From Felis catus (Eukaryota), in the NCBI RefSeq assembly GCF_018350175.1, contig NC_058368.1, positions 87,732,001 to 87,796,000 on the forward strand: a DNA stretch of 64,000 bases, written 5' to 3'. The position numbers were made by a program, and so were the translations under genes. Positions within the stretch are counted from its first letter, which is position 1. Each line of letters opens with the position of its first letter. This document shows, piece after piece, positions 1 to 64,000 of this stretch. The notes beneath the pieces were generated by a model that was given only the letters and a program-made list of their open reading frames with translations, was not told the DNA's origin and did no database searches.

Positions 1-272
1 AACAATTACTGAAATGCTTATATTTATATATATGAATAAAATGGACTATTTATAAATATTTTGTAGCTATATAAATATAAGTAAATAAGAAATGGTATAA
101 AATGTGTATATTTCTATAAACATATAAATACAAATAATAATAAATAATAAATAAAAAGTCGAGGCCAAGTCGAGAAGGGGGTTCAGAGAAGCCTGACCAG
201 AGTCTGGTCCAGGAGAGAGCATTTGTCAGAGGGAGGAAGGCCCAGTGCTCCATGCAGCCAGCCCCTGACCAG

Positions 273-553
273 CCCAGTGGGCTCCTCGTGGAAGGTCATG
301 TCCACTTCCATAACCCAGTGGGCTCCTCCTAGAAGTTCGTGTCCACTTCCCGACCCAGTGGGCTCCTCCTGGAAGATCATGTCCACCTCTCCAACCCAGT
401 GGGCTCCTCCCGGAAGGTCGTGTTCATTCTCCAACCCAGTGGGCTCCTCTTGGAAGGTCGTGTCCACTTCCCAACCCAGTGGGCTCCTCCTGTAAGGTCG
501 GGTCCACCTCCCCAGCACAGTGGGTTCCTCCTGGAAGTTCGGGTCCACCTCCA
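273..553. repeat. ~40-41 bp minisatellite, ~7 copies (unit CCCAGTGGGCTCCTCCTGGAAGGTCRTGTCCACYTCYCCAA)
   Basis: Units start at about 273, 314, 354, 395, 435, 475 and 516. Confidence 0.9.
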
Positions 554-1559
554 TGTGGGATAGACGAGGCCCTGCATGTGGAAGGGTTGGATGTGAGCTC
601 TGCATACACATGCAGTTAGAGCCAAGATGTGTACCCTGCCTCCTTGTCCCACACTGCTTCCCGGGAAGACACACCTTCCCATGCCACATTTTACCTGTCA
701 ACAGGAAGCAAGGTGAGGCAGTCAGTTCCTTGGGCCACGTTTATTCTCCTACTTATGGAAAGAGTGTTTTTTAGGCTTGACACAGATTTGCATCATAAGG
801 TCAAAGCCAGGCCCAGAGCCTGGAAATGTTTGTTTCAAGGATGACCCCAGAAATGCAGCAAGGAAGGTAACACTGGGAGAGGAGGAAGACTGTTTTCCCT
901 GTAAATATGACTAACCAGAGACACAACAGGAGAAAAACAAACAGAAACTGATTAGCATGTGCATGATGCATACACGTGGGGGACTTGCAGGACTGCTTGG
1001 AACTTGGGTCTAAAAACTCACTTAAGACAGGAAAGTGGGAGTAGGTAGGGAGCTTATGGAAAAGCAAATGTCTTTTTGGAAAGATGAATGAGCCCTCAGG
1101 AAATAGACCAGAGATGTGCCCGTTTGGGACCAAGTTCATCTGGGACTGAGGCTGGCTTCCCTCCTCCAAGAAGAGATTAGGATTGTTCTTGGGGCATATT
1201 TAGGACCCCTGAAGTTTCTTTTTTTCAGGCGGCCCTGCCTTAGGCTGATGTAGGATTTCAGGATCTCAAAGGCCTTAAACTGAAAATAATTATGTCGCAG
1301 TCCCATATTTTAGGGTGGCATGCCCCATCTCATCTCCAAGAAGCATACAAGTCTTATTCCAGCTGTGATATGATTCAAAACCACACCTCCAGTAATAGAG
1401 AAAATTAGCAATTTTGTCCTGAAAGAGTGAATGTAACAGTGTCTATAAGATATACAGAGGCTTTTACTAACTGAAAGAAATCTGAAGAGGACTTTTGCTT
1501 TTACTAAAAAGGTGAAAAGCAAAGATAGGATTCAGCATTTGATTGCAGCAATCTGTCCA

Positions 1560-2898
1560 GAGGCAGCGCACAGCAGACCAGTGAGAGTGGCGCCACCCAG
1601 CTCCTTCCCCGGGAACCACACTTAGCATCTCAGCATCCAGCCGCCAGAAATTTGAACTATCTATGAGCATCTGTGCTTTATCTTGATTTATATTGTGCAT
1701 CTGTTAGCAAGGGGTCAACATGGTGGAGAAGTAGGGGGATCTATACTTCCCACATCTGTCAAACAAAGAAGTTCAGAAGCCAAAGGACTTTGAAAACCAG
1801 AGCCTGGGAGGAAAAAAGACAGAATCTACTAGGAAGAAAATGGGAAAGCTGGAAAAAAGATACGACTACTCCAAGGAACAAATCAAAGCACACCTGGTGG
1901 AGGGTCCAAAATATCACTATGAGTAGGGTAATAAAATAATCAAAGTCACAACAATAGACAGCATGTAACAATCTCCAAAAAAACACCTCCTGAAGGGCCA
2001 GGACCTGGACAGTGTATGACCCTCCTTTAATATAGAAGTGCTTGCAGGTGCAGAGCAGACAAAAAGCTTTTAAAATGTATAAGGGACAGAAAATGAGACA
2101 AAATGATGAAATGGAAGAATGTTCCTCAAAAGAAATTCCAGGAAGTAGTGACAGCTAATATATTGATCAAAACCTTTTAAGCAATATAACCGAACAAGAA
2201 TTCAGAGTAATAGTCATAAAATTAATCGCTTGGCTTGAAAAAAGCATAGAGGACAGCAGAGAATCAATTGCTACAGAGATTAAGGGACTAAAAAATAGTC
2301 ATGATAAATTAAAAAATGCTATAAATGAGGTGCAAAATAAAATAGAGGTAGCCACAGCATGGATTGAAGAGGCAGAGGAGAGAATAGGTGAATTAGAATA
2401 TAAAATTATGGAAAAAGAGGAAGCTGAGAAAAAGAGAGATAAAAAAATCCAGGATTATGAGGGGGAGAATTAGAGAACTAAGTGATGCAATCAAGCAGAA
2501 CAATATCCCTGTCATAGGAATTCCAGAAGAAAAGAGAGAGAAAGGGGCTGAAGGTGTACTTGAACATATCATAGCTGAGTACTTCCCAGATCTGGGGAAG
2601 GAAACAGGCATTGAAATCCAAGAGGCATAGAGAACTCCCTTCAGATGTAACTTGAATCAATCCTCTGCATGATATATCATAGGGAAACTGGAAAAATACA
2701 AGGATAAAGAGAAAATTCTGAAAGCAGCTAGGGATAAACGGGCCTTAACATACAAAGGTAGACACATAAGGGTGGTAGCAGACCTATCTACTGAAACTTG
2801 GCAGACCAGAAAGGAATGGCAGGAAATCTTCAATGTGATGAACAGGAAAAATATGCAGCCAAGAAATATCCAGCAAGTCTGTCATTCAGAATAGAAGG
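1560..2898 (+). mobile_element. LINE-1 5'UTR and 5' part of ORF1 (degenerate)
   Basis: A-rich coiled-coil ORF1-type coding (IIGIPEE, ENFPDLGKE, KEKILKAAR-like motifs) at about 2100-2898; start boundary approximate. Confidence 0.85.
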
Positions 2899-2934
2899 GA
2901 GAAGTGTCTATTCATGTTTTCTGCCCATTTCTGC

Positions 2935-5657
2935 CCATATTTTATGATTCTTGGAGCAATTGTGAACAGGATCAGTTTCTTTGTTTGTCTTTCTGTTGCT
3001 TCATTATTGGTGTATAAACATGCAGCTGATTTCTGTACATTCATTTTGTACCCTGCGACTTTGCTGAATTCATGTATCAGTTCTAGCAGACTTTTGGTGG
3101 AGTCTGCTGGGTTTTCCATGTACAGTATCATGTCATCTGCAAAAAGTGAAAGCTTGACTTCATCTTTGCCAATTTTGATGCCTTTGATTTCCTTTTGTTG
3201 TCTGATTGCTGATGCTAGAACTTCCAACACTATGTTAAACAACAGCAGTGAGAGTGGATATCCCTGTCATGTTCCTGATCTCAGGGAGAAACCTCTCAGT
3301 TTTTCCCCATTGAGGATGATATTAGCTGTGGGCTTTTCATAAATGGCTTTTATGATGTTTAAGTATGTTCCTTCTATCCCAACCTTCTTGAGGGTTTTTA
3401 TTAAGAAATGATGCTGAATTTTGTCAAATGCTTTTTCTGCATTGATTGATAGGATCATATGGTTCTTTTCTTTTGTTTTATTAATGTGATGTATCACATT
3501 GATTGATTTGCGAATGTTGAACCAGCCCTGCAGCCCAGGAATGAATCCAACTTAATCATGATGAATAATTCTTTTTGCATACTGTTAAACTCGATTTGCT
3601 AGTATCTTGTTGAGAATTTTTGCATCCATATTCATCAGGGATATTGGCCTGTAGTTCTGTTTTTTTGCTGGATCTCTGTCTGGTTTGGGAATCAAAGTAA
3701 TGCTGGCTTCATAGAATGAGTCTGGAAGATTTCCTTCCCTTTCTATTTTTTGGAACAGCTTGAGAAGGATAGGTATTATCTCTGCTTTAAATGTCTGGTA
3801 GAGGGGCGCCTGGGTGGTGCAGTCGGTTAAGCGTCCGACTTCAGCCAGGTCACAATCTCGCAGTCAGTGAGTTCGAGCCCCGCATCAGGCCCTGGGCTGA
3901 TGGCTCAGAGCCTGGAGCCTGTTTCCGATTCTGTGTCTCCCTCTCTCTCTGCCCCTCCCCTGTTCATGCTCTGTCTCTCTCTGTCCCAAAAATAAATAAA
4001 AACGTTAAAAAAAATTTTTTTTTTGAAAAAAATAAATAAATAAATAAATGTCTGGTAGAATTCCCCCATGGAAGCCCTCTAGTCCCAGACTCTTATTTGT
4101 TGGGAGATTTTTGATAACTGATTCAATTTTTTTGCTGATTATGGGTCTGTTCAAATTTTCTATTTCTTCCTGTTTGAGTTTTGGAAGTGTGTGGGTGCTT
4201 AGGAATTTGTCCATTTCTTCCAGGTTGTCCAGTTTGTTGCCATATAATTCTTCATAGTATTCCCTGATAATTGCTTGTATCTCTGAGGGATTGGTTGTGA
4301 TAATTCCATTTTCATTCGTGATTTTATCTATTTGGATCATCTCCTTTTCTTTTTGAGAAGCCTGGCTAGAGGTTTATCAATTTTGTTTATTTTTTCAAAA
4401 AACCGACTCTTGGTTTCATTGATCTCCTCTACAGTTTTTTTTTTTTTTAGATTCTATATTGTTTATTTTTGCTCTGATCTTTATTATTTCTCTTCTTCTG
4501 CTGGGTTTGGTGTGTCTTTGCTGCTCTGCTTCTATTTCCTTTAGGTGTGCTGTTAGATTTTGTATTTGGGATTTTTCTTCTTTCTTGAGATAGGCCTGCA
4601 TTGCAATGTATTCTCCTCTCAGGACTGCCTTCGCTGCTTCCCAAAGCATTTGGATTGTTGTATTTTCATTTTCATTTGTTTCCATATATTTTTTAATTTC
4701 TTCTCTAATTGCCTGGTTGACCCATTAATTCTTTAGTAGGGTGTTCTTTAACCTCCATGCTTTTGGAGGTTTTCCAGACTTTTTCCTGTGGTTGATTTCA
4801 AGCTTCATAGCATTGTTGTCTGAAAGTGTGCATGGTATGATCTCAACTCTTTTTTACTTATGAAGGGCTGTTTTGTGACCCAGTATATGATCTACCTTGA
4901 CGAATGTTCCATGTGTACTTGAGAAGAAAGTATATTCTGTTGCTTTGGGATGCAGAGTTCTAAATATATCTGTCAAGTCCATCTGGTCCAATGTATCATG
5001 CAGGGCCCTTGTTTCTTTATTGATCCTGTGTCTAGATGATCTATCCATTGTTGTAAGTGGAGTATTAAAGTCCCCTGAAATTACCACATTCTTATCAATA
5101 AGGTTTCTTATGTTTGTGATTGTTTTATATTTTGGGGGGCTACCGTATTTGGTACATAGACATTTATGTTAGCTCTTCCTGATGGATAGACCCTGTAATT
5201 GTTATGTAATGCCCTTCTTCATCTCTTGTTACAGCCTTTAATTAAAGTCTAGTTTGTCTGATATAAGTATGGCTACTCCAGGTTTCTTTTGACTTCCAGT
5301 GGCATGATACATAGTTCTCCATGCCCTCACTTTCGATCTGAAGGTGTTCTCATGTCTAAAATGAGTCTCTTGTAGACAGCAAATAGATGGGTCTTGTATT
5401 TTATCCATTGTGATACCCTATGTCTTTTGGTTGGAGCATTTAGTCCATTTACATTCAGTGTTATTATTGAAAGATATGGGTTTAGAGTCATTGTGATATC
5501 TGTAGGTTTCATGCTTGTAATGGTGTCTCTGGTACTTTATGTTCCTTGCAACATTTCACTTACAGAGTCCCCCTTAAAATCCTTTGTAGGGCTGCTTTAG
5601 TGATAATGAATTCCTTCAGTTTTTATTTGGGAAAACCTTTATCTCTCCTTCTATTCT
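2935..5657 (-). mobile_element. LINE-1 end of ORF1 plus ORF2 endonuclease/RT region, inverted relative to 1560-2898, frameshifted
   Basis: ORF track: [39 protein letters not shown] (RT motif). Confidence 0.95.
3803..4044 (+). mobile_element. CAN-SINE (SINEC_Fc-like) inserted in L1
   Basis: GGGGCGCCTGGGTGG head, (CT)n, A tail; TSD AAATGTCTGGTAGA on both sides. Confidence 0.95.
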
Positions 5658-5893
5658 TTTTTTTTAATATGAAATTTAGTGTCAAATTGGTTTCCATACA
5701 ACACCCAGTGCTCATCCCAACAGGTGCCCTCCTCAATGCCATCACCAACCTTCCCCTCCCTCACACCCCCCATCAACTCTCAGTGCATTCTCAGTTTTTT
5801 AGAGTCTCTTATGGTTTGGCTCCATCCCTAATTTTTTTTTTTCCTTCTCCTCCCCAATGGTCTTCTGTTAAGTTTCTCAGGAGCCACATAAGA
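5658..5893 (-). mobile_element. LINE-1 3' end with poly(A), a separate younger element
   Basis: T-run followed by AATATGAAATTT...CATACAACACCCAGTGCTCATCCC, typical carnivore L1 3'UTR reverse complement. Confidence 0.85.
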
Positions 5894-5944
5894 GTTCAGA
5901 AGTGAAGTGATGACTTTTGTTATGTGAATTTCACTCCAATTAAA

Positions 5945-5972
5945 ACACACACATACGCACACATGCACACGT

Positions 5973-6017
<45 letters not shown>
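5945..6017. repeat. (CA)n microsatellite
   Basis: Direct inspection. Confidence 0.95.
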
Positions 6018-6018
<1 letters not shown>

Positions 6019-7451
6019 TGGCAATCCCTTACTCCAGAGTTCAACTTGGGAACATTTACAGGATGGCCAATTGGCCATAAGTCCTTCCATCCATGTAGAT
6101 GCCTTCAGGCTTCAAGTTCAGACACATCCAGGTTTTCCACATGCTGTGACTGGGTGTCTGTGTCCCCCATGCGGCACTTTTCTGCATTTTGCACTAGCAG
6201 GACCTCTCACGTTCAGCAATGTTCTGGACTGTGTCTGCTGCCCTGAGCCTTTCCAACCAACCCCTCCTCTTGGGATTCCTGCCCACCAAGTAGAGGGACT
6301 GGAGATGCTCCAATTGTCCCACCGCCTCTGCCTGTCTACAGAGCATTCCTCCCCAGACTCACTAGGGCATGAGCCTGTAAGAAGCCACCATCCTCTGGGA
6401 TTCTGTGCACATATGTGGCAGGGGCTTCTGATATCCTGCATCCAGACCACGTACCTTCCCAGAGATTCTGGTCTCTGTCAAAATCTCCCATGGGTACTCA
6501 ACTCCATTTCTGGTAGACAAGAGTCTGTGGTCCCATGACCCTAGAGTGTAAGGTGGTTGGAGGATCCAGTGGGATCACTGATGATAAGAAATCCACAGTG
6601 CTGCCCAGAACTCAGTGATACACTCCCCAGGGACAAGCAGGTTCAGTTGATACATGTCGCCCACCAGGTTCTGCTGCTTTGACGGGTCATATAACATCTC
6701 TAAGCTCCAATAGCCTCTTCTGAAATGCTTGGAAGTGTCACTCCACGGTGCCACTGGAAAGCATAACTATTTGCAACTGTTCTGGGAGCAGTGAACTACA
6801 ATTCACAGGGAAGGCAGTATCATTACACTGTCAGGAGGAACATAAGCAGATTGCCAAACCAGGACCAGTGGCAGCCAGGTGAAAAAAACAAAACAAAACA
6901 AAACAAACAACACACAGATAAAAAATTAAGCAACTTTCACAAGGAAAAAAAAAAGTCAGTCAAAACCAATCTGTTCAGGGCAGTCCACTGCCTGCAGGTG
7001 AAACACACACAGGTCAGCACAAACTTTTCAGAAAGCTTGGGGTCCAGGTACCTGCCTGCAGGGTGCAGAAGGGGTAAGAGCAGCCAGGACATAAGAAGCC
7101 CAGGAGGCCAGAGAGAGGAGGCAGTGTAACAAGGCCCCAGAACTATTTGGGTTTGTTTTTTTTTTTTTCAAACCTGCTTTTCTTGCAGGCTGCCAGGTTG
7201 ACCTGTTGACCTAGGTTTCTTTGCTAACTCAGCTAACAGGCACCTCTAGACTTCTCCACTTTTGTCCTGGTTCAAAACAGGCCAATACGGGACCCACGTG
7301 ACTGGGAGATTCTGGAAGAGCTCAGACCCTGTCTGAGGGGAGGGGGGGGGGTGCGGGGGGACCAGAAGTCAGCAGTACAGAGGAAGGCACCTGCAGTTTC
7401 TGCTTCCTGCTAAAATCAGTTGTGGCCTTTGGGGACTGAAAACCATCCTGC

Positions 7452-7712
7452 AGTGGCACCTGGGTGGCCCCCTCAGTTGGACCTCCGACTTGGGCTCAGG
7501 TCATGATCTCGAGGATGGTGGCTTCCAGCCCCGCATTGGTCTCTGGGTCTCTGTGATGACAGCTCAGAGCCTGGAGCCTGCTTCAGACTCTGTGTCTCCC
7601 TCTCTCCCTGCCCCCCTACCCCCACTCATTCTCTCTGTCTCTCTCTCTGTCTCTCTCTCTCTCTCTCTCAAAAATAAACATTAAAAAAGTTAGTTAAAAA
7701 AATTAAATAAAA
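7452..7712 (+). mobile_element. CAN-SINE
   Basis: GGCACCTGGGTGG head, CAGGTCATGATCTC, (CT)n, AATAAA tail. Confidence 0.9.
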
Positions 7713-8354
7713 AAAACCAAAAACCACTACCTTGGAAGCTCACACATTTTACGTCCTTACCTTTCTCTGCCTCCCCCCATCCAGGGCCGGCTGGGCCAGA
7801 CTCCGGGAGGCTAGATTAAGGCTCACCTCTGGAGTCCTCTGCGCCAGACTGTTTCAGGCCATGGGCACTTGGAAGAACCTAAGTAGGGTCTTAGCTGCGG
7901 AGGAGCCGAGAGTACAACACTAGATGGGAAAAAGGGGGTGAGCGGCGGGGGAGGGGTGGGGGAAGGGGGAAGTTTTCCTCAACCCTCTTAGAAGTCCCTG
8001 GCCGCGTCTGAAAATGAAACCGACAGAGGCAGTGTCACAGGAGAAAAGCCTACGACCTCATTCAATAGAAGCTTTAAGGGAGACAGACAACCTTCCTAGG
8101 AGACAGACCGGAGTATTGAAGGCTAGGCTCAAGAAGAGTGCGCAGCCCTGGAGAAACAGGATTAAAAGCCTGGGGTTAGCGTTGCACCCAGGCGAGGAGC
8201 TCAGCAAGGCCTGCCTTGGGGTTCCCCGTATTCGGAGATAAGGCGTTAAGGGCCTGGGCCATTACCAGCCTGTGTGCCAACCTTGGCTGTAGGACTTCAG
8301 CCGCACAAAGACAAGGAAGGACAAGGACAGACGAGACGGGAAGAGACAGCAGTA

Positions 8355-8523
8355 GGTCTTCTGGCTGTGATCGGTTTTGCAGCAGCACGGCCTGGACGAT
8401 GGTCGCGCCGCCCAGCAGCTTGTGCAGCTGGGGATCATAGCGGGTGGCCAGTTGCAGGCTGATTGGATGATGCGCGCCCTCTTGCCTGCGTGCACCTCGC
8501 AGCCCTGCAAGTCTTGGTTACAT
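8355..8523 (-). pseudogene. Decayed histone H2A relic with internal deletions
   Basis: Minus strand reads KRARII..LQLATRYDPQLHKLLGGATIVQ/AVLL versus H2[32 protein letters not shown]...AVLL; ATG at 8523, TATAAA at 8553-8558. Confidence 0.8.
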
Positions 8524-8552
8524 GCCTCCCAGTCAGTCGCCGGCCAGAGAGC

Positions 8553-8706
8553 TTTATATTCCGGGAGCGCCGCCACCACTGGATGCTGTATTCATCAATG
8601 GGGTGTGGGGACTTGCGTCCCTGGATTCTCATTGGCTGCTGTGCGACGCCATGTCCTGCGCTTTGTCCAATCAGACGAGATCTGGAAAGTCGCTTCATTT
8701 GCATAC
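8553..8706. promoter_or_regulatory. Relic H2A/H2B-type bidirectional histone promoter
   Basis: TATA (-) 8553-8558, CCAAT boxes at 8631 and 8667, octamer ATTTGCAT 8697-8704; GTCCAATCAGA-N16-GCTTCATTTG spacing identical to 47638-47674. Confidence 0.7.
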
Positions 8707-8937
8707 AGCCCGGGAGTGCGGTCCTAGCTGAGCTCCTAGCTGGGCTAAAGCGCTCTGAAGGCGCGTGCTTTGGAGACGCCTGAGGCTCTCCGGCCTCCCG
8801 GTCGCCCCTGCGGGCGTGTCTGGCATAGGAATGGGCCTTTTGGCTCGGGCACACTCCTCAGGCCCCCGTTCACGCTCCGGTTTCCTCCGAAGTTGCTGAC
8901 CCCGGCTGGCAGGCGGGGTGCGCGGTGACCCCGCAAG

Positions 8938-9045
8938 CCCGCGGCAAGAGGAGGCCTGCAGCGAGCACAGAAACAAGGAGCACTAGAGCGGCTGGGCTGG
9001 ACTTCCCAGAGTGTCGCCTACATCCTGGTCGCCATGGCACCGGCC
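8938..9045 (+). pseudogene. Decayed H2A N-terminal relic
   Basis: ARGKRRPAASTETRSTRAAGLDFPECRLH versus [30 protein letters not shown]. Confidence 0.5.
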
Positions 9046-9934
9046 AGGCGCTGCGCCCCAGCTGTGCGCTCTCCTCCACCGGGGTACGAGGGCCCGCTCG
9101 GTCACAGGAGGCGAAGAGGTGGCGCTTCGGAGCCTCGCAGTCAGAATAAAATTCCTCAAGGTAAGGAAAGAAAGGAGGCTGCGCGCAAGAGCGACCGGGA
9201 GAGGTTGCCTGTGCAAAAGGAGACCCCATCCTTGGTCACCGAATGAGGTCAGTGGTGGTTTTGCTGTGGGATTGAGACCGTTTACAAGATGATTGTTCTG
9301 CCCAGAAGGAGACATGAGTTTGTATCCGTGGCCCACGTGTTGCGTTTTCTGTTGCTTTTTATGTAAATTTGCCCACTCGTTGGAGCAAAACCGACCTGAA
9401 GAAACAAGACTGTGGAGATGGTTGTCGTGTCCTTTGAAAGTTTCATTCTGACTGGTTGACCTACTTGACCATTTGTTGTGCTGATGATGTTTTAACTGAC
9501 ATTTTTTTCCTTTCTAAGTGGTTTCATACTTACTTGGCTCACTAGCACATCGCTTCGCGGAGGAATGTTTAATAAAACCTCAGAGTCCAAAAGATTATCT
9601 TCAAAAGGGGGGTCGGGGTGGATTTCAGTGTATTTGTCTCATTTAAATTAGGTCTTCAGGGACGCCCGGGTGGCTCAGTCCTCTTCAGCTCAGGTCACCA
9701 ACTCACAGTTCATGGGTGTGAGCCCCACATCAGGCTCTGCTATTACTGCACAGCCCAATGCAAACCTCTGCACCTCCCCCACTCACACTCTCGCTCTCAA
9801 AATAAATTTTTAAGAAATATTTAATAAATCATGACTCCAGAGTAAGATTCCTGTTAGGAAATGAATGAAACACCTCAACTTTGATAAGCCATCTGACTGA
9901 GGGGACTCCCGAGCGCCTGGCAGCTACTTTACTG

Positions 9935-10135
9935 CTTTTTTATTTCAACGTATTTATTTTGAGAGCATGCTCCAGAGCGGGGGAGGGGCAGAGAGAAAAG
10001 CAGAGAGAATCCCAAGCAGGCTCACTACTGTCCTGGAGGAGCCAGAGGCAGGGCTCGAGCTCACAAACCTCAAGATGGTGACCTGAGCTGAAATCAGGAG
10101 TCAGATGCTTAACCGACTAAGCCACTAAGGCATCC
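9935..10135 (-). mobile_element. CAN-SINE (another degenerate + copy at about 9658-9810)
   Basis: Reverse-complement SINE body and tail. Confidence 0.8.
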
Positions 10136-10934
10136 CTTTACTGCTTTCTTCTGCCCAAACAAATGTCACTTTCTGACGAGTTCCAGCTGTTACCCAGTTT
10201 GTGGTCTTTTGTGCCCTTCCAGGAACTAGCCTTCCCTGAGAAGATGCTGGGCATGCACTGTGCCAGGTCTTTGGATGCTCTGGGGACAGCGGCTCTGGTA
10301 GACCAGGGAGGCCCAGGGCAGGGGGCTTCTGGAAGCAGCTGCCGCTGGGGACCGCTGCCTGGCTTGGAGTCTTTTCAAGACAGGAAAGAAGGAAAAAGAA
10401 GACATTCCAAAGAGGATGGGCAGAGGAAGGTCCCCAGAAATCTGCATGGTGTGTGGTGGGCCAGAGACCCGTGGAGTCTGTAGGTCTGGACCAGTATACA
10501 TGCACATTAGAGTCGATGTTCTCTGTTCATTTACTGCAGCCCCCAACACCTTCCAGGATGTGCACAGCTGTCATATTCCAAAAGCTTCTCAGGATTTTCC
10601 CCCCCAAACACGCACAGGCACCCACACACTTGATGAAGAGCCAGTTACAGAAATCCGAGTGACTTACGCCACCCTGGAACTGACTTCCTTCCCAGGCGTG
10701 AAGTCCTGTGTTAGGTAGGGACCCCCAGTGTCTGCTGGGTCACCTTGGTGCCTTTTCTTCTGCTTTGCTGTCACTTCCTTTATCTTCATTGCCCTCCCCA
10801 AAGGCACCTACTCAGACAGATACCACTCACCAGTTTTTGGAGTGTCCTGCAACCTTGAATTGTTTGGCATGCACACATTTTAAGTTTCAGTAAAAAGTCC
10901 GTCCTGTTGTTTTGTGTTTTTTTTAGTTTTATCT

Positions 10935-11122
10935 TTTTAATATCTTATATTTGAGAGACTGAGTGCAAGCAGGGGAAGGGCAGAGAGACAGAGGCAGAAT
11001 CTGAAGTAGGCTCCAGGCTCCAAGCTGTCAGCACAGAGCCCAATGCTGTGCTCGAACTCCTGAGCAGTGAGACCATGACCTGAGCCATTGTTGGAATGGA
11101 CTGAGCCACCCAAGTGCCCCAA
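10935..11122 (-). mobile_element. CAN-SINE
   Basis: Reverse-complement SINE (CTGAGCCACCCAAGTGCCCC). Confidence 0.85.
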
Positions 11123-11170
11123 ATAGTGCCATCTTATACTTCTTTATTTTTGTGACTCAGCATGGTGCCC

Positions 11171-11420
11171 TTAGACAGTCCAAGTTCCCCGGTGTCTAGT
11201 TCCTGTGTCCCCAGGGCTGCGGCCTACTCCGTGGCCTCCATCCCCCATTTGACTTCCCACCTCCCCCTTGTGGGGCACTGGAGTCTGCCCTGCCCACCCC
11301 TTCCCCCATGACAACAGAGCCTTGAATGCTGGCATGTGCATCACCCTGTGGGCCTGGGGAGGACATCTTTGCAATAGGACATTTGTAAGCAGGGTTGCTG
11401 GGTCCAGGGTCACTACACCC
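11171..11420 (-). pseudogene. Decayed PRY-SPRY (B30.2) exon relic, same strand as RNF187
   Basis: VTLDPAT...HKGEV...MGD...GVGR...GTWTV versus B30.2 consensus VTLDPdTA...HYWEV.VGD...GVCR...GFW; AG acceptor just upstream. Confidence 0.65.
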
Positions 11421-12846
11421 TAAATGCCAGGACATCTGGCAGCTTGAACTCCAGAACGCAGCAGGAGAGCAGGGGCTTGGGGTAAGGGTGCAGGGGAAGG
11501 GGGGGTTGCTGTCCACTGCCCCATCTCCATCCGGACATTGTGACTTCCAGGCACTACTAACTTTGAGCATTTCTCCCTGGGCTTCTGAGCCTTCTGGCTC
11601 CTCTTCTGCACCAGCCTTGGCTGTGGGTCTTGAACCCCATTGCTCTGGGCTCTTCCTGATCTGCAGGAGTTTCCTGCATGGTCTTAGTATGACCCACATC
11701 AGTTGTAACATGCCAGCCTGCGTTAACTCTGGCCGCGGGCCGCCCGGCTGAGCAGAACAGGCATTTTGTACAAGCCTTTGTATCTTACCTGAGGGGACAG
11801 TTCCAAGCACTGGGTGGCCCCACTGGCAGGCAAGGATTGACAGTATTCTCTTGCTGTGACCCCACCCCACCGCAGGACCCCCACCGCCCACGGTGAGAGG
11901 GTGGGTGTCAGTGCCCAGGTCTACAGAGCTCTGCCCCTTGGGAGGAGCTGCACCTGCATCCAGGACACCATCGGCAGACCAGCCTCTCCCCGGACAGCTC
12001 TGCTGGTCTTAGGCAAGCACATCCGGTCGGGGCACCCTGTGTGCACATCTCTGCAGGACCAGCTCCACCACACAGCCCCCACACTGTAACGGGGACCCAG
12101 GTCACGCCCAACCTCTCAACACTACAAACAAGGTTCCGTGACTGTCCGAGGTGCACCAGGGCCAGAAGATGCTGTCATCCAAGGCACACTGTAGTGTGGT
12201 GACACAGGGTACAGGGTAGCACCCGGCCCAGGGTGTAGTTGGCTGGGAGGCAATCTCTGAACCTAACCCCCAGGGCACCCTGCTAGGAATGTCTGTGTGC
12301 CCAGGGGCCCTGGGCCACTCCAGGTGGCCTGACCACGTGACACAGGGCAGGGTCTCTGGTCTGCGGCTGGACTTCATGGCACCTGTGTTGGGCACTTTTA
12401 CTGGACTCTGCTGCTCCCCACTTCTCCCTTCAGCTGACCTTTACCTGTCTCCTCACACTGTGATAAACGGTCACTGTGAGCACCACAGCCTTCAATGAGC
12501 TCTGGGAGCTTTTCTGGCAAATCACCAAGTCTGGGGGGCTGGGGGCGGGTCCCGGGCATGCCCCCCCCCCCCACCGACCTCCCAGCCAGCCTGCTTCTCC
12601 TGTTTATGGAGCTTACTCTCTCAGGCGGCTGTTCAAAGTGCTGGCTCACACCCCCTCAGGGCGTCCTGACCCACATCATCTGGGTTCCTTGTTTCCAGCC
12701 CTAACAGAGAACTGGGGCGCCACCTCCCCGGCCCTTCCCGGAGCCTGTCTGACCAATGGTGTGGGCCTCTCCTACCGTGCTGCTGTCCTGCACCTGGTCA
12801 ATCAGCACTCCACAGAGTGCAAAGGGGCCCCCAGTGTGTCTCTGCC

Positions 12847-12974
12847 CGCCAGACTCAACATCCCTGAAACTGGAAACAAGCAGGTCCGCCTGGGATAGAT
12901 AAGGGGGATCGCCAGACTCAACATCCCTGAAACTGGAAACAAGCAGGTCTGCCTGGGATAGATAAGGGGGATCG
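12847..12974. repeat. 63-bp tandem duplication (2 copies, 1 mismatch)
   Basis: CGCCAGACTCAACATCCCTGAAACTGG...GGGGGAT repeated. Confidence 0.95.
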
Positions 12975-14439
12975 GAGGGAAAGGCATTTGGGCCCTGCAC
13001 AAAGGAACCAGTTTCCTCAAAGTGCCCCTGGTCTTCTAGCAGACAAACCTCCACTTCGGGGCCTCTGTGCAGAGCCCTGCCTGCTCTCCTCGGGCTCCTG
13101 CCCCTGCACGGACCTGGATCACACGGAGGGGCACACACAAGGACCGCTGAGAGCCCACATGAGACCTTGCTTTGCTTGTCCTCACACGCAGGAGCTTGTG
13201 AAGATATTGTACAGTTTCTGTAAGATGTCATTTGAGCGTGGACTCGAAGGCAGGGGACTGGCCGGCCGCACAAATCTGGAGGAGCAACACTATTCCACAG
13301 GGCTGAATAGGGGCACGAGGGTGGGGGGGGGGGGGTGCCAGCAGGGAGCAGGCAGTTGGGGTGGGTCACGAGGCCCTGGAGGCCAGCGGGGCACTTGGAG
13401 AAACTACCAAGTGGGCAGTGGGCCTGGATGCAACTGCAGGCCATCCACACTAGAATGTTCCTGGCTTGCTGGACACAGGCTCCCTACAGTGCCCTCCCTA
13501 TGTCCACCCCACATCTAGAGTTGGGACGCTTCTAGCACCGTCCCTGGGTCTGAGGAGTCAGGATTATTGTTACTTGGCCATAGTCCCACGGTTTGTCCAG
13601 CACATCTCCACAGAGAAGGCAGGCAGGCAGCTGGCCAGGGTCACTCAGCGGAGGCAGAGAGCCCATCAGAGAGAAGTCCCATCTGCGGGAGCCCTCTTCC
13701 TGCAGCAGGGTGGATACAGCACGTCCCTGGAGACCCTCTGCGCAGGGGAGGAGGCAGATGGGAGGAGGGATGCCAGGCAAACCGGCTGGAGCAAGCCCTC
13801 TCTACTGGGCTCCATGAACACCAGCCACACCCAAACTCTCAGAAACAGAGGGGCAATAATTGCTGAGGCCTCATCTGGGAATGTGCGAATGCACCTACAG
13901 GCCTTAAGTCTGCACCATCTGGGAAGACTCCCAGCCTCAGCCATCCTTAATGGCCCCGTGTCAACATTCTAGGACCCCACATCCCCATCTCTGTGCTGCG
14001 GCACTATTGGCTGCCCTAATGTACATGATGATGCTACCACTAAGTCACAAGTCTGCCACATTCGTCTGTTGGAGAAAACCTGAAGCAAAGGGAGCCAGAG
14101 GCAGAGCGAGAGGGAACATGGCGTCCACGTGCAGGCCTGGGGGTGACCTGCACCCACACTGGTCCTCTGCCCTGGGACACATGCTGTAGGGAGCTCTAGC
14201 CACAGTCGACCTGCCTGCCCGTCCTCCCCTCCAGGTGCCGTGAGCCTTCTCTTCCCTGCACCCTAACTGGATGCCCCACACATGTGCAGGGGTCTGGTCT
14301 GCATGTCCAACAGAGCAGCCCCATCGTGGGTGGAATTTAAATGGGGTGGGTGCCAGGCCTGCACAATCTGGGCTGCCTGGCAACCGCCGTGGGCCATGGA
14401 GACCCCAGGCAAATGAGACTCAGTGACAGCAACAAGAAC

Positions 14440-14445
14440 TTTATG
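14440..14445 (-). terminator. Possible variant poly(A) signal CATAAA in the RNF187 3'UTR
   Basis: CATAAA followed by GT-rich GTTCTTGTTGCTGT on the minus strand. Confidence 0.3.
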
Positions 14446-14745
14446 AAGAGTCGTGATACATTGGGGTCAACAGTACCCACCAGTAGCTACAGGTCTCTAC
14501 AGTAAAACGGTTACAGCCTGGGGACCACGAATACCCACAGGGAAAGGGAACAGGGACACTGCTAGGGGCAGTCTTGGCCCACCCAAGGTGGCCACCCGTG
14601 GTATGCGTCCTGCGTGTGCACCTCGGTGCAGACCCTCATGGGTGAAGGTCATTGCGGGTCCAGGAGGAGGTGATGAAGGAGCTGCTGGGCGACAGGCCAG
14701 GGTGGATGGAGCTGTTACCGTCTGGAGCCAGCAGAGGGCAGGACA

Positions 14746-14748
14746 TCA
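14746..14748 (-). CDS. RNF187: RNF187 exon 4 coding part (TGA stop only)
   Basis: Polypyrimidine tract CTTCCTCTCCCTCCACACCCTCCTGCAG then TGA. Confidence 0.75.
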   Translation of the reverse strand, partial: 

Positions 14749-17211
14749 CTGCAGGAGGGTGTGGAGGGAGAGGAAGCTGCTGTGAGAACACCCAGGCCAA
14801 AGGCGCCCCAGCCACCTGCTGATGCCTGCCCCCAACCCCGCAGGGCCTTGGCACCCTCCTCTGGGGCCCGGACACAACAGGGGGCCCACCTGAAGCAGCA
14901 TGCTGAGCCCCAGGTTGCGGTGCCTCCTCTCCAGCTCCGAGACAGCCTGCAGTAGTGACCCAAAGCGCTCGGCCGGGTCTGTGTCCTCGTCCTCTGCGGA
15001 CCCCTCCTCTTTATCCGCCTCCTGCAGGAAACGCTCCTCCTCCTCGGCAAAGAAGGCCCGAAGCTTCTTGTAGTCAGTCAGGGCCTTCTTCCTGCGGTCC
15101 ATCACGTGTCCCTGCAGGGCAGGCAGGTGGACGGCACGGAGGGACACCTGTGTCCCAGGGCTAACCCTGGGGCCTCCCGCCTCACCTCTGCCCACCTGGG
15201 GAGAAGGGTTGGCTGCACAGCCAGCATCACTCCGCTGCATCCCTGCCAAATGGGGTCAGGGCTCACACCCACACCCTCTCCCTGGGCAGACCCCAGGCTG
15301 GAGGACACTTGCCTTCCAAACGGCAGCAGCAGACTCAGCCTGGCCATGCAGGTCCCGGGCGTCATTCAGGTCTTTCCGCATGATCTCCACAGAACCCTTG
15401 TTCTCCTGGAAAGACACATGGTTACTGATGGGTGCAGTCAGAGGTCCAGGGTCCCCCTCACCTGGTTCGGGGGCAGACTCAGCAAAAACGGACTGCAGGG
15501 ACCAGAGGGGGGTCTCAGCAACCCCTCTAAGCTCTCCCCAGAAAGAACTCTGATAGGAAAGGGTCTGCCAAGAATATAACCAGGTAACCAGACATAAGGC
15601 CACTCCTTGGGGGGGGGGGGGCAGGGGGCCCAGTGTTACCGTCACCAATGGGAGGGATGGAGCACGGCTTTTCAAGAGTGCACTGACCTAGACCTAGGGT
15701 TCCCCAGCAGAAGCAGAGCCCAGCTCCTGTCCACCTGCTAGCAGCAGTGCAGCCCCTAGCCACCACCCACCAGTGCCACCGCCCGGGGCTCACAGGAACC
15801 CTAGGACCCACCCCTGATAATTTGCTGCCATGCTCTCTCCTCCCTCCTCTCAGGTAGGCATGGACCACCATGTCTCAGCACCAAGAAAGGATCCGTTTTT
15901 ACTCTCGGAAATAGCACTGCCCCCAGCTCTTCGGGGGGGGAGGGGAGGTGGCCCCTGGGCCCACCTGCACCCAGACTCTCCAATGGCAGGTTTCTCCCCA
16001 GGGTCAGGTGCCCCACGCAATGGTCCACGGCACAGCCAAGGTTTCAGAACCAAGTGGGTGGGGGTCATGGAGCGCCAGTATGAAAATGGTCCAGGTAAAG
16101 GCGGGGGGTGGGGCCGCACTGGACCACAGCAGGTGACAGCCCAGGCCGACTGCCTGGTCCACTAGACAGAACCTCGGGGGGAGCAGGGGGCACTGCCACA
16201 GGGTGACGTCACGCCTGGAGGAGGGAAATGAGGTGCGGTAGGTGAAATACGGGGGTGGGGTCAGCAGATGGTCACTGTCTTCAGTACGGTGCAGGGAGGG
16301 GCGGAACTGTCTGAATCCTAGCTGGGAGAGGAGTGTCGGAGGTGCAGAAAAAAGAATACGGTCCAGGGATGGGGCGGGCACAGCCGCCTTACAGGGCTGG
16401 GGGATAAGGGGAGAAGGCACCGTCCAGGAGAGAAGGAAGAGGGGAGAGGGCACCGTCCGGCAAATGAGGGGTAACCGAGCACACTTCAGAATAAGGGATC
16501 CGGATTGGAAACAGGACAGGGTACCATCAGAGGGTTGGGGACCGGGGATGACTGGAGGACTGGGCCCCGCTCGGAGGATGGAGACTGCACTGTCCAAGGC
16601 CAGAAACCACGGATGGGGAACAGGACACCAAGCGGGGGGGGGGGGGGGGGAATTCGACACCGGCCGAGGTGTGGGGGCGGGGAGCCGGGGTTCAGGCTGG
16701 GAAACAGAACACCCGCTGAGGGTGTAGGACGGACGGCTGGGGAGGGGAAGTCAGAGCAGCCCGGGGAGTGGGGGGGGGGGGGGTACGCAGGCCGGGGACG
16801 GGCCGCGCACAGGCCGCCGCCCGCGCGCACCTTGCCGCGCAGCGCCTTCCTCCAGCGCGGCTCCCACTCTGGCGGCTCGGGCCCCGCCGCCATGCGGCAG
16901 GCGGCGCACAGCGGGCCCCCGTCGGCACGGCACAGCAGCTGCAGCGCCGCTTCGGAGGCCGGGCCGTCGCGCGCGGGCGCAGCGGCCGCCTCCTCGAGCG
17001 CCAGCAGCCGGCGGCTGAGCGGCGGGCGGCCGGGCTCCACGGCGCGCTGCCAGCAGTCGTCGGCGCACTCGGGGCACGGGAAGGGCCCGTCCTCCTCGGC
17101 CCAGAAGCGCACCACGCACGCCCGGCAGAAGCGGTGGCCGCAATCGGCGCGCACCGGCTCTCGCGGCGCGCGCTGGCACAGGGCGCAGGCGGCCTCGGCG
17201 GGCAGCGCCAG
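14746..17211 (-). CDS. RNF187: E3 ubiquitin ligase RNF187 (RACO-1), 232 aa; join(17211..16831,15405..15313,15111..14890,14748..14746)
   Basis: [28 protein letters not shown]...CPEC and C-terminus [11 protein letters not shown] recognised as RNF187; all exons phase 0 with valid splice sites. Confidence 0.95.
14890..15111 (-). CDS. RNF187: RNF187 exon 3 (74 codons, GHVMDRRKK...SMLLQ)
   Basis: CAG acceptor at 15112-15114, GTGGGC donor at 14889. Confidence 0.93.
15313..15405 (-). CDS. RNF187: RNF187 exon 2 (31 codons, ENKGSVEIM...AAAVWK)
   Basis: TTTCCAG acceptor; AAG/GCAAGT GC donor. Confidence 0.9.
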
Positions 17212-18200
17212 GGCGGCGGCGGCGGAGGCCCTCCGGAAGGGCGCGGGCGGAGGGACGGTGACCAGGGAGTGCGGGCGAGGCCGGCCCGAGACGCGGCGGA
17301 GACCGGGGACGGGGATGGAGAACACGGCCGGAGAGCCTAGGACGTGGACCAGGATGGCGACTGGGACGCGCGGGGCGGGGACGGCGGGGCGCCCCACGCA
17401 GGGTCCTGGCAGCGGTGCGCTCCACGCAGGGTCCTGGCAGAGGTGTCCTTCACTCCTTGGGATCCTGGCAACCGTGCTCCCGTTACAAAGTCCTGGCAGG
17501 GGTGCGCGCTCCTCCTTCGGAGTCCCGGCAGCAACGCTCTCCCCGGGAAGGTCCAGGCAGCGGTGCGCGCGTCCCCTCCCGGGTCCTGGCAGCGATGTAC
17601 TCCACCCCTCTCAGGTCCTGGCAGCGGTGCGCCTCACTCTCCCGTCCGTCGGCCGGCCCACGTCCTCGCACCCTGAAGTCTTACCAGGATGGTCATTTCC
17701 CTTTAAATTACTCGTAAACAATAGGGAGAGGTGTCATATTAGTATATGAAAACTAATTTCTAAATTTTTTTTGTAAGCTGCCAGGACCTGGGCGGCGAGC
17801 ACCCCGCCCCTGCGCTGTCGGGGCGGGGCTGGAAAAGGCCTTGGTGGGGCCCTCCCCTCCTGCAACGGCTGGGTACGCGCGGTCCTGCGTGGGCCTTTTC
17901 CTCGTGCAACTGCCACGCGCGGACCCTGCCGCATGCAACCGCCCTGCACGCGCCTTGTAGGGTGGGTCTTTCCCCCGTGCAGCCGCTGGGCATGCGCCGT
18001 CCCGCGTGGGCCCTTTCCTCGTGCAACCGCCACGCGCGGACCTACCCCCATGCAATCCCTCTGCACGCCCGGCCCCGCGTGGGCCCTTCCCCCGTGAAAG
18101 AGCTGGGCACACGCCGCCCCGTGTGGGCCCTTTCCCTGTGCAGCCATGCAGCCGCTGGGCATGCACCGCTCCACGTGAACCCTCCCGCAGAGCCTGTGGT
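16650..18200. promoter_or_regulatory. CpG island / promoter of RNF187, containing GC-rich tandem repeats
   Basis: Very high GC and CpG density; repeats GGTCCTGGCAGCGGTGCGC (17398-17632) and GTGGGCCCTTTCCCCGTGCA (17860-18190). Confidence 0.8.
16831..17211 (-). CDS. RNF187: RNF187 exon 1 (127 codons; CTG start; RING plus degenerate B-box)
   Basis: GCCGCCGCC-CTG-G Kozak context; donor AAG/GTGCGC at 16830. Confidence 0.9.
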
Positions 18201-18439
18201 CCATTCTCCTGGGCATCCCGTGGCCTGGAGGAATCCAGAGCCGGGAGTTTTCACAGATTCAGACCAAAGAGATCCCAGATGACCCAGAGCTACAGGCCCC
18301 AGGACATTTGTTAGAATTTCTTTAGGACTGGAGGGGGGGGGGTCGGGAGGAGGAGCAATCTGTTTTGTTGTTGTATTAAAAACAACCAAGCGTGCAGTTT
18401 AAAAAAAAAAAAAAGTTACTGTAATTTACCACTACATAA

Positions 18440-19190
18440 TTTTTGTTCTTTTAATTTATCTAAATTTTAGTTAATATACAGTGCAATTTTGGTTTCAGGA
18501 GTAGAATTTAGTGATTCACCACTTACATACAACATCCACTGCTTACCCCAAGCGCCCTCCTTAATACCCATCATCCATTTAACCCATCTCCCACCCACCT
18601 CCCTCCACCAACCCTCAGTTTGTTCTCTGTATTTAAGAATCTCTTGTGGGTTATTTTTCAACAAACCCCTTTCCCATATGTTCATCTGTTGTTGTTTTTT
18701 TCTTAAATTCCACATATGAGTGAAATAATGATATTTGTTTTTCTCTGTCGTGTTTCATTCAGCATAATATATTCTACCTCCATTCATGTTGTTGCTAATG
18801 GCTAGGTTTCATTCTTTTTTGTGGCTGAGTAATATCCCATTGTATGCATAAGTATGTATGTGTCTGTTTATGTATACATACCACACTTTCTTCATCCATT
18901 CATCTCTGGTTGGACATGAGCTATTTCCATAATTTTACTATTGCTGACAATGCTGCTTTAAACATGGGGGAGCATGTACCCTTTGAATCTGTACTTTTGT
19001 ATCCTTTGGATAAATTCCTAGTGTAATTGCTGGGTCGTAGGGTAGTTCTATTTTTAAACTCTTTGAGGAACCTCCATACTGTTCTCCAGAGTGGCTGCAC
19101 CAGTTTGCATTCCCACCAACAATGCAAGAGGGTTCCCCTTTCTCCAAATCCTCAGCAACACCTGTTGTTTCTTTTAATTTTAACATTACT
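18440..19190 (-). mobile_element. LINE-1 3' end fragment
   Basis: [21 protein letters not shown] (ORF2 C-terminus) plus 3'UTR. Confidence 0.9.
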
Positions 19191-19425
19191 TTTAAATGTT
19201 AAAAAATTAGCCTGTTATTCCATATGAGTGCAAAGTCTTCCGAATTACATTGGTTTCCATTTTTGTATGTTTGTAAAAACATGTCACAGACTTGAGAAGA
19301 TGGTAAATGGGCAGTGGGAAGTAAATGCCGGTTAGTTCTGTGGAGTAATCATCAAAAGAGGGCTTCAAGCCTAGCATACCTGATTTGTTGGGTAAATTAA
19401 GAACTTAATGGAGAGAAAAGAGACG

Positions 19426-19498
19426 GAAGGAAGGAAGGAAGGAAGGAAGGAAGGAAGGAAGGAAGGAAGGAAGGAAGGAAGGAAGGAAGGAAGGAAGG
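19426..19498. repeat. (GGAA)n microsatellite
   Basis: Direct inspection. Confidence 0.95.
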
Positions 19499-19784
19499 GA
19501 AAAAAGAGAAAGGACGGAAGGAAGAGAGAGACAAAGAAAGAAATTGAGCAAACTCCACGATAAAGTGGAACAATAATCAAGAACAATAAAGGTAACTAGC
19601 CAAGCTAGGAAGTTTTCAGCCACAAATAATACAGGGTTCATAAAATTTAGTACAGAAAAATACAGTGGAGAAATACTGCCCTACTCCCCTGGGATTTGTC
19701 AGTTCACACACTCAGCATTGCTGAATAGATGTGGGGGTGGGGGGGAATACACTACTCTGACCAGTTATTAAGAAATAGGAACAG

Positions 19785-19970
19785 GTACACCTGGAAGGCC
19801 CCATCGGTTAAACGTCTGACTCTTGATTTCAACTCAGGTCATGATCTCACGGGTCATGAGTTCCAGCCCCTGAGTCAGGCTCTGCACTGACAGCACTGAC
19901 CTGCTTGGGATTCTCTCTCTCCTTTTCTCTCTGCTCAAGCTCTCTCTCAAAATTAAATAAACATTTTTTT
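19785..19970 (+). mobile_element. CAN-SINE
   Basis: SINE body TCAGGTCATGATCTC, AATAAA tail. Confidence 0.8.
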
Positions 19971-20329
19971 TTTAAAAAGGAAATAGGAACATAAAATAAG
20001 ACTTTTTTCACTACTAAGTTAGCAGACCCCCCCAAAACCCTGATTTTGCAAATATTGCTTCTGTGAGACAGTGTAGTAATATGTAGTAAGCACCTTCAAA
20101 TTTTTCTTAACATTGGAATTCCTTTTTTAAAAAATACGTTATATTAAAATAGCCCAAAATGGAAATAAAGCCTTTCCTGATTTGGTTTGCTTTGGAGAAA
20201 TGTCTGTCCATCCCTACTTGAGGAAAAAAACAAAAAACTCCAAGTTCCAATAGCAGAGAATGAGCAAATCGTAGCAGCTATCCATTTGAAAATGTGTGCA
20301 TGAGAGACTTGGGGTAATGAGAAATCACG

Positions 20330-20735
20330 AACATTGTTTCATAACCCCCTAGATCTGCTCCAAATTCCAATGCGGGCTTTTCCCCAACATCAAGTAATTC
20401 TCTGTGACATCAGCTGGGTGCTGTACAATTTTAACTCAGTTCTACCCACGGACAGGGGCAGACCCCACAGGTGAAGGGCTCAGTCCTACAAGACTGCTCC
20501 CAAATCCAGACGCCAGCTGCAAGTGCAGGTGTCACTGGTGCTTCTGAAGGAATGGCTACAGATCAGAGGTTCCAATCACACTGTCCCATCGTCCCTCTCC
20601 TGTAAGTGCTGTGCCCCATAGACATTAATAAACTTTTTCTCTCAATCTGTTTTTCTCTTGTCAGTCTAATTCTGGGGGCCCCAGCCAATGAACCAAAGAA
20701 GGGTAAAGGAAAAAGGTTTTTCCTCCCCTACACTT
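20330..20735. mobile_element. Old ERV LTR fragment(s), MER21-like
   Basis: CAGACCCCACAGGTGAAGGGCTCAGTCCTACAAGACTGC motif recalled from the MER21 family. Confidence 0.5.
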
Positions 20736-20929
20736 TTCATTACAGGAAATAGTTACCCCATGTCTACCTTGTGTATTTGATCTGTTTTATAGCATTTGGG
20801 GTCACCCTATGTTAAGTTCTGTTCTCATAAACCAGGCTGTCCAGAGGGACAGTAACCATGTGGTCAGCTATACACCTGGGGAAATGATTGAAGACACCAG
20901 GTGTTTAAGAAGAGATGATTGGGGGGGAA

Positions 20930-22140
20930 GGAGTCCTGGGGGGCCTCAGGGGGTTGAGCACCCCACTCTTGATTTCCACTCAGGTCATAATCCCAGGGTC
21001 ATGAAACTAAGCCCTGCATCAGGCATAGGGTCTGCTTAGGATCCTCTCTCTCTCTCTCTCTCTCTCTCTGCCCCTCCCCACCCTCTCTGTCTAAAAGCAA
21101 GTATTTTTAAAAATGTTTTAAAAATAGAGGCATCTGGGTGGCTCAGTCAGTTAAGGGTCCAACTTCATCTCAGGTCATTATCTTACTGCTCATGAGTTCG
21201 AGCCCCATGTCGGGCTCTGTGCTGAGAGCTCAGAGCCTGGAGTCTGCTTTGGAGTCTATGTCTCCCTCTCTCTCTGCCCCTCCCCTGCTCACACTCTTGT
21301 CTCTCTCTCAAAAATAAATAAACATTAAAATTAAAAAAAAAAAAAAAAAGCAGACTCGGGCCCGCGCCTGGCTGGATCAGTCGTTAGAGTGTGCAATTCT
21401 TGATCTCAGGGTCGTGAATTCAAGACACACGTTCACTATAGAGTTTGCTTTTTTTTTTTTTTTTAAGTGACATGATGAGTGTTTTGGTTTTTTTTTTTTA
21501 AATTAATTTTTTTTAACGTTTATTTTTGAGACAGAGGGAGACAGAGCATGAACGGGGGAGGATCAGAGAGAGGGAGACACATAATCCGAAACAGGCTCCA
21601 GGCTCTGAGCTGTCAGCACAGAGCCCGACGCGGGGCTCGAACCCACAGACCGCGAGATCATGACCTGAGCCGAAGTTGGCGACCTAACCGACTGAGCAAC
21701 CCAGGCGCCCCTAGAGTTTGCTTTAAAAGAAAGTCTGGAGCGCTTGGGTGACTCAGTCAGTTGAAGACTGAACTTCTTTGGCTCAGATCACTCGGTCAAG
21801 TGGGTTCGAGTCCTGCGTTGGGCTCTGTGCTGACAGTTAAGAGCCTGGAGCCTGCTAAGGATTCTGTGTCTCACTCTCTGCTCCTCCCCTGCTCATGCTC
21901 TCGCTCCCTTTCTCTCAAAATAAAATAAAATAAGGAGCGCCTGGGTGGCTTGGTCGGTTGAGCATCCGACTTCAGCTCAGGTCATGATCTCAACGTTAGT
22001 GAGTTCGAGCCCCACGTGGGGCTCTGTGCTGACAGCTCGGAGCCCGGAGCCTACTTCGGATTCTGTGTCTTCCTCTCTCTGTCCCTCGCTCGCACTCTGT
22101 CTCTCTCTCTCTCTCTCAAAAATAAACATTAAAAAAAATT
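20930..22140. mobile_element. Cluster of 6 CAN-SINEs (about 20930-21100+, 21127-21349+, 21358-21451+, 21452-21711-, 21735-21930+, 21934-22140+)
   Basis: Repeated SINE heads and tails; TSD TAGAGTTTGCTTT around the minus copy. Confidence 0.9.
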
Positions 22141-22377
22141 AATAAGATAAATAAAATGAAAATTTTAAAAATCCTGACTGTGCAAGTGTCACATTTGGCA
22201 GGCTCAAAAGCAATCAGAGGTGGTTAACTGTCATTGCCCCTCATGCTACTGCTGGCGGGGTGGGCCTGGTGGGAGCAGGGAACAGTACCTCCCAGCTGTT
22301 AGGAAAAGGACGAACACCACCAACTTCTCCCAGAAGCAGAGTAGAAGTTTCCAAATGCCCGCTGAGCCCCGCAGACC

Positions 22378-22495
22378 GCGCATGCGCCCTCCCCGGAACT
22401 ACTGCCCCAAAGTAACTCACGGCCTCATTAGACTATATTTGCATAGCGGTTTCTCGGTGTTGGCTGGGAAAGATCCAAAATGGCGCACCGGAAAG
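22378..22495. promoter_or_regulatory. Orphan CpG-rich promoter-like element
   Basis: NRF1-type GCGCATGCGC 22378-22387, octamer ATTTGCAT 22437-22444, YY1-type AAAATGGCG 22477-22485, ETS-type CCGGAA 22488-22493. Confidence 0.6.
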
Positions 22496-22544
22496 AGGCC
22501 CTGCGGGGACCGGGAGGACGGAGGCGGGACCAGAGGAGCCGGAG

Positions 22545-22795
22545 AATGTGGAAATACTAAGGCGAAGGCGGGACCTTTAGGGGCGCGCTCTTCCCTGAGT
22601 TCCCGCTCCACCCTTCTCTGCGTTCACTGCCAGGAAACGCGTGCGTCCATAAGAGTCTGGGTCTGAACTCCGAGGGCGAGGACAGGGCTTCCGGGGGCGT
22701 GTTGTTGGGGCCGGGCGGATCCGCAAGGACGGCGTGAGGGAGGGGCCTCCCCGCCCCCGTGACCTCTGTGCCGCTGGGACGCTGACCACCGCCCC
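22545..22795 (+). pseudogene. Highly decayed H2A relic
   Basis: Collinear DNA matches to the intact H2A at 22583-22605, 22719-22730 and 22773-22794. Confidence 0.45.
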
Positions 22796-22831
22796 CCCCC
22801 CCCCCCCCCATCTTGCATCTCCTGTGCTTTC

Positions 22832-23295
22832 TGAGGTGGGAAACAGAGGCAAAAGGAAAAAAAAAACTAAATCTCCTTACAACTTACAGCCCACTGAGGA
22901 GTCCCTGACTAGGGCGAGTGTAACATTCCTCAAGGAAGACCTAGTTCTCTTCATAATTTGTTGGGGGGACAAGTGGTTATCTGACCGGATCGCAGTCATG
23001 CCTGACCGGAGTCTCCATCAGTTTGTAACTGTCTCAATCATTTACAAGGAAAAAAGCAATCTAATCACTAGCCAAACTTCCAGAAACCTATAGATTCAGT
23101 TTTCCGGGTCCTTGATGTCTTCCTCCCGCTGTAGGGGAGAAAATCTGATAGGATCAGTCACTCCTCACAACCCCCGTGCTGCCTCTGCCCACTGGTGCTG
23201 TCGCCGCCCTCTAATAAAACCACCTTTTGGCACTGATGACGTCTCAAGAATTCTTTCTTGGCGGTCAGCTCTGAACCTCAGCAATTTCTACATTA
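22832..23295 (+). mobile_element. ERV1-type LTR, same family as 24971-25636
   Basis: 3' part TCAGTCAC...AATAAAA(C/T)CACCTTTT...CAAGAAT(T/C)CTTTCTTGGC shared with 25476-25600. Confidence 0.7.
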
Positions 23296-23739
23296 CTTCC
23301 CAAAGCCCTGTGCACAGAGACCCCACCATTTTCAAATCCTCTTGCTCTGCTCTCATCACTTGTGTTTTCTACATTTTACCTGAGGCATGGGAGGGAGGAT
23401 CTTTGACTAAATCTTTGGTCTGGGTAGGATGGAGGGAGGCAGGGCGAAAGAAATGACCCAACACTGGTTTGCCAAACTAGATGGTGTCTCAGTACAGGGA
23501 AGACGGTTCCCCCATCTCCTGAGGAAAGACACATTGACTAGGGTGGACAGGGGTCCCTCTTGGGGAGGCTCACCAGACCAAGAGGTCCACGGATCGAGGA
23601 TGCTCCCCTGACCCAGGAACCGTAGTTGGGGCTTCCAGAGAGATGTCTCTGGGCCCCAGGCTATCCAGATGACTCTTAGGGTTCAGCGGGGACACCTGTA
23701 GCCCCAAAGGATTGTTACTGTCTTTGTCTTTCCTCTAGG

Positions 23740-24420
23740 TGGACAGGAGATCACAACTCTTTGCCTACTGGAAGGCGTGAAACAATGGATCTAAACCCAC
23801 AAATTAACATGGCTAAGGTACACTACAGGCTGCCAGAAAAATCCTTTCTAGAAAGGCTCAGGGATGCTCTAACTACCCGTACCCATTTGGGCCCCGAATC
23901 CGAGGCTGGCCAACTGATTCCTCGCCTGGTCAGCCCCTGACACCAGAAGACAACTTCAGAGGCTCCCCTGCCCAAATGCAGGTGGCCTCTTCCATGTTTT
24001 ATCAGTGGGATTTAGAGGAGGAAGACCAGGATAGAGAAAGAGAAGGGGAAAGGAAGGGCAAGACACCAGCACACTGCCGGCTGCCCTGTGACCTGGCCAC
24101 TTTAGCCTCCGTAGTCTCGGTCCCCTGGAACAATGGCCGCTACTGGAAACTGCTACACTTTAGGGAAACCCAGACACTGGGGACACACATGTGTCCCCTG
24201 AGGGAGAAGCTATCCACTTTGCAAAGCAATGGGACACTGGAGGAGGGACTTCCCCCCAGGACTGCCCCTTCTCCATGGATGGCCCTGCAACAAGGAGACC
24301 CTATGCCCCTTCCAGCTCCTGAGCAGATTACTAGGTGACCCTGGAAGTGGCAGGTAAGACTTCAATTCCTGTTGGATGCGGAGGCCAACTAACTACTGGG
24401 TCCTAACCTCCTCAGGGCCT
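23740..24420 (+). mobile_element. ERV1 gag-pro remnant
   Basis: FLERLRDAL (capsid MHR region), CKAMGHWRRD (zinc-knuckle-like), VTLEVAGK..FLLDAEA (protease). Confidence 0.75.
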
Positions 24421-24624
24421 GTCTCTTCTCGCTGGGGTCTGTGTTGCTCAGCTGTCAGGACTCTGGGAGTATCTTCTCTGTCCATCCCCTGGGTCTGTGT
24501 TGCCCAGTTGTCAGGACTCTGAGAGTATCTCCTCTGTCCAGGAGCGCTCTGATTGCATGGACAGCACTGATTTTCCTGTAGCATTGCTGCTCTTGCTATG
24601 ATACCTCTGCGTCCTTATCTGCTT

Positions 24625-24835
24625 TTTTTTTTTTTATTTTGTTAGAGTTTATTTCTTTTCAGAAGGAGAGAGCACTCAAGCAGGGGAGGGAGAGAGAGAG
24701 AGAGGGAATCCCAAGCAAGCTCCAGACTGTCAGCTCAGAGCCCGACACAGGGCTTGAACTCACAAACTATGAGATCGTGAACTGGGCCAAAACCAAGAGT
24801 CAGAGACTTAACTGACTGAGTCACCCAGGCGCCCC
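24625..24835 (-). mobile_element. CAN-SINE
   Basis: Reverse-complement SINE. Confidence 0.9.
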
Positions 24836-24970
24836 ATCCTTCCCTATTTATTTTCCCAGAGTCTAAGGCATCTCAAGTGCCTAAAATAAGTAGGTAAATT
24901 CTCAGTTTCCACATGGGTGAAACCTCCTCCTTTGCAGTGAAACCCCAACAACCCTCAAGGAGACAAGTAA

Positions 24971-25636
24971 TGGTGAGGGAGCATAGGACAAGCTGACAGG
25001 TTACAAACTCCACTCCCCACCCTCCACCCCCTGGTGGAATGTGTGATATTCCTCAGACACTCCTGGCTGCCCAAGAACAAAGGAAAGGTGTTTTAAAAAT
25101 GAAATTCCCTTACTGCCTACAGCCCATTGAAAAGTCCTTGACATAGGCCAAGTGACCTCCCTCTAGGAACTCAGCTGCCTGTATGAGAACACTTTGCTGG
25201 GGGCAAAAGGGAATCTTGGCTTAACATTATCCTGACACCCCAGGACCCTGTAAGTCTACTTCCTTTATCCCAAGATAGATGCTGGCAATCATACTCCAAG
25301 CTTATGGCCCCCGATATATATCTCAAGGCTCTCATTACTGAGGTTTTATTAAACGGTAATAAATGGTGTTTCCCTAACAACAGCAAGCCCCTCTCAAGGT
25401 CCTGGAAACCTTGCTTCCAAAATTCCTTAGAGACTTACTCTATCCCTGACTGCCTCCCAACTTGAGGGTGTATAATCAGTCACCTCGTCATGACCCCAGT
25501 ACAGCTCTTCCTGCCCACGGGTCCTGACCTTGTGCTTTAATAAAATCACCTTTTTGCACCAAAGATGTCTTCAAGAATCCTTTCTTGGCCATCAGCTCTG
25601 GACCCCACAAACCCCCATCACCCCAAAACTTCATCA
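24971..25636 (+). mobile_element. ERV1-type LTR
   Basis: TATA-like GTATAAT, AATAAA, ends in CATCA; homologous to 22832-23295. Confidence 0.65.
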
Positions 25637-26130
25637 CCGTGGTCTTCCCAAATCACAGGGCCCTAGACCTACTAACTGCAGATGAAGGAGGTACCTGTCT
25701 ATATGTAAAGGAACAGTGTTGTTTTTCCATGTTAACCAGTCAGGCAAAAGTCCAGGAAAACACCCAAAATGTCCTCCGTCCTCCACCAGGCAGACAAAAC
25801 TGAAGAATGGGGCCATTCCCTCAAAGAAGGGAAACCCTTGTTGCTCTCTGTCCTGGGGCCTCAGCTCATCCTTCCAAGTGTCCTGGGCCTAGCCCTTTGC
25901 CCACACCTTCTTAGCCTCCTCTTTCACTCGCTCCCTTCCTGATTCGTCGGACAGTCCCTTGGAGTAACGCTGGACACACATTCCACACTAGAGAGACCAA
26001 TCCTGACAGAAAGCAAGGAACTTTGACTCAGGAGCATCACCCCTTCACAGCAGAAAATAGTCAAACAAACGGCCTCCGCTGCCCCCCTCAAGCCCCTCAG
26101 ATTTCAGGCCAAAAGTCCTTGAGTGGGGAG
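25637..26130 (+). mobile_element. ERV env TM remnant plus polypurine tract
   Basis: NHRALDLLTADEGGTCLYVKEQCCF (ISD plus CX6CC); GAGTGGGGAG before TG at 26131. Confidence 0.8.
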
Positions 26131-26848
26131 TGATGGAGGAGGCAACTACCCAGGTGTGAGCAGGGAACCTGACTTACCAGCTGTTGGAGACCATCAACTA
26201 CCCCACTGCAAGCAGAGCAGAAGTTGGGGACAGCCAGGGAAAGTTCCAGACACTACGCATGCAGTCTCCCCAGTATCTACTGCCCCCAAGTGACCCACAA
26301 CTTCATTGTAATACATCTACATTGCAGCTTCACCCCCACAGGTGTTACATGTCATGTACCCTTCAGGTTGCAGGAGACAGTGACCCCTTCCCCAGTGCCT
26401 CACCCTATGCAACTCTCCCATCTGGCTGTCCCGGAATCAGATCCTTTTATAATAAGCTGATAATCAAGCAAGTACAATGTTTTCTCTGGGTTTGTAAGAG
26501 ATTCTGAAAATCACACCCATCAGGCTGATACGTCCCCCAAACTGGTAGACTTCCTAAACTAAAGACTCTTCCTTATTTATTTCCCTTTGGATTTTTCCAC
26601 TTACTGTCTTCACTTTGGGGTCGAAAAGTGGGGGTAGGGATGAGGATAGGAATATTGATAATTAAACAAATTGCAAGTACTGAGAAAAAGAAAACGGTGG
26701 ATAGGAAACATGGAAACATAAACTGCAGTTACAGTGTGATCTGTGGGAATCATTTTCCAGGATTTCTTAGGGTTTCAGAACAGAACACTTGAAAAGTCAT
26801 CTTTCAACCTGTTTTCCATCGTGATGTGTGTATTTAAAGCTGTATTCA

Positions 26849-27595
26849 GGGGCGCCTGGGTGGCGTAGTCGGTTAAGCGTCCGACTTCAGCCAGGTCACG
26901 ATCTCGCAGTCCGTGAGTTCGAGCCCCGCGTCGGGCTCTGGGCTGATGGCTCAGAGCCTGGAGCCTGTTTCCGTTTCTGTGTCTCCCTCTCTCTCTGCCC
27001 CTCGCCCGTTCATGCTCCGTCTCTCTCTGTCCCAAAAATAAATAAACGCTGAAAAAAAAAAAAATTAAAAAAAAAAAAAAAAAAAGCTGTATTCAGTCTA
27101 AAATACAGCTAAGCTCAATCACTCTTGCAGGTAGTATTTATTTCTTTTTATTACAATGTAAATATTTCTGGAGCATCTGTGTGACTCAGTCGGTCACAGT
27201 TACGCATCCGACTTCAGCTCAGGTCATGATCTCACGGTTCGTGGGATTGAGCCCCGCATCAGGCTCTGTGCTGACAGCTTAGCCTGCTTGGGATTTTCTC
27301 TCTCCCTCTCTCTCTCTGCCCCTCCCTTGCTCATGCTCTCGATGTTGCTCAAAATAAACAAATAAACATTAAAATAAAAACAAAGGGGTACCTGGGTGGT
27401 TCGGTAGGTTAAGTGATTAAGCGTCTGACTTCAGCTCAGGTCATGATCTTGCAGATTGTGGGTTTGAGCCCTTGAGTCGGGCTCTGTGCCGACAGCTCAG
27501 AACCTGGAGCCTGCTTTGGATTCTGTGTCTCGCTCTCTCTCTCTGGCCCTCCCCTGGTCTCACTCTTTCTGTCTCAAAAATAAACATAAAAAAAT
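26849..27595 (+). mobile_element. Three CAN-SINEs (26849-27085 with TSD AAAGCTGTATTCA; 27170-27380; 27384-27595)
   Basis: SINE heads, tails and TSD. Confidence 0.9.
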
Positions 27596-28192
27596 CAATT
27601 TGTCAATAAATTATATTTAAAAATTAAAAAAATTAAGTTTTAGGAGAAAAAAGAAAATCTATAATTCTATATTGCCAGAATTTCAATTAGACTACAATAA
27701 AAGCATGTTTGCTAAATAAATAAATAAATAAATAAATGCTTTTAATACCCCATACAAGTCCATTTTTAACCCAAATGTGACCAGGTTATATCCTATTTAG
27801 TGTCCATATATATCAAATTTATACCTGATTTTGGTTAGTGACTTGAAACCATAGCACACTAGGAATGCAGAACACGACAGTTTAGAATGTTATGAGCCCT
27901 TTCACATGACTAAACAGATGATAAAGATTTCTCATGCGCTCAAATGACAAGTGAGTTCCCTGCTTGTGCTAGCAATGATTATGTTGATCTAGAGTTCCTT
28001 GCACTAGAAAGTAATGTCCTTCTTTCACGTTTTTGATCATTTTACTTTACATTCTACCTTGCTAGAACTTAAGATGTAAACATGGTAGAAAAAATGAGAG
28101 ATACTGGAAATATCTAGACGTGATATATATGGGAGCTACTGCACGCTAAAATGTGTGGGACCAGATAAGCTCTACTTAAAAGGAAATGTGTT

Positions 28193-28640
28193 TTGGGGCT
28201 CCTGGGTGGCTCAGTCGGTTGAACGTCTGACTCCGGCTCAGGTCAGATCTCACAGTTCGTGAGTTCAAGCCCTGCATCGGGCTCTATGATGGAAGCTCGG
28301 AGCCTGGAGCCTGCTTCGGATTCTGTATCTCCCTCTCTCTGTGTCCCTCTCCCGCTCTCTCTTTTCTCTCTCTTTCTCTCAAAAATAAATACACATTTTA
28401 AAAAAGGGGAAATTGTGTTTCTTTAAACTCCTATATTGGGGGGCACCTGGGTGGCTCAATCAGTCAAGCAACCAACTCTTGATTTCGACTCAGGTCATGA
28501 TCTCTTGGTTCATGAGTTCAAACCCCATTCTGGGCTCTGTGCTGACAGTATGGAGCCTGCTTGGGATTCTGTCTCCCTCTCTTTCTGCTCCTCCCCCACT
28601 CTTGCTCTCTCTTTCAAAATAAATGAATAAACTTAAAAAA
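28193..28640 (+). mobile_element. Two tandem CAN-SINEs
   Basis: SINE heads at about 28193 and 28438. Confidence 0.9.
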
Positions 28641-28669
28641 TTAGCTCATATATTTTGGGGTGGGGGGGG

Positions 28670-29080
28670 AGGCTGATTGCATCCAACAAAAAGATAACTG
28701 GAAATGTTGAGGTCCTACCCCTGGAGCCTGTTAATGTGACCTTATTTGGAAGGAAGGTCTTTATGGATGCAATCAGGTTAAGATGAGGTCATACTTGACT
28801 CATGTGGCCCTAAGCCAATGGCTGGTGTCCTTATGAAAGACAGGGAAATTGAGCCACACACCCATGCAGAAAGCCACATGAAGATGGGGACAGATTGGGG
28901 TAATGCGTCTACAAGCCAAGGACTGCCAAGGAGCACTAGCGACCAGGAGAAGAAGCTACATGGAGGCACAGAACGCTCAGAGGGAACCTCAGATTTGGAG
29001 TCCCCAGAACCATGACACAATAAAGGTCTGTTATTACTTCAGGGTGCCCACTTTGTGGTAATTTGTTGTGGACACTGAAT
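28670..29080 (+). mobile_element. MaLR (MLT1-like) LTR
   Basis: TGTGACCTTATTTGGAA...TTAAGATGAGGTCATAC, AAGCCAAGGACTGCC, TTTGTGGTAATTTGTT. Confidence 0.75.
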
Positions 29081-30689
29081 ACACTGTTCAACTCAGTATG
29101 CTGAAGGAAAAACAGAGTAAACCAAAGTAAACATGAAGTAAAAATGTAGATATAAAAGCAGAAATTATTAAGCCAAAAAATAAGAAATAAACTACAAAGC
29201 AAACTCTTTAAATCTATGATTATATTCATCTAATGCAGGGTGAAAGGTTGTATAAGTTCTCCACTTACTGTGATTTTTTTTTAACAAGGAAAAATCAGCA
29301 CTTACATACAGAAGGAAACAGCATTGTAAAGGTCTTGTACTAAAGTGTTAATAAGTCAAGTTATAACCCAAAAATTTTAATTAGAGATTTATGAACACTT
29401 ATGTGTTATTTGAAAGCCTCCTTGAAGTATTCAACAAACTCTACAACACAGAAAGCCAAACTTTGCAGAAGGACACAGAGAGATCACACAGATGGACGGA
29501 CACATATCAGGTGAGCGGAAGTGAGAATTGAAGCAATCACCGGTCTTAGAAAGTGCATAGCCAATACCATGATGTTAACAGACAAAAACGTAGGACAATA
29601 CATTTGTCACCCAGAGGCACAGAAGGACTTCTTCAACAAAACTAAAAAAGTACAGAATTTAAGGCAAAATCAGTGAAATGGAAATTATAGGAGAGTTAAG
29701 AACAACTGTTTTCTTAGTGATACTGTATTTCATATTCGAAAGTTGCTAAGAGGATAGATCTTAAAAATCTTGTGACCATGTGGGGTGGTGGACATTAACC
29801 AGACTTACTGCGGTAATCATTTCACGATATATCCAAGTATCTAACCAAGATACTGTATACCTGAAACTAATGTAATGCTATACGTTGAATGGACCCCAAT
29901 GAGAAAAAACAATAAAGGTCTAAATGTTGTTTGGCAACAACGTGAGAACAGTTTGCACCTTTACTAGACCGACAAGAATAGAAGAGCTGTCAGATGTTAA
30001 GATGAGCAAGGCTGTATGGAGAAGGAGGGAGGGTCGCCTGGGAGGGCACTTCCTCTGGGGGGTCTCTCCCGTAATCTCACATGACTGCAACCTCACCAGA
30101 TGAGTAAAGAAGGTCATTTCCTGGCAGGTGCAGGAACCTCAGGATATCTTTGAGACCTCATGAAGAGGAATTTGCCCAATTCTACAGGTATTGCAGCCTG
30201 TCTGATGGCAAGTATTTGGCTTGGCTTCTGGCCTGGAGAGGCTATTAAAAGTTCAACCCAGAGATTCCTTATAAAAGTTTCCAGCAAAGCAAACTTTAAA
30301 AGATCCTCATGACCAATCGCTATTCTTGCTGAGCTTATGTAAATAATTAGGCCAGATTTGTTAAGACTGGATTTGTTCTACAAATGCATTGGTCTCAATT
30401 TTGCTATCTCTGGAAAGGGTGGGTTTTAGAGAGAACAACTAAATTTCAAGAATGCACAGTTATGGATGTTAAATGCTAGTTATGATTGTCTTTAAATGTT
30501 TGTTGTTTGCCTAAACTAGACAACTTGAGGTAAACTTCAGAAAATTGTTACAGTATTTCATATATAGGCAATCTTCTGTGCTTGTTATACTATGTGGATA
30601 ATAATAAGACCCCGTGGGCATATGATTATTTAAGCAACTGAACAGGATGGATCTCTAAATATGCAAACCATATCTTACCTAAATCTGGT

Positions 30690-32298
30690 CTGACAGTTAC
30701 CAGAAACCCACCCCTTTCAAAGACTTGGAGGTGGACTTTACAGGCACACAACCAAATAGAGGATTCAGTTTCAGGTATCACCCCATGGGTCCATCACTCC
30801 AGAGTTAAGGCCAACTCAGATGAACCCTCAACCTGGCAATGTGATCCAGATCCAGTCAACCCGCTTAAACTGACCCTCAAAAAGACACTGGCTCCTGAGA
30901 TCTCCAGCCCTGCTTCAGCCACGCCCCGGAAGCTGGCTGGCCTGCGCATGACAGAAGCTTGAGGAATCAACATGTGGACCAAGCCCAGGTGTTTGGATGC
31001 AACTCTGCCATCCCTTGCCCCTTACTGGTGCCATAGCCCTGATCTTAATTCTTACTGTTGGGCTGATAGAGAATGCACCAACAAGCTGGACATGGGACAA
31101 AAGATGCATGCTGGGTCTCACATACCTCCTCTGAATGGGAGAATTATTAAGTATTGCCTATATATTATGATAACCTCTCTCACCTTCACAACTGCCTCTT
31201 ACCCACTTTGCCCCCAGGATTGTTATATGACAATAAGGGAGTCAAGGGCATTCAGCGCCTTCACCTCCCTCCACAAAGTTTGCCACAAGGGGAAAACACC
31301 CACTCTGTCAGTCACCTGGTGCCTCAACGATAAGTATTGGACCATAGAGATAACCCAAAATGTCAGGAACCCTTGTCACAACAAGGGCCTCCAGAGAGGG
31401 AAGAGAGCTTGCTACACTTACCTTCCTCAATGGGGGATCTCGGATGGGAGAGAGGTGCACAACAGGTCCCTTCAAACAGTTATGAAGGATACCCAGGATA
31501 GGGTAATACAAGCCATAAAGGTGACCACTCCCCCGGCAGCCTACCAAAGTTTGAACCTTTCAGCCCTCAATCAGATGCTTACCAATTCCCCACTCCAATG
31601 TTGGACTAACACCACTCTACCAGTCCGCCACAAAATAGATAATCACACCCAAACCTGCTGGATGTGCTTCCCCTCACATCCTTTAGCCCCAAGTCCCAGG
31701 CTAAATGGGCAGTCCTGCTACCCATTCTGATAGGAGAGGGAATTGCGACAGGAACAGGAACCAGAATAGGGGGCACGGGTTCATCCATAGGACTATACCA
31801 TAGACTATCTCAAGAGCTAAACGAACGGGTGGAACGGGTGGCAGATTCTCTGGTAACCTTACAAAGCTAAATAAACTCTTGGCGGCAGTGACCCTCCAAA
31901 ATAGGCAAGCCCTCGACCTCCTCACTCCAGAAAAAGGAGGGACTTGTATCTCTCTGGGGAAGGAATGTTGCTATTTCCTAAACCAGTCAGGAATAGTTAC
32001 AACTAAGGTTAGGGAACTCAAGGAACGAATTCAATTTAGACAACAGGAAAGTATCAATGGAAAGGTTGGGATCTCACAGATTGGGCATCCTGGCTTCCTG
32101 CCCTGGCCGGTCCCCTCGTCTCCATAATTTTACTTATATCCATCCGCCCTTGTATACTGAATGCCATGGTACATTTTATTGAAAACACTGTTCCTCGCGA
32201 AACTACTGCACATATCTTAGCCTTCTGAGAGTACCAACCTGTAAAACTGAAAGGTGATGCCTACTAAAAGTTTTTTTAAAAGGCATCAAAGGGGGGAA
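30690..32298 (+). mobile_element. ERV1 pol(IN) remnant plus defective env
   Basis: LEVDFT and PWVHHSRVK (integrase); env TM LQNRQALDLLTPEKGGTCISLGKECCYFLNQSGIV; in-frame TAA at 31868; PPT AAAGGGGGGAA 32288-32298. Confidence 0.88.
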
Positions 32299-32630
32299 TG
32301 TTGGAGAAGTGGATAAAGTACACCAAAGATGGCTGATTGAGCTAAAGCAAACTCTGGACTCTAGCTTAGAGACCCCTCCTTCGGGTTCTTCTTCCTTTGT
32401 TTGCTGCATGTGCAAACCACCAACCACCCCCACACAAATATGGAGGCTGATAACTATAAATTACCCTTCCCACTCACATTCAGGGCTCAGATCTTTGGAG
32501 AAATGGTCTCCTCTGACCCACCGATGTTAAATAAGTCTCCGATCCACCAAGATCTCCGAGTGCCGCTTGGTTTTTCCGCCAGCGTACCAGCCTGGTTCCC
32601 TAACAGACCCAGCCCTGGGAACCCACAGAA
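32299..32630 (+). mobile_element. ERV 3' LTR (end approximate)
   Basis: Starts with TG directly after the PPT; TATAAA and AATAAG-type signals. Confidence 0.65.
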
Positions 32631-33114
32631 GTAGCCCCCTGAGGAAGAAAGGAGACTTGACTCCTGTAAGGAAGGGCAGAAAGTCCTAGAAGGACATGGC
32701 CTCCTAGTTTTTGCATCCTGAAGCCCTAACATCTGAGGCCTTGGGGCCCCAGCAAGGACTGCCCAGGCCATGGCTACCAGTTCCTAAGACAGGAAATAAT
32801 TCACCCAGAGGCGTGCCTTTCATATGTAAACTCACCAACCCAAAGCTCACAGGCCTACCCACTGCCTCCTCTAATCAAGCTGTGCCCAGGCAGGTGCCAG
32901 ACAATGGGAGAGCCCTTCCACCTCACAGCCCACTGAAACACTCAAACTGGCCAACACTCACCTGTCCTGCAGAGATGCACTAAAGGTCTCACCCACAAGA
33001 CCTTTAGTGCAGACCCAGGGCTGCAGGTCCTGCAGACCCAGGGCTTCCCCATGCAGTCATATGCAGCCACATGCCCCTTCCTCTGGGTAACTGAGTGTCA
33101 CAGCACTCTCTAGC

Positions 33115-33290
33115 TCTCTTTTTTATGTTTGTTTGTTTTTGAGACAGAGGGAGACAGAGAATACCAAGCAGGCTCCACGCTGTCAGCACAGAGCCTGATG
33201 TGGGACTCGATGCCACGAATCTTGAGACCATGACCTAAGCCGAAATGAAAAGCAGGTGGCTTAACCAACTGAGTCCCCCAGGCGCCCCCA
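33115..33290 (-). mobile_element. CAN-SINE
   Basis: Reverse-complement SINE. Confidence 0.85.
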
Positions 33291-33419
33291 AAAGCTGTCT
33301 CTCTGATGGTGGTCACCTCAGCATACCTGAATAATAATAGTAAGACCCCTATATTTTAAAATAGCAAAAAATGACCCACAGCAAGAGGCAGTAGAGGCCA
33401 CAGCCGGGCTGCAAGCTCA

Positions 33420-33610
33420 GGATTATGGGTGGATGTTGGGAGGCAGGGGGACACATTACGGGTGGATGTTGGGTGGCCATGGGAGGCAGAAGGGGGAGCA
33501 CATTATGCGTGGATTGTGGGAGGTGGGGGGGACACATTATGGGTGGATGTTGGGTGGCCATGGGAGGCAGAAGGGGGGGCACATTATGGGTGGATGCTAG
33601 GTGGCCATGT
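33420..33610. repeat. G-rich minisatellite (CACATTATGGGTGGATGTTGGG... units of 34-47 bp)
   Basis: About 5 imperfect units. Confidence 0.85.
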
Positions 33611-34049
33611 AGATAGCCAATGCTTATGCAGGAAGGAGGTGTGACCAGGCTCCAGAAGGTTCCAGGGCCCAGTTGCAGGAGGCAGCGAAGCCAGAGGCCA
33701 GGTTATCTATTTTTCTGGGAACAGCAGCAGGCAACTACTTTCTATGATGAGTGGAAGTTGCAAAAAGCATTCAGGTCTCTGACTTCTGAAGTCAAGACCA
33801 GTCATTGGTTGTAGGAAAAAAACAAGCCACTGAAAAAAAGTGAGTATCAACCCACGGAGGCAAGTTGAATTCGGTAATAGTGTATGCTGGTAGCTTTGGG
33901 AAAGAACTGGAGCTTTTCCCTGAAGGAACACGAGATAAATCTGTGTATATCAGAATCACACGCTGTGAAACAAATAGGAACCGACAAACAACAAAATCTG
34001 TGTAACTAACAAGAGAGAACTCATGGGAGTTATGCAGATGGGAACCCAA

Positions 34050-34380
34050 ACCACAGGTGGGGAGGCGAGGTGAGCGAGAAGCCGGGGTGCAGACCGGCGG
34101 TGTGCAGGGGCTCGCGTGGGTACTTGGAATAAGGAAGCTGAAACAGCAGCCAAAGCTCCCGCCACCACCCCCGTCCCCCAGCCCCTGGGAAAAGCATTTC
34201 TTGAGCCCATTCCCACTTTGGAGAAATTACTGGAGGTGGTTCCCTCTCTCAGATACTAGGATGCGTTTGCCGTCCCAGCAGAGGGCTGGCCACGGAGGTC
34301 GGAGACAGCTTGAGGCTGCAGACAGCCCACAGCAGGAGGAGACGAGGCAGAGCCTTGGAGGGGCTGACCCTGGGCAGCCG
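34050..34380 (+). pseudogene. Possible highly decayed H2A relic
   Basis: RQLEAA..EETRQSLGGADPGQ versus [14 protein letters not shown](G/R)VTIAQ with exact EE-LG-Q spacing; upstream QGG(E)AR-like and VLE*..AE-like blocks. Confidence 0.35.
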
Positions 34381-34734
34381 GATTCCAGTGCAGGCCTACC
34401 ACGGATTGGTGGATCCGGAGTTCTGAACGCGAGCCTCCCGTAGCCACCCCCCTCCCACAGTCCCGCTCCCAAGAGAGTCTGAAAAGCTGGCTCTCTCCCA
34501 AGACCGCGAACGGAGAGCCAAGGGCGTCGGGAAACCCCGCACAAAGTCACTTAGTTGGCACTGCTGGTGGCCCTCTGTGGCTATCGTCGGCCCGCGCCGC
34601 CCTCCCCGGGGTCCCCGGGCGGGGCGGGGCGAGCGGGGCGACGACCGCGCACAGGTGGGGGACCGCGGAACCCCCTCCCCCGGCCGCCCTTCCAGCGCGC
34701 TGGGAGGGCCGGGTGGAAGCGGGGGGGTGGGTAC

Positions 34735-35135
34735 AGGGGTGCAGAGGTGCAGGTCACAGGGGGCTGGGGTGGGAGCGCAGAAGTGCAAACGATGCCTGGA
34801 GGTGTAGGGGTGCTGGGCACAAGGGCCGCGGGGATGGAGAACTGCAGAAGGTGCCGGGACGTGCAGAGGTGGGGGAAGACGGGGGGGGGGGGGGGGGAGG
34901 GGCGGGGGGGGCACAGAACTGCAGAAGGTGTCAGGACCTGCAGAGCTGATGGGAGGCGGGGGGGGGGGGCGGGCTGTCACAGAATTGCAGCGGGTGCTGG
35001 GAGGTGTAGAGGTGGGGGGAGGCAGGGGGGCGCACAGAACTGCAGATGGTGCGGGGAGGTGCAGAGGTGTAGCACAGGGGCGCGGGGACGCAATACTGCA
35101 GGCGGTGACGGGATGCGCAGAGGCTGGGGGTGCGG
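34735..35135. repeat. G-rich degenerate tandem repeat (GCAGAGGTG / CACAGAACTGCAG units) within a CpG island
   Basis: Repeated motifs with poly-G runs. Confidence 0.7.
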
Positions 35136-35818
35136 GACCTTCGCCTCAGGGCCCCCTCACGCCCACAGCCGCCTGGGGGGCACCCCTCGGGCACACAGTC
35201 AGTCTCAGGAGGCCCCTGAGATGAACAGGAAGAGCCAAGCCTCTGGTATTTACCAGAACAGCCCATCTGGATTGGTTCAAACAATCCTACCCGGTTGGCT
35301 GAGGCACGTTCTGGAGCTTTCTAAAGCTTCCCTTTCCCAATCGCCTTTGCTGCGCCCTCAGTTTGGTGTCTGAGCTTGGAATCTATTGTGTTTTGTCCAT
35401 GTTTGTGCCTTAACGTTTTCACCCCTGTCTTTGGACATCCTCGCGATTTCCTAGCATGCGGGTGACAATGGCAGTGCGGCTGCCCTGGAGGGGAAGAGGG
35501 GGAACCTTGGAGAAAACCTCATGGCCTGGGGTGTCCCCAGGGCACGGTCCTGTGTGTGAGGCCGGCTGCCTCCCCAGCCCCCAGCCTCCTCCCTACACCC
35601 TTCCATCTGCCCCATCCTCCTTTCCCAACACCCTCGTGCACATCTCTCCAGAGCTCTCCCTTCCCAGATGCAGACCACCTCTCCTGAAAACTCAAAACCT
35701 ATCAAATACATCAAGTATAGGAAAATCGTTCTCATAAAATGTCAAGTTTTGTGTTTTCGGACGTATGTGCGATCCATTTTCTAGATCTCCTCTGTTAAAA
35801 AGTAAACTGAGGCCTCTT

Positions 35819-36030
35819 GGGGCGCTTGGGTGGCTCAGTGGGTTAAGCATCTGACTCAGCTCAGGTCATAATCTCACAGCTCGTGGGTTCCAGGCCTGTG
35901 TGAGGCTCTGTGCTGATGGCTCAGAACCTGGAGCCTGCTTTGGATTCTGTGTGTCTCTCTCTGCCCCTTCCCTGTTCATGCTCTGTCTCTGTCTCTCTCA
36001 AAAATAAATAAACATTAAAAAAGTTTAAAA
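35819..36030 (+). mobile_element. CAN-SINE inside the LTR
   Basis: TSD AAAGTAAACTGAGGCCTCTT. Confidence 0.95.
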
Positions 36031-36434
36031 AAAAGTAAACTGAGGCCTCTTAAAAATGTTACAAATTTATTTGAGCAAAACTGGATTGAAATCAGGCAGC
36101 ACACAGTCTCCCAGCAGATAGCAGGGAGTGCCAGGGAGCTGTAGGAAATGAAAGACTTAACCAGGCAGAACGGTGCAGGAATGAGGAAGTAATTCCAGGC
36201 AAGAAAGCAGGTGGCTTATGACAAGGCCACCTTCCTTTGGGGAAGGGACAGCAGGGGTCTACCAGGCAGATTTTGTCACTAGTGCTGACCAGGGAATCCT
36301 GATTGTCTGGTCGAAGCTCCCATTTCTGGGAGAGCTAACACTGTCATTGATTGTTTCAGTTTGGTGAGCTGGGGCTTAGAAGTGACTCCATATTTGGGGT
36401 CTGGAGTCTTGTTTTAATAATCCCTCCTACATTT

Positions 36435-37819
36435 TTAAAAAAATGTTTATTTATTTTTGACAGAGAGACAGAATGAGAGAGAGCAAAGCAGGGGAAGGGA
36501 GACAGAATCCGAAGCAGGCTCCAGGCTCTGAGCTGTCAGCATGGAGATCATGACCTGAGCCCAAATCTGAGGCTTAACCGACCAAGCCACCCAGGCTCCC
36601 CCTCCCCTTCACTCTTGATGTTGCAGATTCTGCTACTGAACCAGTAGCTGCCCAGCAAAAACGCCTTGAGCCTCTGGCCACAGATAGTCTTGATTATCTT
36701 TTAACTGAGTAAGGAGGTGTGTGCTGAGGCATTGGAAATCAAGGAGAAGGTTTGTGCCGGGCAGAATGACAGGATTGCCAGCATCGCATTGTGGAGAATC
36801 CAACAGACATTGGAGGTTAGATTATCCCCCTCGGCAATGGCCCGTGATATGTGGCCAGTGGCATTATCCGGTGTTTACAAATGACCAGATGGCAGGGGGA
36901 GCCTTCCTCAATTTGGAATACACACCCAAGTTTCGACACCTGGTGGCTTGGCAGTGGGGTCCATGGTCAAGAGTACTCAGCAGGGTCCTTTTGCTGAATC
37001 TTGCTCTTGCAAGAACGTCAGAGTAAAACAACGGTCTGTAAATGGCAAAAGTTAAAAATGCCCATGGTCAGGGGTGCCTGGGTGGCTCTGTCAGTTGGGC
37101 TCCCGGCTTCAGCTCAGGTCATGATCTTGTGGTTCACGAGTTTGAGCCCCACACCAGGCTCTGTGCTGACAGCTTGGAGCCTGGAGCCTGCTTCAGATTC
37201 TGTGTCTCCCTCTCTCTCTGCCCCTCCCCAGCTCACACTCTGTCTCTCTCTCCCTCAAAAATAAATAAAAACACTTTAAAAAATGCCGATGCTCAAACAT
37301 TTGGTGAGTGTTCTTTTGATAAGGAAGAGTAGATGTTTCTGTGGCATACAATTTAAGGTGCTAGCTGGACAAGGAGAGTATCAACAGATTTCTATGTACT
37401 TTGAGCATTTCATGGTATATTAGTAACATACACCCACACATACAACTTAAGGTTTACCATGATGTGTTTGAAGGTGCTTGCTGCATGATTTGTATACCAT
37501 AATTGCATATCAAATCAAGCTAACTGGTCTGACGTCTTTCTTTAACAAGGTGAGACACACGTCCTTTGAGATATTCCAGGATCCCTCCGGGAAATGTCAA
37601 AGTTATTTTGAGGTCAAAAGGCTCCAGGGGCGCCTGGGTGGCTCAGTCGGTTAAGCCACCAACTTCAGCTCAGGTAATGATCTCACAGTCAATGGATTTG
37701 AGCCCCACATCGGGCTCTGTGCTGACAGCTCAGAGCCTGGAACCTGCTTTGGATCCATGTCTCCCTCCCTCTGTCCCTCCCCTGATCATGCTGTGTCTCC
37801 CTCTCTCTCAAAAATAAAC

Positions 37820-37857
<38 letters not shown>

Positions 37858-38051
37858 ATATATATATATTTTAAGTTTAAAGACAACACGGGGAGCCTAT
37901 GTGGCTCGTCAGTTAAGTGTCCGACTTCATTCAGCTCAGGTCATGATCTCACGGTCCATGGATTTGAGCCCCACGTCAGACTCTATCCTGATGGTTCAGA
38001 GCCTGGAGCCCACTTCAGATTCTGTGTCTCCCTCTCTCTCTGTCCTTCCCC

Positions 38052-38091
<40 letters not shown>

Positions 38092-39650
38092 AATAAACAT
38101 TTAAAAAAAAATTTAAGGCTCCATTTAGAATTTGATTTGGGGAAAATGTCAGGTTTGGACATTTGATTAAATAGGATCACAGATTATTATGAAATAATAC
38201 TTACTCATCTACTCGACCAAAGTGGCAATTGAAGATGTTAAAGGCCCGACCCTGTTTAGCTTCCAAGATCAGATGAGATCAGGCGCATTCAGGGTGGTAT
38301 GGCGTAAGATGAGAAAACTGGATTTTCTTACATAATCAAAGACCTGCTAAAGACAATGTGAAACACAGTAAGGTTTTTTAGTAGGACACAAAATCTTGGC
38401 TGTCTGTGCAGATTATTTAAATGTTAAAAAAAATCCTGGTTATAATTTCTTATTTTTTTAAGTTTAGTTATTTATTTGAGACAAAGAGAGAATGAGCAGA
38501 GGAGGGGAAGAGAGAGAGAGGGATAGAGGATCTGAAGTGGGCTCTGAGCTGTCAGCACAGAGCCCTTCATGGGGCTCAAACTCACAAACCATGAGATGGT
38601 GACCTGAGCCAAAGTCGGATGCTTTACTGACTGAGCCACCCAGGTGCCCCTGAAAATGTGTCTTTGATTTGGTGTCTGACATCTGTCCTCTGTGAGGTTT
38701 TTTTTTTATTTTTTTAATTTTATTTATTATTATTATTTTTTCTTGAGAGACAGACATGAGCGGGGGAGGGGCAGAGAGAAAGAGGGAGACACAGAATCTG
38801 AAGCAGGCTCCAGGATCTGAACTGTCAGCACAGAGGCCGATGTGGGGCTCAAACCCACAAAAGAAAGATCATGACCTGAGCTGAAGTCAGCCCCTTACCC
38901 AAGAGCCACCCAGGTGCCCCTCCAAAATCCTGATCTTTTACGGTATCTGTAAGCATCATGAAATGGATACAGGACATTTGGGGAATGGTAAAGACAGGTG
39001 GACCTTGAATTGTTTCTAGAGCTGCATTTCTGCTTTTGCAAAGCAAAATCCCTTATGGGATAAGGACAGTGGCTTTTAATTCCCCCAAAGAATCATAGTA
39101 GAGCCTGAGTGATATCAAGGCGCTGATGCAGCCATCCAGCCATATTACACTCAATTTGCTTCGTGATATCAGGAACATTTCCAACTACAATGGAAAGCAA
39201 AAGATTCCTATGTTCTAGGTTTACAGCTGTGTGTCTTTGGAATATTTCAGTACATGCTTCAGCACAAAAGGCTTCAGAATGTTTTCCTTTATCTCTGTGT
39301 ACATAGCTTTATTTTAACTTAGGAGAGGAGGCCTAAAAATAAGTTCCTAGCAGGCTCTGAATATCAGCTTCCAGTTTGGCCAACCTGTGATGATAGAGCC
39401 ATGTTTAAAAAAAAATCCTTTTAGGGGAGACTGGGTGGCTCAATTAGTTAAGCATCCTATTTCGGCTCAGGTCATGATCATGTAGTTCATGGATTTGAGC
39501 CCCATGTCAGGCTTTGTGCTGACAGCTCACAGCCTGGAGCCTGCTTCGGATTCTGTGTCTCCCTCTCTCTCTGCCCCTCACCTGCCCATGCTCTGTGTCT
39601 CTCTCTCTCAAAAATAAATACACATTACAAAAATTTTTTAATAAAAAAAA
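36435..39650. mobile_element. CAN-SINEs at about 36435-36602-, 37070-37283+, 37627-37820+, 37890-38112+, 38455-38650-, 38700-38920-, 39423-39650+
   Basis: SINE heads and tails. Confidence 0.85.
38242..38308 (-). pseudogene. 5S rRNA pseudogene, 5' half only
   Basis: Minus strand TACGCCATACCACCCTGAATGCGCCTGATCTCATCTGATCTTGGAAGCTAAACAGGGTCGGGCCT matches 5S nt ~4-69 with CpG decay. Confidence 0.92.
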
Positions 39651-40009
39651 ACCAAAGATCTAATTTTTAAAAATGTTTTTCTCCTGCCAGTCCGAATTTG
39701 GAAAGAAAGGGACAACGTGAGATTTTACCTTCCTCTCTCCATCAGGCACCATAGATGGAGATCTGCTAAGACTTCTCACCCTTTGCCAGCTCCTGCTTTT
39801 ACTCCCAGGACATCATCTGCAGGTTCTGGAGTGAGCCTGGTGTCCCAGCAGGTCTCATCTTGGTCACCAGAAAATGTAAAGGAGGAAAAACAATTTTCTG
39901 TCGAGCCTTTATGGTGACTACTTGGCTGAGCCCCCTTTTTCTCTGGGACACCTCTTCATCTAGGTTAAAAGTTCTCCACTGTGGCCACTGTGTCTCAGGA
40001 TTATCTTTG

Positions 40010-41095
40010 GACATCCAGATGGCTAATAGACACATGAAAAGATGCTCAACATCACTCATCATCAAGGAAATATAAAGCAAAACCAGGATGAGATACCTCC
40101 TCACATCTATCAGAATGGCCAAAACTAACAACTCAAGAAACAACAGATGTTGGCAAGGGTGTGGAGAAAGGGTAACCTTCTTGCACTGCTGGTGGGAATG
40201 CAAACTTGTGCAGCCACTCTGGAAAACAGTATGGAGGTTCCTCAAAAAGTTAAAAATAGACCTACCCTATGACCCAGCAATTACACTACTAGGTATTTAC
40301 CCAAAGGATAAAAAAAATGCTGATTCAAAGGGACACATACACCCCAATGTTTATAGCAGCACTATCAACAATAGCCAAATTATGGAAAGAGCCCAAATGT
40401 CTGTCAACTGATGATGGACAAAGAGGATCTCTTTTGCACTGCTAGTGAGAATGCAAACTGGTGCAACCACTCTGGAAAACAGTATGGAGGTTCCTCAAAA
40501 AAACTAAAAATAGGACTACCCTATGACCCAGCAATTGCACTACTAGGTATTTATCCAAGGGAAACAGGTGTGCTGTTTCAAAGGGGTACATGCACCCCAA
40601 TGTTTATAGCAGTGCTATCCACAATAGCCAAATTATGGAAAGAGCCCAAATGTCCATCAACTGATGATGGATAAAGAGGATGTGGTATATACATGCATTG
40701 GAATAGTACTCGGTGATGAAAACAAAATGAAATATTGCCATTTGCAACAACATGAATGGAGCTAGAGTGTATTATGTGCTAAGTGAAATAAGTCAGTCAG
40801 AGAAAGAAAATACCATATGATTTAAGTCATATGTGGAATTTAAGAAACAAAGCAAATGAGCAAAGGGAAAATAAGAGAGAGAGAGGCAAAACAAGAAACT
40901 GACTCTTAACTATAAAGAACACACTGATGGTTACCAGAAGGGAGATGGGTCGGGGGTGTATTAAATGGGAGATAGGGATGAAGGAGTATACCTGTTGTGA
41001 TGAGCACTGGGAGTTGTTGAATCAATTCTACACTTGCAACTCATTTTACACTGTATGTTAACTAACTAGAATTAAAATTAAAACTTAAAAGGAAA
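40010..41095 (+). mobile_element. LINE-1 3' end (ORF2 C-terminus plus 3'UTR) with an internal ~253-bp duplicated block
   Basis: [30 protein letters not shown]. Confidence 0.92.
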
Positions 41096-41704
41096 AAGAT
41101 TATCTCTGGTAATGTTAAACTGCTTGTTCAGCCTTTAAACAAAATCCGATTTACCTGAGGCTTCACATAGGACCCAATCCAACCCCAGACCTAGCCCAGT
41201 TTCTAAGTCAGACCCAGTCTGACTTCAGCCGATTTCCAGTCTGGAAAGAGACATGCTCTGGTAAAGTCTGAAAGCTCATAACACAGGAGGACCAGGACCA
41301 ACCAGGACTTACCCATGACTACTGGAGGCGGCAAGACAACCATGGGCTCAGAGGGGCTCAGCAGGTGCCTGTGCCTGGTTCCCGGTTGCTCTGGGACTGA
41401 CAGGGGTTTCCCTGAGGTCCCACTTCTGATACCAGCACTGCTGAAAGAGAAACTGAGGTATATTGAAAATTGTGAGAGTGTATTTCAGCAAAAACTGATT
41501 TGAATCAGGCAGCACCCAGTCTTGAAGATAAGAAGGCGTTCGGAGGAGCCGAAAATGAAAGACTTCTATAGGCAGAAAGTGGGGAAGCAAGGAAGTCATA
41601 CGGGGCCAAAGGTGGGTGATTATTGCAAGGTCACTTTCCTTTAGGGAGGGGACAGCAGGGGCCTATCAGTCAGATTAGTGGGACAGGGTGATTCCTGATT
41701 GTTT

Positions 41705-44700
41705 CATTTTAAGTTTATTTATTTATTTTGAGAGAGAGAGAGAGAGCGAGAGAGAACAGAGAATCCCGAGCAGGCTCCTCGCTGTCAGTGCAGAGCCCAA
41801 CACGGGGCTCGAACCCACAAATTGTGAGATTATGACATGAGCCAAAGTTGGACACTTAACCTACATTTTTACCAGGTGCCCCAACATTTTTACTTTTTTT
41901 TTTTTTTTTTTAGTTTATTTTTGAGAGAGAGCGTGAGCAGGGGCTGAGCAGAGAGAGAGGGATACAGAGGATATGAGCCAGGCTCCATGCTGTCAGCACT
42001 GAGCCCGCATCGGGGTTTGAACTCAGGAACCGGTTGAGATCACAACCTGAGCCAAAGTCAGACACTCAACCCATGGAGCCACCCAGGCTCCCCACACGAT
42101 TTTTGCATATCTGTATGTAGACGGGAAGTAATAGAAATATACTATATACGCATGAGGACGGGAGCTCACTCTCATGGAGGAACAAGTAACCAGAAAGGCC
42201 TGTGTGGCCTCCAGAGCATTTTGTCCCCTGACCCCAGCCCCTGGGGCACCCGAAACCTGTCCTAGGTGGGGAATGGGTAGCTGTGCAGCTCAGGGGCTGA
42301 GGGGCCAGCACATCTGGTCTTTGTGTCTGCGTGTCTGTGTGGGCACTGAGATGGCAATGATCCATCCCACAAGCTGCTCACCCAACACCAGATTCAGTTC
42401 CCTGACCCACCCCCCACCTCCCCTCCACCGTGGTCTCCAGCCTTTCATTCCCACCTGGAGCTGGGATTTGACTGAAGACCCCCTCTTTCCTGCCTGCTGA
42501 AACAACATGGAAATGAGCACAGGAAGAAAAGGACGGGCCCAGCCTGGGAAGCAACCCCAAAACCTTGCATGGGTGCGGGGTTAGCACCTGTCTCCTCCAG
42601 GGTCTTGTACACAAGGCTGGCCACAGGAGCCCCAGCACCCCCGCCACGGCCTTTGTTTCAGGTGCACGCTGGAGGCTGTCTCCAGGACAAAGGCTGGCCA
42701 AGCTGCCTTCCTTCTTTGCTTTGTGAACCTGCAAAGCGTGCAAGGAGGTTTACCTCTTCTCTGCAGAGCTCCAGTGTGCGTGCACTGTCACTGCAGGCAC
42801 CCACCTACCTGCAGCTCCCAGCCCCAACCATTATGGTCTGGCACCCTTCCTGCATCTGCAGGGTGCTGCCTCCCCGCAGAGCCCTACCCCCACCCCACAC
42901 CCCTGCAGGATCCATAAGCAGCGAGTGCTGCTGTAGTTGTTGGGGGCGGGGGGGCTTGCAACATTTCATCTACAGCAATGCTCATTGGTGGGAATGTGTA
43001 AGACACCAGGCTGGGGTGGGGCAAAAACACTGCACAGCATCTTTATCCCAGCAAAGAAAAAGGATGGTGTCTGTGGTGGGCACAGGAATTCAGGATGATG
43101 AAATGTGCTCCTTTCACTGACTCCATCATTTGTTCCACATAGTTAAGGAATTGCTACCAGCACCAGGCACTGTGCACTGAAACCATTAAGAAAAAAAAGT
43201 GTTTTTATTTTTTATTTTTTTATCATTCCACCTTCTTTTTAAATTACTCTTCTAGAGGCGCCTGGGTGGCTCAGTTGGATAAGCATCCAACTCTTGATGT
43301 TAGTTTAGGTTGTGATCTCATGGTTGGTGAGATTGAGCCCTGCAGTCAGACTGTGCTCTGGGTGTGGAGTCAGCTTGGGATTCTCTCTCTCTCCCTCTGA
43401 CCCTCCCATGCTTCCAAGTGCTCACTCCCTCTCTCAAAAAAAAGACAGGTCCAGGGCGCCTGGGTGGCTCAGTCGGTTGAGTGTCCAACTTCGGCCCAAG
43501 TCATGATCTCACAGTTTGTGGATTTGAGCCCCACATTGGGTTCTGTGCTGAACACTTGCTCAGAGTCTGGAGCCTGTTTCGGATTCTGTGTCTCCCTCTT
43601 GCTCTCTGCCCCTCCTCTGTTCGTGTGTGCGTGCTCTCTCTAAGATAATAAACATTCAAAAAAAATGGTATATAAGCTCTCCCTCCAATCTCACCACTTT
43701 GGGAGATAGTCACCCTTTTCCCCTGGGAGGCCCCCATGCATGTAATAATAAAAATTAATAAATTCATACACCTTTTCTCCTGTCAATCTGCCTGTTGTCG
43801 GTTCACTTCCCAGAACCAGCTATCAAAGCCAGGAGGGTGGAGTGAAAGCATTTCCTCCCCAACATTATAAATGTGTTAGAGCTTCAATATCCACCGGAAG
43901 TGAGCCTCACTGAGACAGAAAGACCTTCTCCAAACAGTGAGTTTCAAGACTATGTCAGAGAAGTCTGTGCTCACGAAATCTGCAGGTAAAAGGAAAGAGA
44001 TTCTTGCTTGGAGTGCACCTCGTGTGCAAGATCGGGCTTCCGACGTCTCCCACTGGTGCTGGGAAGCAAGACTAATCATTTTTATACTCATTAACTCCCA
44101 CAGAAAAAAAATAATGATGGCTACAAAAGTGGTTTGGGGTAATGATCCAGAAACAAACTTTTTTTTCTATTTCCTTAAGGCACCTTCTATTCAAAGGCTT
44201 TATTCTTTTAATGGAGTCAGCGATTATAGAATTCAGTACAATTTCATCTACAATACTTTCATCTTTCCAGGAGAGACCAATTATAAGATTTTGGACTTTT
44301 GTTTGTCAGAAACTGAAACACAGAGTGATGCATTGGTGTTTTACTATTTTTCTTCTACACATCACATCATAAGTAGTGTTCCTTCTTCAAAATTGAGTGC
44401 AATTCACTATCCAAATATTTAAAATTTCTTGGCACCAATCAGCCTGATTTTCAGGGTCAGCTCCTGCCTCCCACGTGTTTAACTCGGGACATATTTTCTT
44501 CAGCCTTTTGCTACCCATCCATAAAATGGAGTTGATAATAGTGCATACCAGGAAAGGATCTTATCAGCACTAATGTGAATTATGTATTAAATGGTTACCT
44601 AGATGATAATGAGCTCTATAGAAATGTTTGTTAAATGAAGGTAAATAGATAAAATGGTCAATGCTGAGTATATCCAAAGCAGCTTAAGGCACCCACAATC

Positions 44701-45346
44701 TCAAGAGGCCCATAGATCTCACAGGACATGTGTGAACACACAAGACATGTTTGTACAGACATATTTGCACATAGAGGGCATTTGTGTGGGTATCTTGAAA
44801 GCATCTTGCTGACTGTTCTGAAGCTGTGATCCATTTTGTCTGTTGGGGGCACCGTTAAGTTTCCTGGCCTCTGGATGGTTACAGTGGCCAGGTAAGTGAC
44901 ACCCAGACCAGACCTTAGACCTTCTCAAAGTGTGATATGCATCTGAGTCTGTTTAAAATACATCTGGTGCACCTGGGTGGCTCAGTCGGTTAAGTGTCCA
45001 ACTCTTTTTTTTTTAATGTTTATTTATTTTGGGAAGACAGAGCATGAGCGGGGGAGGGATAGAGAGAGAGGGAAACACAGAACCCGAAGCAGGCTCCAGG
45101 CTCTGACCTGTCAGCACAGAGCCCAGTGCAGGGCTCAAACCCACAAACTGTGAGATCATGACTGGAGCCAAAGTCAGACACTTGACTGACTGAGCCACTC
45201 AGGTACCCAAGAGTCCAATTTTTGACTTGAGCTCAGGTCATGCTCTCACCGTTCTTGAGATTGAACCCCACATCGGGGTCTGTGCTGACAGTGTGGAGCC
45301 TGCTTGGGAGTCTGTCTCCCTCTTCTCTCTGCCCCTTCCCCACTTG

Positions 45347-45378
<32 letters not shown>

Positions 45379-45718
45379 ATAAATAAAAATAAACTTAAAA
45401 AAAAAAAGAAAAAGTGGGGCCTGGGTGGCTCAGTCGGTTGAGCATCCGACTTCGGCTCAGGTCATGATCTTGCAGTTTGTGAGTTTGAGCCCCACGTCGG
45501 GCTCTGTGCTGACAGCTCAGAGCCTGGAGCCTGTTTCCCATTCTGTGTCTCCCTCTCTCTCTGCCCCTCCCCCGTTCATGCTCTGTCTGTCTCTCTCTGT
45601 CAAAAATAAACATTAAAAAATTTTAAAAAAAAGAAAAAAATACAACTTTTGAGTCAATACCTTTGAAATGGGGCCCAGGATTCTGCATTTCTATTTTTTC
45701 TTATGTTTATTTATTTAT

Positions 45719-45754
<36 letters not shown>

Positions 45755-45906
45755 CACAGGGTAGGAGCAAAGATTGGAAGAGAATCCCAAGCAGGTTCCA
45801 TGCTCAGTGTGGCCCAACACAGGTCTCAACCTCAAGACCATGAAATCATGACCTGAGCCCAAATCAAGAGTCAGACTCTCAACCCACTGAGCCACCCAGG
45901 CACCCC
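41705..45906. mobile_element. CAN-SINEs at about 41705-41882-, 41895-42093-, 43254-43443+, 43453-43665+, 44966-45410+ (with nested - copy 45006-45210), 45415-45640+, 45690-45906-
   Basis: SINE heads and tails. Confidence 0.85.
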
Positions 45907-46059
45907 AAGAGTCTGCATTTCTGAGCTTCCCAGGTGTGATGCTCAAGTAAGTAAATTCTTAACACCTTATATTTCCATCTTGGCATTTAACATATAGGAG
46001 ACCTTAACTCATGTCTATAGGAGTTAATTTAATGGGGGAGGCAACTCAGGGACTGACAA

Positions 46060-46990
46060 CTTCTGGTGAAAACAAGACAACATATCCAAAATGGAGTGCC
46101 TCATGCTAAGTGCCATGTCACAGAACCAAGACTGAATGTATTGCAAGTGTCAGCTGTCCCAGAAGTGGAGCATTAAGCTCCAGTGAATCAGGAATCCCCT
46201 GATTGTGGTAGGCCGGGGCCCGGTGCCAGGCTGAGACCGGGTCGAGCAACGGTTCCCTGCTGACTCAGCCAACCCAGTGGTTCCCCCTCCCATTCCCCCA
46301 TTTTCAAGGGCATACGAAAGCCTTGTCAAGGCTGAGAAAGTTAATTCCTGAAGCCTGTGGTCTGTGGGTGTTGGCAGTAATGTTACCTCCCCTTTTATCT
46401 ACCCCGAGTCAAATAGAAACAAACATGGGAACTGTGTTTTGCTAGCAATCTTATCAACAAGGTCTTGCTGTGACCCGTTTAGAAAATTCACAAGGAACAC
46501 AGAACTAAATGTTTTGGTTGGCAGCGATTATGTGAAACCTGTTTATTCTTAGAATGGCCTGACCCTTATGAGTCTTGATATAAAAGATTGTGTACAGCAA
46601 CAATAAAGCCATCACTTGGGCCATCAGCCCAGGGGACCCTCCTGTTCCCAAACTGTCTTCTCTTCTCTCTTTTTTTCCTTACATTCCCCTACCCTCAGGA
46701 CCCTGATCTCGGTGTTTGTTGCGCCGGTCACAACACTGATCAGCACTAGTGAGGTAATCAGTCTGATAGGCCTCTTCCATTCTCTAAAAGAAAGTGACCT
46801 CGCAATAATGCTATTTTTCCTTTCCTGTGACTTCTTGTTCCCTCTCTGTTCTGCCGATACAAGTCTTTCATTTTGTATGGCTCCATGGAAATCTTCTCTA
46901 TCTGTTAAATTGGATGTTGCCTGATTCTAAGCAACTTTTGTTCAATAGATTCTTAATATTTTTGGTAGGCCTCAGTTTAGCCTGTAACAA
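46060..46990 (+). mobile_element. Solo LTR of the same family as the 35793/41439 LTRs, opposite orientation, split by a nested LTR
   Basis: 46740-46990 is the reverse complement of the 41439-41700 LTR motifs; ends in TGTAACA. Confidence 0.65.
46204..46735 (+). mobile_element. Solo LTR, 532 bp, TG...CA, 5-bp TSD CTGAT
   Basis: CTGAT at 46199-46203 and 46736-46740; TATAAA and AATAAA near 46578-46607. Confidence 0.85.
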
Positions 46991-47547
46991 TTCTATAAGC
47001 CTGTGTTCTGATGCGTTCACAGACAAGATGAGACCCTAGATACAAAGTACCTAGCACGCAGCGATCACTTCAAAAGAAATTAGTCAGCATTGAAATCAAA
47101 GGACTGTTTCCCCGGAAGCCCCTTCATCAGTCCTTCCACTTGCAAGTCTGCCCTGTTGCTACACCTCCAATGTGAGTGCCTTCACAGATTTTCAGTGTTC
47201 AGCCGTTTGGATTTACGCCTGAATTCTGACATTGGCCTTTTGTTGGGGGAATGATGGGAAATAAATAGTTAAGTTATTCCCATTCCCCTTTGCTGAATAA
47301 GCATCAGCTTGTCCTCCCTAGCTTTGGGCCTCAGAAACGTGTTTACCCCTTGCCCGGAGAAGATGGAGATGCAGCGTTAAACCGACTTTTATTTCCTTAT
47401 TTATTATTATTGTTGTTATTGTTTATGTTTATTTTTATTATTATTATTTACCCCATCCAGAACCGGTGACCACACAAAGGCCCCTCCTCTCCCGGTTTGA
47501 ACAAAGATGCTCAACCTGACTCCCTGCGCGAGGCACCTGCGTCTTCG

Positions 47548-47693
47548 GATTGGTGGGATTGCCATCCAATAGGAAATAAGAGCCAGCATCTGCTATTTAC
47601 ATAAACTCCTAGCGGTCCCAGAGGCTCACAGCCTGCCGTCCAATCAGATTCCCGCGACTTGGAGGCTTCATTTGAATATGGACACAATAAATA
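47548..47693 (+). promoter_or_regulatory. Degenerate H2B-type promoter
   Basis: CCAAT boxes, mutated octamer ATTTGAAT 47670-47677, AATAAATA 47686-47693. Confidence 0.7.
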
Positions 47694-47991
47694 GCGCTGC
47701 CTGCGCTCGGCGCACTCATCTCGGTTCCTGCGACTGCACCGCCCGGGTTTCGGTGTCTGGTCCGCGGCCCCCTGCCCCTTCGCCCGCACACTCGCGCCCC
47801 AGCTACCTCCACTCTAGCCGCCTCCTGGCGTTCCTGCGTACCCCGCCAGCCCCGAGCCCGCGTCCCTGCGACGCCCCCGCCGCCCCCACCCGGGCATCCG
47901 CGCCCCCCTTGGAGCCCCTGTGCCCGCGCTGCCTGAGCCCCGGAGTCCCCACCGCTGCGTTGCCCCACCCCCAACCCCGCGCTGCCCGGCC

Positions 47992-48369
47992 AAGCCGGAT
48001 CCTTCCCACTCCGCCCAAGAAGGGCTCCAAGAGGGCCGTCACCAAAGCGCAGAAGAAAGAGCAGCCGCAAGGAGAGCTACTCCATCTACGTGTACAAGGT
48101 GCTGAAGCAGGTGCACCCCGACACCAGCATCTCGTCTAAGATCATGGGCATCATGAACTCGTTTGTCAACGACATCTTCGAGCACATCGCCAGCGAGGCC
48201 CCTGCCTCGACCATCACGTCCTGCGAGGTGCAGACGGCCGTGCGCCTGCTGCTGCCGGGCGAACTGGCCAAGCACGCTGTGTCTGAGGGCACCAAGGCCG
48301 TCACCAAGTACACCAGCTCCAAGTGAGGCGCGCCGGGCGCCCTGGAACCCAAAGGCTATTTTCAGAGCC
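47992..48369 (+). pseudogene. H2BC27P: Histone H2B pseudogene (probable H2BU2P/HIST3H2BA orthologue)
   Basis: Start ATG replaced by AAG (AAG CCG GAT CCT TCC), frameshifting deletions in the N-tail, loss of most of SRLAHYNKR, mutated stem-loop GGCTATTTTCAGAGCC 48354-48369. Confidence 0.88.
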
Positions 48370-48889
48370 ACCTCTGTGCTCAGAAAGGAGACTGCCAGCC
48401 GCTCTGGTTGTGATGTACTGCTCCGGCAGGGTTCTGGGGGGCGCTGCAATTTGCCACGGAAAGCGAGACTGGACTTCAAAGGCGCAGACCCTGCAAAGGC
48501 GCGTTGAGTCAGCATCTACCCAGCCAGCAGCCAGAGAGGGCACGGCCTTAGCTTTAGGCAGAGACCCGGTCACCTCCAGGAAGGCTTCAGGCCAACCTCC
48601 CTACTAGCACCCCCGTGTCTCTTAATGGATTAGGTCTGCGTGCGCTGGACGGATGTGGGGTTGGATGAGGCCCTGGGTGTTGGGCTCAGTCTTGGCGGTG
48701 ACGCTTGGGCTGATCCTTCCCTCCTTTACCTCTTGTCAAATACACGAAAGCAGTGTTCAGTTTAAGCAGCTTTTTGTGGGCACCACAGTTCCTGTTTGAA
48801 AAATCAGAACAGCGGGTGCACAGGTAATGGCCTCCATCATCATACTCTGCTAAAATCATTCATATTAGGAGATCAGTTTATGTGGGGTT

Positions 48890-49843
48890 TTTTAAATTTT
48901 TAATGTTTACTTTTGAGAGAGAGAGAGAGAGAGAGAGAGCGTGAGCAGAGGAGGGGCAGAGAGAGAGAGGGAGACACAGAATCTGAAGCAGGATCCAGGC
49001 TCTGAGTCCCAGGCCACTCAGGGCTCCAACTCACAAGAACCATGAGATCATAACCTAGGTCAAAGTCTAGGCCCAACGGACTGAGCCACTCAGGCTCCCC
49101 TATTTTGGTTGTTTTGTTTTTTGTTTGTTTTTGGTATATACTTTTAACGAAAGCCTTGTAAATGGTGATAGAGCCTTTTTGACAAAACGAATGGAGCACT
49201 TTAAACACATACACACAAGTAAACCATATGCAAGGTGGATTTAATTTGCCCACTTTATTTATAACTGAAGCAGCAGGCTTGACTGTGGCCCAGGCTTCTC
49301 TCACTCTAAAAAATACCCCAGACTACAAAAACCACCACAAGAGCATCCCAGTCTGAAAGCAAAACACTTCCCAGGATTTGGATTTCCAGTTCAGTCCCAA
49401 GAGGTGGGCAGAGGCCTTCTGATTCCTGGCCCCTAGGGGTGTCCATCTCCGGTGATGTCACGCTTTCATCAAATCTTAGCCTCCTACACTAAATTCTTTG
49501 TTTTGCGTTTGTACTTTTTTTATTAAAGAGATAGCCCTTCCCTCTCCATCTTTGGTTTACTCCATAGTAATTAGCAAATTGGACTTAAAATTTTTGGCTG
49601 AGATGAGGAGAGGAGAGAGTCTCTTCAATGCATTTTATTTTTAAAGTTTATTTTTATTTATCTTGAGAGGGAGATAGAGAGTAAGCAGGGGAGGGGCAGA
49701 GAGAGAGAGGGAGACAGAATCCTAAGCAGGCTCCACACTGCCAGCATAGAGCCCAATGTGGGGCTCAAACTCACCGTGAGATCATGACCTGAGCCAAAGT
49801 CGAGAGTCAGAGGCTTAACCAACTCAGCCACCCAGGTGCCCCC
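48890..49843 (-). mobile_element. Two CAN-SINEs (about 48890-49100 and 49635-49843)
   Basis: Reverse-complement SINEs. Confidence 0.85.
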
Positions 49844-51146
49844 TCTCAAATACATCTCAGGGGATACCTGCAAAATCCCTCCAGTGCTTTCCAGGGCCTT
49901 ACTCTTTGGCCTGTACTTTTGGTATTTCAGGCCTAGAGAAGTCTTCCATTGTGTTGATTCCTTACCCTGTGAGTGTAAGCATTTTTAAATACTCAGTGAA
50001 CCCCTTCCTTCAGCCTCCAACTTAATGCAAATAACATTTCTCTTTGTTGTAGTAGTATTACTGACTGGGCTCTGTATTCAGATTCTCTCCATTTTCTTCA
50101 TTATAAATTCTCAAGGGCAGGAACTCTGTTGCTCTGCATCGTCCTTAATAGATTCTCACTCCCGTGGTAGGAGAGGGCCCAACCAGGCCCATTCTTCCCC
50201 TGGGGCTGCCTCAGCATCCTCCACACTGTTCAGCAAATAGAGGCAGCCTCCTCCCCTCCTCCTCCTCCTCCTTCTCCTCCTTCTTTTACTTCACACTAAT
50301 TCTGTGTGTCTGAGGAATGAAGGGACTGAGATATTAATTGACATTTTGGATTACCCACAACAAAACATTTTCATGCAACTGTATTTGGGAATTATGTTTA
50401 TTCTGCTTCTTGATTTTATTTTAGGGACTAAATAAACTGTGTTGTTTCTCACTGCTAGCACAGTCCCACACTACTGGAGACAAGTTGCATTTTATTAAAC
50501 CTAGGTCTGAAGCTTATTATTAAAGCAGAGAATGACCTGGATCTGAGACACTAGTTTCCTGTTACCAGAAGTGCTCATTAAGATCGTGATGCCTAATCTC
50601 CTTCCTTCCATAGGTAGAGGAGGGCTCAGACCCAATCAGGAGGCCCCTGCTTCATAGTGTAGGACTGGATTCTGTAGTTTCCGAGAAGAATCAGACAGCT
50701 CTTGAGAAGATTAAAGGTGTTGACTTTGACGTAGATTACTGTTTTCAAATCTGGGGATCACAACTAGCAGGGAAAGAATTGAGTAAAATAACTGTGGCAA
50801 AACTTCCGTATCTATGAGTTGTGTTGTGTTGTTTTTGTAAATATTTCAGAGTGTGTATATATGGATACACACTAATAATGGAAATGAAATGATGCACACT
50901 GCTATCATTGTAAGCATAACAATACTCTATATGTCCACTGATGCATAAAGTGAGGCAATAGGAACCACCATCAATCCCAATAAATGAGGTAGGTTTCACT
51001 AAAATTCTAACTGAGAATTACTTACGATCATGTATCTGTGATAACTAGCTATCAAAACTTATGTTTTCAATAAATGTGTACTGCCCAGATGACTTTTAAA
51101 ACATTTTTTGTCACCTGCAAGTATTTTTAAATTTCAATTTACGTTG

Positions 51147-51148
<2 letters not shown>

Positions 51149-51186
<38 letters not shown>
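51149..51186. repeat. (GT)n microsatellite
   Basis: Direct inspection. Confidence 0.95.
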
Positions 51187-51188
<2 letters not shown>

Positions 51189-52279
51189 CGAAAGGTAATA
51201 GATAAAAACACTCAAAAATATAGCTTACATTTGGATGAAATTCTCAGGAAGAAGTACAATGGGGGTGAGTTCAGGGAGGAAAAAAAGGATCATGTAGACT
51301 ATCTCACTGTTAACGAAGAATTTGACCATGTGTTCTAAGAATTGATTACAGTATCGAATTGCTATTTCAATAGATACCTTTAAAAGATTGATGTGATCGT
51401 TGTCACCCATATTTCAGTACGAAAGATTTTTATAAGAGCATTATTTGAAAATGTGTGAAAGCTCAAGAACTTTATTTAAAAATTTATTTTAATTTCTTTG
51501 ATGTGACCATTTTGCTTTTTTACAACGTCCTACGTTGGGAATTGCGCCCTTGTAACTATAACAACTAAGGATAAAAATATTTTAGTTGCCAACTGAAAAA
51601 CGTGTCAGATTTTAAATTCCTTTAGATTGGACCCACGCAGGAGAAGGAACAGGGTGGGTGGGCTTCCAGACGCTGGGGCGGAGGGAGCTTCGACTGTGAC
51701 GTTCTCAGACCCTCCCGCCCAGCCCGGCTTCGACCAGCTTCCTCTGGAGATGATTTGCAAAACATGACTGATACCTTTCATTAAATGTTTGTTCCTTGCC
51801 TGAGCCGATGACACGACGAATCGGTACATCTAAATCTCAGAGTGGCTCAAGGAAGTGCTTGTTAGGAATCCCCTATTTACAACGAAGAAAAGCCAAAGCG
51901 ATGTCCTTTTCCAAGTAAAGGCTCTTCCTGCCAAAGAGCTTTCCCTGAGCCAAGATGACACTTCCCTTAATAAATGCCATAAATTCGAAAAAAGAGGTAA
52001 TTCTGCGTCACTAATGCTTCACAGAAAATGATGTGGCTGAAAGAGGGAGCTATTTGTCCAGAAAAGGGGGGATTACATTAAAGGGGAATTACTTTCCTCC
52101 TGAATTGATCTCCCCCATCCCCACATAGGCTAAAGCTACCCGCAGCAGAAATCGGCTTGTTACATGTGGCTCGCGCGCACCAGACGCTTCCATTTCCCTT
52201 TCGGTTTCAAACGTTTTGCCTTTGTAAGGTCCAGTCACGCCAACATTCTCCCAGAAATGTTCACTGCTTCAGGATCAAG

Positions 52280-52640
52280 ATGTCTGGTCGAGGGAAGGAT
52301 GCAGCTGCAGGCGACACTGCCTGGGGCCGCGCAACACCGGAGACCTCACTTCCCAGCCCATGCATCAGAGACACTGGGGGGGGGGGGGGGCGGGGATTGG
52401 CACCTCCTGAAAGAGGTGACCCGCGCCCTTCACCCACAGACGCACGCCGCGCGCAGACAGGCCTGGGTCTCGGAGTCTACGCGCGCAAGCGCCGGGGATG
52501 CACCCTTGCAGCCACCAAAGGACGAAGAACTCAAGGTGTCTACTTAGCGGGGCGATGCATCAACAGCCCTCCGCAGAGGGGAGGGTGGACACGGATCCTT
52601 GACCGCCAGGCCGGTTACCATCCCAGACCTCCATAAGAAA
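52280..52640 (+). pseudogene. Decayed H2A relic
   Basis: ATG TCT GGT CGA GGG AAG (MSGRGK) at 52280; LQPPKDEELK versus [13 protein letters not shown] at 52506-52535; CCAGGCCG and AAGAAA blocks collinear. Confidence 0.55.
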
Positions 52641-52685
52641 CAGTTACACACTCTCGCCTTCCACGCACACACACAATGGGGCGCG

Positions 52686-52731
<46 letters not shown>

Positions 52732-52826
52732 CCCAGTAACCAGGAAACCACTAAGGTGCACAGAACGGAATTGATTCACAGGACAACCCTTCACCGTGTT
52801 CGAAACCCTTTTTCGATTATGTGGGT

Positions 52827-52842
52827 GGCTCTGAAAAGAGCC
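52827..52842 (-). terminator. Histone 3' stem-loop of H2B
   Basis: GGCTCTTTTCAGAGCC followed by ACCCA and purine-rich HDE GAAAAAGGG. Confidence 0.95.
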
Positions 52843-52869
52843 TTTGGGTTCCAGGGCGCCCGGCGCGCC

Positions 52870-53955
<1,086 letters not shown>

Positions 53956-54011
53956 GGCTGCGGAGGCGGGCCGGCAACGGCCGTGTGCCCCGGGGGCCCT
54001 GTGACACCAAA

Positions 54012-54027
54012 GGCTCTTTTCAGAGCC
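54012..54027 (+). terminator. Histone 3' stem-loop of H2A
   Basis: GGCTCTTTTCAGAGCC-ACCCA, HDE AAGAAAAGAGC near 54040. Confidence 0.95.
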
Positions 54028-54980
54028 ACCCACGGTTTCAAGAAAAGAGCCACACTGACCACGCAGCTTTGTCTTACCAAGGCTGCGTCCTTTCGGGCGC
54101 ACGGAGAGCCGGGTCCGAGGCACAATCCGGGAGCGGGTATGCGCACCGTGGCCTCCCGTGTTGTTTGCCGCAGGGAATGCTACCGGACACGTAGCCGCCC
54201 TTTGCGTTTGAATCTCACTCCTAAACTGCGCCTGGGGTCTTAAGTTAACCCGCTCACCGTGAAGGTATCTGTCGTTATCGGTGACCAGTTGCCTTGCACT
54301 CTGCAACGTGTCGTTCGGTCACATTTAGACACCCAAGTACAGGCTGTCTGCTTATCCCAGGCCTGGATAACAGGGCAGATTCACCTGCCTTTGAAAATAA
54401 GTCTAGTTGTTAGAATCCGCTATTTGCGGTTCTTATGGGTAACCCTTAAAGATTTACATTCTAGAACGTATGGTTGCTTGAGGGAGTGGATATTGCAAAG
54501 TTTTAGGAAACATGAGGTCGTTGGGAATTATGATCTGGAGATTGAGGTCTTGTAAAGAGTCTGTTCTAGAGGCGTTTACAACATTCAGAAAGAAAATTAT
54601 GTTTTTAAACGAAGTGTAAACTTTTTAAAGAAAATCTTACTGTAAGTAGAATGACCAAAAGGATTTAAATTGTTCAGTCTGGGTTGGTCAAACATTAATT
54701 CGAGTCCCTTAACCTGATAACTAAAGTTAGAGAATAAAATAATTTGTACATTGAGTTTGGTCAGGAAGACCAGGTTGTTAGGATTAGATTATGTAATATA
54801 TGAGTGGATATTTCAGAAGATGACTGTTTACACGAGCTCCTCACTCTGTAATAAAGGGGAGTTGGACATTCCCAAGGGTTCTGGTGAAGTCAAAATGTTA
54901 ATAGCACCCACCTCATGGGGGAGAGGGATTAAGTGGTTAATTCATAATAATTCCTTTAAAACAATGTCTGGCATGTGCAC

Positions 54981-55021
<41 letters not shown>

Positions 55022-55692
55022 CTTGATAACTGCTAGTTATTCCTAGTATCAAGATCTTTGCCATTTTCATTAATTTTTTTATTATTATCGCAATAAATGC
55101 AGGCCAGTAACACAATTCAGGAATATTATATAATTTATATTAAACTTAGTAAAATTAGGTCTACTCAAACCAGGGCTCCCTAGACACCATCTGGAGCTAA
55201 CCACACATCTGCTGGTCTTGAGAAAATATCCTAGTGCTGTGAAAGTATTCGCACCAAGGATCTACAAACCCTGCTCTGACGGTGTGCATCTAAACACAGG
55301 AGTCTCCTGCAGCAGAGGTAGGTGGTGGACCACATTGCTAAGTGGGCAGCATTTCTGTGACACAAGCAAGGACTGTCCAAGAGACCATAGAGCCTTCTGG
55401 AGATGGATCCATTATGTTCAATTGTAGCATAAATTTTTGTTTATGCACTGATGTTCATGTAGGCCATTGTATGTCATCAAACCCCTCAGTGGTATTTAGG
55501 AAATGTTTTTTCAGGGCCAGCAAGGTTAGGTATGCCACGTATCCATGGAGTTCCCAATTTTTAATTTCTTAAATGGGACGTTGAGAGGGAGGCAGTGAGG
55601 TGGGTGGTGCTCACAGAAGCAGCCCTTCATCTGTTATCTCTAAGGCTGAGCTGTCCCCTGGAGATAACATTAAGCAACAAGAGCTATTCAAT

Positions 55693-56900
55693 CTTTTTTT
55701 TAAGTTTATTTATTTTTGAGAGAGAGACACAGAGTGTGAGCCGGGGAGGGTCAGAGAGAAAGGGAGACACAGAATCCAAAACAGGCTCCAGGCTCTGAGC
55801 TGCCAGCACAGAGCCCGATGCAAAGCTCGAACTCACAGTGAGATCATGGCCTGAGCTGAAGTTGGACACTCAACCGACTGAACCACCCAGGTGCCCAAAG
55901 GACTATTCAATTTTCAATGATTTAAAATTAAATACAAGGGGTGCCTGGGTGGCTCAGTTGGTTGAGCCTTAGACTCTTGATTTCGGCTCAGGTTGTGATC
56001 TCACAGTTCATGAGATGGAGCCCCAAGACAGGCTCTGCTCTGACAGCATAGAGCCTGCTTGGGATTCTCTCCCTCCTTTCTCTCTCTCTCTCTCTCTCTC
56101 TGCCCCTCTCTCACGCATGTGCACTCTCTCAAAATAAATAAAACGTTAAAAAAATTTTTTAAATGAATTAAATTAAATTAAATTCTAGGATGCAGTTTCT
56201 TAGCCTCCCTAGCCACGTGTAGCCAGCAGCCAACGCATGGAACAGCACAGGTGGAGAAGCTCCATCATCGTGGAAAGGTCAGGTGGACAGCTCTGGTCTA
56301 AAGTTTAATCGTCTCTTGGGGGTTATCTGGTTCAGGAATGTGATGCAATATCCAGAGCTGCCTGCCTATGCAGGAGAAAGCCCATCAGACCCTCGCTTCA
56401 ATAAGGAAGAGCCATATGGCCCAGCAATTGCACTCCCAGGTATACACAAGGACTCAGTTACTTGTACACGCACATTTACAGCGGCATTATGTCCCAAAGG
56501 TGGAGACAGCCCAAGCAAATGGATGAACAAAATGTGCTCTGTCCACACAGTGGAACAGCATTCAGCCATAAAATGAAGTGCAGCACTGGTACATGCTACC
56601 ACGTGGATGACCTTCAAAGATATGATGTTCTGTGAGAGAGAAAGGTCACACAGGGTATGATGGCACTTATAAGAAACAGAACGGGGGTGCCTGGGTGGCT
56701 TAGTCGGTTGATCGTCCGACTTTGCCTCAGGTCATGATCTCACAATTCATGGGTTTGGGCCCCACATCGGCCTCTGTGCTAAACACTTGCTCAGAGCCTG
56801 GAGCCTGCTTTGGATTCTGTGTCTCCTCTCTCTGCCCCTCCTCTGCTCGTGCTCTGTCTCACTCTGTCTCTCAAAATAAATAAATGTAAAATAATTTTTT
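55693..56900. mobile_element. CAN-SINEs (about 55693-55897-, 55938-56160+, 56683-56900+) and an old L1M 3' fragment (about 56400-56680+)
   Basis: SINE motifs; CCAGCAATTGCACTCCCAGGTAT and AAATGGATGAACAAAATGTG L1 motifs. Confidence 0.8.
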
Positions 56901-59021
56901 TTAACAGAAACAGAATGGACAGAGCCATAGAGATGGGAAGCAGATTAGTGGTGGCCAGAGGCTTCTCGGGAAGTGGGGAGGATGGCGGGGAGACTGCCAG
57001 CCTCTACAGAGCTTCAACACCTTCTCCATGCTCACTGTGTCAAGTCACATGCTCCCTTTCCCCATCCCTAGATCGTCTCCGTCATTCTCCCCATGTCCCT
57101 GTGGTATGAGCAGTTTACTGAGAAAGGTGAACCAAAGATGTACAAGGTCCCACAGGAAGAATGCAGAAACACCCATGCCCCCTGCCAGTAAACTGCTCCC
57201 AGCTTCTGGAATTCTCCACTCACCTCATCCAGGTCCCATAATTCAACTTGCCCCTCTCCTGGGCAAAGAGTCTGGCCCCAGCCCCAGCCCCACATCCATT
57301 CATTCTCGTCTTTTTACCGACGTTTTCAAGAATCTTCCAAGTGAGCAATCATGAAGGACCCCCTCAATTTCTGTGTTGGCTTAGAGCCTGAGTAAGAGCG
57401 TTGGGTACAGGCCTTGAGGTGGACTGGGTCACCCAGCTTGAGAGCTGTCAGGTCCGGGCTGCCCTGAGCTGTTCTGCCCACACGCTGCTCTGTCACATGG
57501 AGGTCCCAGACCTGGTCATCAGAATTTACCCTCATGTTCCCAGGAAGGGCAGTTTCCATGCATTGCTCACCAAGCCTCGCCAAGAATCTGCTTTTCCCTC
57601 ATGCCCCTCCCCCCACCCCAGCAAAAGCTTGAAAAGTGCATCCTTCTCTCTGCCCACTTCCACTTCCTTCCTCATGAGTAATTTGGTCCCAGGCAGGATT
57701 CTGGGAGGACAGGTCTCTGGGGAGGCCAGTTCCTGATGCTTCCCTCCTCCCCAAGACAGTGGAGCCCATGACCTCCCCTCCGGCCAGTGCTGCCCTTCAG
57801 GACACCCTCTCTTACCCATTGCCGCGTCCTCAGCTTGCCACAGCCCCCGGCAGCCCTTCTGGGGGCCTGATCTGCCCGTTCTCTCCTGTGGGATGATGGA
57901 TCAGCCCAAAATGTCCCAGCTGCTGGTCTGAGAATCAGTGGTTACAGCCGGGCTCCCCAGGAAAGCTGGTGGTTGGTGACCATGCTGAAGGCCAGATTGT
58001 GGGAACTTGGGATCAGCTGGGAGGGTATCATCTGAGGGGGTTATCTAGGGGGTCAGGGGAAGGGTCAGTGGTGGGGGGTGGTGTTAATCTGGTAGGTCAA
58101 TGTGGAGTCAGCTGGGAAGACACTGGTCCAGGTGGCCTCTTTCACATGGCTGGGTACCTTGTTTCTTCTTGTATACAGTCTCTTTCCAAGGCTAATTTGG
58201 GCTTCCTTACACCATCCCTGGAGGACAGAGTCCCCTGGACCCCTGAGGCTCAGCCTGCACACTGTGACTCATACCCCATGCTGGGGTTCACAACAAGTCT
58301 CACTCCACGGTGCTGGGAACATCAAGAGCCACGCTGCCATCCACCACGGGTTCTGTGGCTCAGCTACGAGGCTTTCTCTCTCCTCCTGCTCTCAAGCCAG
58401 GGCATCAGTGGGGTCCGAACGTCGCAGCAGCTGTCTTCCAGGAGCCACAGGCTATCACCTCCTGATTGGGAGTTCCATCCTCTCCTGGCGGCCAGGCTGC
58501 ACTCTGCCTCACCCCCCATGGCGGCACCTCCTCGTCTTCCCCAGGCAGACATGCCCTGTTGGAGACCATCAGCAATCCGGGAGTCTCGGGATGCAGTTCG
58601 TCTCCATGTCCCGGGTCCCACCCCTAGTGCCACCTCCCCCAAAATAGATATGACCCCGTTCTAATGTCCAGAACTTGTGAGTGTGATCTCATTTGGAGAA
58701 AGGGTCTTTGTAGTGTAACTTAAGGGCCCTGAGATGAGGTGGTCATCTGGACCACGCAAAGAACTCTCAGAACTCCACGCTGAAAAAATCACTCTTTGAT
58801 TTGTGGACAGGCCAGGCCCCTCTTTTGCCATTCACCCTGTTCCCTGCATCCTAATTCTCTCAGCCTGGCTGCCACCTCCTGGAGTGACTTTTTGTTATAG
58901 TAGAATCTTCCATTCTGGTGGAGAAGACAAGGAAATAGAGGTGGCAGTGGGGGGGGGGGGGGGCAGGGTGGGGAGAGATGGATAAATTTCCTAAGATGTA
59001 AGTGTAGATAAAAGTGAGTAG

Positions 59022-59835
59022 AGGGGCGCCTGGGTGGCTCAGTCAGTTGAGTGTCCGACTTTGGCTTGGGCCCTGATCTCACAGTTCGTGGGTTTGAGCT
59101 TTGTGTTGGGCTCTGTGCTGACAGCTCAGAGCCTGGAGCCTGCTTCGGATTCTGTGTTTCCCTCTCTCTCTGTCCCTCCCCTGCTTGTGCCCTGTCTCTG
59201 TCTTTCAAAAATAAATAAATGTTAAAAAAAATTTTTTTTTAAGTGAGTAGAGTAAGTGGATCTTAAGGATAATAGAGACCGGAGGACCACGACACAAGGT
59301 AGTTAAACGTGAGGCACTAAATATTCATGATCACCAAGTATACTAGTAGACACTCAGCAATCGGGACCCCTGAGGCACTCGGTTTCCATTAGGTCTTAAT
59401 CAGCTACATCTGGGGCTCTCCACAGGTGAGCCTGTCCCTGGGGGACCACACCTGTGTGCATCAGCCCAGCTGTCCTGGCGACCCCACCATCAGCGAGAAG
59501 GCTGAGGCAGCAGGGAGTGACAGGACACAGGACTTCCTGTGGCTCCCTGACATCTGTCCTAAGTTTGTCAGCTCACCCCATGTCTTCCACCTTGCTTCTG
59601 CTGGGAGTTTTTTTTTTTTTTAAGTTTATTTATTTATTTGGAGAGAGAGCATGCGAGATGGAGAGGGGCAGAAAGAAAGGGAGAGAGAGAATCCCAAGCA
59701 GGTTCTGAGGCTCTGTACACTCTGTGCAGAGCCCGAAGCAGGGCTTGAACTCCTTAACCATGTCATCATGTGAAATCATGACCTGAGCAGAAATCAAGAG
59801 TCTAACGCTCAACCAAATGAGCCACCCAGGCGCCT
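59022..59835. mobile_element. CAN-SINEs (about 59022-59240+ with TSD AAGTGAGTAGAG; about 59608-59835-)
   Basis: SINE motifs and TSD. Confidence 0.88.
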
Positions 59836-60046
59836 CTTTTCTGGGTCTTTTAAATGGATTTAATAAACCACCTGGTTTGAGGTTTCTGACAGGCCTGAGA
59901 GCTCTTCCGCGCAAAGCCCTGCAGTGAACTGGGGAGCACGTTAGTCTCCAGTGTCCCTCCACAGTGGTTGGAGGCTACCCCCAGGCAGGTGAGCGCGACA
60001 GGCCACTTAAATGGAAGCGCTGTGTTTCCTCCCCTCACTGCACTGG

Positions 60047-60462
60047 ATAGTGTGGGCGACTCTCAGAGCCCCCCGAGAGCAGGAGAAACCCTGTCTGCCC
60101 TGATTCCCGAGGACACCCGTGCACTTGGGTGTCGCGGTCCCCAAACAGGTGTACCAGGCGCGCAGGCGTCCGCGTGTGACACATGGCGGTCTTCCTGCTT
60201 GTGAAATGCCATCTGCGCACGCCACGTGTGTGGCCCGAAGAGCTCCAGCTCCCTGGGAACAAAGCCCTTGAAAGCAGTCACTGCACGGAAGCCATCCAGA
60301 GACTGCGCACTGCCCAGAGCAGGAGCCGACTCCGGGTGTGGGTGGAAGTCACCCAGAAAAGAACATCAGGGCCTCAGGAATGAGGGCCACCCTCCTGCAG
60401 GCTCCCAGATGCGACAGAGCGGTTTGCAAAAGGACTTAAAAGGCGCGGCCTCTTCAGAGGCC
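60047..60462 (+). pseudogene. Decayed H2A relic with a stem-loop-like hairpin
   Basis: FPRTPVH (FPVGRVH), AGVRV..MAVFL (AGAPVYMAAVL), EELQLPGNKA ([10 protein letters not shown]); hairpin GGCCTC-TTCA-GAGGCC 60447-60462. Confidence 0.55.
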
Positions 60463-60552
60463 ATCGGGGAGAGAGGACTCCAGTGTTTTTGCTGAAATGC
60501 AAAAAGGGACGTGGGCTTGATGGTGTCGTTGGAAGCCGGGATCGCCATCTCC

Positions 60553-60935
60553 TGGCGGCTCCCAGAGGATGCGGCGCATGCGCTGGGCGTCCCTGGGCGT
60601 GCCGGGGACACGCGGCGCGGGGTGGTGCCCTGGCTGGCCTAGCGCCTCCCGCCGGTGGTGCCACGGCGGCAAGGCTCGAGCTCGCAGTCCTCGGTCCTGG
60701 AAGGCAGAGCTCCATAGGGAGGCTTGGCGAACTCCTGGGGGTGGCGCGGCTCGGGGGAGCCGCGGTGGTGGTGACAGGTGGCAGGGATGCAGAGGGGCGG
60801 GGATACAACGGCACAAAGGATGCAGGGGTACCGGGATGCTGGGGTGCAGGGGAGCAGGGAGCTGGGGATTCCGCGCTGCTTGCACGTGAGGGCGGAGGGA
60901 CGGTTGCGGACTGCTGCTGGAGCGCGCGCGCCGAG
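60553..60935 (-). pseudogene. Decayed histone H3 relic
   Basis: RVPGTPRDAQRMRRILWE versus H3 RVTIMPKDIQLARRIRGE; also EPRHPQ...LP/FQ and TCKQR (PRKQL) blocks. Confidence 0.65.
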
Positions 60936-61291
60936 GCTGACAGTGGCTTCGGAGGCTCCGGGTCCTAGTCTCTGGGTGAAGACCCGAAGCCTTTGAGGCC
61001 CCTGTTTATGCTCGGGCACGTGTCCCGGTTGGTCGTTTCAAAAGCCCTGGGGCCAACCGCCCTAGAGGCGATTTCGCCCTGGTGGCCTTGGGATGCTGAC
61101 CGCCTCGCCGCTGCTCCTCTGGGCTCCGAATCCCGGATGCTGACCGCATTGTGCAGACTGGAGGTCTCTGATTTCTCGAAGGGGCGCGCATTCCATGGAT
61201 GCAAATGACTAGGTGCGTTCTCCCCGAAAGGGATGCCTGGGTCGGCGGGTCCGGACGGCTGGCGGAGGCCTTTGCGCCGGTGCGCGCAGGA

Positions 61292-61450
61292 ATGGCGCGC
61301 CCCCAGCACGCCCAGGAATGGCGCGCCCCCAGCACGCCCCCTGCAGGTCGGCTGTCCCCTCGCCGCTTCCCCTGTGCACCTATCTCCTCCTCCCCTATGC
61401 TCCGCGCGCATTTTGTTTTCCTGGTTCCTTCCCGGGAGGAATCCGCGCAT
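61292..61450 (+). pseudogene. Possible decayed H3 N-terminal relic, with the start duplicated as a 26-bp repeat
   Basis: MARPQHAPCRSA codons each about 1 nt from MARTKQTARKST; PGSFPGGIR versus PGTVALREIR. Confidence 0.45.
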
Positions 61451-61589
61451 GTGCACAGCTGAACGTTGTGGATGCACAGCTGAACGTTGTGGATGCACAC
61501 ATTTTTAAGAACCAAATACGCTTATGTATCAACGCTTTCCTTTATACCAAAATCGATAACAAGTCAACACAATCTTCTTACATCGTTTA

Positions 61590-63360
61590 ACTTTTTTTTT
61601 TCAGTTTTAAAAATGTTTATTTATTCTTGACGGCGAGAGAAACAGAGTGCAAGCTGGGGAGGGGCAGAGAGGGAGACACAGAATCCGTAGCAGGCTCCAG
61701 GCTCTGAGCTGTCGAGCCCAGCGAGAGGCTCGAACCCACAAACCATGAGATCAGGACCTGAGCCGAAGTCGGACCCTCAACCGCCTGAGCCACTCAGGCA
61801 CCCCTTCATGACAATTAATAACACAGATGACGTCCAGGAGCTGGATGCACACCTGACAGTGGCTCTGGGGGCAGGGCAGTAGTAAGTGCTGCTTCTGTCA
61901 GGTCCATGATATGTGTGCATGTTGACTCGGCCATTCTTGTTCCTCTTGTTCACTGTCCTCTCCTCATGGTGATGTGCATGTCCCTCCTATGAAGACAGAT
62001 TGATCTCCAGAGTCCTGTAATCACTGGGGGGTCCTCTATAATTTCCAGACCTCTGGTCGACCCAAGTGAGCACAGGGTAGAAACAAAGGAGACATATTTC
62101 TTTTTTTTTTTTTTTTATGTTTATTTTTGAGAGAGAGAGACACACACCCTGAATGCAGGAGGAGCAGAGAGAGAGGGAGACACAGAACCAAAGCAGGCCC
62201 CAGGCTCTGAGTTGTCAGCACAGAGCTCCATGTGGGGCCCGAAACCACAAACCTTGAGATCATGACCTTAGCCACAGTCAAACGTTTAACTGACTGAGCC
62301 ACCCAGGCATCCCAAAGGAGACATAGTTCTATGCCCACAGTTCTGGAGGCCATGTCCGCATGTGCATGACCACTGATTCAAGGGAAAAGACATGTTCGTC
62401 ATTACCAGGAGACCACTGCCACTTTGCCATTGTTTTCCTGCCACCCATGCAGTTTTCCCTGACACAAAACCACCAACAATGACAAGAACTGTCCTTGGGG
62501 CACTCCAGCAATTAAGCATCTGACTCTGGCTTCCTGCTCAAGGCATGATCTCAAGGTTCATGAGGTGGGGCCCTGAGTTAGGCTCTGTGCTGACAGGGCG
62601 GAGCCTGCTTGGGATTTTCTCTCTCTCCCTCTCTCTGTCCCTCCCTCAGTCGACTGTCTGTCTCTCTCAAATAAATAAACTTAAAAAAAAAAAAAGAACC
62701 TTCCTTTCTTCCACATGACTTTTTATGTGGCCTTTCGCATGTACATTGTGTCCTCAGATTCGCTCCATTTAGCAATACAGATTCAAGAAAAGTCATCAAT
62801 GTGCTGTTTACTTAGTTTCCGATCATGACAGCAGGTGGGTCTACCCTGTGCTAAATCTCTCTGTGCTGCTTTGAGTTCAGCGAATGTTCCCCCATGTGTA
62901 ACCTTTCCCCCCACCCCTGCCTCACTCCCAGGAGTCAGCCACCCTGCTCCGCTGACCTGGGGTGTGGCCACAGGTGGCAGGCCCAAAAAACCGCCCCTCA
63001 GCCAAATATTCTCTTTATCAAGAATCCACGATTATTACCCTGTGTGGGAGAAGGGAGGAAATCAATGATCTCCAGAGGAGGGGCTTTCCCTAGATTATCC
63101 TGGGCCTCAATGTAGTCACATGTCTCCCTTCTTCTTCTTCTTCTTCTTCTTCTTCTTCTTCTTCTTCTTCTTTAGTTTATTTTTTGAGAGAGAGAGCAGG
63201 GAATGGGGCAGAGAGAGGGAGAGAGAGAATCCCAAGCACGCTCCTCACTGTCAGCACAGAGCCCGATGCGGGGCTCTCGAACTCATGAACCATGAGATCA
63301 TGACCTGAGCCAAAATCAAGAGTCGGATGCTCAACCGACTGAGCCACGCAGGCACCTCCC
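61590..63360. mobile_element. CAN-SINEs (about 61590-61805-, 62100-62315-, 62497-62697+, 63170-63360-); (CTT)n at 63128-63172
   Basis: SINE motifs. Confidence 0.85.
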
Positions 63361-63369
63361 AACATGTCT

Positions 63370-63630
63370 CCTGGTAGGAGAAAGGCAGAGGGAGTGTGGA
63401 CACACACAAGCGGAAAGGTGAACATGGAGGCAGAGATTGGGATCATGTGGGCACAAGCCAAGAGAGCCCCGAGGAGCTGGAAGAGACAGGAAGGGCTCAC
63501 CCCTAGAGCCTCCAGAGGGAGCGTGGCTCTGTGACACCTTGATGTTGGACTTCTGGCCCCCAAGCCCAGGAGGGTAGGGGAGCCCCTGTTGTAAGACCCC
63601 CAGGTTGTGGTAGTTCCTTAGGGCAGCTCC
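63370..63630 (+). mobile_element. MaLR (MLT1-like) LTR fragment
   Basis: GGAGGCAGAGATTGG...CACAAGCCAAG...CTAGAGCCTCCAGAGGGAGCGTGGC...GACACCTTGAT. Confidence 0.75.
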
Positions 63631-64000
63631 AGGAAGCTGACCCACCACGGGTTCCCCCTGGCTGATGGCAGGTGGGGCGGGGGGGGGGGGGGAGGAGGAC
63701 CAGAAGCTCCCTTTCTGGAGCAAGGGCTTCTGGTGCAGCGACCCAGGTGCTCCTGTCCTGCACCAGAGACCCACACGCCCCAGAGAAGAGTGCTCCCCGA
63801 TGCCAGACAGGGAACATGTGAGTCAGGATATTAATAATAATAACAAGATCAGAAAAGATCTTGGCTTATTTACTAGTAGGGGTGAAAGACAAAAGAGCAT
63901 TGATTCTAGGTTTTATAATCCAGGATTCTCAAGAGACACAGAAGCTATAGTATATATACAGACAGATCTATTTTAAGGAATTGGCTCACGTAATTGTGAT

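What the first reader, a model, noticed from the sequence alone, without database searches (positions are those of the whole stretch)
11171..11420. Fossil PRY-SPRY (B30.2) exon downstream of RNF187
Seen: after an AG near 11421, the minus strand reads VTLDPAT, then AF(K)..VVMGEG (frameshifted), HKGEV, MGD, GVGR and GTWTV in order. Known: the last exon of TRIM11/17/58-type genes begins DVTLDP and contains RF...CVLG.E, HYWEVEVGD, GVCR and GFW. RNF187 has TRIM-like RING, B-box and coiled-coil exons but no B30.2. W>G and C>G are single-base changes. Inference: this is the lost terminal exon of RNF187, which would make it a truncated TRIM paralogue. The relic ends near a SINE at 10935-11122.
Basis: partly seen in the sequence, partly recalled or inferred. 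Interest (0 to 1): 0.75.

Follow-up and report, generated by a model that had tools for sequence, protein, structure and literature searches.

The report
RNF187: truncated TRIM, unproven fossil exon
The mammalian gene RNF187 is a shortened relative of the neighbouring TRIM11 and TRIM17 ubiquitin-ligase genes, and faint traces of its lost end may survive downstream, but the stretch flagged here is too decayed to be told from chance.

Summary
The motifs are present on the minus strand, 3.3 kb below the RNF187 stop. VTLDP occurs once in the window (0.11 expected). As a B30.2 exon the stretch is not significant: no Pfam or PDB hit, rank 8 or worse in all 28 window-wide frameshift-aware scans, best tblastn E 0.28. 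It ranks first only with a sharpened TRIM17 profile anchored at the exon start (1 of 16 settings). The wider inference holds on separate evidence: RNF187 aligns exon by exon with TRIM11, groups with TRIM11/TRIM17 (SH-aLRT 98-99) and stops exactly at the end of coiled-coil exon 3. I found a better-scoring candidate fossil of the linker exon at 12382-12279 (10 of 858 shuffles). The two candidates together give a Bayes factor near 3 (44 of 683 shuffles). Verdict: RNF187 as a truncated TRIM paralogue about 95%; this stretch as its fossil B30.2 exon about 30%. The truncation left a C-terminal LLQ, which papers show TRIM7's B30.2 binds.

The parts
16831..17211 (-). RNF187 exon 1: CTG start, RING, degenerate B-box2; 381 nt, phase 0
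   Evidence: CUG start of human RNF187 reported in PMC8287933 (one passage)
15313..15405 (-). RNF187 exon 2 (93 nt, GC donor), coiled coil; best match is the TRIM11 exon-2 segment
   Evidence: score 58 against 35 for the next of 120 proteins
14890..15111 (-). RNF187 exon 3 (222 nt), coiled coil, ends LGLSMLLQ
   Evidence: best matches are the three TRIM11 models (90, 90, 82; a caecilian TRIM ties at 82)
14719..14748 (-). Start of terminal exon 4: TGA is the first codon; one base in, it reads GAT GTC (D-V) like TRIM exon 4, with a GT 29 nt on (possible fossil exon 4, not tested statistically)
   Evidence: TRIM exon 4 begins DV/DI in P0237, P0244, P0147, P0242
12279..12384 (-). Candidate fossil linker exon (exon 5): AG at 12384-12383, then CHEVQPQ / PETLP ... 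RAPGHTDIPSR against TRIM11 VQDVKLQPPEVVP ... CRVPG; one frameshift
   Evidence: rank 1 of 9500 AG sites (TRIM11+17 profile), rank 2-3 (TRIM11 alone); 10 of 858 shuffles; 0 of 38 real tiles; not found with a broad linker profile
11174..11421 (-). The finding: candidate fossil first half of the B30.2 exon (exon 6), AG then VTLDP; unproven
   Evidence: for; against or neutral
11730..12250 (-). Competing, equally unproven B30.2-like reading directly below the linker candidate (*EVG, W..CRD, W.QVQL)
   Evidence: TRIM17 profile 29.6 bits, 2 of 60 shuffles, in 1 of 8 shuffle-tested settings
10935..11122 (-). SINE (carnivore CAN-SINE type, name recalled), about 50 nt after the end of the candidate

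Best explanation
RNF187 arose by duplication from the TRIM11/TRIM17 lineage in the same cluster (shown by homology and tree). It diverged fast, lost half of its B-box zinc ligands and ended up with a stop as the first codon of exon 4, so the protein is RING plus coiled coil ending in LLQ (shown). Exons 4-6 (linker and B30.2) then stopped coding and decayed in place for over 100 million years (inferred). What is left is at the limit of detection: a linker-exon candidate at 12382 is probably real (about 55%), and the VTLDP stretch at 11413 may be the start of the B30.2 exon (about 30%) but cannot be told from chance with the references available. The flagged DNA has no coding function today (inferred). 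The confidence given is for this whole reading: truncated TRIM, lost exons decayed in place, relic identity undecided.
For: RNF187 aligns with TRIM11 from the RING to LLQ, where TRIM11 continues with DIRDTLRR. Exons 2 and 3 match TRIM11 best among 120 proteins. Trees place RNF187 with TRIM11 and TRIM17 (SH-aLRT 98 with 46 rows, 99 with 20 rows; quick searches), on a stem of 2.0-2.4 changes per column. 0 of 120 listed RNF187 homologues carry PRY/SPRY; 77 of the 98 with the motif end at LLQ, including elephant, manatee and dugong. The HIST3 cluster is flanked by TRIM11, TRIM17 and RNF187 (PMC13396413, passages). The two candidates lie in the expected order and strand: joint Bayes factor 2.9, 44 of 683 shuffles, 0 of 42 real tiles.
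Against: The B30.2 candidate alone is not significant (310 to 850 of 858 shuffles; 158 of 683). With linker and B30.2 joined into one profile the locus ranks 6 to 52 in 9 settings. Simulated half-domain relics score at or below the observed value in only 0-3 of 25 runs at d<=0.4 with the broad profile. An H2A relic 3 kb away is detected easily by the same method (45.7 bits, background 26). The linker candidate has no pyrimidine tract and directly follows an AGTAAA at 12402. Tree sampling lacks TRIM58, TRIM27, TRIM7 and mammalian TRIM39, and RNF187 has a long branch and odd composition.
Confidence: 0.7

Rival explanations
1. One reading: 11421-11174 is the first half of RNF187's own lost B30.2 exon, TRIM17/TRIM11-like, and its second half was deleted or displaced near the SINE.
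For: Exact VTLDP 6 nt after an AG, unique in 128 kb of both strands. Rank 1 of 128,000 positions with a sharpened TRIM17 profile and rank 1, 3 and 20 of 9500 AG sites. Best site of the region for three of five profiles; largest single share, 0.34, in the joint model. It lies about 850 nt below the linker candidate.
Against: Rank 1 in only 1 of 16 settings, 19.6 against 19.4 bits for the next site. Two frames compete over the same bases. No second half. Chance hits of equal or better score occur in RNF187 intron 1 and on the opposite strand.
Confidence: 0.3
2. The stretch is unrelated non-coding or old repeat DNA; VTLDP is a chance match and the rest is pattern matching. The true B30.2 exon was deleted or has decayed elsewhere, for example at 12250-11730.
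For: No library hit. Scores lie within the window background. The power test says most relics would score higher. A competing reading exists.
Against: The chance of VTLDP in the roughly 6 kb of the right strand is about 0.005 before allowing for other motifs a reader would accept. The joint model leans weakly the other way.
Confidence: 0.62
3. The stretch is a relic of another B30.2 gene, such as the neighbouring butyrophilin-like BTNL10 or a separate dead TRIM.
For: BTNL10 is a human pseudogene and an intact mouse gene (PMC11969061, passages) and lies next to RNF187 (recalled). BTN genes flank the ancestral cluster in marsupials (PMC13396413). An H2A relic shows that dead genes persist nearby.
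Against: BTN1A1 and BTN2 profiles fit worse than TRIM11/17. No Ig-exon hit at E<=0.5 with 8 BTN-type proteins. BTNL10 faces RNF187 from the other strand (recalled), and plus-strand profile scans are background. No BTNL10 sequence was in my reference set.
Confidence: 0.08

Closest known systems
TRIM11 and TRIM17 (RING-B-box2-coiled coil-PRY/SPRY; PMC2533329 Table 1, passages)
   Same: Same cluster; homologous RING, B-box region and two coiled-coil exons with the same boundaries; one group in both trees.
   Different: RNF187 keeps 4 of 8 B-box ligands, starts at CUG, has shorter exons 2 and 3 (93 and 222 nt; 96 and 231 recalled for TRIM11) and encodes no linker or B30.2.
Group 2 TRIMs without SPRY and 'incomplete' TRIM-like genes such as TRIM52 (PMC2533329, passages)
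   Same: SPRY-type TRIMs reduced to all or part of the tripartite motif.
   Different: I saw no mention of RNF187 in the passages shown (I did not search that paper for the name). RNF187 is nearly frozen across eutherians (end branches 0.02-0.04), whereas group 2 genes are described as fast-evolving.
RACO-1/RNF187 as ligand of TRIM7 PRY/SPRY (PMC9335266, PMC9394474, passages)
   Same: Same protein; its C-terminal NLGLSMLLQ binds TRIM7 B30.2 (KD 3.1 uM, PDB 7Y3C) and needs the terminal Gln.
   Different: The passages seen do not link that end to a TRIM exon-3 boundary or to loss of a B30.2.

Membership tests
TRIM class C-IV (RNF187 protein) | N-terminal C3HC4 RING | tested here: met
   PF15227 E 5e-9; best PDB hit TRIM39 RING
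TRIM class C-IV (RNF187 protein) | B-box2 with eight zinc ligands | tested here: not met
   4 of 8 ligands in the alignment; PF00643 E 0.26, below cut-off
TRIM class C-IV (RNF187 protein) | Coiled-coil exons homologous to TRIM exons 2 and 3 | tested here: met
   (by homology; no coiled-coil predictor was run)
TRIM class C-IV (RNF187 protein) | C-terminal PRY/SPRY in the protein | tested here: not met
   0 of 120 listed homologues (137 found, 17 not listed; only 205-655 aa searched)
Fossil B30.2 exon (11421-11174) | Significant match to PRY/SPRY profiles or proteins | tested here: not met
   the test has little power at decay near 0.55
Fossil B30.2 exon (11421-11174) | Begins at a splice acceptor in phase | tested here: inconclusive
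   AG lies 6 nt before the V codon; 5 expected from the TRIM11 boundary (phase recalled); weak pyrimidine tract
Fossil B30.2 exon (11421-11174) | Same strand as RNF187, below a linker exon | tested here: inconclusive
   Strand is right; the linker candidate is reached by 10 of 858 and 12 of 683 shuffles, after three linker profiles were tried
Fossil B30.2 exon (11421-11174) | Second half of SPRY follows | tested here: not met
   region 10935-10100
Fossil B30.2 exon (11421-11174) | Orthologous relic in other mammals; SPRY-bearing orthologue outside eutherians | not testable with these tools
   No RNF187 locus in viral or prokaryote-genome contigs; no genome held
Butyrophilin (BTN/BTNL) relic | IgV/IgC exons upstream on the same strand; BTN-like B30.2 | tested here: not met
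   BTNL10 itself was not in the reference set

The most novel reading that the evidence does not exclude
A single T at the start of TRIM exon 4 (T-GAT-GTC) turned the first codon into TGA. This cut an ancestral TRIM11/17-type gene at its exon-3 end and exposed LLQ-COOH, the motif that TRIM7's B30.2 binds. A TRIM thus lost its own B30.2 and became a client of another TRIM's. The three lost exons still lie in order below the gene (14747, 12382, 11419), and a polyadenylation site just before the linker exon fixed the short form.
Probability: 0.2. Interest if true: 0.55.

Novelty: new member of a known kind. Interest (0 to 1): 0.3.

Why it matters
RNF187/RACO-1 is studied as a stand-alone RING E3 in AP-1 signalling, cancer and virus restriction. 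Placing it as a eutherian TRIM11/17 offshoot cut at an exon boundary explains its anatomy, predicts a TRIM-type coiled-coil dimer (possibly mixed with TRIM11 or TRIM17; untested inference) and gives an origin for the C-terminal Gln that TRIM7 recognises. SPRY-less TRIMs are a known kind, so this is an annotation and evolution point. A proven fossil exon would date the loss and show that it happened by a stop, not a deletion. None of 8 literature searches showed a paper stating this origin. I read passages of 8 papers only, the library lacks most subscription journals, and domain databases may already group RNF187 with TRIMs (recalled, not checked).

Tried and rejected
Wrong-frame slips: the exon-1 queries (one of six), 11 and 13/25 were in an alternative GC-rich frame; their hits say nothing about the RNF187 protein, and the one index-free search was lost that way. 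A B30.2 pattern found nothing in viral or prokaryote-genome contigs; RNF187 loci were not found there either. Searches (codon model with local order-0 background; forward model with region-wide background) were miscalibrated: coding or compositional stretches scored highest and control Bayes factors reached 5000. I dropped them, and note that neither favoured the candidates. The control paralogue did not run. Other B30.2-like readings seen by eye or by scan and rejected as chance: minus 7060 and 6800-6500, minus 11602, intron 1 at 16036-15457 (0 of 100 shuffles after selection from the whole window, but no core motif, and 8 of 10 profiles reached by 8 or more of 100 shuffles), plus 11356-11631 (one fish protein pair, E 0.004 among 245 queries). 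My by-eye linker candidate at 11660-11560 did not score. C-terminal extensions of 19 RNF187 gene models from other mammals match neither linker nor B30.2. Earlier-findings look-ups were empty. No structure or complex prediction was run: a decayed relic gives no meaningful model.

Full report
Setting. The window is mammalian, probably a cat-like carnivore (SINE type recalled; felid RNF187 proteins match the RING at 100%). RNF187 lies on the minus strand: exon 1 at 17211-16831 with a CTG start, exon 2 at 15405-15313 (93 nt, GC donor), exon 3 at 15111-14890 (222 nt), and a last exon whose first codon is TGA at 14748-14746. An H2A/H2B pair lies at 52.9-54.0 kb and an H2B pseudogene at 48.0-48.4 kb, as expected for the HIST3 cluster flanked by TRIM11, TRIM17 and RNF187 (PMC13396413, passages). 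No TRIM11 or TRIM17 exon was seen in the window and no genome is held.

The observation. The VTLDP codon pattern occurs once on both strands, with 0.11 expected and 10 of 100 shuffles reaching one match. For the roughly 6 kb of the right strand that is about 0.005, before allowing for the ten or twenty other conserved B30.2 words a reader would also accept (my estimate). Pfam (3 frames), PDB and the ESM Atlas gave nothing.

References. I fetched 8 vertebrate contigs with a B30.2 pattern, 7 with full PRY and SPRY. With them I fetched 120 proteins (best 120 of 4043) holding 245 distinct domains, among them mammalian TRIM11, TRIM17, TRIM38, BTN1A1 and BTN2 from fused gene models (names partly the source's, partly my recall).

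Tests of the B30.2 candidate. In local frameshift-aware scans of the whole window the site is background: ninth on its own strand with the 7-sequence profile, twelfth or lower with 245 domains, and rank 8 or worse in all 28 codon-level settings, best with TRIM11 and TRIM17. Anchored at the exon start it ranks first of 128,000 positions in 1 of 16 settings (TRIM17, 19.6 against 19.4 bits); in the other 15, between 13 and 372 positions score as high. Among 9500 AG sites it ranks 1, 3 and 20 with TRIM17 and 16 and 41 in two of three settings of the broad profile; it is not among the region's top three with TRIM11, TRIM11+17 or BTN profiles. In block shuffles of the 6 kb its score is reached 310 to 850 times of 858. 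tblastn with 245 domains gives best E 0.28. No second half follows the SINE. Readings of similar or higher score occur at 12250-11730, in intron 1 and on the plus strand.

Power. Simulated half-domain relics scored with the 245-domain profile fall at or below the observed 15.6 bits in 0 of 25 runs at d=0.25, 0-3 of 25 at d=0.4 and 3-8 of 25 at d=0.55 (four ancestors); narrower profiles have less power. An H2A relic at 8577-8374 is found easily (45.7 bits against 26). The negative therefore counts against the candidate but does not exclude an old or already divergent exon, and RNF187's long stem makes that plausible.

A better candidate upstream. If the last exon survives, the linker exon should lie between it and exon 4. 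The TRIM11+17 linker profile has its best hit of the window there (17.3 against 17.2 bits); the TRIM11-only local scan and a broad linker profile did not single it out. It starts at an AG (12384-12383) in the expected phase (phase recalled) and reads CHEVQPQ, a frameshift, PETLP, then RAPGHTDIPSR. It ranks 1 of 9500 AG sites with TRIM11+17 and 2-3 with TRIM11; 10 of 858 shuffles and 0 of 38 real tiles reach it. It lacks a pyrimidine tract and follows an AGTAAA at 12402. A calibrated forward model (control Bayes factors 0.7-1.9) makes 12384 the top linker site and 11421 the top exon-6 site for three of five profiles. Jointly, with intron-length priors, the Bayes factor is 2.9; 44 of 683 shuffles and 0 of 42 overlapping real tiles reach it, and 11421 holds 0.34 of the exon-6 posterior. 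Given the many settings tried, this is suggestive only. I put the linker candidate at about 55% and the B30.2 candidate at about 30%.

RNF187 as a truncated TRIM. This does not depend on the relic. RNF187 aligns with TRIM11 from the RING to the last residue, [11 protein letters not shown] against RCQLPALGLLQ, after which TRIM11 continues into exon 4. Exon 2 scores 58 against the TRIM11 segment and at most 35 against anything else; exon 3's top hits are TRIM11 models; for exon 1 a turtle TRIM edges TRIM11, 196 to 193. Two quick trees group RNF187 with TRIM11 and TRIM17 (SH-aLRT 98 with 46 rows, where two long bird rows join; 99 with 20 rows without them). The careful search did not finish, sampling is thin, and the RNF187 branch is long and of odd composition. 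The B-box keeps 4 of 8 ligands. None of 120 listed homologues has PRY/SPRY; 77 of the 98 with the motif end at LLQ, afrotherians included, so the loss predates the eutherian radiation (inferred).

Mechanism. Shown: the stop is the first codon after exon 3. Inferred: exon 4 begins T-GAT-GTC, and TRIM exon 4 begins with D-V or D-I, so one added base could have made the stop; given a TGA, the next three bases fit by chance about 1 time in 16. From papers: the resulting end, NLGLSMLLQ, binds TRIM7's B30.2 through the terminal Gln (PMC9335266, PMC9394474; passages). That truncation created this ligand is my inference.

Comparison with what is known. It works like a SPRY-less group 2 TRIM (PMC2533329, passages) but fails strict membership (B-box, SPRY). 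A recent RNF187 paper describes it simply as a RING E3 (PMC13428412, passages); a bird TRIM survey does not mention it (PMC10445537, 0 occurrences in the main text). Eight searches showed no statement of this origin; supplements were not read. RNA and cross-species DNA evidence are missing.

Verdict. Observation partly confirmed; interpretation partly supported; new member of a known kind; interest 0.3.

Noticed in passing
window 8374-8577 (-), promoter about 8550-8710: H2A pseudogene relic 6 kb below RNF187 (74% over 98 nt to the window's H2A, E 2e-11), in a GC-rich island with an octamer, CCAAT boxes and a TATA box of histone type. No H2B or H3 partner scored on the other strand. It may be a remnant of the ancestral histone proto-cluster.
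   Followed up: partly
window 48012-48372 (+): H2B pseudogene, 87% to the window's H2B, with a frameshift near the start and a 7-codon deletion.
   Followed up: partly
window 52873-53952: Intact divergent H2B (-) and H2A (+) pair.
   Followed up: yes
window 15311-15312 (-): RNF187 intron 2 begins with GC rather than GT.
   Followed up: no
window 14746-15111 (-): Intron 3 has no in-frame stop, so a transcript retaining it would read on to the same TGA and lose the LLQ end (ORF 14746-15255).
   Followed up: no
window 12402 and 11148 (-): AGTAAA just before the linker-exon candidate, and the only AATAAA between exon 4 and the SINE just after the B30.2 candidate; which one ends the mRNA is unknown.
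   Followed up: partly
window 12860-12980: Near-perfect tandem duplication of about 57 nt in the RNF187 3' region (seen).
   Followed up: no
window 17170-17211 (-): The RNF187 start lacks three codons (AGP) present in squirrel RNF187 P0012; the same indel separates P0001 and P0002.
   Followed up: no
window 150-700 and 17750-18260: Degenerate GC-rich tandem repeats, one at the window start and one upstream of RNF187.
   Followed up: no
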